DNA of 63,477 bases, filler included, from Octopus bimaculoides (GCF_001194135.2; 3 parts of 3 records of this genome joined end to end with filler, not necessarily neighbours in it); one strand, 5' to 3'; positions 1 through 63,477 are shown, numbered from the whole stretch's first letter. Notes: a model not told the origin generated them from the letters alone. Made by a program: numbers and translations.

Positions 1-206
1 GTGTGTGTGTGTGTGTGTGTGTACTTCGATATGGGAAAAATTTACAAGCTTTTACGCCAATAAACGCTAGTGTTCCTAAAAGTTTTTTTATACCTTCTAC
101 GGACTACTCGAAGTTCACTAACTTCCAGCATCTGGATCCTTGGATCTTACATTTATACACACACACACACACACGCACACACACACACACACACATACAC
201 ACACAC

Positions 207-242
<36 letters not shown>

Positions 243-1356
243 TATACATACATATGCACACAGAAATTAGACGGGCGGTTTAAGGCAGCAGGTAATATAA
301 CGGAATTAGAGGAACCCAGCAAAACATCAAGTATGTATATATGTGTGTGTCTATATATGTATTTAAGTATGTATATATAGATGTATAAGTGTGTGTACAT
401 GTAGGTGTACATGTAAGTGTGTATATGCTAGGATTTATGTGTTTATATATATATATATATATATATATNNNNNNNNNNNNNNNNNNNNNNNNNNNNNNNN
501 NNNNNNNNNNNNNNNNNNNNNNNNNNNNNNNNNNNNNNNNNNNNNNNNNNNNNNNNNNNNNNNNNNNNNNNNNNNNNNNNNNNNNNNNNNNNNNNNNNNN
601 NNNNNNNNNNNNNNNNNNNNNNNNNNNNNNNNNNNNNNNNNNNNNNNNNNNNNNNNNNNNNNNNNNNNNNNNNNNNNNNNNNNNNNNNNNNNNNNNNNNN
701 NNNNNNNNNNNNNNNNNNNNNNNNNNNNNNNNNNNNNNNNNNNNNNNNNNNNNNNNNNNNNNNNNNNNNNNNNNNNNNNNNNNNNNNNNNNNNNNNNNNN
801 NNNNNNNNNNNNNNNNNNNNNNNNNNNNNNNNNNNNNNNNNNNNNNNNNNNNNNNNNNNNNNNNNNNNNNNNNNNNNNNNNNNNNNNNNNNNNNNNNNNN
901 NNNNNNNNNNNNNNNNNNNNNNNNNNNNNNNNNNNNNNNNNNNNNNNNNNNNNNNNNNNNNNNNNNNNNNNNNNNNNNNNNNNNNNNNNNNNNNNNNNNN
1001 NNNNNNNNNNNNNNNNNNNNNNNNNNNNNNNNNNNNNNNNNNNNNNNNNNNNNNNNNNNNNNNNNNNNNNNNNNNNNNNNNNNNNNNNNNNNNNNNNNNN
1101 NNNNNNNNNNNNNNNNNNNNNNNNNNNNNNNNNNNNNNNNNNNNNNNNNNNNNNNNNNNNNNNNNNNNNNNNNNNNNNNNNNNNNNNNNNNNNNNNNNNN
1201 NNNNNNNNNNNNNNNNNNNNNNNNNNNNNNNNNNNNNNNNNNNNNNNNNNNNNNNNNNNNNNNNNNNNNNNNNNNNNNNNNNNNNNNNNNNNNNNNNNNN
1301 NNNNNNNNNNNNNNNNNNNNNNNNNNNNNNNNNNNNNNNNNNNNNNNNNNNNNNNN

Positions 1357-1387
<31 letters not shown>

Positions 1388-1447
1388 GCGTGTGTTTGTA
1401 TCTATATGTATATACATATATACACACATACACATATATGCGTATGG

Positions 1448-1504
<57 letters not shown>

Positions 1505-2025
1505 AAAGAAGGAGAGAGCTAGGAGAAAACATTAGGAAAACATTAGGAAACCATTAGTATAGAAATAGTAACAAATACGAAAAGCAAAATAAATAAAAAT
1601 TAGAAAAATTTCCATGAAATTATAGACACAGCGGTGTATAGGAAGACATTGGATACCATCCTGGCAAATAAAAATAAAATGGAATAAAATAAAAGTACCA
1701 AGAATAAGAATAACAACCATTATACAAAACTGAAGTGCGAACAAGGGTTTCTCGCCATAGTCGATCCACCGAATAGAAATGGCAGCCAAATCACGCTCAG
1801 ATCACGCTATTGCTTTTGAATGGTAGAAATACACATTGGATAAGGCAGTTTTTAGATATAGGCACAGGTATGGCTGTGTAGCGAAGAAGCTGGCTTTGCA
1901 ACCGCGTAGTTTCGGGTTCATGGGTAAGTATTTTCTGCTAAAGCACCAGGCTAATCAATGCCTTTTGAACTTGTGAACGAATTTGGTAGACGAAAATTCT
2001 GTGGAACCTTGTCCTATATATATAT

Positions 2026-3920
2026 CATCATCATCATCATCATCATCGTTTAACGTCCGCTTTCCATGCTAGCATGGGTTGGACGATTTGACTGAGGATT
2101 GGTGAACCAGATAGCTACACCAGGCTCCAATCTGATTTGGCAGAGTTTCTGCAGCTAGATGCCCTTCCTGACGCCAACCACTCCGTGAGTGTAGTGAGTG
2201 CTTTTACGTGCCACCGGCACGAAGGCCAGTCAGGCGGTACTGGCAACGGCCACGCTCAAAATGGTGTATTTTACGTGCCACCTGCACAGGAGCCAGTTCA
2301 GCGGCACTGGCAACGATCTTGCTCGAATGTCTTTANNNNNNNNNNNNNNNNNNNNNNNNNNNNNNNNNNNNNNNNNNNNNNNNNNNNNNNNNNNNNNNNN
2401 NNNNNNNNNNNNNNNNNNNNNNNNNNNNNNNNNNNNNNNNNNNNNNNNNNNNNNNNNNNNNNNNNNNNNNNNNNNNNNNNNNNNNNGTTTCACTGCTATG
2501 AAGCATGGCTGTTCGTACACATGCGTCATACAGTCTGCCTTTTACTCTGAGTGAGAGGCCCCTTGTCACCAGCAGAGGTAAGAGCTCTCTGAACTTTGCC
2601 CAGGCTATTCTTATTCTAGCACCTCCCCCACTACTAACTTGGTCACCTAGATAGCGGAAGCTATCAACTAAGTCTAGTTTTTCTCCCTGGAATGTGGCCA
2701 AAGTTGTTTTCTGCACATTTTCAGTGTTTATTGCTCCTGAACATCTGCCACATACAAAAATTAACTTCCTAGTTAACCTTCTTTTGATATTGTTGCACCT
2801 TTTATGTGTCCATAGCTTGCACTGGGTACATCTTATAGAGTTTCTACCTACGCCTTTTCTACAGATCTAGCAGGGCCATCTACCTGAAGAGGTTTGTGTT
2901 TTGTCTACCTTCCTACTTATTAGGACTTTGGTTTTAGCTAGGTTGACTCTAAGGCCCTTCGATTCTAGTCCTTGCTTCCACACCTGAAACTTCTCCTCTA
3001 GGTCTGATAGTGACTCAGCAAATAGTGCAAGGTCATCAGCATAGAGGAGCTCCCAAGGGCATCCTGTCTTGAATTCCTCTGTTATCGCCTGGAGGACTAT
3101 GATAAATAGGAGGGGACTGAGGACTGAACCTTGGTGGACTCCTACCTCTATCCGGAATTCTTCACTGTACTCGTTGCCAACCCTCACCTTGCTGACAGCC
3201 TCTCTGTACATGGCTCGCACAGCTCTCACTAACCATTCTTCTATCCCTAGTTTCCTCATTGACCACCAGATTAAGGTGGACCCTGTCAAAGGCTTTCTCC
3301 GTGTCAATGAAAGCCAGACACAGAGGTTTATCTTTGGCTAGGTATTTCTCCTGCAGCTGTCTTACCACAAATATAGCATCAGTGGTGCTTTTCCAAACTG
3401 CATCTTATCTAAACTGACTCTCTCCTTAATTAGTTGGGCTATGACCCTCTCCGTGACTTTCATTGCCTGATCCAACAATTATTTGTATCTGTAATTATTT
3501 GTATCTAAAGCGTCACTTTTACCTTTGCAGCAGTTGACTATAGTGCTGCTACACCAGTCATTGGGTATGACTTCTTCATGTATCACCTGATCGATTATAC
3601 AGATGACTAGACTCTAGCAGACACTGCCAGGTATTTTGAGCATTTCTGCGGTGATTCCTGATGGGCCGGGGGCTTTCCCTGTCTTCATACTCTTAATTTC
3701 TTTATCTACCATGGTACTGTCAACTCGAATCACTGGTCCCTCTGTTGGGTTGACATTCGGCAGACTCTCTTCCTCCCATTCATTCTCTTTATTGAGCAAC
3801 CTTTCGTAGTGGCGTCTCCAAACCTCTTTCTTTGCAGCCTCGTTTAGTGCAAGCGTACCATCATCCATGCGATCTCTCCCACGACATCACGATTCTCTCT
3901 CACACACTGTCTTGCAACAC
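2026..3920 (-). mobile_element. 5'-truncated RTE-like LINE; frameshifted reverse transcriptase, 3' UTR and (GAT)n tail
   Basis: RT motifs GVHQGSVLSPLLF, LLYADDL, FRYLG and KAPGPSG are split across frames. The 3' end ggaaagcggacgttaaacgatgatg is shared with other copies in the window. Confidence 0.9.
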
Positions 3921-4924
3921 NNNNNNNNNNNNNNNNNNNNNNNNNNNNNNNNNNNNNNNNNNNNNNNNNNNNNNNNNNNNNNNNNNNNNNNNNNNNNNNN
4001 NNNNNNNNNNNNNNNNNNNNNNNNNNNNNNNNNNNNNNNNNNNNNNNNNNNNNNNNNNNNNNNNNNNNNNNNNNNNNNNNNNNNNNNNNNNNNNNNNNNN
4101 NNNNNNNNNNNNNNNNNNNNNNNNNNNNNNNNNNNNNNNNNNNNNNNNNNNNNNNNNNNNNNNNNNNNNNNNNNNNNNNNNNNNNNNNNNNNNNNNNNNN
4201 NNNNNNNNNNNNNNNNNNNNNNNNNNNNNNNNNNNNNNNNNNNNNNNNNNNNNNNNNNNNNNNNNNNNNNNNNNNNNNNNNNNNNNNNNNNNNNNNNNNN
4301 NNNNNNNNNNNNNNNNNNNNNNNNNNNNNNNNNNNNNNNNNNNNNNNNNNNNNNNNNNNNNNNNNNNNNNNNNNNNNNNNNNNNNNNNNNNNNNNNNNNN
4401 NNNNNNNNNNNNNNNNNNNNNNNNNNNNNNNNNNNNNNNNNNNNNNNNNNNNNNNNNNNNNNNNNNNNNNNNNNNNNNNNNNNNNNNNNNNNNNNNNNNN
4501 NNNNNNNNNNNNNNNNNNNNNNNNNNNNNNNNNNNNNNNNNNNNNNNNNNNNNNNNNNNNNNNNNNNNNNNNNNNNNNNNNNNNNNNNNNNNNNNNNNNN
4601 NNNNNNNNNNNNNNNNNNNNNNNNNNNNNNNNNNNNNNNNNNNNNNNNNNNNNNNNNNNNNNNNNNNNNNNNNNNNNNNNNNNNNNNNNNNNNNNNNNNN
4701 NNNNNNNNNNNNNNNNNNNNNNNNNNNNNNNNNNNNNNNNCTCTTACATTTAGTCATAATAAAATTAGATATTTCCGAGGTGTAATCTGGGATCGAACGT
4801 AGAAGGCATTTATACATGTTGAAAACGAGGTGCAATTATGAAAGCGAGCCTGCAGTGAGTAAGCTGTTACTCATTTCAACTCGCTTTTATGTGTCCTTTG
4901 TGTCTCATTCGACACTTAGCTTAA

Positions 4925-4955
<31 letters not shown>

Positions 4956-5609
4956 GTCTCACGCACATGCATACGCACATACACAATGTATACACACAAC
5001 ACACACATATATATAATTACATTTTTATCTTCAAACACTATCAATTTGTTTGTAATTAGAGGCAGAATTATCAAGGGTGTTCACTGGTGTATGTCTGTGT
5101 ATGAACTAGGAGCGGCGGTGTAAATTGTAGTGGTGTTAGTGTTGGTGATGATGTTGATGATAGTGTTGACGTTGTTGTTGAAAGTTATGGTAGTAACAGA
5201 AGTGGTGTCGGTTATGCTGACGTGTTGGTGTTGCTGCTAATAGTAGTCGTAGTGGTAGTAGTTCCAATATTACGCTGCCGATGATGTTGGTATCACTAGT
5301 GGTGTTGTTAGTCTGGCAGTTGTGATTTTATTGATGTACCTCATACTGTGGTAGCAATGGAGAAGTTTTGATGGTGGTGTGGTAACTGCATGACGGTAGC
5401 TGTTGTGGTTGTTGTTGTTGTTATGTAGCTTCTAGTCAGTTCCGGCTGTGCAGAGCTTTCGCACAAAGCTTTTCCATAGAACATAGGCTTAACTCACGAA
5501 ACCATCTTCCTAGATATACAATGACTACGCATGGTAGAGGACCATATTGCACAATCCGGCCATGTGATGTTGACCGAATGTTTGATTTTTATCATTCTCA
5601 GTACATGTT

Positions 5610-6200
5610 TTGGGAACATGGCAAGCTAACGGTTGTTCTGTTAACCATCTGATCCTGGCAGAAATTTTTCTCGTCTGAGAAAAACCAAAGCATGTTCAGT
5701 TGGAAGAGATGCTTCAGTCTTTTCAAAAGCTTCGTAGCGCGGTCTTGTCCTTGATTACTTGGGATAAAAATTGGCCCATTCTCATCTTGTATGAGGAATA
5801 CCGAATGTCTTCGTGCACTACCTGTCTGATAAGAAACTCAGACACTCCCATATCCCTGGCGATGGACCTAATTGACTTGGTAGGATCGTTGGCAATTATG
5901 GCATGGATCTCACCAACAAATTCAGGAGTTGTTTCCTCATCAGAACGATCAGAGTGATTTTTCCGAGCTGCAGTACCTTCGTAATCACCATTAAACTCAT
6001 CCAACTCTTTCCGAATCCTCTGTACTATCCTCAGATTGACACCCAAATACTCTAAAATGTTTGTATTGGAGCTTCCGGTGTTAATGTCAACCAGTACATC
6101 ATGTTGTTTCCAAATTTCTGGCAGAGTGAATTGCGTCATAGTGCTGTTTTTCTCACAGACGGTGCCCAACTGGCCCTACTATACTGTGTTGTCGACAAAA
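5610..6200 (-). mobile_element. Tc1/mariner-superfamily transposase remnant (HTH region to first catalytic D)
   Basis: HTH-like SIRSIARDMGVS, followed after a frameshift by WFFSDEKNF. Confidence 0.75.
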
Positions 6201-6368
6201 TCCAAAACAAACAACGTGCATTAAATATCGATAAAATGGCCACAATTTTGCCATCGCACCCTGTATATATGTGTATGTGTGTGAGCGCGCGCGCCCGTGT
6301 ATAGACAGAGATACATATATAGAGATGGATATAGATATATATATATATTTATATATATATATATACAT

Positions 6369-6402
<34 letters not shown>

Positions 6403-7323
6403 ATATACACAAGCACGCACACATGCGCATGTGCGCACACACACATATATACACATTGTTAAAGTTATGTACAAATGAAAACACATTAGATTTATGATGT
6501 ATGTGTGAATGTGTGTGTATGTATGTATGCATGTATGTATGTATGCGTGTGCACGTGTGTATGTACGCGTGTGCGCATGTGTATGTACGTATGTATGTCT
6601 AGATGTATATATTGAATCCAACAAACACTGGATCCATGACAATGGCCCGTAAGGCATTGTCAAGTTGGAGAAATGCAATAGATAATTTACCAGGGAGCTG
6701 AATATTAATTGCGTCAAAGATGGAAGAACAATATAATACCGCTGACAAATCTACAATATATTATCATAATATATTGAACAATGACTTGCTTATACAATTC
6801 ATTAAAAGAAATTTTTTCAAATCTCTGTACCTCATAACAATTTTATTGAGGCAGTTGGCTGATCTCATTAGGTTGTTTATTATAAATGTTTCGAAAATAT
6901 AGAGGTTGCTATTTTTGAACCGTTAATGTATGGTCTATTCTAAAGTTTTTGATGGCGTTGTCTTTCAACTTCCACATATAATTCGAAAGGATTGCGGCAT
7001 GTTTTTCTCATTTCGAATGGATTAATATTGAGGTGAGGTATTGCAATAATACCATTCTGCTAAACCTTTTGTTAACATCACAGCAGTATCGATAGTGACG
7101 CTATTGAAGAACTGTTATTTGAATACTATTGTTCGTTCAAGTTTAATCTGACAATTGATTTCGCCGGGATGAACCTTCAATTTATTGACGCATTTCTCAG
7201 CGAATTTCAATAGGATCGCACCGTAGGCATGTGTTGCAGCAATTCAATTAACAACAATGTGCATTCATATGTGTGGATATACATGTATACACATCTGTCT
7301 GTCTGTCTATCTATCTATCTATA

Positions 7324-7384
<61 letters not shown>

Positions 7385-7910
7385 GTCTGCCTGNNNNNNN
7401 NNNNNNNNNNNNNNNNNNNNNNNNNNNNNNNNNNNNNNNNNNNNNNNNNNNNNNNNNNNNNNNNNNNNNNNNNNNNNNNNNNNNNNNNNNNNNNNNNNNN
7501 NNNNNNNNNNNNNNNNNNNNNNNNNNNNNNNNNNNNNNNNNNNNNNNNNNNNNNNNNNNNNNNNNNNNNNNNNNNNNNNNNNNNNNNNNNNNNNNNNNNN
7601 NNNNNNNNNNNNNNNNNNNNNNNNNNNNNNNNNNNNNNNNNNNNNNNNNNNNNNNNNNNNNNNNNNNNNNNNNNNNNNNNNNNNNNNNNNNNNNNNNNNN
7701 NNNNNNNNNNNNNNNNNNNNNNNNNNNNNNNNNNNNNNNNNNNNNNNNNNNNNNNNNNNNNNNNNNNNNNNNNNNNNNNNNNNTATAATGAAAGATAGAA
7801 GATGGAATGTACGAGAGTTTATTATTAATCACAATCGTTTCGACACATCTAGCATCATATACAAACACAAACAACTATGCATACCCACGAGCCTTTTCGT
7901 GCACACATAT

Positions 7911-7941
<31 letters not shown>

Positions 7942-8086
7942 ACTGTCTTTCTGCTTGTCTATCTATCTATCATGTATGTATGTATCTGTTTGTCTGTCTG
8001 TCTATCTATCTATCATCTATGTATGTATGTATCTATCTATCTATTTATATGTCTGTTTCTCTCTGTCTCTCTCTCCAACTCTCTGT

Positions 8087-8131
<45 letters not shown>

Positions 8132-8257
8132 TCTCGCTCTCCATCTCTCTCTCTCCATCTCTCTCTTCCTCTCTCCCACATAACTACATAATTTCACACA
8201 AATGTGGCCACATTTGTGTAATATATATATATTACACAAATGCGGAAACATTTGGCA

Positions 8258-8307
<50 letters not shown>

Positions 8308-9243
8308 NNNNNNNNNNNNNNNNNNNNNNNNNNNNNNNNNNNNNNNNNNNNNNNNNNNNNNNNNNNNNNNNNNNNNNNNNNNNNNNNNNNNNNNNNNNNN
8401 NNNNNNNNNNNNNNNNNNNNNNNNNNNNNNNNNNNNNNNNNNNNNNNNNNNNNNNNNNNNNNNNNNNNNNNNNNNNNNNNNNNNNNNNNNNNNNNNNNNN
8501 NNNNNNNNNNNNNNNNNNNNNNNNNNNNNNNNNNNNNNNNNNNNNNNNNNNNNNNNNNNNNNNNNNNNNNNNNNNNNNNNNNNNNNNNNNNNNNNNNNNN
8601 NNNNNNNNNNNNNNNNNNNNNNNNNNNNNNNNNNNNNNNNNNNNNNNNNNNNNNNNNNNNNNNNNNNNNNNNNNNNNNNNNNNNNNNNNNNNNNNNNNNN
8701 NNNNNNNNNNNNNNNNNNNNNNNNNNNNNNNNNNNNNNNNNNNNNNNNNNNNNNNNNNNNNNNNNNNNNNNNNNNNNNNNNNNNNNNNNNNNNNNNNNNN
8801 NNNNNNNNNNNNNNNNNNNNNNNNNNNNNNNNNNNNNNNNNNNNNNNNNNNNNNNNNNNNNNNNNNNNNNNNNNNNNNNNNNNNNNNNNNNNNNNNNNNN
8901 NNNNNNNNNNNNNNNNNNNNNNNNNNNNNNNNNNNNNNNNNNNNNNNNNNNNNNNNNNNNNNNNNNNNNNNNNNNNNNNNNNNNNNNNNNNNNNNNNNNN
9001 NNNNNNNNNNNNNNNNNNNNNNNNNNNNNNNNNNNNNNNNNNNNNNNNNNNNNNNNNNNNNNNNNNNNNNNNNNNNNNNNNNNNNNNNNNNNNNNNNNNN
9101 NNNNNNNNNNNNNNNNNNNNNNNNNNNNNNNNNNNNNNNNNNNNNNNNNNNNNNNNNNNNNNNNNNNNAACAAACTGGAACCAAATACGACTAACTTTCT
9201 TCAAGACTGGAAACAATAGCAAGAACAGGAACTACAACACATC

Positions 9244-9275
<32 letters not shown>

Positions 9276-10337
9276 CGAGAACAACAACAAAAGCAACAAC
9301 AACAAAAACTACTACAACTTCAGAAGCAGTAGCAGCAACAGTAACAGCAGCAGCAGTAGCAGCTTAAGTGAAATGGTAGCAAAAACTATGATCAGTACCT
9401 TTTCTATTACTATTATTGTCAGGACACGATGACCGATTAAATCCTAATGAATCATCTAAAGAAGTATAATCAACCCTTCCCACCACACAGTCGAAACGCT
9501 CATGGTAGCATACAGCCTTTTATTCTCTCTCTTCCTCTCTCTCTCTCTCACTTCCTCTCTCTCTCTCTCTCACTTCCTCTCTCTCTCACTTCCTCTCTCT
9601 CTCTCACTTCCTCTCTCTCTCACTTCCTCTCTCTCTCTCTCTTCCTCTTCACTCTCTAACCCTCTGTCTTCCTCTCTCTCTCTCCCTCTCTTCCTCTTCT
9701 CTATGCCTCCTGTCTCTGGATATATTTGTATATACATATATGCATATTATATATGTGTGTGTGTGTGTGTGTATGTATATATACATACACAAACACAAAC
9801 ACACACACAAATATAAATATACATGTATAAGTGTGTGTATGTGTGAGTGTATACATATATATATATAAATCTGTAAATATACAACCATCCAGACATCTGA
9901 GTACCTGATTATTATTTTTTCTAATATATATATATATATACATAAGGAAAATAAGACAAGGTAGAAAATGCTAAAATAATTTTATCATGAAGAACATTTT
10001 AGTAGCGGTTTTCGTCTTTTCGAAAAAAATGCAAAAAAACAATTAAATTGTGGAAAAATTAAATGAAATACTTTTTGAAAATATTTCCATAGTTTTCAAA
10101 TGAGTAAAAAAGAGAGACAGAGACAGAGGGAAAAAAGGAAAATGTCCCTTGCATTTGAAAACTATAGAAATACTTTTAAAAAACATTTCATTAAATTTTT
10201 CCAAAATTTAATTGTTTTTCGTGCTTTACTCGAAGTTGAATGGAAAATCTCGGAGGATAGTGACATTTTTACCTTCAACGACTGGCTCAGGACGATGTTC
10301 ATACCATTAAGCATTATTATTATTATTATTATTATTA

Positions 10338-10386
<49 letters not shown>

Positions 10387-10642
10387 NNNNNNNNNNNNNN
10401 NNNNNNNNNNNNNNNNNNNNNNNNNNNNNNNNNNNNNNNNNNNNNNNNNNNNNNNNNNNNNNNNNNNNNNNNNNNNNNNNNNNNNNNNNNNNNNNNNNNN
10501 NNNNNNNNNNNNNNNNNNNNNNNNNNNNNNNNNNNNNNNNNNNNNNNNNNNNNNNNNNNNNNNNNNNNNNNNNNNNNNNNNNNNNNNNNNNNNNNNNNNN
10601 NNNNNNNNNNNNNNNNNNNNNNNNNNNNNNNNNNNNNNNNNN

Positions 10643-10731
<89 letters not shown>

Positions 10732-10733
<2 letters not shown>

Positions 10734-10970
10734 GGCAACGAGCTGACAGAATCGTTAACACACTGGGCAAAATGCTTAGCTGTAATTCATCCGTTTTACT
10801 TTCTGAGTTCAAATTCCACCGAGGTCGACTTTGCCTTCCGTCCTCTCGGAATCGATAAAATAAGTACCATTGAAATACTGGGGTCGATGTAATCGATTCA
10901 TGTCCTCCCCACAAAATTTCACGCTTTGTGCCTATAGTAGAAAGGATTATTATTTTTATTATTATTATTC
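10732..10970 (+). mobile_element. SINE family 1 (tRNA-like head, core gcctttcatcctttcggggtcgat, (ATT)n tail). Other copies, + strand: ~23229-23470, 36045-36446 (x2), 37211-37400, 37795-38285 (several), 58604-58745. Minus strand: ~15302-15556, 25455-25850 (x2), 33284-33495, 43275-43450.
   Basis: More than ten mutually similar copies read directly from the sequence, with a pol III B-box-like gagttcaaattcc. Confidence 0.85.
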
Positions 10971-12066
10971 ATTTTGTTCATCACGTACATGTATGTGTGT
11001 ATCCATCATCATTTTAATATAGAATTCAATTTTAGAAAAATTCAAGCATGTCTTTGACAATCCCGGAGCATACTGAATTTACTGATGCGTGACTTTTGGC
11101 TTACCCTGTATTTAAAGCTATTCAATTGTCAACACGCAAAAATAGTAGCAAAGTGGTTGGAGACTACAAACACCACGGGTTTCAAGTACGAAACCTCTCA
11201 TGTGGTTTTACATGCATTGGGAATATACATAGATATGCATATATACACGTTAGACGGTCCGTGTTCATCTAACTTATAAGAAACTAGAAGTCTTATTTAT
11301 CGACCCGTTGGTTGTCCACACTCAAATCATTCTCGTTACCAAAGTGGGTTGGTAAGGCTACCGATACCGTGCACCAGGCTATATTGAATTACACGTTGTC
11401 AGTAGTGCTCATTCTAAAGCTGATATATATATGGTATGCACATATGTATACATTCATACACACACGCTAGGTACGCACGCAAGGCACGCGAATCTCACAC
11501 ACACACACAACTTATGTTATATAGTTTCTTCAGAACATATCTTTGCATATAACAACGCCAAAGAATTTAGAGCAGTTGTCGAATACGGTTCCAGCTGGAG
11601 TGTCGACATCAACAATAAAGTTGATATTACTTGCAAGACGACCTCTTAAATCCTCTGGTTCAGAGATTCAGATGTTATTTTCTTCGGCACCTTTGTACCA
11701 TAACACCTAAAGTATTGTTTCTTCTTTAACTGTTTCATACTAAACAACATATCATGAAAACAGAGGTACACGAGAAGATAAATAAATGGCAACAATGGAC
11801 ATGAAATTCTTTTCAAAACACCCTGACTTTATGTTCTCTGTAGTCACTGTGTACGAAAATGCACCAACAGATTGGGCCAAATAAAATCAGCATAAATCTT
11901 CGAAAATTACTCAAGGTTGGTATCTTGTATCATATGCCTTCTACCAAGATCGAATTCATAGCAGAAAACCATATTGCTGCAAAACTGTTTAAACCTCAAC
12001 AAACCCTGTTCTATTCGACATCATTGCAAAGTAAATCAAGGAAGGAAAAGATAACGCGCGCGCACA

Positions 12067-12136
<70 letters not shown>

Positions 12137-12838
12137 ACACACAAGGATCTCGATCGGAATGTTTTCCTCCTATGAGTTTTCAGTAGTTGTTTGATCGACT
12201 GGTTTACGAAGTTCATTGAAGTATCGTCTTAAATGACTGAGTATTCCACAGATTTGTGTGCCTTGAAGTAGAATTAGTGTAACACAGTGTGACACAGCGT
12301 GACAGGGCTAGACCTTTCATTTACGTGTATGTAAAATCCACCCGAAGAGCTTCCACACAGTTTCTCATGTTCTAATTTTCACGAACAAGGTACGGGTGAG
12401 TTTGACAAAAAAAAAATATATACTTGCTCAGGATGCTCTACAACAGGTTCGAACCCCGAAAGTTGTGATTGGAGAAGCAAATTTCTTAAACATTCTACCA
12501 TTCTGCACTAATGGCATGGTGTTTCTAACAGAAGGTGATATGTTTCACGGCGTTCGTATGGAGGGAAATATATGGCGATGTATGATGAATCACATTCATT
12601 TCATGCAACATATTATATATGTGTGCATGTTAGTGTGTGTAAATGTATATATGTTTGTGTGTATGTATGTGTGTGTGTGTGTGTGCGTGAAAGTGAAAAA
12701 AATATACATATACTGGCGTATATATGAAAGTACACATATATAAATATATACATATACATATATATAGAGATAATACATTATTATAAAATATGGTAATTAA
12801 TCATATATTAATTAATATCGATTAATTACCAGGAGGCT

Positions 12839-12883
<45 letters not shown>

Positions 12884-14462
12884 TTGTATATTTATGCATA
12901 CATGTAAACATGTGGATGTATGTATATGTATGTATGTATGTATGTATGTATATATATACATACATACATATNNNNNNNNNNNNNNNNNNNNNNNNNNNNN
13001 NNNNNNNNNNNNNNNNNNNNNNNNNNNNNNNNNNNNNNNNNNNNNNNNNNNNNNNNNNNNNNNNNNNNNNNNNNNNNNNNNNNNNNNNNNNNNNNNNNNN
13101 NNNNNNNNNNNNNNNNNNNNNNNNNNNNNNNNNNNNNNNNNNNNNNNNNNNNNNNNNNNNNNNNNNNNNNNNNNNNNNNNNNNNNNNNNNNNNNNNNNNN
13201 NNNNNNNNNNNNNNNNNNNNNNNNNNNNNNNNNNNNNNNNNNNNNNNNNNNNNNNNNNNNNNNNNNNNNNNNNNNNNNNNNNNNNNNNNNNNNNNNNNNN
13301 NNNNNNNNNNNNNNNNNNNNNNNNNNNNNNNNNNNNNNNNNNNNNNNNNNNNNNNNNNNNNNNNNNNNNNNNNNNNNNNNNNNNNNNNNNNNNNNNNNNN
13401 NNNNNNNNNNNNNNNNNNNNNNNNNNNNNNNNNNNNNNNNNNNNNNNNNNNNNNNNNNNNNNNNNNNNNNNNNNNNNNNNNNNNNNNNNNNNNNNNNNNN
13501 NNNNNNNNNNNNNNNNNNNNNNNNNNNNNNNNNNNNNNNNNNNNNNNNNNNNNNNNNNNNNNNNNNNNNNNNNNNNNNNNNNNNNNNNNNNNNNNNNNNN
13601 NNNNNNNNNNNNNNNNNNNNNNNNNNNNNNNNNNNNNNNNNNNNNNNNNNNNNNNNNNNNNNNNNNNNNNNNNNNNNNNNNNNNNNNNNNNNNNNNNNNN
13701 NNNNNNNNNNNNNNNNNNNNNNNNNNNNNNNNNNNNNNNNNNNNNNNNNNNNNNNNNNNNNNNNNNNNNNNNNNNNNNNNNNNNNNNNNNNNNNNNNNNN
13801 NNNNNNNNNNNNNNNNNNNNNNNNNNNNNNNNNNNNNNNNNNNNNNNNNNNNNNNNNNNNNNNNNNNNNNNNNNNNNNNNNNNNNNNNNNNTATATATAT
13901 ATATATATGTGACTAGATGATGAGAGGCCCATGTAGGACACTACGTGATCGTTTAACCCGCAAGAAATAGCAGACAATTCTCCCTCAAATCAAATACTCC
14001 TACCGTTAAAATCATGCATACATTAGCCAACGTATTTCTTAGAACACAAAAAGATGTGATGGTCATAGCTAGAATGCCTTTGACCATAGTCCTGCTCCAC
14101 CTGTCTGTCCTGTGATTGATGAGCAATCCAAAGAACACTTAAACAATCGAAATGTAAACTAATTGTTTTATCAACGTAGAGAATTTCACTAAACTCTGAA
14201 AAAAGCAGCAAAACAGACTAGAACATACCTGCACCATAATGTGATAGAACTGCATAGAGGACTTGAGTGACACGAACCATTTCAAAAACGAAAACACAAA
14301 AAGAGGTTAGCTACGACAGAAAGGATCACGATCTACAAAACACAATCGCAGATAAATGCATCACATATCCATCTCAACTCAGTACATAGCACTTGACGGA
14401 GATGAAAGGAACAGAAACAGCTTAGATCAGAAGAGACGACTAATTGTAATGGATCTTGTAAA

Positions 14463-14735
14463 GTTGGTTGGCACTCCGTCGGTTACGACGACGAGGGTTC
14501 CAGTTGATCCGATCAACGGAACAGCCTGCTCGTGAAATTAACGTGCAAGTGGCTGAGCACTCCACAGACACATGTACCCTTCGCGTAGTTCTCGGAGGAG
14601 ATTCAGCGTGACACAGAGTGTGACAAGGCTGGCCCTTTGAAATACAGGTACAACAGAAACAGGAAGAAAGAATGAGAGAAAATTGTGGTGAAAGAGTACA
14701 GCAGGGTTCGCCACCACCCCCTGCTGGAGCTTCGT
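14463..14735 (+). mobile_element. SINE-like family 3 (similar copy at ~43497-43770; related tail at ~61385-61620)
   Basis: The shared block acagcctgctcgtgaaatta..gtggctgagcactccacagacac occurs at 14520 and 43550. Confidence 0.65.
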
Positions 14736-17700
14736 GTCTTGTAAACTACAGAAGTTATAACTCGACAAAATTCACTACACGTTGTAGTTTTTGTAGCGGG
14801 CCCAATAAAGATTTGAGGTCCCAAATTCCTACTGAAATTGTAAAAACTCAAAAATGACTTGAAATTTGAAAATTGTGGGGAGAACTTGATAAGAATTCTA
14901 TACCCCGTGCAAATTTGGCAGAGTAATTTACATTTTATTCAAAAAAAGAAACGGTTACATGTCCAAAAGCAGCAAAACCGACTAGAACATACCTGCACCA
15001 TAATGTGATAGTGATGCACAGAGGACCCAAATACAGTGTCAAACACGTTGTACAAGGTCTAGTGCTTTAGCATCTGAACAAAACCACTCGATAGTAAATG
15101 CCAAATATCGTGTGTCAGATCTCAAAACCAACAGAGCGGGTAAGAGATTTTAGTACTTGGCTACTAATATAAAGAACAAGAGCTACAATTGAAGCAAGAT
15201 CAGCCGATGGATTACAAGTTTTAAAAGTCAAGTACGCAAGCTATATGTTATCTATGATGAGCTAACGAGGATATCCCTTGCGTTGTCGCTGGACCTTCTA
15301 GGAATAATAATGGTTTCAAATTTTGCCACGAGGACAGCAATTTTCGGGGAGGAGATGAGTCGATTACATCGACCCGTGTTCAACTGGTACTTATTTTATC
15401 GACCCCTGTGTTCAACTGGTACTTATTTTATCGATCCCAAAAGGATGAAAGGCAAAGCCAACTTCGGTGGAATTTGAAATCAAAACGTAACGACGGTCGA
15501 AATACCGTTAAGCATTTCGCTCGGTGTGCTAAAGATTCTGCCAGCTCGCCGCTCTTTTAAATAATACCCGACCGTCTTAAATAAGGGGAGATTATTAGTA
15601 GATACTGTAGAGTAGTTTTAGTTCTAAAAAGAAGGCATGATCACGGAAGTTTTTGATCATAGTTTTTATTTGATCGGCGTTAGCTTGGGATCACTTATTA
15701 AGCAATAACAACCACAACCACAACCACAACAACGACAACAAGTTGATTGACTTCATGGACTACTCGCTGAACTCAAATATCCAATAATGCTATTGTTCAC
15801 GAAGACATATGGTAAATGAAAAAAATATTGATTATTTTGCATGATTAATATGAAAGTCCATGCTATATTGCATTATTTCTAAATATTCCTTAACATCATC
15901 AAAGCAACGTCCTCTCTCTTTCCCACACCGACAGCACAGAATATTTGGTTTCTATATAAGACAGTTATAAAATAGTGGAAGATTCAACTAACGGCAAAGG
16001 AGTCCCCTTCCTCTTTACATCCATTTTAAACAGTGGAAATGCGCTTACATTTTTATAATTTCGTATGCCGTGTTTTACATAAAGTATATAGCTCTGTTTG
16101 TGAGAAACTGTGAAAAGCACAAATACACAAATCCAGCACTATCCATTGTGTAAATGGTTTAAATTGCGACTGGATTATAAAAGCTGAATATTCTGTGCAA
16201 TCAATTGGGGATGCATATCGAGTGCGTCTCAGCTGAAGAGCAGTCAGCAAACTACAGAAGAATAAGTCGTAAGTCTCGCGCATCTTTTCCGTACAACAAA
16301 TGCATTGAACAAATGCGTCTATTAGCTTTTAATTCCATCTNNNNNNNNNNNNNNNNNNNNNNNNNNNNNNNNNNNNNNNNNNNNNNNNNNNNNNNNNNNN
16401 NNNNNNNNNNNNNNNNNNNNNNNNNNNNNNNNNNNNNNNNNNNTATATATATATATATATATCGTTCGGCTTAACGGACCTTAACGTTGTTTTCACTGTT
16501 TAATTTTTCCTGTCTTGGTTTTTGTTTGCTACTTTGGAATCCTCCGCTTAGCAGGTTAATCCACTTCGCGGGAAGAGCTATTCTAAGACCGCGTTCTACC
16601 TTATCTTCGAAACGCCTAGTTTAGAATAGAGGCAGCTGATGAAAGAAAAGTTCCAAAAGTGGCTTGTCTGTTTTCCTATGTGTTCATTCTGTTGTCCGTA
16701 AAAAAGTCCGTTTTTTTGTGCTTTCTTTATGCTCTCGATCCTTTTTTGTCCACGTTTTTTGGCGTCCTGTGCCCGGATATGCATCTATATATACATGTAG
16801 ATGTAGGTACGTACATATATGTATGTATACATCCATATGCTCATATATCATTTGTATTATATATATGTAAAAAATACAAAAATGGGACAAGAATGCAAAA
16901 CATCTCGACAGACGATACAAGGAAAACAAGGACGGGTCATTCGGAGTTTTCTATCCTCAGTCGAGTTCCAGATTATCGCATACGCACACACACGCACACT
17001 CTCACACACACATACACAAAAGCTTACATGTATGCATACGTATACAAATATATTACTAATAAAAACGAGACAAAAACCATGTGAAAAGTAGCTACCTAGG
17101 GTTTCCTGACCAGAATTTTAAGTATATTTTGTCGTTTCTCAAGCTGGTAATGTCAATATGGTGGGTTAGCTCCTCCGTATGAGTGAAGTGATGTTTAAAA
17201 GACCATATACATGCATTAAAAAGACTGAGAGTGATCAAGGGGAGAGCAAGTAGAGCCAGACTCTAATAAGGGGATAAAATTTCGCAAACCAACACGGGAA
17301 GCACATAAGATAAATAAACAGTGGGAAGATTATTGGGATTATAGATGTTGTTCCAATGACGTTCGTTGTTCCAGAAGATGACCCGTTGTTGTTCAGCAGC
17401 TAATTACACTTGGAACTTCCAATGCAGCGGTTGCAAATGACCACAATGGTGAAACAGACGTAGGGAACAAATAATATAAACGTGTGTTTATCATAATTTC
17501 TCCAACATTTGCTCTTTATAATCATAACCAGTAATATTAACAAGCATAATAATAATTATACCAGTCTACTAGAAGCAGATTGGATGGTAAAATTCTACAT
17601 GTTACTCTAAACTCACCAGAAGCAGTCGTACATCTAACTGTACACACAAGATAAACTATATACTCCACTCCACTATACCATACAATACTATACCATACAA

Positions 17701-17751
17701 TACTATACCATACAAGACTATACGTGAAGGTCATTCAAAGTAGACCTTACA

Positions 17752-18238
17752 CAACGTTCCAGCAAGATGGGGCAACTCTTCATACCACAAGAGAAACAAT
17801 GCAGTTGCTATGGCAGTGCTTTGGAGAGAGAATAATCTCCCACTACGGCAATGTCAACTAGCTTTCACGTTCCCCAGACTTGACTAATCCGGATTTTTTC
17901 TTGTGGGGATACCTGAAACAGAGGGTTTACATCAACAAACCGGAGACCCTGGGGCAACTGAAGAACATCAATAGAGAAATTAGAGAAGCTGGGGTCTGAA
18001 ACTCTTGAGGGTGTTATGGTGCAAGTTTTGGAAAGATCATGGGCGTGCGAAGCTAAAAAGGGCTGCCATTTAAGCGATGTCATTTTTCATATGTAATGTA
18101 GTGGTGTTGCAAAATTTGACTTGTGCATATTAATTTCCATTATGTCCTTTATATTGTATCAAAATTTCATGCATTTATTTGTAAAGTTAAGGAAGTTACT
18201 AAAAATTGAAACCCATCAGTGACTTTTGGGACAACATG

Positions 18239-18240
<2 letters not shown>
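17752..18240 (+). mobile_element. DD41D (rosa-like) Tc1/mariner transposase C-terminal remnant with right TIR
   Basis: FQQDGATLHT...SRSPDLTNPDFFLWGYLKQRVY, with 41 residues between the catalytic Ds and one stop. Ends ttttgggacaacatg-TA. Confidence 0.8.
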
Positions 18241-18270
<30 letters not shown>

Positions 18271-18321
18271 ATACACACACATCTATAGACAAATATATAT
18301 ATACACACGCACACACATGTC

Positions 18322-18479
18322 GGCTTGGCTGTGTGGTAAGAAGTTTACTTCTCAACTTCATGGTTCCGGGTTCAGTCATACTGCATGGACCCTTGGGCAA
18401 GTGTCTTCTACTCTAGCCTCGGGCGGGCCGACCAAAGCTTTGTGAGTGGATCTGGTTAGGAAACTGAAAGAACCTCGTC

Positions 18480-18525
<46 letters not shown>

Positions 18526-18730
18526 ATTGTGTGTGTGTGTCTTTGTGTCTGTGTTTGTCCACCACCACTGCTTGGCGATCGGTGTCAGTGTGTTTATGTC
18601 CCTGTAACTTAGCTTTAAAAATAGCTAAGTACTGATGGTTTATTCATTCGACTAAAACTTCTTCAAAGTGGTGCCTCAGCATGACCGCAGTCTAATGACT
18701 GAAAGAAGTAAAAGAATAAAAGAATATACA
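18322..18730 (+). mobile_element. SINE family 2 (tRNA-like head, ccttgggcaagtg core, internal microsatellite, conserved 3' half). Other pieces at ~1865-2025, 20985-21190, 27490-27800, 32302-32820, 45615-45830, 49170-49275, 53630-53740, 54000-54190, 62500-62590.
   Basis: The head ggctgtgtggtaag...ccgggttcagtccc and the 3' block ctccagcatggccgcagtc...actgaaacaagtaaaaga recur in both orientations. Confidence 0.8.
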
Positions 18731-18999
18731 GAATTTATAATCACACACATAAACATACATCGATACATGTATACTTGCATACACACACACTCACACATAC
18801 ATACATACATACATACATACATACATACATACACACACACATACATACACACACAGATACATACATACATACATGAACACACAGATACATACATACATAC
18901 ATGAACACACATACATACATAAATATATACACACATGTATACATACAAACATACATACATACATGCATGCATGCATACATAATACAGACATACATATTC

Positions 19000-19150
19000 A
19001 TACCAATAATAATTGGAGCACTAGGTTTTGTTAGTAAATGCTTAAAGGAGAATCTGGATAAACTGGGATTTTCAGAAAGAGAAATCGACTGGCCAATTCG
19101 TGCAAGTGCAGTCTGTAAGTGGAACAGTAAAAATGTGCAAGACTTCTTTC
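19000..19150 (+). mobile_element. RLE-type LINE C-terminal remnant
   Basis: PIIIGALGFVSKCLKENLDKLGF resembles the PIIVGALG motif at 22650. Confidence 0.45.
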
Positions 19151-19837
19151 AAGTTCCAAATGTGAATTTGTCTGAGTTAACTACATACCAAAGATGGAGC
19201 CTTGTATCTTTGTTGGAAACGGCTCCCTCCTCAGTGGGAGATTTAAAATCATTAGAAAATAGAAGAGACATACATACATACATACATACATACATGCATG
19301 CATACATACATGCACACATACGTACATACATACATCTCAATATCAAAAGCAAGATTGGAATCGGAATGCTTCGAGGCTCTTTTTGATATACAAGTCTTCA
19401 CTAGAATCCAAGAAAACTATAAAACCTGTTTCCAAGATTTACTGATGAAATTCATGTCTGGTAAAGAAGTTTAATTTACAGCGTGACTGTTTAAAATCTT
19501 AATTGAGGAAAACCACGTCACGGTCGACTTGATAAAAAATTTCCTTGTTTTTTTAAAATCTTTTTCAGCAGGTGTTGTCAGATTAATGGCGGCGTTTAGC
19601 AAATAATGGCACGTAAACTTGTGTGCTTGTACGTGTGTGACACTGACTATATATGTATATGAGTGTGCTTATGTGTGTGCGTATGTGTGTGTGTGCCTGC
19701 TTGTATGTGTGTGCGTGTGTACGTAAATTTTATGATATGTGTAGTGTTAGAGTGATTGATACATATGTAGATTTAAGTATGCACACATACACACACACCC
19801 ATATCCATCCTTCCATCCATCCATCCATCTATCTATC

Positions 19838-19914
<77 letters not shown>

Positions 19915-19945
19915 GTCTGTCTCTCAATATATATATATATATATA

Positions 19946-20045
19946 NNNNNNNNNNNNNNNNNNNNNNNNNNNNNNNNNNNNNNNNNNNNTTAATTAATTA
20001 ANNNNNNNNNNNNNNNNNNNNNNNNNNNNNNNNNNNNNNNNNNNN
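19946..20045. other. Synthetic scaffold-joining spacer (44N-TTAATTAATTAA-44N)
   Basis: The 12-mer places stops in all six frames, is centred in exactly 100 nt, and recurs identically at 40143-40242. Confidence 0.9.
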
Positions 20046-20497
20046 CTGCTGCTCTCACCTTCGCCGTAATAACCTCGCATTTCTGAGATATCCTCATGTC
20101 CGTTCTCCAAAACCTGCAAGTTCTGAAGGGCTGGCAGATAGGCGAATAGATCCAGAACCCGTTGGCTTATTTCCGAAATCCTAGTGTTCGGTGTCGAGTC
20201 GTTGGTGTGTTCAGCCGCTTTCACCGCTTCTTTTTTTGCCATAGATACGATATTTTTCCATTTTTTCTTCACCTCACGAACGGTTCTTTTAACGCCTGGG
20301 TTCCTCAAATGTAATCCAACCGTGATTTCAGACCAGATGTTGTTTTTCCTGCGGTTTGTGTCCGTGCTACAGAACTTAGCCGTGAGGATATCTTTGTGTT
20401 TTTCAAACTGCTCCACCAGATACAGTGTTTCGGTGCCTGTGAAAAACGGTTTTCTTTTACGACTCTCGAGTAAATTGCATGAAAACGAGTATGTCAT
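20046..20497 (-). CDS. Myb/SANT-like DNA-binding domain protein (Myb_DNA-bind_5 type; MSANTD/NAIF1-like), 3' end truncated at the scaffold edge
   Basis: Open frame RKRKPFFTGTETLYLV...KNNIWSEIT...RTVREVKKKWKNI. The ATG is in a strong context (gccaacATG) with an in-frame upstream TAA. The frame stays open until the N spacer. Confidence 0.85.
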
Positions 20498-22399
20498 GTT
20501 GGCCTCTTGTTTTTAAAGCATCTACTCGTGACCTTAATTCAACTTCAGACGAAGGAGGCAACAAAAACCTGCTTTTCTAGCAAAATCTCTCATTACACTT
20601 CTTCCATCTTACTATTTAACAAGCCATCTTTGCAAATTTTATTTTCGTATTTACCTTATTCAACGCCGGAAATCTTTTTAATATATTTATAAAATGTAAC
20701 AAAATACATTTATAAAACTAGATTTTACTAGATTTTATAAAATAAAACGGAAGCAACACTTTAAAAAAAATTGTTTGTCTTTGCTGCAGATACGACAATA
20801 AAACTGCTTTGATTTTTATATGTATATTTTTTTGGTATCAGCAACGGTTTTTTAAACAAACTTTTCGTAATTACAAAATATTAAAATAAATGTAAGAAAA
20901 TGTACCAGGATTAAAAGAATATTCTTCGCTGTTTACTATTTTCTTTCATTCTTTTTTTTTTCTTGTAAAGACGGTTGTCATTTATCTTTTACTTGTTTCA
21001 GCTATTCGACTGTGGCCATGCTAGAGCACCGTTTTGAATAGCTTTTGTTGTCGAACAAATCGACCCTGGAACTCTTTGTTTAAGCCTATAACTTATGCTG
21101 TCTGTCTCTTTCGCTGAACCGTTAATGTTACAGGGGCGTAAACAAGCCAACACCGGTTGCCCGGCAGTGACGGGGAACAAACACATACTCTCTCTGTGTC
21201 TGTCTATGTGTGTATGTATGTAGATATATTATATAAAATTCGTGCGTCCGTCTTTCACGCTGGCATGGGTTGGACTGTTTGACAGGAATAGACAAGTCAG
21301 AAGACTACCCCAAGCTCTGCTGCCTGTTTTGTCGTGGTTTCTAAGGCTGGAGGCCTGTTCTAATGCCAACCAGTTTACAGAGTGTACTGGGCCCTTTTTA
21401 CATGGCATCAACAGTAGTGATTTCACCAATTAACTTACAGGATGAGACCCACCCCTCTAAACTGGGGTGAGGTAGTATTGAGCAACAGAAAGGTGTTTTA
21501 TGTTTGAAGAGAGACAAAGCTTCCTCAGATGGAGAAGAGAGAAAGATGGTGAAGATATTGACAGAGAGTGACAGTATATAGAGGATGGGTAGGTGGGTGA
21601 ATTCACAAGATTTCAAAAGGAGAGTGGGAACTAGATGTGGGGAGGAGGGATATAACAGGCAGGTAGATGGACATGTGTGGGAGAATGGATGGAGGTGGGA
21701 GAACAGTGATGGTGAGCATGGGTAGGTTGTGGAAAGAGGAGGGGTTCATGGACATGGATTTTACATTGCTGGGCAGGTCTTCTCAAGCACAGCAAATCAC
21801 CAGTTGTCTTGGTTCTTTGTCATCCCCTCTGTGAGGCTCACCATTTGAAGATCGTTTCTCACCACTGCATCCCATGTCATCTTGGGTCTTCCTCTTCTGT
21901 ATGTTTCCTCCATATTTAGAGATATGGAGGAAATCTATGTTTCTTTTTCAAAAATTGATTGATGCAATCACAATATTTAAAGATTTTCTATATATATATA
22001 TATATATATATTTCATATATATATATAATAATAATATTAGGGACAAAATCCGAAATTACAGGTAAAAACTCAATTAAAATCAATTTATAAAAAATTAAAA
22101 TTAAATTGAGCTTTACAGAGTAAAATATATATAAAATATATAGTTTTAGGGAAAAGAACCAAGATTCATGAACTCATCGATGAAAATCCACTATCACATA
22201 TAGAAAAGTTAATAATTAAAAGCACAATAAATGAGTATAATATAAAACAAAGTAAATATCATAAGATAAAGATAATATATATATAATATATATATTATAT
22301 ATAAAGTTAGATATGGCCAGATAATAGGATTGGAAATTGTTACAATGCGGGTATACACACTTGGTATAAAATGTTATTCCACAAATAGTTGGTTGAGAT

Positions 22400-22900
22400 T
22401 ATCTAAAAAGAACAGATTGCAAAAACATATGTTAAGACAGACTGCACCCTGTACGACTTGAACATAGGTCTGATACTTAATATTCCCAAGATTCCAAGTT
22501 CGAGAAAAAGAAAAAAAATGCTTTCTAATTGATGTATCAATACCAGCAGATGACAACGTTTCTCTAAAAGAAATGGAAAAACTTTCAAAATACAAAGACC
22601 TGGAAATAGAGATAACTCGAATGTGGAGTCTAAAATCAGAAACAATTCCTATCATAGTAGGTGCCTTAGGTATAATAAAAAAATATTCAGACAAATACAT
22701 AACAAAAACACCAGGACTTACAAATATATATAACATACAGAAAATTGCACTACTGGGCACTGCACACATCCTACGCAAAGCCCTTTCAATACAGTAACCA
22801 TAAGAGCACCACAGCACATACCCAAGGCGCACAGAGCTGCGCTCGGTAGTGAAGTGAAAGCACATTATAAAAATAAAACTACTGAACAATAATAATAATA
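22400..22900 (+). mobile_element. 3' end of an RLE-type non-LTR retrotransposon (R4/Dong-like) ending in (TAA)n
   Basis: FLIDVSIPADDN..EKLSKYKDLEIEITRMW..PIIVGALG..QKIALLGTAHILRK is the restriction-like endonuclease C-terminus; an (AAT)n run follows. Confidence 0.75.
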
Positions 22901-22929
22901 ATAATAACAACAACAACATTGTAAAATGC

Positions 22930-23060
22930 CTTAGGAATGAGAATCCAGGTTCGAAATTTCCCCCCAAGACACCCGAAGAAGGCTGGAGGGTATATCAGCC
23001 GAAACGTTGTGTTAACAACAAGATGAGAACAAATATCTGTCAAATGTAAATAATGTCAGT
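22930..23060 (+). mobile_element. Penelope-like terminal fragment
   Basis: The cccgaagaaggctg...cagccgaaacgttg motif is typical of Penelope-like ends. Confidence 0.45.
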
Positions 23061-23819
23061 ATTCACTGTTAAACCAACTACCCTCTTTGACAGTTCACCC
23101 AGTTCTTATTTATTGTAATTGGTTAGTTCACCTTCAGGATTCTCCCATGATAGAAATGTCACTGACAATTCTCTTACATCGATCACACAAGGTCAAGACG
23201 AGGGGACACACACACGCACACACATTTATGGCGGCGAGCTGGCAGAACCGTTAGCGCACCGGGCGAAATGCTTAGCGGTATTTCGTCTGCCCGCTACGTT
23301 CTGAGTTCAAATTCCGCCGAGGTCGACTTTGCCTTTCATCCTTTCGGTGTCGATTAAATAAGTACCAGTTACGCACTGGGGTCGATATAATCGATTTAAT
23401 CCGTTTGTCTGTCCTTGTTTGTCCCCTCTGTGTGTAGCCCCTTGTGGGTAGTAAAGAAATAACACACATTTATAAATATATTTATTACTGTTTTGATCAG
23501 AGTATTGAATGTTGCTGTGCATCACTGGTCACAGTGTGCTTTGCATCGTTTTAGCTTTCGAATGATCCCACCCCACTGTCTACGTAGACAGGCCAACATT
23601 CCCTCCTGATCACTGCAGGGTTATCTGTTTACAGTTGATTGGACTGGAGGAATGGGAAATGAAGTTTTTTTTACTCAGACACAACACACTGCTCAGTCCA
23701 GGAATTGAACTCACGATCTAGCTATTGTTACTGCAACGCCCTAAGCACTAGGTCACATGTCTTCACACACAGGCACATATATGTCAAGGTGCATGGCTTA
23801 GTGGTTAGAGTGTCAGATG

Positions 23820-24150
23820 AAAGGTGTTCCTCCATCAGTATAATGCTCAGCCACATACAGCAAGGATAACATTCCAAAGATTGAATGGAAGACGATGCCC
23901 CACCCACCATATTTACCGGACATTGCCCCATCTGGTTATCATTTGTTCCACAGTCTTCATAATCATGTGGACAGAAAAAATATGAATTCTGTAGATGAGG
24001 TCAGAACAGTACTGGAGGAGTATTTTTTTGTTACAGACAAGTGAGTTTTGGAAGAGAGGCCTTGCAAGTCCAGCAGATAGATGGAAGTGCGTTGTAGAAA
24101 ATGAAGGAGAGTATATTTTAGATTAAAAAAGAACTTTGTTTATCTTAATT
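23820..24150 (+). mobile_element. Mariner transposase C-terminal remnant
   Basis: PHPPYLPDIAPSGYHLFHSL ... RWKCVVENEGEYILD*. Confidence 0.8.
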
Positions 24151-25139
24151 TTTAAAAATAAAAGAAGTATAAAAAAAAAACGCATTCCAGGTGTCAAAAC
24201 AAAATCTTGTATCAAAAGGCCTTAAAGTTAAATTAGCAAAAACCAAGATCCTAGTAAGAAAGAAATCAGACAGGACGTTACTGACTTTAGCTTGATAGGT
24301 AGAAAGGGTGTAGGCAGTTGGTATATGAGAGGACAGACAACAATAGAGTCCATGCCAAAGTAGACATTGAAGCAAAGTAGAAGTCAGATCAGTCGTACCA
24401 TGGGTTAGAACCCATGGCAGCTTTGGACATAGGTGTTAAATGGTGATGATGTGCATGTCTGTGCTTGTGTCAATGGTTCATGTTCTGCATTTTATTCTTT
24501 TACTTGTTTCAGTCATGGCCCTGTTTCTCTGTACCATTGTCATCCGGTAGCCTATGCCCCCACCACTCTATATACCCAGGTTTTTGTCACTCACTGCATT
24601 CTCCTTTCCCACTCTCTACTCATGCTTCTTTGGCAATATCCTGCCACTTCTATTATGACCTTCGAACCTCAAGGGTATGCTCTGGCACTTGCCACCATCT
24701 ATCTCTCTCTTCTTTTATTTGACCATCCCATTTATCTCCTGATCCCTGTCCTCTGTGAGTATGCCCAACACTCAGTTACCATCTTTATCCTGTTATCTCC
24801 CACACACTCTCTCCTTCTCCTACTCTCCTTTCAGGTTGGGTAACCATGTGTCTCCTTTACAGCAGCACACCCGTTTCTGTTCTCATTCCTGGTCTCTCTC
24901 TCTCTCTCTGACTGGGTAATCTTGTTCCTCCTCTACAGCAAGACACCTGTTTCTGTCTCCCTGTCTCACTATAACCTTTCATCATCTGACACAAGATAAC
25001 CTCTTCCAATGCCCCCCTTCCCTCTCAAAAGACCTTTGTCTTTCTAGTGACTTGGCGATGCTGTCAGTACGGGTGCCACTTAAAAAGTATCCAGTCAACA
25101 CCATAAACTGGTGGGTGTTTGGAAGGGCATCCAGCTATA

Positions 25140-25441
25140 AAAAATATGCCAGTTACTGACTGACAGAGTTTAAAACACAAGTGGCAGATTTTATTCAAGT
25201 TTCTTCTATATCTTTGCCCTTTGGAATCTGATTCTGAAGGGATGCTTTTGTGAAGTAGCAGATGTCTTTTAAGTCCAGATATTGTCTTACAAGTTTTTTG
25301 ACATATGACACAAGTCGTATGAAGCGATTGGTATCCAAGATCATTACCTATCTGGGCATTACGATTTTCATGTGACTTCATTTGATTCGCATATCCTGCT
25401 TTCGACAACAGAAAAATCTCTATAAGAGATGAGAATAACAA
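25140..25441 (-). mobile_element. C2H2 zinc-finger-like fragment, probably a LINE ORF2 C-terminus
   Basis: CVICQKTCKTISGLKRHLLLH plus the partial fingers AGYANQMKSH and CHLCFKLCQSVTG. I saw no splice or exon support. Confidence 0.45.
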
Positions 25442-26467
25442 CTATACTAACAAATAAAGATAATCTTTTTTACTCTAGGCGCAAGGCCCGAAATTTTGAG
25501 GGGAGAGGGGGGGCAGTCGATTAGATTGACCCAGTACGCAACTGGTACTTAATTTATCGACCCTGAAAGGATGGAAGACAAAGTCGACCTCTGCGGAATT
25601 TGAACTCAGAAAGTAAAGACAGACGAAATACCGCTAAGCATTTCGCCCGGTGTGCTAAAGTTTCTTATTTATTTACTGCCCACAGGAGGCTACACACAGA
25701 GGGGACAAACGGATTAAGTCGATTATATCGACCCCAGTGCGTAACTGGTACTTAATTTATCGACCCCGAAGGGATGAAAGGCAAAGTCGACCTCGGCGGA
25801 GTTTGAACTCAGAACGTAACGGCAGACGGCCAGCTCGCCGCCTTAACAAGTAAATATAATCACCACATCAACGTGTCTCTGTCGTCTGCTGGAGGATAGT
25901 AGGGCTTTGCTCCCCTGCTGGCAATATCTGTATGTTCAGGGTGCAGCGCTGCACCGATAACCAGCCTGGCGGAAGATCTGCCTGGGGTTAAATTAGTGGT
26001 AGCACGAACAGCCACATAGATGTGGCGATTACCTTTATTTGTTTGTATAGTTACTACTCTCATCTCTTATTGAGATTTTACGACTATATATATGTGTATG
26101 TGCGAGTGTGTGTGCGTGTATATATACAGTTAATAAAACATATACCACAACTTTATATATACATGTGTGTATGTTTATATATAGATGTGTGTGTGTATAG
26201 ATATATATACACATACATATTTATACATATATATATATATATATATAATCAAAATAGGTAACAGGATTTCAAGTAGTAATTGAGGTGAAATGAGTATATA
26301 TGTATGTGTGAGTATATGTATATATATATATTTCATATCTGATGTTATATTACATATTTTATTATATCATTTTTTTATAGTATCAGCGGTAAGCGAGAGG
26401 AAAATACGCAACTAAAACAGCCATCTTCCACCTGCGCAAGAGAGAATTATGGGATATTGACATCCGG

Positions 26468-26483
26468 GTCTCTTTCTTTCCCA
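26468..26483 (+). promoter_or_regulatory. TCT-motif initiator / 5'TOP pyrimidine tract of RPS13
   Basis: tctctttctttccc lies ~25 nt upstream of the ATG and fits the YYC(+1)TTTYY TCT consensus typical of ribosomal-protein genes. Confidence 0.75.
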
Positions 26484-26497
26484 CTCTACTCCTCAAC

Positions 26498-26520
26498 ATG
26501 GGTCGTATGCACTGTCCAGG
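26498..26520 (+). CDS. RPS13: 40S ribosomal protein S13 (uS15), coding exon 1 (MGRMHCPG)
   Basis: ctcaacATG GGT CGT ATG CAC TGT CCA GG followed by donor gtgagt. Matches the RPS13 N-terminus MGRMHxPG and joins exon 2 in phase 2. Confidence 0.95.
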
Positions 26521-26872
26521 GTGAGTGAATAGAAATCTATTTTTCATCAATAATTAACAAATTCTTCAGCAATTTTTCACCATATTTCCTTTGTTAAAGT
26601 CGTAAATGTTCCCCTGGTATGCAATTTTCAGTAAATTCTATTTGGCTTTTCGGTGAAATTAGAAAATAACGTGGTGAAATGTCGAGTTCTCTGTGAATGA
26701 AAAAGATGTTGCGGTTTATTTTATTAATAATGAACAATTCAGCAAGTTTTCATTTTACTTCACATGTAACATCTCGGTGTGCAAATTTCAGTGAAATCTT
26801 TTGTACTTTTCGGTGTAATTAATGGATAATTCGTGGTGAAATATGGGTTTTGCGTAAATGTAAGAGACTTTC

Positions 26873-26883
26873 AAGATGGCGGC
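26873..26883 (+). promoter_or_regulatory. YY1-type motif (AAGATGGCGGC) in RPS13 intron 1; a second GCCATCTT lies at 26420-26427 upstream of the start
   Basis: Exact match to the YY1 consensus in the CpG-richer promoter-proximal region. Binding is not demonstrated. Confidence 0.5.
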
Positions 26884-28481
26884 CGGTGGCTTTTGAGAGA
26901 CACGCACGTGCAGTGGACGATCACGGTGGGGCAATGTTTCGTGTATATTAATCTTGTATATAATGTGTATATAGGTGTGCATATATATATTTCGATTTGT
27001 AGTGGGGGGTTTTTATGTGTATATGGTTTCGTAGTTTGTATATTTTCTGTATCTTTGTGTTGCGTATAGAGGTTGGTGGGGGGGAGCAATTAGAAATTGC
27101 AGTAAAATGAGTAATTTTTTTGTATTTTCTCCCGATCGGTTTGAAATCATTACATCGCAAATATTGCATCATTTTGTATAGTTACATTATATTTAGGAGT
27201 AAAAATTGGCCAGCGTTAGGAATATAGTCAGATGACGGGTATTTTTATCAAGAAGTTGTCCCTCAGCTTTGACCTGATTATAACTCGAAACAAGATAAAT
27301 CGAAATATTGCGATCAATGTTTCCATGTAATGGCATTTGATAATTGATTTTTAGACATTTAGATATTACCTTTCGTTCATTCGGCACACCCTAATTGTAA
27401 TATATTCCCCGGATCTTTTTGTCGATGTACCTGACCTCAATGGATATTTTCCGCGGAACCACTGACGGAGATGTTAGGAAACCAAATTCACCCCTAGGCA
27501 TGGCAGAACGTGCCACGCAGTGAGACTGAACCCGGAAACACGTGTTTGCAATCAGAACTTAAAAAACACAGCCATGCCCAAGTCTATACACGAACTCATT
27601 ACTCTCTTACTTGTTTCAGTCATTTGACTGCGGCCACGCTGGAGCACCGCCTCTAGTCGAGCACATCGATCCCCAGGGCTTTGTAAGCCTAGTACTTATT
27701 CTATCGATCCCCTTTGTCGAACCGCCAAGTTACGGGGATGTACACACACCAGCATCGATTGTCAAGCGATGGTGGAGGGACAAATATACACACACCAAAA
27801 TACACCCTGGAAGAACGTAAAACGACGTATGACGGGAAAGATTCAACAAAAAAAATTATTTACTTTGTTTTAAAAAAATCCCTCATACATGTTTTGCGCA
27901 CTGAGACCACTCTTGGATAGTACCAGATTTTTGGTGGGGTGTGGGTTTANNNNNNNNNNNNNNNNNNNNNNNNNNNNNNNNNNNNNNNNNNNNNNNNNNN
28001 NNNNNNNNNNNNNNNNNNNNNNNNNNNNNNNNNNNNNNNNNNNNNNNNNNNNNNNNNNNNNNNNNNNNNNNNNNNNNNNNNNNNNNNNNNNNNNNNNNNN
28101 NNNNNNNNNNNNNNNNNNNNNNNNNNNNNNNNNNNNNNNNNNNNNNNNNNNNNNNNNNNNNNNNNNNNNNNNNNNNNNNNNNNNNNNNNNNNNNNNNNNN
28201 NNNNNNNNNNNNNNNNNNNNNNNNNNNNNNNNNNNNNNNNNNNNNNNNNNNNNNNNNNNNNNNNNNNNNNNNNNNNNNNNNNNNNNNNNNNNNACCAGAA
28301 GGATAATCCGGTCAATATAAAGATCTGCACCCGGGAACAATAAAAATAAACCAACTTGGCATCTTGAATAAAACCGAAAAAATTCTAAAATTTGACACCG
28401 AAAGATAGCAATGTTAAAAGTCTTAAGGGTTTTTAGAAATTGAAAAGTAACCTAAAGTAATCGCTCTTTAAGTCGTAGATT

Positions 28482-28585
28482 GGCACTATCATGCTATTAG
28501 CTGTCAGAAGTGAAAGTGCTCACAGACAGATACTTCACTAGCAGTGAGCACTTTCACTTCTGACAGCTAATAGCATGATAGTGCC
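28482..28585. mobile_element. 104-bp hairpin MITE, probably hAT type (42-bp perfect TIRs, 20-nt spacer, 8-bp TSD)
   Basis: Arms 28482-28523 and 28544-28585 are exact reverse complements. Flanks are cgtagatt and cgtagatc. The paralogous units show the empty site cgtagatc. Confidence 0.85.
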
Positions 28586-28670
28586 CGTAGATCACGCCAA
28601 AGTAGCACTGAATATTCTATATATCTGTTCTTGATCAGGGTTTGATCATAGTAAATATATTTGTTCTATC

Positions 28671-28753
28671 AGTCATTATGATGTTATTGAAACTAATCCC
28701 AGCTCTCTGAGTAATCTTTTTACTCTTGATGAGTTTAGTATTTCTGAATGACT
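28671..28753 (+). ncRNA. Box C/D snoRNA family A copy 1 (snR69-like; predicted 28S Cm at the yeast C2948 equivalent), RPS13 intron 1
   Basis: Terminal stem agtcatt/aatgact; box C ATGATGT; D' CTGA; internal stem gagtaa/ttactc; C' TTGATGA; D CTGA. The D' guide cccagctc is complementary to conserved 28S GAGCUGGG, and the +5 rule points to the C. Confidence 0.8.
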
Positions 28754-29339
28754 TTGTTGGATATGCTAATTCAAATCCACCGCAAGTTTGACCGAACTAA
28801 AAAATCGGTCAAAAAATAAATATACGGCCCTGGTTATATGCATTCAAGTGTTTCAGGATTTCTTTATTCTATATAAAAATAGCGACAATTTCCACCTTTC
28901 TTCAGTCCAAAGGCCCAGAGTCCATTGATGTGTCTTCTACTTCAGCTTCGCTATCAGTTGAATCAGGGACATGGTCTCCTTGCAGCATACTACCTCAGTT
29001 GTATTGTTGGCGTCCTGCAGACAGCTTCATCAATTTGCACAGGCTCTTCAGTTCCAACCATTTTTTCCATGATAGTTAAAGGAAACAATATGAATAAATT
29101 TCACAATACCTGTTGAACCAATCACCTATTGATTCAGTACCTCTAACAGTTAACTGATGCATCTTCAATAAAACCAAAGAAATTCTAAAATTTGACACCG
29201 AAAGATAGCAATGTTAAAAGTCTTAAAGGTTTTTAGAAATTGAAAAGTAACCTAAAGTAATCGCTCCTTAAGTCGTAGATCACACCAAAGCAGCTCTGAA
29301 TATTCTATATATATCTTCTTGATCAGGGTTTGATCTATC

Positions 29340-29422
29340 AGTCATTATGATGTCATTGAAACTAATCCCAGCTCTCTGAGTAATCTTTTTACTCTTGATG
29401 AGTTTAGTATTTCTGAATGACT
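29340..29422 (+). ncRNA. Box C/D snoRNA family A copy 2, RPS13 intron 1
   Basis: Near-identical to copy 1, with all boxes, stems and the guide intact. Confidence 0.8.
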
Positions 29423-30069
29423 TTGTTGGATATGCTAATTCAAATCCACCGCAAGTTTGNNNNNNNNNNNNNNNNNNNNNNNNNNNNNNNNNNNNNNNNN
29501 NNNNNNNNNNNNNNNNNNNNNNNNNNNNNNNNNNNNNNNNNNNNNNNNNNNNNNNNNNNNNNNNNNNNNNNNNNNNNNNNNNNNNNNNNNNNNNNNNNNN
29601 NNNNNNNNNNNNNNNNNNNNNNNNNTTCTTCAGTCCAAAGACCCAGAGTCCATTGATGTGTCTTCGTTGGTTTCTGTCTTCTACTTAGCTCCTCTATCAG
29701 TTGATTCAGTACCTCTAACAGTTAGCTGATGCATCTTATTATAAGAGGCATCTCGGATAAAACAAAATTAATTCTAAAATTTGACACCGAAAGATAATAA
29801 TGGATTTTATTTAAATCGGTATAATAGAGAAAAACGTTTCCAGTGAGGACAAACCGATGAGCTTGGCAGCCATGAATTTTGCTATGTTAAAGTCTTAAGG
29901 GTTTTTAGAAATTGAAAAGTAAACTAGAAAGTAATCACCCTTTAAGTCGTAGATCACGCCAAAGTAGCACTGAATATTCTATATATCTGTTCTTGATCAG
30001 GGTTTGATCATAGTAAATATATGTTCTATCATAGTCGTTTGATCATGGTAATATATCTGTTCTGTCATG

Positions 30070-30150
30070 GTCATTATGATGTTATTGAAACTAATCCCAG
30101 CTCTCTGAGTAATCTTTTTACTCTTGATGAGTTTAGTTTTTCTGAATGAC
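30070..30150 (+). ncRNA. Box C/D snoRNA family A copy 3, RPS13 intron 1
   Basis: Near-identical to copy 1; boxes C, D', C', D and the gtcatt/aatgac stem are intact. Confidence 0.8.
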
Positions 30151-30975
30151 TTTGTTGGGTATACTAATTCAATCCCTACTAAGAACTCAGTTCTCTACAG
30201 TGTTTGGGGTTCTCTGATTCAACTGTCTCTCATTTACTCCTATATTTGGTTTGTTTTATTAAGTGCTCTGAATAGGGTCACTGTTTTGATATTTTGTGGG
30301 TAAAGAATTATGGTCTACTTATTAGCATTTAATGCCCATCTTCCCAGCTTGCAAGGTTTGGACAGTTTGACAGGAGCTGGCAGTCCAGAAGACTGCATCA
30401 AGCGCCAATGGTTTTGGGTTCANNNNNNNNNNNNNNNNNNNNNNNNNNNNNNNNNNNNNNNNNNNNNNNNNNNNNNNNNNNNNNNNNNNNNNNNNNNNNN
30501 NNNNNNNNNNNNNNNNNNNNNNNNNNNNNNNNNNNNNNNNNNNNNNNNNNNNNNNNNNNNNNNNNNNNNNNNNNNNNNNNNNNNNNNNNNNNNNNNNNNN
30601 NNNNNNNNNNNNNNNNNNNNNNNNNNNNNNNNNNNNNNNNNNNNNNNNNNNNNNNNNNNNNNNNNNNNNNNNNNNNNNNNNNNNNNNNNNNNNNNNNNNN
30701 NNNNNNNNNNNNNNNNNNNNNNNNNNNNNNNNNNNNNNNNNNNNNNNNNNNNNNNNNNNNNNNNNNNNNNNNNNNNNNNNNNNNNNNNNNNNNNNNNNNN
30801 NNNNNNNNNNNNNNNNNNNNNNNNNNNNNNNNNNNNNNNNNNNNNNNNNNNNNNNNNNNNNNNNNNNNNNNNNNNNNNNNNNNNNNNNNNNNNNNNNNNN
30901 NNNNNNNNNNNNNNNNNNNNNNNNNNNNNNNNNNNNNNNNNNNNNNNNNNNNNNNNNNNNNNNNNNNNNNNNNNN

Positions 30976-31236
30976 CATTTGAGTGTGATCGTTGCCAGTG
31001 CCGCTGGACTGGCTCCTGTGCAGGTGGCACGTAAAAAACACCATTTTGAGCATGGCACGTAAAAGCATCCACTACACTCTTAGAGTGGTTGGTGTTAGGA
31101 AGGGCATCCAGCTGTAGAAAGTCTGCCAGATCAGATTGGAGCCTGGTGCAGCCATCCGGTTCACCAGTTCTCAGTCAAATCGTCCAACCCATGCTAGCAT
31201 GGAAAGCGGACGTTAAACGATGATGATGATGATGAT
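30976..31236 (+). mobile_element. 3' end of the same RTE-like LINE
   Basis: ggaagggcatccagctgtagaa...gctagcatggaaagcggacgttaaac(gat)n matches the reverse complement of 2026-2335. Confidence 0.85.
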
Positions 31237-31553
31237 CACTGCCTTGTTTCTCTGAGATTTTGATGATGTGATTGCTTATTTTGTAGAATAACATTGTAGC
31301 ATAGGTGTGAGAGGCCAGATCTAGCTGATTTTGAACATAAAACAGGTTGAATATTACGGCTGGTTTAAAAGATAGAGGGTTAAATGAAGATTTTAGCTAG
31401 AAATGGCAGCAATTACACTCAAAATATAACAGCATTTCTAACAGAGTTTTGGTTGAGAGTAGAATCTTTTGTGACCAGAAAGTGTTTGAATGGTTTATGT
31501 TGCTGTTATACCAGGTCTTGTAATAATAATGTTTTCTCTCTCTCTCTCTGCAG

Positions 31554-31602
31554 AAAGGGTATATCCCAATCAGCGCTACCATACCGTCGCTCAGTGCCAA
31601 CA
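31554..31602 (+). CDS. RPS13: RPS13 coding exon 2 (KGISQSALPYRRSVPT)
   Basis: Polypyrimidine tract plus cag acceptor, 49 nt, gtaagt donor. Translation matches RPS13. Confidence 0.97.
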
Positions 31603-32515
31603 GTAAGTATACAAAGTGGATTATCTTTTACATGTTGATAGGCGTAGCTGTGTGGTTCAGTCCCATTGCGTGACACCTTGGACAGGTCTTTTATATCTTT
31701 CAAAAGAACTACTTTGAATTCAAGTTTGCTACTTGACAACATGAAGCTGGTACCCAGTTTTCATCCATAGTGCAACATTTCAGAAAATTGAAGTGGTGAA
31801 AAATGGGGAGGAAAAAGAAAAAAAATCTCCAAAAATTCACTGCTCAGATATGTAAAATAATGTCTGTGTAGGGTGTCCATATAATATTTGGAGGGTCCAC
31901 ACGGGCTAAATAGCAAATTTGGGATACACTGGTATTTTAAGGGTTCACGAAAAAAACTTTTACTTTAGATATATTGATTGCCTTTCTGGCATTCAATACA
32001 TCTAAAGCAAAAGGTTCTTTCTGCTTTACATAGTTTAATGTTTCCAGCCACTGAAACCTGTTCTCTCAGACAATTTACTATTGCCAACCTACAAAAGTTT
32101 GTGTGAAAAGCAAAATAGAAATTTTGAAAGGAATATCTATAAAACTAGTTTTCAAATATTGAATGGCTATGGGGGTCCACCAGAATAGATTAGTAGCCAA
32201 AGAAGTCCACGGGTAAAAAAAATAGTTGAGGACCACCAGTGTAACTCAATTGCTTACACAGTAAAATTCCATGTGGTTTGGTTGGGTGTCTACAGGTGGG
32301 TTACTCTTTTACTTGTTTCACTCATTTGACTGCGGCCATGCTGGAGCACTGCCTTTAGTCGAGCAAATCGACCCCAGGACTTATTCTTTGGAAGCCTAGT
32401 ACTTATTCTATCAGTGTCTTTTGCCGAACCTCTAAGTTACGGGGACGTAAACACACTACCATCGGTTGTCAAGCGATGTTGGGGGGGACAAACACAGACA
32501 CGCAAACATATACAT

Positions 32516-32664
32516 GAGTGGTTGGCGTTAGGAAGGGCATCCAGCTGTAGAAACTCTGCCAAATTAGATTGGAGTCTGGTGTAGCCATCCGGTTGCACCA
32601 GTCCTCAGTCAAATCGTCCAACCCATGCTAGCATGGAAAGCGGACGTTAAACGATGATGATGAT
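32516..32664 (+). mobile_element. Short RTE-like 3' fragment nested in a SINE
   Basis: Same 3' UTR and (GAT)n tail, interrupting the SINE at 32302-32820. Confidence 0.85.
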
Positions 32665-32934
32665 ATACGACGGGCTTCTTTCAGTGTCCGTCTACCAAAT
32701 GCACTCACAAGGCTTTGGTTGGCCTGAGGCTATAGTAGAAGACACTTGCCCAAGGTGCCACGCAGTGGGACTGAAGCCGGAACCGTGTGGTTGGTAAGCA
32801 ATCTACTTACCACACAGCAACTCCTACGCCTAGGTAAAGAAAGCGTTAATTCACACAGCCATGGCTTTACACCGATAACGAGATTTAGTTTTGCTGGAAA
32901 TGTAGTGTGGGGAGATGGTGATGTTAATGTTCAG

Positions 32935-33006
32935 GTCATTATGATGTCATTGAAACTAACCCCAGCTCTCTGAAATATTGTGTTGAGCTTAGTTTTTCTG
33001 AATGAC
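32935..33006 (+). ncRNA. Box C/D snoRNA family A copy 4 (diverged), RPS13 intron 2
   Basis: gtcatt-ATGATGT-cattgaaactaaccccagctct-CTGA-...-CTGA-atgac. The flanks are unrelated to copies 1-3, yet the stem, boxes C/D'/D and guide are conserved. C' is degenerate. Confidence 0.78.
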
Positions 33007-33084
33007 TTGCTCATTAACTGGAGTTGCTTGTTAGTGGACTCTAGTCTTAATTATTGTTTGGTAATTATGATACATTGTCTAGAG

Positions 33085-34056
33085 CAGGGGTTGCCGAACT
33101 GAGGTAAATTACCCCAAGTGTGGTAAAAATGAAATTCTTGTGGGTAATGACTCATTAGACATGTCTTTATATTGGAGACCGAATCCAAGACAAGATGGCT
33201 GCCATTTCAAAGTTAGCTTTATCTTTGGAAGATTGAAAATATTACTTTTGACAACATCAAGAATACAGTTAGAAAGCATCTTATTTCTTTATTGCCCACA
33301 AGGGGCTAAACATAGAGGGGACAGACAAAGGGGCTAAGTCGATTACATCGACCCCAGTGCGTAACTGGTACTTAATTTATCAACCCCGAAAGGATGAAAG
33401 GCAAAGTCAACCTCGGCGGAATTTGAACTCAGATCGTAACAGCAGACAAAATACTGCTAAGCATTTCGCCCGGCATGCTAACGATTCTGTGATTACTTTC
33501 CAGATTTTGAGTCACATACTGTCTGTTGGGTTGTAGATGCCTTTAAATGTGAAATTGCTGATGTTCCAGAAGAGTCTCAAGGGACAGCAGACACTTTTTG
33601 AACTTCAATTGAATAATGAAGCACATATTGCATTTGAAAATAAAGCAAATCTGTCACATTTTTGGATGTCAACTGTTGCAAAATTGTGCATGAGGAGGCA
33701 GTCAAAAAAGTTGTTTCCTTGCAACAACCTGCCTTGGCAGACAAGCATTTTCTACCCTGATTAATATAAAAAGAAAGCAGATTAATTAATTGGACCCCAA
33801 AGACTGCATCAAAATGCTCCAGTTTTGGTGTAATTGTAATAAAAATGAAACCTGAAGTGAAAAAGTTTCTAGGAAAATCCTTTTGGTTCATAATAAGGAT
33901 ATTTGATTTATTATATAGCATTTTATACTTTCCATATTTGTAATAGATTCAACAGACCTTTTGAATTCAAAGAATTGTATTTCTTCTGAATCGAGGGGTG
34001 TAACATCAGCGTAAATAAATATTTTGGGGTAATTGGTTAAAGTTCCCTGACCCTTA
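33085..34056 (+). mobile_element. Degenerate hAT (Charlie-like) DNA transposon with a nested SINE
   Basis: Starts caggggttgccgaac and ends gttccctgaccctta. TSD-like gtctagag/gtctaagg fits the Charlie NTCTAGAN preference. Internal residues ATT..QAFSTLINIK resemble the hAT C-terminal dimerisation region. Confidence 0.65.
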
Positions 34057-34624
34057 GTCTAAGGGTAGAGATAATTTTAATAATTGAAAATTTGTTGTAT
34101 GGTATTTGATACACTTTGTCTATAGAGTATAGTAGCTTAGAACTCCCTTTGGATGTCCTCCCTGGTTGAGTGAGTCATTAGGGGATCAGGAGTGTCCCTG
34201 TCATTCAACATTGATCACAGTTTGAGTGGCTAGACTTGAAACTCTCATTATTTAGTTATTGATATTAAAAGAGGTATAAAAAAAAACCGCTTGCTTCAGG
34301 CTGTGGCGATGAAGGGTTTAGTCAAATTAATCCCAGTACTTTTAAGTTTGGCACAGACTTCCCAATGCTGCTGTCTACTAGGGTCATATAGAAGGAACAT
34401 TTACCAAAATTTTTATTAGCGGAAGAATGATTATTAGAGTTTCCCACTAATAGTAAAGATAAGATTTAGATGCAGTGAGGTGGCAGGGTGATAATATATA
34501 TATATATAATGCACAGCATTAAATGAAAGATTTAATAATAAGTTTAATTATTACAAAGCCTGGCTGTAAGTGAAATTAGGATGTAAACACATTTGTTCTA
34601 TGCTTTTATAATGTGTGGGGGAAA

Positions 34625-34834
34625 AGAGGTGATGTTTATTCCCACTTAAATGTGTTTGTTCTGTTAGAACAAGCTATACTGCAGTAGATCCCATGAGAGA
34701 AATGCACTCTTGTTTATATTGATAACAAGGAGACAAATGCCCAAATCACCAGATCACAGAATGTTGGACTTGTTGGTGGTGGATTCTTGACCGCTAGAGA
34801 CAGTGGTGACTCATCTCCCTGCCAGCAATATATA
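34625..34834. repeat. Unclassified ~205-nt element, copy 1 (RPS13 intron 2)
   Basis: Near-identical to 35302-35537, which has two short insertions and one substitution. Confidence 0.9.
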
Positions 34835-35016
34835 TATATGGTGAACACTGGTAGAGAATTTGCTTTGATGAATTCCAATTGACCCAAGCAAGGATGGAAA
34901 CAAGCGCATTAAATGAATCGTCATAATATAGAATAGTTACACTATCACTGTTGTACATTTAAAGCTGTCATCTGTGTGTATCTGTTATCACTTATCTTTA
35001 ATGTTTGTTTCCACAG

Positions 35017-35095
35017 TGGTTGAAACTGTCATCAGATGATGTTAAGGAACAGATCTATAAACTTGCCAAGAAGGGTTTGACGCCGTCCAAAATTG
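35017..35095 (+). CDS. RPS13: RPS13 coding exon 3 ([27 protein letters not shown])
   Basis: ccacag acceptor, 79 nt, gtaagt donor. Translation matches RPS13. Confidence 0.97.
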
Positions 35096-35301
35096 GTAAG
35101 TATATTTATCAAAACAGAAGACTGGAAAAATTTGGTATAGTTTCAATTGTAGGTTATATTGCATTACAAGTTACAAAAGTATATACATCTAGCAAAAAAC
35201 ATGTATAGAATCTTCTATCTGTAATTCTTCAAAGATTCAATAAGTAATATACATTGTGAACGTGCAGGTGTTACTTCACCCTTATACACACACACACATC
35301 G

Positions 35302-35537
35302 AGAGGTGATGTTTATTCCCACTTAAATGTGTTTGTTCTGTTAGAACAAGCTATACTGCTGTAGATCCCATGAGAGAAATGCACTCTTGTTTATATTGAT
35401 AACAAGGAGACAAATCCCCACCATCTCCAATGCCCAAATCACCAGATCACAGAATGTTGACCATCCTTGGACTTGTTGGTGGTGGATTCTTGACCGCTAG
35501 AGACAGTGGTGACTCATCTCCCTGCCAGCAATATATA
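35302..35537. repeat. Unclassified element, copy 2 (RPS13 intron 3)
   Basis: Paralogue of 34625-34834. Confidence 0.9.
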
Positions 35538-36428
35538 GAATGTTCCAGAACAGGCACTGGTTTTGTGATTAGCCAGTGAGCTAATGGCATAGATGCAGTA
35601 AGTAGTGGGGAGATAAATCTCCATCAGTTCTCAACTTGATGTATTTAGATTTTTATCTGAGGTGAATGACTAGCCGTTTGTATTTGATCCAGGTCCCTGG
35701 TGGGACAGAGTGGGCATCATAGTGAAGAGGGTATGCAAGGTAGCTAATTCTAAGTAGTTGAAAGAGAAGTCATCTTAACCTCTGTCTCACAAGAAGCTCT
35801 TGTAGACCAGTTTCATTGGATGACCTCTTATCATTTAATTGTTTAAGTTGGTTTGTTGCCATGTAGGGGGCACCACCACGAAGGCCTTAGTCAAACAGCT
35901 CAACGCCTTATGGTTGGAAAGCAAACTTAATATTACTTACCTGCATTTACACCCAGGTGTTTTTGAACCCAGCGACTTATATCGATTATCACTTAACCAC
36001 AGCACAACCTCTTCACTTGTACCTTTAATAATTGTCTTATTACCCAGGATAGCACGCTTGACAAAATGCTTGGCAGCATTTTGCTTGTCACTACATTCTG
36101 AGTTCAAATTCCACCAAGGTCTACTTCGCCTTTCATCCTTTAGGGGGTCAATATAATCAACTAGCACCCCTCCCCTAAAATGTTGGGCCATGCACCTATA
36201 GTAGACAGGATCGTTATTAAGGTGGTGAGCTGGCAGAATCGTTAACACACTGGACGAATTGCTGAGCAGTAAGTTCACCTGTTGTTATGTTCTGAGTTCA
36301 AATTCCACCATGGTCGACTTTGACTTTCATCCTTTCGGAATTGATGAATTAAGTGACATTGAATTACTTGGGTCGATGTAATCAATTAGTCCCCTTCCCC
36401 CAAATTCCAGGCCTTGTGCCTTAAATAG

Positions 36429-36671
<243 letters not shown>

Positions 36672-38238
36672 TAGACATGATCAAAGGTGTTCTGTCTATG
36701 AATTTATCTTGTAGAGGCAAGATTTTGACATTAATTTTAGAATGACATACTGTAGGTGTGAGAAACCTGATCTAGTTGGTTTGAACCCAAAATGGGTAGC
36801 GTATGTCGATCAGGTATAACTAGTTTAAATGTTAATGATTAAGGAATAATAATACTCATGGTATTTTGGAAGGGACTTCAGAGGTGAGGGTCAGGGTGCT
36901 GTGATTTGAGCGGGGTTTGGTTGTAGCCCCTGGTCAACCAATACGGGGGGGGGGGGCGTTAGCAGGAAANNNNNNNNNNGCCCCTGGTCAACCAATACGG
37001 GGGGGGGGGGCGTTAGCAGGAAAACTGATCTAAGTTAGAACCTTCTATAAAGATTTTGTATTAATTTATATTCCAGACTCTAATAATGATTAAGTTATTT
37101 TACTAAATTCTTCATTATTACCAAAATTAATTAAAACAAAGGCAGTGTATTTTAACAGGAATTCTGTCATGAAAGGGTTAATTAAAATTATTATTATTAA
37201 GCTGAAGTTTTAAGGTGGTGAGCTGGCAGAATCGTTAGCATGCTGTGCAAAATGCTTGGTGGCATTTCGTCCATCTTCACATTTCGAGTTCAAATTCTGC
37301 CAAGGTCGACTTAGCCTTTCATCTTGTCAGAGTCAGTATAATCAATTAGTCCCCTACCCCAAAATTTCAGGCCTTGTGCCTATAATAGAAAGGATTATTA
37401 AGCTGAGGTTTGGGACTTTAATTAGCATGGTATTGTGAGAGAGGGTTATAATTTAAATAATTCCAAAACTGAAAGTTTGTATCTCAGTGGGGTTTATATC
37501 AAAAGGATTAATGAGAAGTGATACTGACTTTGAAGTCCCTGTCACGTTTTCTGGAAAATTATAAAATGATTGTGTACATGTTTATCTGCCCATCCACTTG
37601 ATGTTGATTTATTTATGCCCCCTATAATGTAGCAAAAGAGAGACTAACAGAATAATTACTGGGACCAGCTCAACTAAACACTTCAAGGTGGTGCCTCCAA
37701 CATGGTGGTTGTAATCTCTGCAGCCAACCTTCTCTTATTCACAACACTTGTTCTCTCTCCATTTGTGTTCTGTTTTTATTATTCATTATAAAGTAGTGAG
37801 GTGGCAGAATTGTTAGCACACTGGAAAAAGTCGTTGGCGGCATTTTGTCCGGCTTTGTTCCAGGTTCAAATTCCGCCGAGGTTGACCTAGCTTTCATCCT
37901 TTTGGGGGTCGGTAAAATAAATGCCAGTTGATCATCTCTCTTCTGAAATTGCTGGCCTTCTGCCAAAATATGAAAGCAATAGTATGCTTAGCAACATTTT
38001 ATCTAGCTTTATGTTCTGAGTTCAAATTTGCCTTTCATCCTCTTGGGATTTATAAAATAAGAACCAGTTGAACATTGGGATTGATATAATTGACTTACCT
38101 CCTCCCCTGAAATAGCTGGCATTGTGCCAGAATTAGAAAGTGGCCAACTGGTAAAAGTGTTGGCATACTGAGCATTTGATCCAGCTTTGCATTCCAAGTT
38201 CAAATTCCACCAGGGTCAACTTCACCTTTTGGAGTTGA

Positions 38239-38417
<179 letters not shown>

Positions 38418-38804
38418 GTGAGTATTGCAGCTACTACTACTACTACTAGTATTACTCCCAGTGTCAAGTGGTGCTACTACTGATGGTGTGGTTTGTTGCA
38501 GTTGTTAGCAAAGAATATTTCAGGTGTCAGGTTGTGTTATGTCAATGGTTGTTTGGTTCAGTGCTAAATCTGAAACCATATGGTTGAGAAGCAAAGCTTT
38601 TACTTCATTGTGAACCCTATGTTATTGTATGTAGCCTTTTCTGGCATTTTACGTGTTGATGTACCTAAATTCTGTTGAATCCTATAATTAATCTATATAT
38701 GGTGTTGGCATGTGAATCTTTGATATGGAGTTTGAATCTCTTTGAATATGATGCACAGAATGTGTTTCTGTTGTGTTGTTGTTCCATAGAGGTGTGTTTC
38801 GGTT

Positions 38805-38883
38805 GGTACCTACAGTGATGATACATAGACAAGCATATGTCTGAGCATAGCTTTGTTGATCAATTCATATCTGAGATGGTACT
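38805..38883 (+). ncRNA. Box C/D snoRNA, U27/SNORD27 (yeast snR74)-like; predicted 18S Am27/28; RPS13 intron 5
   Basis: Stem ggtacc/ggtact; box C GTGATGA; D' CTGA; C'-like TTGTTGA; D CTGA. The guide agacaagcatatg has 13 nt of perfect complementarity to 18S CAUAUGCUUGUCU, and the +5 rule gives the A of CAUA. Confidence 0.88.
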
Positions 38884-39492
38884 GGAGAGTCGTACACTGC
38901 AGGGGTGGATTTCAGGTGTTGATATGCCTGGACCTGGTTTTAGAAGATATCCGATCAGGGTAGTTTGTTTTCCTTGGGGTGGTTCATGTTTTGGTTCAGT
39001 GCTGTTTTTGTACTGTAGAAAAAGACAGTGGGTAAATTTGTGTTGATGGAATGGGGTTGGGGTTTTGTCCATGACTACTGCAGCATTTTCAACACTAATG
39101 AGTTTGCTGTGTTTGAAGATGTGCGGGTGTACATTGATGCAGATTTGGTTATATGATTCTGGGCTCAGTCCCACTGTGCAGAATCATGGACTAGTCATGT
39201 GAGTGGATTGGGTTGGGAGAAATCGAAGCCTGTTGTATGTGTCCTTGTTCTGGCATTATGTGATGGTTGTGAATGACCATCGGTGTCATACAAGCAGTTC
39301 CATCATTTGACAAGCTGTTGGTTTGTTTATGTTCTGTAACTTAGCAATTCCGTAAAAAAAAAAAATAAAAAAAAAAGCAATAGATTAAGTACTGGGGGGT
39401 CAGTCTGTTTGGCTAAGGAATTCTTCAAGGATGTGTCCCGACCTAGCTGCAGCCACACGACTGGAAACAAAGGATAAAAATAAATGTGTGTA

Positions 39493-39694
39493 CAGTCATG
39501 GGCAAAAGTCTGGAACAGTTTGTTTTTTTAATTAAAATTATGCCCAAGTACAATCTGATTCAAATATACAACGTACAGATGTAGTTGCCTGACAATTGAT
39601 CCAGTAGTCAGTTACATATTAAATATAACATTGGGCATTTGATATTTAAAAAAAAAAAGTTTAAACTTATGTTCCAAACTTTTGGCCATGACTG
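39493..39694. mobile_element. Tc1/mariner-type MITE with TA TSD
   Basis: TA-CAGTCATGGGCAAAAGTCTGGAACA ... TGTTCCAAACTTTTGGCCATGACTG-TA, giving imperfect 25-bp TIRs. Confidence 0.85.
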
Positions 39695-39990
39695 TATCCA
39701 TGTAGTGTTTGTAGTGGAAAACATTTGTCTAAAGTGCAACTCAGTGGGACTGAATCCGAAACTACATGGTTGAGAAGCAAAGCTTTTACTTCATTGTGAA
39801 CCCTATGTTATTGTATGTAGCCTTTTCTGGCATTTTACGTGTTGATGTACCTAAATTCTGTTGAATCCTATAATTAATCTATATATGGTGTTGGCATGTG
39901 AATCTTTGATATGGAGTTTGAATCTCTTTGAATATGATGCACAGAATGTGTTTCTGTTGTGTTGTTGTTCCATAGAGGTGTGTTTCGGTT

Positions 39991-40069
39991 GGTACCTACA
40001 GTGATGATACATAGACAAGCATATGTCTGAGCATAGCTTTGTTGATCAATTCATATCTGAGATGGTACT
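39991..40069 (+). ncRNA. Second, identical U27/snR74-like snoRNA copy (may be an assembly duplicate)
   Basis: Identical to 38805-38883, inside a 377-bp duplicate that ends at the scaffold edge. Confidence 0.6.
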
Positions 40070-40142
40070 GGAGAGTCGTACACTGCAGGGGTGGATTTCA
40101 GGTGTTGATATGCCTGGACCTGGTTTTAGAAGATATCCGATC

Positions 40143-40242
40143 NNNNNNNNNNNNNNNNNNNNNNNNNNNNNNNNNNNNNNNNNNNNTTAATTAATTAANN
40201 NNNNNNNNNNNNNNNNNNNNNNNNNNNNNNNNNNNNNNNNNN
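40143..40242. other. Synthetic scaffold-joining spacer (44N-TTAATTAATTAA-44N)
   Basis: Same structure as 19946-20045. Confidence 0.9.
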
Positions 40243-40684
40243 TATAAATATATATATATATACATATATATATATATGTGTGTGTGTGTATATATATGTA
40301 TATATATGCATGCATAGCTGACGATGAGTATGTACATAGATTGTTATTTGCTTGTATGCGTGCGATTCTCAAGGAGCGTGTGTGCGTGTGTCGATGCATG
40401 CGTGTATGTGCGCGTGTGTGTGTACAGATGTACAGGGTGAGGTCCTGGCAATCACAGAGCAAAGACGGGCTGTGTCCTACGTGATGCGAATAGAAAAGGC
40501 TTCGGCGGTGATACAAACCACCACTCTGCACCTCCTGCCCGGGATAATTACATTAAGGAAGGGTCACAGAAAATGATAAAAAAAAAACAAAAAAACAAAA
40601 CAAAACAAAAATCAAAGAAAAGAACCACAAAAGGGAAAACAAAAGCACGAAACACAAACAGCTAGATACATTCATGTATGTATG

Positions 40685-40716
<32 letters not shown>

Positions 40717-40985
40717 TGTATATATATATATGCACACGTGTATATATATGCACACATATACACATTCTCGTATATATGTGTATGGAAGTGTTTTAGGGAT
40801 TATCTATCTATACAAATATTTACACACACATACGCATACATAGCTATACACACATACATAGCTACATACAAACACACGTATATGTACATGTATGTATATG
40901 TACACACCCACACACACTTATATATACGCATACGCATATCTATAACCATATGTATGTGTATATGTATGTATCTATATGTGGTATA

Positions 40986-41034
<49 letters not shown>

Positions 41035-41224
41035 NNNNNNNNNNNNNNNNNNNNNNNNNNNNNNNNNNNNNNNNNNNNNNNNNNNNNNNNNNNNNNNNNN
41101 NNNNNNNNNNNNNNNNNNNNNNNNNNNNNNNNNNNNNNNNNNNNNNNNNNNNNNNNNNNNNNNNNNNNNNNNNNNNNNNNNNNNNNNNNNNNNNNNNNNN
41201 NNNNNNNNNNNNNNNNNNNNNNNN

Positions 41225-41282
<58 letters not shown>

Positions 41283-41310
41283 CATATATATATATTTATA
41301 TATCTACGTG

Positions 41311-41341
<31 letters not shown>

Positions 41342-44300
41342 TTTTATACAAACCATGCACACATACATACGGACACAGCGAAACATATGTGAGTATAATT
41401 CGGTAGACATAGATATCTATACATATACGTGTGTGTATATTCCTGCGTATATATGTGTACATATAAATACTAGTGAATACACATGTATATATCAGTATGT
41501 GTACGTATATGTGTGTATGCAAAACATATGTGCTTGTGTTTATGTGTGTGGATGTTCGTGTGCACGCACGTGTGGATGTACGTATACAACAGCAAAAATG
41601 GCTTACAAAAGACAGGGAAACAAATCCAGCGAAGATACATTAAAATACAATAAATATATATAAAACCATAAACTTGAATATTTAAAAATTCTGCAGAACC
41701 ATTACGAAGAAATGAATTTAAAGTATAAATATTCTGGAAAACAAGAAAAAATAAAGAGACTTAGTACACTATGAACTGAGACGATTGCATACACTCACGT
41801 ATGCACACACTGTGTTATATACACGCAGGTATATATAGGTGTATAAATATATGAATATATATATGTATGAATATAAATATATTTATGTATATGTGTATAT
41901 GTTAATGTATATATATATGTATATATATACGCATATATATATATATATATAAATATACATATATATTTATATACATATATATATACATACACACATATAT
42001 GTATGCATGTATATATATATATGTGTACATATCCTTGTATGTATATATGTATATATGTATATATATATATGTATATATATATATANNNNNNNNNNNNNNN
42101 NNNNNNNNNNNNNNNNNNNNNNNNNNNNNNNNNNNNNNNNNNNNNNNNNNNNNNNNNNNNNNNNNNNNNNNNNNNNNNNNNNNNNNNNNNNNNNNNNNNN
42201 NNNNNNNNNNNNNNNNNNNNNNNNNNNNNNNNNNNNNNNNNNNNNNNNNNNNNNNNNNNNNNNNNNNNNNNNNNNNNNNNNNNNNNNNNNNNNNNNNNNN
42301 NNNNNNNNNNNNNNNNNNNNNNNNNNNNNNNNNNNNNNNNNNNNNNNNNNNNNNNNNNNNNNNNNNNNNNNNNNNNNNNNNNNNNNNNNNNNNNNNNNNN
42401 NNNNNNNNNNNNNNNNNNNNNNNNNNNNNNNNNNNNNNNNNNNNNNNNNNNNNNNNNNNNNNNNNNNNNNNNNNNNNNNNNNNNNNNNNNNNNNNNNNNN
42501 NNNNNNNNNNNNNNNNNNNNNNNNNNNNNNNNNNNNNNNNNNNNNNNNNNNNNNNNNNNNNNNNNNNNNNNNNNNNNNNNNNNNNNNNNNNNNNNNNNNN
42601 NNNNNNNNNNNNNNNNNNNNNNNNNNNNNNNNNNNNNNNNNNNNNNNNNNNNNNNNNNNNNNNNNNNNNNNNNNNNNNNNNNNNNNNNNNNNNNNNNNNN
42701 NNNNNNNNNNNNNNNNNNNNNNNNNNNNNNNNNNNNNNNNNNNNNNNNNNNNNNNNNNNNNNNNNNNNNNNNNNNNNNNNNNNNNNNNNNNNNNNNNNNN
42801 NNNNNNNNNNNNNNNNNNNNNNNNNNNNNNNNNNNNNNNNNNNNNNNNNNNNNNNNNNNNNNNNNNNNNNNNNNNNNNNNNNNNNNNNNNNNNNNNNNNN
42901 NNNNNNNNNNNNNNNNNNNNNNNNNNNNNNNNNNNNNNNNNNNNNNNNNNNNNNNNNNNNNNNNNNNNNNNNNNNNNNNNNNNNNNNNNNNNNNNNNNNN
43001 NNNNNNNNNGGGGTGGATGTTACTGTTGCTTTTAGCCCCAGGAGGGGCTAAAAGGAGATGTCCTCCTGGGGCTAAAAGCAACAGTAACATCCACCCCTAG
43101 GGGTCAGCCACACTTAAGTGGCAATATACTACACTTTATATATATATATATATATATATCTATATATATACACACACACACATATATACGTGTGTATGTG
43201 TGTGTGTATGCATATATGGTTGTCGATGGCTAACTTAATAAACACGTGGTCGTTCAGTCACGCTGCTGCTTCTGCTAAATATCGGTTTCAAATTTTGGCA
43301 CAAGGCCTGCAATTTCGAGGAAAGGATTAAGTCAGCTTCACCGACCTCTGTGTTCAACTGTTTCTTATTTTATCAATCCGGAAAGGATGACAAGCAAATT
43401 CGACATCGGCAGCATTTGAACTCAGAACGTAAAATCGGAAGAAATGCCGTTATGCATTTTCCCAGGCGCGATGACATCATCTCTGCTAAATATTAAAACT
43501 GGCTCTCGGTTGTGAAGACAAGGGCTCCAGTCGGTCCCATCAATGGAACAGCCTGCTCGTGAAATTAGCATGCAAGTGGCTGAGCACTCCACAGACACGC
43601 GTACTTTTAACGTAGTTTTCAGGGAAATTCAGCCTGATAAACAATGTGACAAGACTGGTCCCTTTGAAGTACAGGTACTATTTCATTTTGGCCAGCTGAA
43701 TGGACTGCAGAGCAATGTGAAATAAAGTGTCTCGCCCAAGGATACAATGCTCTGCTAGGAATCGAACGCACTGTATCAGTTATTATTTATCCATTAATCT
43801 TCCCTAACTATTTTTCTATTTTTCTGTCACTTAAACATGTTTTTTTCTCTATATTTTTATATACTTACGCTCACAAACATTTGACTAACGTACACATAGA
43901 TAGCGCTTATTCCCATGTATTCATAAATACACATTCTTTTCTTCTCCTTCACACGCGAACCTACACACGATGGAGCGCCATCACTCCATTAGTTCACTGT
44001 AAAATTTGTCTTCGCCTCTTATACCTTACAACGACCACACTTACAAAGTTTAATGCTCTCCCAGTAACAACACTCAAGGGAAGTCCAACTCAACCATCGA
44101 ACCTAATGAGACATGTTTGACGCTGTCGATCGCTGCTTAAACAGTGAGTTCCGCCATCTCGTTGTTCATAATTACAGCTCAGTCGATTGGGTCATTGAAA
44201 GTTAAGTGTTTACGACAACACCCTCCTCGAAACACAGTCACTTTCTCTCTTCCTTCTCCTCCTCCTTCTCTCTCCCCTCACCTTACGGAATATTTGAAGA

Positions 44301-44527
44301 ATTTACTTTAAGGAGCTTAACTTTTGGACTCGTTAAAGTTATTGACCAATCACTTTTCACCTTTCTCATTTGCATCTCTCTCAATCTATTTCTCTCCTAA
44401 TTCCCCCACTCATTCCCTATATCTCCATCTCTCTCTCTTTCTTTCTCTCTCTTTCTTTCTCTCTCTTTCTTTCTCTCTCTTTCTCTCTCTTTCTCCCTCT
44501 CTCTCTCTCTCTCTCTTTCTCTCTCTT

Positions 44528-44565
<38 letters not shown>

Positions 44566-45477
44566 GCTAACCTGTATGATTCGGTGATAAATTCGGTTTG
44601 TTTCGACTCTCTTTATTCTTTATATTTCTTCTCGGCTCTTTCTCTCTCTTTTCCCCCTCATTCTCTCCCCTTCCCCCTCCCCTCCTCTCTCTCCCTCACT
44701 CTATTGCTTTGTTCTCCTCGAAAACATTCGTTGGAAGATTACTCTAACGTTCTTCCTCAGAGACACACATATGCTCATGCACACATACTGTGATGGGACA
44801 ATTTTTAATTGAAGTTGCTGCGACAATCTATCGTGCCAAGCATTCAAGAAGACTTTGAAAGTTTGGAGCTTTGTTTCCAGCAAAATGGGTTACTCCACAT
44901 CTTAATAATGATAATATTACGTCCTGCCTCAATGTCATTTTGCCAAACTGGTGAATTGGACGGTGTTCTGAAGAATACCCTCTGCGCTCACCGGACCCCA
45001 AAACCACTCTACATATTTTAAAGGGATATTTAGAAGATAAAATTTACGTTACAAAACCGGCAAAAGTCAACGAATTCTTTGAATGTCCTAGTAGCCATGT
45101 CATTGATTCTTCATAATTCTATAAAATATGTACTGCTAGGACTGCAGCTATCGAGTTCCACCATGATTGGTGGCTGACCAGTTTACCCGATGGCAAGTGG
45201 GCCCCTGCACCATTAAAATCCATATTTGGCGTGAAAAGTTAAAATCCATGTTTCCATATTGACATGGCACCTAGTCAGAAGCAAGCCAGCTGCGACCTAA
45301 GCCACGTTTTTCTATTTGAACTGTTTGAAAATTCGTGTAATCTGAGGAACCGGTTAAAGCTTCAAATGTTTTTATAAAAAACATTTTCAACTTTTATTTT
45401 TCCTATTTTTCTACCCGTGTGGAATAAAATAACTTTGTTTTTCTCTCTATATATATCTCCTTCTCTCTCTCTTTCTT

Positions 45478-45530
<53 letters not shown>

Positions 45531-46355
45531 ATATATATATATATACACATATATATGTGTGTGTGTGTGTGTGTGTGAGTGTGTATGTGTGTATGTATGT
45601 ATGTGTTTATGTGTGTTTTGTGTCTGCACTTGTCCCCCCCCCCACCATCGCTTGACAACCGCTGCTGGTGTGTTTACATCCCCGTGATCCAGCGTTTCGG
45701 AAAAAGAGACCGATAGAAAACGTACCAGGCTTACAAAGAGTAAGTCCTGGGGGTCAATTTATTCGACTAAAAGGCGGTGCTGCAGCACGGCCGCTTTCAA
45801 GTGACTGAAACAAGGAAAAGAATATAAGAATAAAAGAATAGATGAATAAATAAATATACAAATAAATAAAACCAACAAGTTATCACGTAAACAACAAAAC
45901 GAAATCATATACATAAAAGAAAAAAAACATGCCAAAAACAGAATAAAAGAAATAAATGAGAAAATAATGAAGAAAGAAAGAAAGAAACATAGAAAACTAT
46001 TTACCACAAAATATAAAAGAATAACCGAACGACGGATGAACGGAATAAAGGTTTAGAATAGTTGGGTTGGAGTGTTCGAGAAAAAGCGGGGAAGGTTATG
46101 TTTGGAAACGAAATGGAATAAGATGGAGTAAACATGTATTTTAATCATTATTGGACATAATAATGGTCGTCTTGTATTGTTTGGCACAATACTAATGGAA
46201 TCTGTGAATCTGGTGGAAGAACGAGATGATAGAAAACACATATTCAGCCGCAACAACACAATCATACGAACAGATACATAGATACATACATACACGTGTA
46301 TGCACAGACGTACGCATACAAACATGTATATATATATATATACAAACACGCACAC

Positions 46356-46393
<38 letters not shown>

Positions 46394-46562
46394 TCATACA
46401 CACACATATATGCAGGCGTGTGTATGTAGGTATTTATGTGTATGTGTATGTGTTAAAAATGTGCACATGTAAATAATTTCAGAATATAAAATGACCGTCA
46501 TCTGAATGGTTTGTGTGGCGGGGGTGGTTGTGTGGTTGTGTGTGTTTACGTGTGTATGTGTT

Positions 46563-46601
<39 letters not shown>

Positions 46602-47221
46602 NNNNNNNNNNNNNNNNNNNNNNNNNNNNNNNNNNNNNNNNNNNNNNNNNNNNNNNNNNNNNNNNNNNNNNNNNNNNNNNNNNNNNNNNNNNNNNNNNNN
46701 NNNNNNNNNNNNNNNNNNNNNNNNNNNNNNNNNNNNNNNNNNNNNNNNNNNNNNNNNNNNNNNNNNNNNNNNNNNNNNNNNNNNNNNNNNNNNNNNNNNN
46801 NNNNNNNNNNNNNNNNNNNNNNNNNNNNNNNNNNNNNNNNNNNNNNNNNNNNNNNNNNNNNNNNNNNNNNNNNNNNNNNNNNNNNNNNNNNNNNNNNNNN
46901 NNNNNNNNNNNNNNNNNNNNNNNNNNNNNNNNNNNNNNNNNNNNNNNNNNNNNNNNNNNNNNNNNNNNNNNNNNNNNNNNNNNNNNNNNNNNNNNNNNNN
47001 NNNNNNNNNNNNNNNNNNNNNNNNNNNNNNNNNNNNNNNNNNNNNNNNNNNNNNNNNNNNNNNNNNNNNNNNNNNNNNGCATGTTTGAGGACAAATATAT
47101 CTAGGAATACATGCATATTTCTTCATACATGTAAACATGCAAGTATATACATTTATGGAGGCGTTTTTTGTAATGCATGTATAGACATGTGTGTGTGTGT
47201 GTGTGTGTGTACGTATGTGTA

Positions 47222-47268
<47 letters not shown>

Positions 47269-49273
47269 CGCTCACCTCAATCATTGTTTTGAATTAACAG
47301 GTAAAAGAACAATCAAAAGAATTGAATACAAAACAATGGTTATGAAAATGTACTAATTTCATATCGCTGCACCAAGTTTACTCTGTCTCTCTTACTCTCT
47401 CTTTCTGTCTGTCTGACAGTCTCTGTTTCTGTCTCTCTCTTGACCTCTCTCTCTCTTCCTTTCTCTCTCCCCCTCTCTAATATTCTCCTTCCTCATCTCT
47501 CTCTCCTTCAATCCTTCTGTCACACTTTTTGATCGGTTTTGCTTCATCTTTTAATCTGTCTCTTTCGTTTCCTCTCTTTCTCGCCCTTCTCTCTCTCTCC
47601 CTCGCTCTCTCTCGCTCTCTCTCGCGTTCCTTCTCCTTCTTTTCTTTACTTCTCTCTCCTATTTCCCCTCTCTCTTTCTCATTTCCGTCAGACATGCCCC
47701 TCTTATGGAACTCACCTATTTCTATACCTCTCACTACCACCCATATTCATCCACTCTTCCTCCCATTATTCCTTTCGTCTTTATTTTCACATCCCTCGCC
47801 ATCCTCCACCCACCTTTATAATCACTCTCTTCTTACCACTCATCACGTCTCTCTCTTTTTCCTCCCACCGCTTTTACACTGGACCTTTTCCCACATCTCT
47901 CAGATAAACATATATATATATATATATATATATACCCACATCCCCCCTTTCTTTATCTCACATATCTCTTTGCACCCTATCCCACTTCCACGTAACCTAT
48001 ATTGTTACAACCAATCCCTGTCTTCCCCACCCCTTCCCACTCATTTATTAACTTACCTCTACCCACAATCCCACAACTCACCTTACCTGCTCAAGCACTT
48101 CTGACACACTCCACTTCCTCTTCCTCTTCATCACGTTCTTCCTCTTTATCCTCTTGATGCTCATCCTCATCTTCATCCTCTTCCTCTTTAATCATGAATC
48201 TCCCAACATTCGTGAGTGTATTTGCTGTAATATTTTTCTCACTTTGTAACTAGTACGTCTTCTTCTATAATGTTTCGCACGTCGGATATAGATTTGATTT
48301 TATTCTTAGAGCATTTTCTGTCTATAAGTCGGTGTATTTTCACTTCTGGAAATTTGATGTTTATAATTATACATCTTCGCATTTTCATAATATATTTGCT
48401 GTAATATTTCCCTCAATTTGCTTTCTCCTTTTTCTTTTCTTTGTTTCCGTAACTCATAAGTGTCTTTCATAATGTTTCTTCGCGTTAGATATACCGTTGC
48501 TGTGTCGTAAGTACGTAACATAAATGTAAATAGCCAACATCATAAATGTATTCTACTCTTTTTTGAACTTCGTTTCTGGAAACAAGGTTGGAAATTGTCG
48601 TACTACTAAACCAGAAACACGTGTCAACGACTGCTCCCTTGCCCGTTCTTTTCCTCAACGATATGTCATCATTGGAGAAGTATTGACTTTTGAGATTATC
48701 TCACCTTGTCATATGGAGCTAGTCTTAATTGATAATTATGACCCATCCTCCACAGATAGAGATACTTTGAATAAATCAAGAAGTTATATTTGATGGCATT
48801 TGTCTATGTTATATAAATATAATATTAATTGGTTCAACAGTCTCTTTTAGCTTTAATATATTTCGGACACTGACATTAACAGAAGGGTCAAGTGATGCCT
48901 TCAGAGGTCAGCGCTCTTGACCGCGTTACGATGGTCTTATCTTACACCAATCTTATCTTACACCATTATTGGTTAGTTTATCGCTCATCATAATTGATCT
49001 GTTTTTTAAATACTTTAAATACTCATCAATATCATCATCTTAAGGATCATTTTCGTTTTTCATTACTTTATGCACAAATTCATTGAGTTACGGACAGCGT
49101 TTGAATCATACGTAAACTGAAGAAACTCAAAACTGAGAACATTCTTGAGAAAAAAATCTTCCCAGCCGCCACATGGTTCCGGGTTCAGTTCCACTGCAGG
49201 GCACCTTGGGCAAGTGTCTTCTGCTATAGCTTAGGGCTAACCAAAGCTTTGTGAGTGGATTTGGTTGACGGAA

Positions 49274-49309
<36 letters not shown>

Positions 49310-49321
<12 letters not shown>

Positions 49322-49480
49322 CACTTATTGCTGTGATAAACTGTCCGAATGCTTCAATCACCTCTTCTCTATTTAAGAATGTTTCATTGCTCTTGAAAAG
49401 CTCATAATGCTTAAATAAGGGATGATCAGTAGGACAGATATCAGGGGGAATAGGGAGGATGTTGCAAAATCTCATAATTC
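49310..49480 (-). mobile_element. Mariner transposase remnant
   Basis: ILPIPPDICPTDHPLFKHYELF...NREEVIEAFGQFI resembles the mariner YSPDLAPxDYHLF region. Confidence 0.6.
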
Positions 49481-50039
49481 AGGCTTTGCAACCGTACCTT
49501 TCTTTTTGCGCTGAGAAGTAACTTCAACCATGCAAATACACCATTTCGTGTAAATTATATCTGAGGACCGCAATTGTCGGTTGAAGATTCTCCAAATTTA
49601 CCACTGAAAAAACCATGGCAGCAAGAATATGCTTGAATGAGCGGAGTTTGTGTTTCTTTCTCATTTTCTGAATATCGATCAATTGGGTCCTGAATCCGAA
49701 TCTTCGACTCTAAATTCTATGGAAAATCTAAAAATGTGTCTGTAGGATATATAAAACGACTGCGTCCGGAATCCCCGCCCCATCGTAGCTGCCCGTGCTC
49801 GTATCGAAACGTTATTTCCATCGTTCTTAACCCAGAAAAAATTGCCATAGAATAATGCTGGAGTCTTTGCATTCATAAATAAGGAAGACATCAATGTCAG
49901 AATTAGAAATATTATACACGAGTCAGATTTTTGTAAATATTTTGAAATGTGTGTGGGAGAAAATGCATGTGTGTGAGTGAGTGAGAGCGAGAGAGAGAGA
50001 GGAGGGGGAAGAGAATGAGCGGTAGAGACAGAAAAAGGA

Positions 50040-50107
<68 letters not shown>

Positions 50108-50610
50108 AGAGAGGGAGATGGAGCCGGGATGTATATACTGAGAATTGCAGTACTGGACCAAAAAAAGACATTGACGACGATAACGATGATGATGATGGCG
50201 ATGATGATGACGATGATGATGATGATGATGATGACGATGGTGGTGGTGGTGGTGGTAAGGATGATGATGAGGTTGAAAAACTACGATGATGTCTTGGAAG
50301 AATCTTGTGGTGGAGGTAGTGGTGTTGGTGGTGGAGGTGGCCATGCGCGGGTTGGATGTCAAATGAGAATCGAATGAACTAAGGAATCCACTAACAAATA
50401 AAAAAGACATCGATAATTTCGTGCCACACACACACACGCGCGCACACATATATGCACACACACACACATACATATATTGTATCTATCATATACACGTACA
50501 TATATGTATATGTACATGTATATATATATGTATTTATATATATATATATATGTATATATGTATATATGTATATATATATACATATACATATATCTATCTA
50601 TATATCTATC

Positions 50611-50641
<31 letters not shown>

Positions 50642-50762
50642 TATACACACACACATATATATATACATACATACAATTATGTATACATATGCGTATTACA
50701 TATATATATATGTGTGTGTGTGTGTTTGTATGTATGTGTGTTTGTATGTATGTATATATGTA

Positions 50763-50796
<34 letters not shown>

Positions 50797-51399
50797 TACC
50801 CATGTAGAAATATGCATTTTCTAACAGCAAACCATCTCAGCATCTCCACACCCACCTCCACCGTTTCAATCCATCACATTTCTTTTTCTTTCTTTCTCCA
50901 TCTCTTTTTTCTTTCTTTTTTCATTCTTTTTCTTTCTTTTTTTTCCTTATTCATATCATTCTGATTAACGCAGCGAACCTCCATTTCCTCCACATCCTGT
51001 GAAATGCTTCATTTTCTGTGACCAACATTGTATTTGTTTCTTTTGTTTTCTTTTTCTTTTCTTTTCTTTTTCTTTATTTTTTTTTTTGCAACTCTTTGCG
51101 CTCATATAAAATGTCTTCTAAGAAAATAAATAAACGAATAAAATAAAATAAAATAAAGATAAAATGTAATGGTACGAACGAATAACAAGAATGATAACAT
51201 CATCGTCATCATCATCATCAACATAATCCTCATCACCATCATCGTCATCATCATCATCATCATTATCGTAGTCATCATCATCGTCGTCGTCATAATCATC
51301 ATCATCGTCGTCATCGTCATCGTCGTCATCTTTCCTCTCCTCCTCCTCCTCATCATCAACGTCATCATCATCATCAACTTAAACATCATCATTATCATT

Positions 51400-51439
<40 letters not shown>

Positions 51440-51522
51440 CAATCCTGAAAAACAAAGTACGAACACCACCATCACGTCCACCACCGACAACAGCAATAAT
51501 AAAAAAAAAAAAATAAAAAAAA

Positions 51523-51591
<69 letters not shown>

Positions 51592-52608
51592 CGCAAGAAC
51601 AACAGAAACGAGGACAACAACAAGACGAAATAGGACAAAAACAACTGCAGCAACAACAACAATTACGTGAAGAAAAGAACAAAAACTAATCAACAGCAAC
51701 CACAATAACAAGAAAAACAATAAAAACAACGTCGATTGTTACAAGAAGAACCGTATCAACAAGAACAACAACAACAACAACGACTGCAACAACAACAACA
51801 ACTATAAGTGTTAGTACAGCTGTATTGATAACAAGAACAAGCTAAAAATAATTACAATAAAATAATAATAATAAAAAAATAATAAAAATAAAGAAAAAAT
51901 AAAGAATTGGTAAAGAAAAAAAAGATTCTTCTAAAAACAATTCTAACAAATATCTTAGGCAATTTTCTCAGCCTTCCCCCTTTCCGTGCCACCGCATTCA
52001 ATCTAGTATATCCACTAGTGAAATCATTGAGACAGCAGGCAGCTCGCTTGGTTCTGCACCTCCAATGACCGAACGAGAGAGACGCGCGAAGCAAAGAAGA
52101 GGTGGTTGCAGTGGAGGTGTAGTAAGAGGAGAAAGTTATTAGGAGATAAAGAGGAGTGGTGTGAGGAAAAGTGGAAAGGCGCTTGGAGTGGGGAAGCTGG
52201 GTGTAGAAAGATTTTATTTCCCGCCAATTTGGTATCCAATTTTCCCCCTATTTAATGTGATTCTATTGGAAATGTCCCTCCATTTAGGACCCTTCGAGAT
52301 ACCTATGTGTATGTATGTATATATGTATGTGCGCATCCATGTACGTATGTGCCTGTATGTACGTACGTATGTATGAATGTATGTAGGCATGTATGTATGC
52401 GTATGTATGTAATGTATGTATGTATATGGGTACATCTATATATGTATGTGTATACACATAAATGCACACATACTTGTGGACATAACTACATCCAAACACG
52501 CACATACACATGCATACACATAAACACACACAAACATACACACGTATACACACACATACATGCTTGCAAAGTGGAATTAGATATCTCTAACATCTAAAGA
52601 TTCCCTGA

Positions 52609-52667
<59 letters not shown>

Positions 52668-63477: not shown

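What the first reader, a model, noticed from the sequence alone, without database searches (positions are those of the whole stretch)
28360..33006. Amplified array of unannotated box C/D snoRNAs (snR69-like) in RPS13 introns 1-2
Four copies of one ~72-83-nt C/D snoRNA are present. Three come from tandem duplication of a several-hundred-bp unit within intron 1, and one older copy in intron 2 conserves only the snoRNA. That selective conservation argues for function. The D' guide (cccagctc-t-CTGA) predicts 2'-O-methylation of the C in 28S GAGCUGGG, next to the peptidyl-transferase centre (yeast Cm2948, snR69). Several snoRNAs in one intron departs from the vertebrate one-per-intron rule and would need endonucleolytic or trimming-based release (inference). 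More copies may hide in the N gaps.
Basis: partly seen in the sequence, partly recalled or inferred. Interest (0 to 1): 0.75.

Follow-up and report, generated by a model that had tools for sequence, protein, structure and literature searches.

The report
Multi-copy snoRNA in octopus RPS13 introns
The first two introns of an octopus ribosomal-protein gene (RPS13) carry four copies of a small guide RNA that is predicted to direct methylation of one cytosine at the catalytic centre of the ribosome; the guide is an old, known type, newly seen in cephalopods and repeatedly duplicated there.

Summary
The piece is the RPS13 (uS15) gene of an Octopus, probably O. bimaculoides. Four copies of one box C/D snoRNA lie at 28672-28752, 29341-29421 and 30070-30150 (81 nt, intron 1, inside a ~590-800-bp tandem unit) and at 32935-33006 (72 nt, intron 2).

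The same RNA sits in RPS13 introns of three other cephalopods:
- O. sinensis, gap-free assembly: 3 in intron 1, 1 in intron 2.
- Argonauta hians: 3 in intron 2.
- Sepia pharaonis: 1 in each intron.

Between these species only the snoRNA is conserved in the introns, apart from SINEs. The terminal stem shows two compensatory changes. The D' guide is invariant except at its one mismatched position. It pairs 12/13 with LSU rRNA GAGCUGGGUUUAG and selects the C that snR69 (yeast) and snoR69Y (Arabidopsis, methylation shown) target. Rfam scores stay below the gathering thresholds (25 vs 45 bits).

The amplification is lineage-specific, with different breakpoints in the two Octopus species. A U27-like snoRNA in introns 4-5 is amplified too.

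Verdict: a new member of a known kind, in an intronic-cluster layout already known from rice and Drosophila.

The parts
26498..26520 (+). RPS13 exon 1 (ATG ... CCAGG|gtgagt), preceded by a pyrimidine-rich TOP-like leader CTCTTTCTTTCCC
26521..31553 (+). RPS13 intron 1 (holds N gaps 27950-28293, 29460-29625 and 30423-30975)
28356..30190 (+). Tandem array of about 2.5 units starting at 28356, 29156 and 29745. Unit 1 carries a 104-nt palindromic insertion. Unit 3 keeps an ~83-nt segment (29803-29885) that units 1 and 2 lack and that O. sinensis also has.
28672..28752 (+). snoRNA copy 1 (81 nt): C 28678-28684, guide 28693-28706, D' 28707-28710, C' 28727-28732, D 28744-28747
   Evidence: (93.8 bits)
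29341..29421 (+). snoRNA copy 2 (81 nt): C 29347-29353, guide 29362-29375, D' 29376-29379, C' 29396-29401, D 29413-29416
   Evidence: (93.9 bits)
30070..30150 (+). snoRNA copy 3 (81 nt): C 30076-30082, guide 30091-30104, D' 30105-30108, C' 30125-30130, D 30142-30145
   Evidence: (94.1 bits)
31554..31602 (+). RPS13 exon 2
31603..35016 (+). RPS13 intron 2
32935..33006 (+). snoRNA copy 4 (72 nt, shorter D'-C' spacer, C' UGUUGA): C 32941-32947, guide 32956-32969, D' 32970-32973, D 32998-33001. Positional orthologues in O. sinensis, Argonauta and Sepia intron 2.
   Evidence: (99.1 bits)
35017..35095 (+). RPS13 exon 3

Best explanation
These are genuine intron-encoded box C/D snoRNA genes. They are the cephalopod counterpart of yeast snR69, plant snoR69Y, nematode sn3060 and Dictyostelium DdR16.

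Inferred mechanism (standard box C/D biology, not shown here):
- The snoRNAs are transcribed as part of the RPS13 pre-mRNA.
- Boxes C/D and C'/D' bind the core proteins Snu13, Nop56, Nop58 and fibrillarin, and the 5-6-bp terminal stem defines the mature ends.
- The 14 nt upstream of box D' pair with 28S rRNA GAGCUGGGUUUAG: 8 bp, one mismatch, then 4 bp.
- Fibrillarin methylates the 2'-OH of the C opposite the fifth guide nucleotide. This is the equivalent of yeast C2948 and Arabidopsis C2949, next to the peptidyl-transferase centre.

Shown by sequence: segmental tandem duplication inside the introns has multiplied the gene independently in different octopod lineages. Where several copies share one intron, splicing plus end-trimming alone cannot free them all. 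Cleavage in the spacers is inferred, as for the intronic snoRNA clusters of rice and Drosophila.
For: Boxes and structure:
- All boxes are present with correct spacing in all four copies.
- The terminal stem appears in the minimum-free-energy fold of all four copies folded.

Comparative evidence:
- 13 copies in four cephalopods, all inside RPS13 introns 1-2.
- The stem is paired in 100% of cells. Two pairs show compensatory change (UA to CG, AU to UA). Only 1 of 500 shuffles reaches the observed covariation score, and slid controls reach 20-36% pairing.
- Apart from SINEs, the snoRNA is the only intron-1/2 segment of the window that matches Argonauta or Sepia.
- Argonauta copy a resembles copies b and c over just 79-82 nt, which is the snoRNA.
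- A covariance model finds nothing else in 169 kb, while SINEs recur 13 or more times in the same loci.

Guide and target:
- The guide is invariant except at position 10, which is the one mismatched position.
- It pairs 12 of 13 Watson-Crick at positions 2-14 with a C at LSU position 2933 of a complete eukaryotic rDNA unit. This is the top target for all five guide variants tested, which together cover all four species. Only 14 of 3000 shuffled guides do as well.
- The best Rfam hit is snoR69Y, whose consensus carries the identical UAAUCCCAGCUCU guide. sn3060 and DdR16 carry near-identical guides.

Literature:
- snR69 and snoR69Y target this C, and no human homologue is listed (PMC2780460).
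- Arabidopsis C2949 is methylated, and the 8-bp duplex is noted as conserved in yeast (PMC8053127).

Multiple copies per intron are real in a gap-free assembly: O. sinensis L001 has three in intron 1.
Against: - No RNA evidence.
- Rfam scores are far below gathering (25 vs 45 bits for snoR69Y; 27 vs 45 for sn3060).
- Box C is AUGAUGU in octopods, one off the consensus.
- C' is degenerate in several copies: UGUUGA, and UGACGA in O. sinensis.
- One O. sinensis copy has D' CCGA, so not every copy need work.
- The core guide duplex is only 8 bp.
- The rRNA used for target scanning is from an unidentified eukaryote, not a cephalopod. The site is highly conserved, but that statement rests on background knowledge.
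- Copy number in this gapped assembly is unverified.
Confidence: 0.8

Rival explanations
1. The three intron-1 copies in this assembly are partly an assembly artefact. Alleles or collapsed repeats were laid in tandem by a short-read scaffolder, and the true number in this animal is one or two.
For: One N gap lies inside the array, one just upstream of it and one downstream. The units are 96-98% alike over the shared parts. Reads could not be checked.
Against: The three units differ structurally. Only unit 1 has a 104-nt palindromic insertion with a CGTAGAT target-site duplication. Only unit 3 has an ~83-nt segment that O. sinensis shares. There are further indels upstream of the snoRNA. The gap-free O. 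sinensis locus also has three copies in intron 1. Three distinct variants cannot all be two alleles of one locus.
Confidence: 0.15
2. Only one copy per species is a working gene. The extra copies are neutral by-products of segmental duplication in repeat-rich introns, are not processed into stable RNA, and are on their way to decay.
For: The Octopus duplicates are young (98-99% identical), so selection has had little time to act. One O. sinensis copy has a mutated D' box and all O. sinensis intron-1 copies have a weak C'. Copies far from a 3' splice site, or internal in a multi-copy intron, are harder to release.
Against: In Argonauta the three copies keep 94-96% identity and all boxes. Their flanks are unalignable for copy a against copies b and c, and partly diverged between b and c. 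That is the signature of selection on each copy. Sepia keeps two copies in different introns. The U27-like snoRNA shows the same multi-copy habit in all four species.
Confidence: 0.25
3. The unit is a fragment of a dispersed repeat or a snoRNA-derived retroposon, not a resident gene.
For: The introns are full of SINEs, and one abuts an Argonauta copy.
Against: The covariance model finds the element only in RPS13 introns 1-2 in 169 kb from six loci. Its position is conserved from Sepia to Octopus. There is no poly(A) tail. The only flanking direct repeat seen, CGTAGAT, brackets the separate palindromic insertion upstream of copy 1, not a snoRNA.
Confidence: 0.03
4. It is a real box C/D RNA but acts elsewhere. 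Either it is an orphan or processing snoRNA, or it works through the box-D-side element, and the match to the 28S site is coincidental.
For: The core duplex is short (8 bp). An invariant UAG upstream of box D is unexplained.
Against: The D-side element varies in sequence and length between copies. It has no consistent rRNA target and no pairing better than shuffles. The D' guide is the most conserved part, and the same guide has a demonstrated methylation site in plants and yeast.
Confidence: 0.05

Closest known systems
snoR69Y (Rfam RF01198, plants) / snR69 (yeast), clan CL00051
   Same: Box C/D snoRNA whose D' guide ...UAAUCCCAGCUCU-[C/A]UGA is identical over 13 nt to the plant consensus. 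It has the same predicted target C (yeast C2948, Arabidopsis C2949) and the same short 8-bp core duplex (PMC8053127).
   Different: The score is 25 bits against a gathering score of 45. It is shorter (65-81 nt against a ~99-nt model). It is intronic in a ribosomal-protein gene and multi-copy. Outside the guide and boxes there is no sequence similarity, so common descent is plausible but not provable.
sn3060 (RF01153) and DdR16 (RF01566, Dictyostelium)
   Same: Their consensus guides, ACAAACCCAGCUCUCUGA and ACUCAGCUCUaUGA, match the cephalopod guide. Their size is similar (67-78 nt).
   Different: All scores are sub-threshold (21-27 bits against 45; 17-20 against 70). sn3060 has A at guide position 10, which pairs fully, where cephalopods have U or C.
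Intronic snoRNA gene clusters of rice and Drosophila
   Same: Several snoRNA genes lie inside a single intron of a host gene (PMC2780460, background section).
   Different: Here the cluster members are recent tandem copies of one snoRNA, in a mollusc, in a ribosomal-protein host. How they are processed is unknown.
Vertebrate RPS13 as host of U14 (SNORD14) (from my own knowledge, not tested)
   Same: The same host gene, and a 5'-TOP ribosomal-protein gene carrying box C/D snoRNAs in its introns.
   Different: No U14-like match was found in the cephalopod gene. The cephalopod gene carries snR69-like and U27-like snoRNAs instead. Oyster RPS13 gave no Rfam match with E-value up to 0.5, and Owenia RPS13 gave only weak SNORD15-like matches. 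Neither holds the snR69-like RNA.

Membership tests
Box C/D snoRNA (class) | Box C (RUGAUGA) near the 5' end and box D (CUGA) near the 3' end | tested here: met
   Box C is AUGAUGU in octopods (6 of 7), GUGAUGA in Sepia intron 1 and GUGAUGC in Sepia intron 2. Box D is CUGA in all 13 copies.
Box C/D snoRNA (class) | Terminal stem bringing C and D together, supported by covariation | tested here: met
   6 pairs, 100% of cells paired, 2 pairs with compensatory change, 1 of 500 shuffles as good, slid controls 20-36% paired. The stem is present in the minimum-free-energy folds.
Box C/D snoRNA (class) | Internal D' and C' boxes with a guide 5' of D' | tested here: met
   D' is CUGA in 12 of 13 copies (CCGA in one O. 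sinensis copy). C' is UGAUGA, UGUUGA or UGACGA.
Box C/D snoRNA (class) | Accumulates as a stable ~60-100-nt RNA bound by fibrillarin, Nop56, Nop58 and Snu13 | not testable with these tools
snR69 / snoR69Y family (Rfam CL00051) | Score at or above the Rfam gathering threshold | tested here: not met
   snoR69Y scored 25.0 bits (copy 1) and 19.7 bits (copy 4) against a gathering score of 45. There was no hit in the full-piece scan at E-value up to 1.
snR69 / snoR69Y family (Rfam CL00051) | D' guide complementary to LSU GAGCUGGG, placing that C opposite the fifth nucleotide upstream of D' | tested here: met
   12 of 13 Watson-Crick pairs, with C at LSU 2933 of rDNA locus L029 as the best target for all five guide variants tested (all four species), and 14 of 3000 shuffles as good. 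The guide is identical to the snoR69Y consensus.
snR69 / snoR69Y family (Rfam CL00051) | The target C is 2'-O-methylated in the organism | not testable with these tools
   Shown for Arabidopsis C2949 (PMC8053127). No cephalopod data are available here.
Intronic snoRNA gene cluster (rice / Drosophila type) | Two or more snoRNA genes within one intron of a host gene | tested here: met
   Three in intron 1 of the window and of O. sinensis, and three in intron 2 of Argonauta. U27-like copies in intron 5: two in Sepia, six in O. sinensis, at least two in the window.
Intronic snoRNA gene cluster (rice / Drosophila type) | All members released from the intron as mature RNAs | not testable with these tools
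   No RNA data are available.

The most novel reading that the evidence does not exclude
Coleoid cephalopods routinely maintain and process arrays of several identical snoRNAs inside single introns. In RPS13, two different snoRNA families were amplified independently in Octopus bimaculoides, O. sinensis, Argonauta and Sepia, with up to six copies per intron. This would mean a spacer-cleaving release pathway not described in molluscs. It would also mean recurrent selection for higher dosage of guides aimed at the ribosome's catalytic and decoding cores, one of them at a site vertebrates have lost.
Probability: 0.2. Interest if true: 0.55.

Novelty: new member of a known kind. Interest (0 to 1): 0.4.

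Why it matters
- It adds a well-supported snoRNA gene, with a predicted methylation site at the peptidyl-transferase centre, to cephalopods. Their snoRNAs are essentially undescribed, and Rfam-threshold annotation would miss this one.
- An ancient guide known from yeast, plants, Neurospora and probably nematodes and Dictyostelium, and listed without a human homologue, persists in lophotrochozoans. Its absence from humans would then be a loss.
- It gives a clean natural example of repeated, independent intron-internal amplification of snoRNA genes. That makes it a test bed for how animals release several snoRNAs from one intron.

Tried and rejected
- Rfam over the whole piece at E-value up to 1 gave no hit for the four copies. 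Only narrow-range scans gave sub-threshold hits.
So there was no read depth, no test of the gaps by reads and no expression evidence, and read laying was not attempted.
- A lax guide-target scan (1 mismatch plus 1 G-U in 9 positions) was uninformative: 93% of shuffled guides also hit. It was replaced by the stricter 13-position count.
- A target for the box-D-side element was sought. Hits were inconsistent between copies, and duplex energies within 200 nt either side of the target were no better than shuffles. I rejected it as a second guide or as extra pairing.
- Squid and other decapodiform RPS13 loci were sought. The Pomacea RPS13 protein was not on record.
- Oyster and Owenia RPS13 introns hold no copy.
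- The left flank of the second gap was compared with all loci, and no informative match was found.
- The crude global flank identities are noisy, with a background of about 40-55%. I rely on BLAST extents instead.
Full report
**What the piece is**

A tblastn search with RPS13, plus inspection of the junctions, gives five exons: 26498-26520, 31554-31602, 35017-35095, 36469-36638 and 38317-38417. All have GT-AG borders. The sixth exon lies beyond the piece. With a guessed last exon, the 151-aa product is exactly the protein held for Octopus bimaculoides, O. sinensis and Argonauta hians. Introns of the window are only about 75-90% identical to O. sinensis. The window is therefore a congener, most likely the gapped O. 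bimaculoides assembly (inference). Intron 1 is 26521-31553 and intron 2 is 31603-35016. Exon 1 is preceded by a pyrimidine-rich, TOP-like leader.

**The observation**

Four copies of one element are present:

| Copy | Coordinates | Length | Intron |
|---|---|---|---|
| 1 | 28672-28752 | 81 nt | 1 |
| 2 | 29341-29421 | 81 nt | 1 |
| 3 | 30070-30150 | 81 nt | 1 |
| 4 | 32935-33006 | 72 nt | 2 |

Each copy reads 5'-GUCAUU-AUGAUGU(box C)-...CUAA[U/C]CCCAGCUCU-CUGA(D')-spacer-UGAUGA or UGUUGA(C')-~10 nt-CUGA(D)-AUGAC-3'. The three intron-1 copies lie in tandem units starting at 28356, 29156 and 29745. Copy 4 shares nothing but the snoRNA with them.

**The gaps**

- **29460-29625.** The repeat families place the left flank at offset 669 and the right flank at offset 728 relative to unit 1 (D1 and D11). 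Both flanks are thus collinear with unit 1, which has 107 nt and no snoRNA at that place. The gap is a within-unit hole whose size was over-estimated by about 59 nt. It hides no copy unless whole units were collapsed.
- **30423-30975.** The left flank is unique sequence and the right flank is a dispersed SINE with many copies in the loci. Nothing can be said about continuity or content.

**Is the multi-copy state real?**

The three units differ structurally:
- Unit 1 alone carries a 104-nt perfect palindrome (28482-28585) bracketed by a CGTAGAT duplication.
- Unit 3 alone keeps an ~83-nt segment (29803-29885) that O. sinensis also has.
- There are further indels upstream of the snoRNA.

Independently, the O. 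sinensis locus L001 has no N within the gene and shows three copies in intron 1 and one in intron 2. The O. sinensis units have different breakpoints. One breakpoint lies 22 nt inside exon 2, so each unit carries a copy of the 3' splice site and the start of exon 2. In addition, the three O. sinensis copies share derived substitutions that the O. bimaculoides copies lack. The amplifications in the two species are therefore at least partly independent.

**Comparative evidence for function**

Argonauta hians (L002) has no copy in intron 1 and three in intron 2. Sepia (Acanthosepion) pharaonis (L003) has one in each intron.

- **Structure.** In the 13-copy alignment A2, the boxes, the guide and the stem are the conserved columns. 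The 6-bp terminal stem is paired in 100% of cells. Two pairs changed on both sides: U-A to C-G in both Sepia copies, and A-U to U-A in Sepia intron 2. Only 1 of 500 shuffles reaches the observed covariation score, and slid controls pair at 20-36%. The stem appears in the minimum-free-energy folds.
- **Conservation confined to the snoRNA.** BLAST of the window's introns against Argonauta and Sepia returns only SINEs and exactly the snoRNA, for example 32932-33009. Within Argonauta intron 2, copy a matches copies b and c over only 79-82 nt, and b matches c over 136 nt. Selection therefore appears to act on each of several copies in one intron.
- **Not a dispersed repeat.** A covariance model built from A2 finds only these 13 sites in 169 kb. 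It finds none in the oyster or Owenia RPS13 genes.

**The guide**

The 14 nt before D' are invariant except at position 10, which is U or C. A 50-nt stretch of eukaryotic LSU rRNA containing GAGCUGGGUUUAG was found in more than 120 metagenomic contigs. One of them, L029, is a complete rDNA unit by Rfam.

Against its 18S, 5.8S and 28S, every guide variant tested has its best match at that site: 12 of 13 Watson-Crick pairs at positions 2-14. The only mismatch is at the variable position 10, and a C (LSU 2933 in L029) lies opposite the fifth nucleotide. Only 14 of 3000 shuffled guides reach 12 of 13.

Narrow-range Rfam scans put snoR69Y first for copy 1 (25 bits, E-value 0.0095). Its consensus UAAUCCCAGCUCU is identical to the octopus guide. 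sn3060 and DdR16 carry the same core. All scores are below gathering.

The literature agrees:
- PMC2780460 lists snR69 (two yeasts) and snoR69Y (Arabidopsis) as homologues for this C, with no human homologue.
- PMC8053127 detects Arabidopsis 25S Cm2949 by RiboMeth-seq, assigns it to SnoR69Y, and remarks on the 8-bp duplex conserved in yeast. That is the geometry seen here.

By my own recollection of 23S numbering, the site corresponds to E. coli C2579, next to Psi2580 and G2582-U2585 of the peptidyl-transferase centre. I did not test this equivalence.

**The box-D side**

The ~10 nt before box D vary in sequence and length. They have no consistent rRNA target and no pairing near the methylation site better than shuffles. 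An invariant UAG(U) there is complementary to the invariant ACUA at the 5' edge of the D' guide and pairs with it in predicted folds. Both sides are invariant, so no covariation test is possible. I leave it unexplained.

**Mechanism**

- **Shown by sequence:** box C/D architecture, a covarying stem, a guide-target match, intronic location in a TOP-type ribosomal-protein host, and lineage-specific tandem amplification.
- **Inferred from established box C/D biology:** co-transcription with RPS13, snoRNP assembly, fibrillarin methylation at the D'+5 position, and release from the excised intron.

With two or more snoRNPs in one intron, exonucleases entering from the intron ends cannot remove the spacers. 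An endonucleolytic step is therefore inferred, or use of internal splice sites such as the duplicated exon-2 acceptors in O. sinensis. This layout, the 'intronic gene cluster', was described in rice and Drosophila (PMC2780460). It departs from vertebrate habit rather than being a new principle.

**Broader pattern**

A U27-like box C/D snoRNA with the guide GACAAGCAUAUG-N-CUGA is also multi-copy in the later introns. Its Rfam scores against SNORD27 are 32-38 bits, below the gathering score of 52.

| Species | U27-like copies |
|---|---|
| Window | at least 2 in intron 5, in a 300-nt repeat at 99% identity, spacing 1186 |
| O. sinensis | 6 in intron 5 |
| Argonauta | 3 in intron 5, plus a degenerate one in intron 4 |
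| Sepia | 1 in intron 4 and 2 in intron 5 |

. Multi-copy snoRNA introns are thus a property of this gene across coleoids.

**Verdict**

It is a new member of a known kind: an snR69 / snoR69Y-type guide. It fails the formal Rfam membership threshold but meets the functional definition. Its genomic layout is known from other phyla and has not, to my searches, been described in cephalopods. Expression, methylation and exact copy number remain to be shown.

Noticed in passing
window 38810-38878 and 39996-40064 (intron 5); L001 25539-30984; L002 20470-26932; L003 15748-16497: A U27 (SNORD27)-like box C/D snoRNA with the guide GACAAGCAUAUG (18S A27 type) is also tandemly amplified. There are 2 identical copies in the window (300-nt repeat, 99%, spacing 1186), 6 in O. 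sinensis intron 5, 3-4 in Argonauta and 3 in Sepia. Scores are 32-38 bits, below the gathering score of 52.
   Followed up: partly
window 28482-28585: A perfect 42-nt inverted repeat with a 20-nt loop, bracketed by a direct CGTAGAT duplication. It is present only in tandem unit 1. It looks like a young MITE or foldback insertion and gives spurious mir-17 / mir-557 hits on both strands.
   Followed up: partly
L001 12702-13053 and 14457-14769 (O. sinensis intron 1): The O. sinensis duplication units each carry a copy of the end of intron 1, the 3' splice site and the first ~22 nt of exon 2. The AG is intact in the second copy and changed to GAG in the first. These are potential decoy acceptors upstream of the real exon 2.
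   Followed up: partly
window 30985-31232, 32516-32664, 27600-27805, 32302-32513, 33282-33489: Dispersed SINE-like elements, one family ending in (GAT)n, recur many times in the window and in the O. sinensis and Argonauta loci. One sits directly between the second gap and the last 320 nt of intron 1. In O. sinensis a snoRNA copy occupies the equivalent place.
   Followed up: partly
alignment A2 columns 26-30 and 69-73 (e.g. window 28692-28696 and 28735-28739): An invariant UAG(U) just upstream of box D is complementary to the invariant ACUA at the 5' edge of the D' guide, and mimics the rRNA target's UUAG. Predicted folds pair the two. Its role is unknown.
   Followed up: partly
window 26088-26240: A (TG/TA)n-type microsatellite upstream of the RPS13 promoter gives false mir-297 / mir-466 hits on both strands.
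   Followed up: no
window 31945-32026: A hairpin-forming inverted repeat in intron 2 gives weak plant-miRNA (MIR2593 / MIR1507) hits on both strands. It is also conserved as an inverted match in O. sinensis (16646-16718).
   Followed up: no
window 19994-20497 (- strand): An ORF of 167 aa, cut by the piece's edge, with a Myb/SANT- or MADF-like look (…KKKWKNIVSMAKKE…). It was not searched.
   Followed up: no
L005 3875-4034 and 4774-4932 (Owenia fusiformis RPS13); L003 6054-6173: The annelid RPS13 gene carries two SNORD15-like sub-threshold matches (31-35 bits against 75) instead of the cephalopod snoRNAs. A 5S rRNA gene lies upstream of Sepia RPS13.
   Followed up: no
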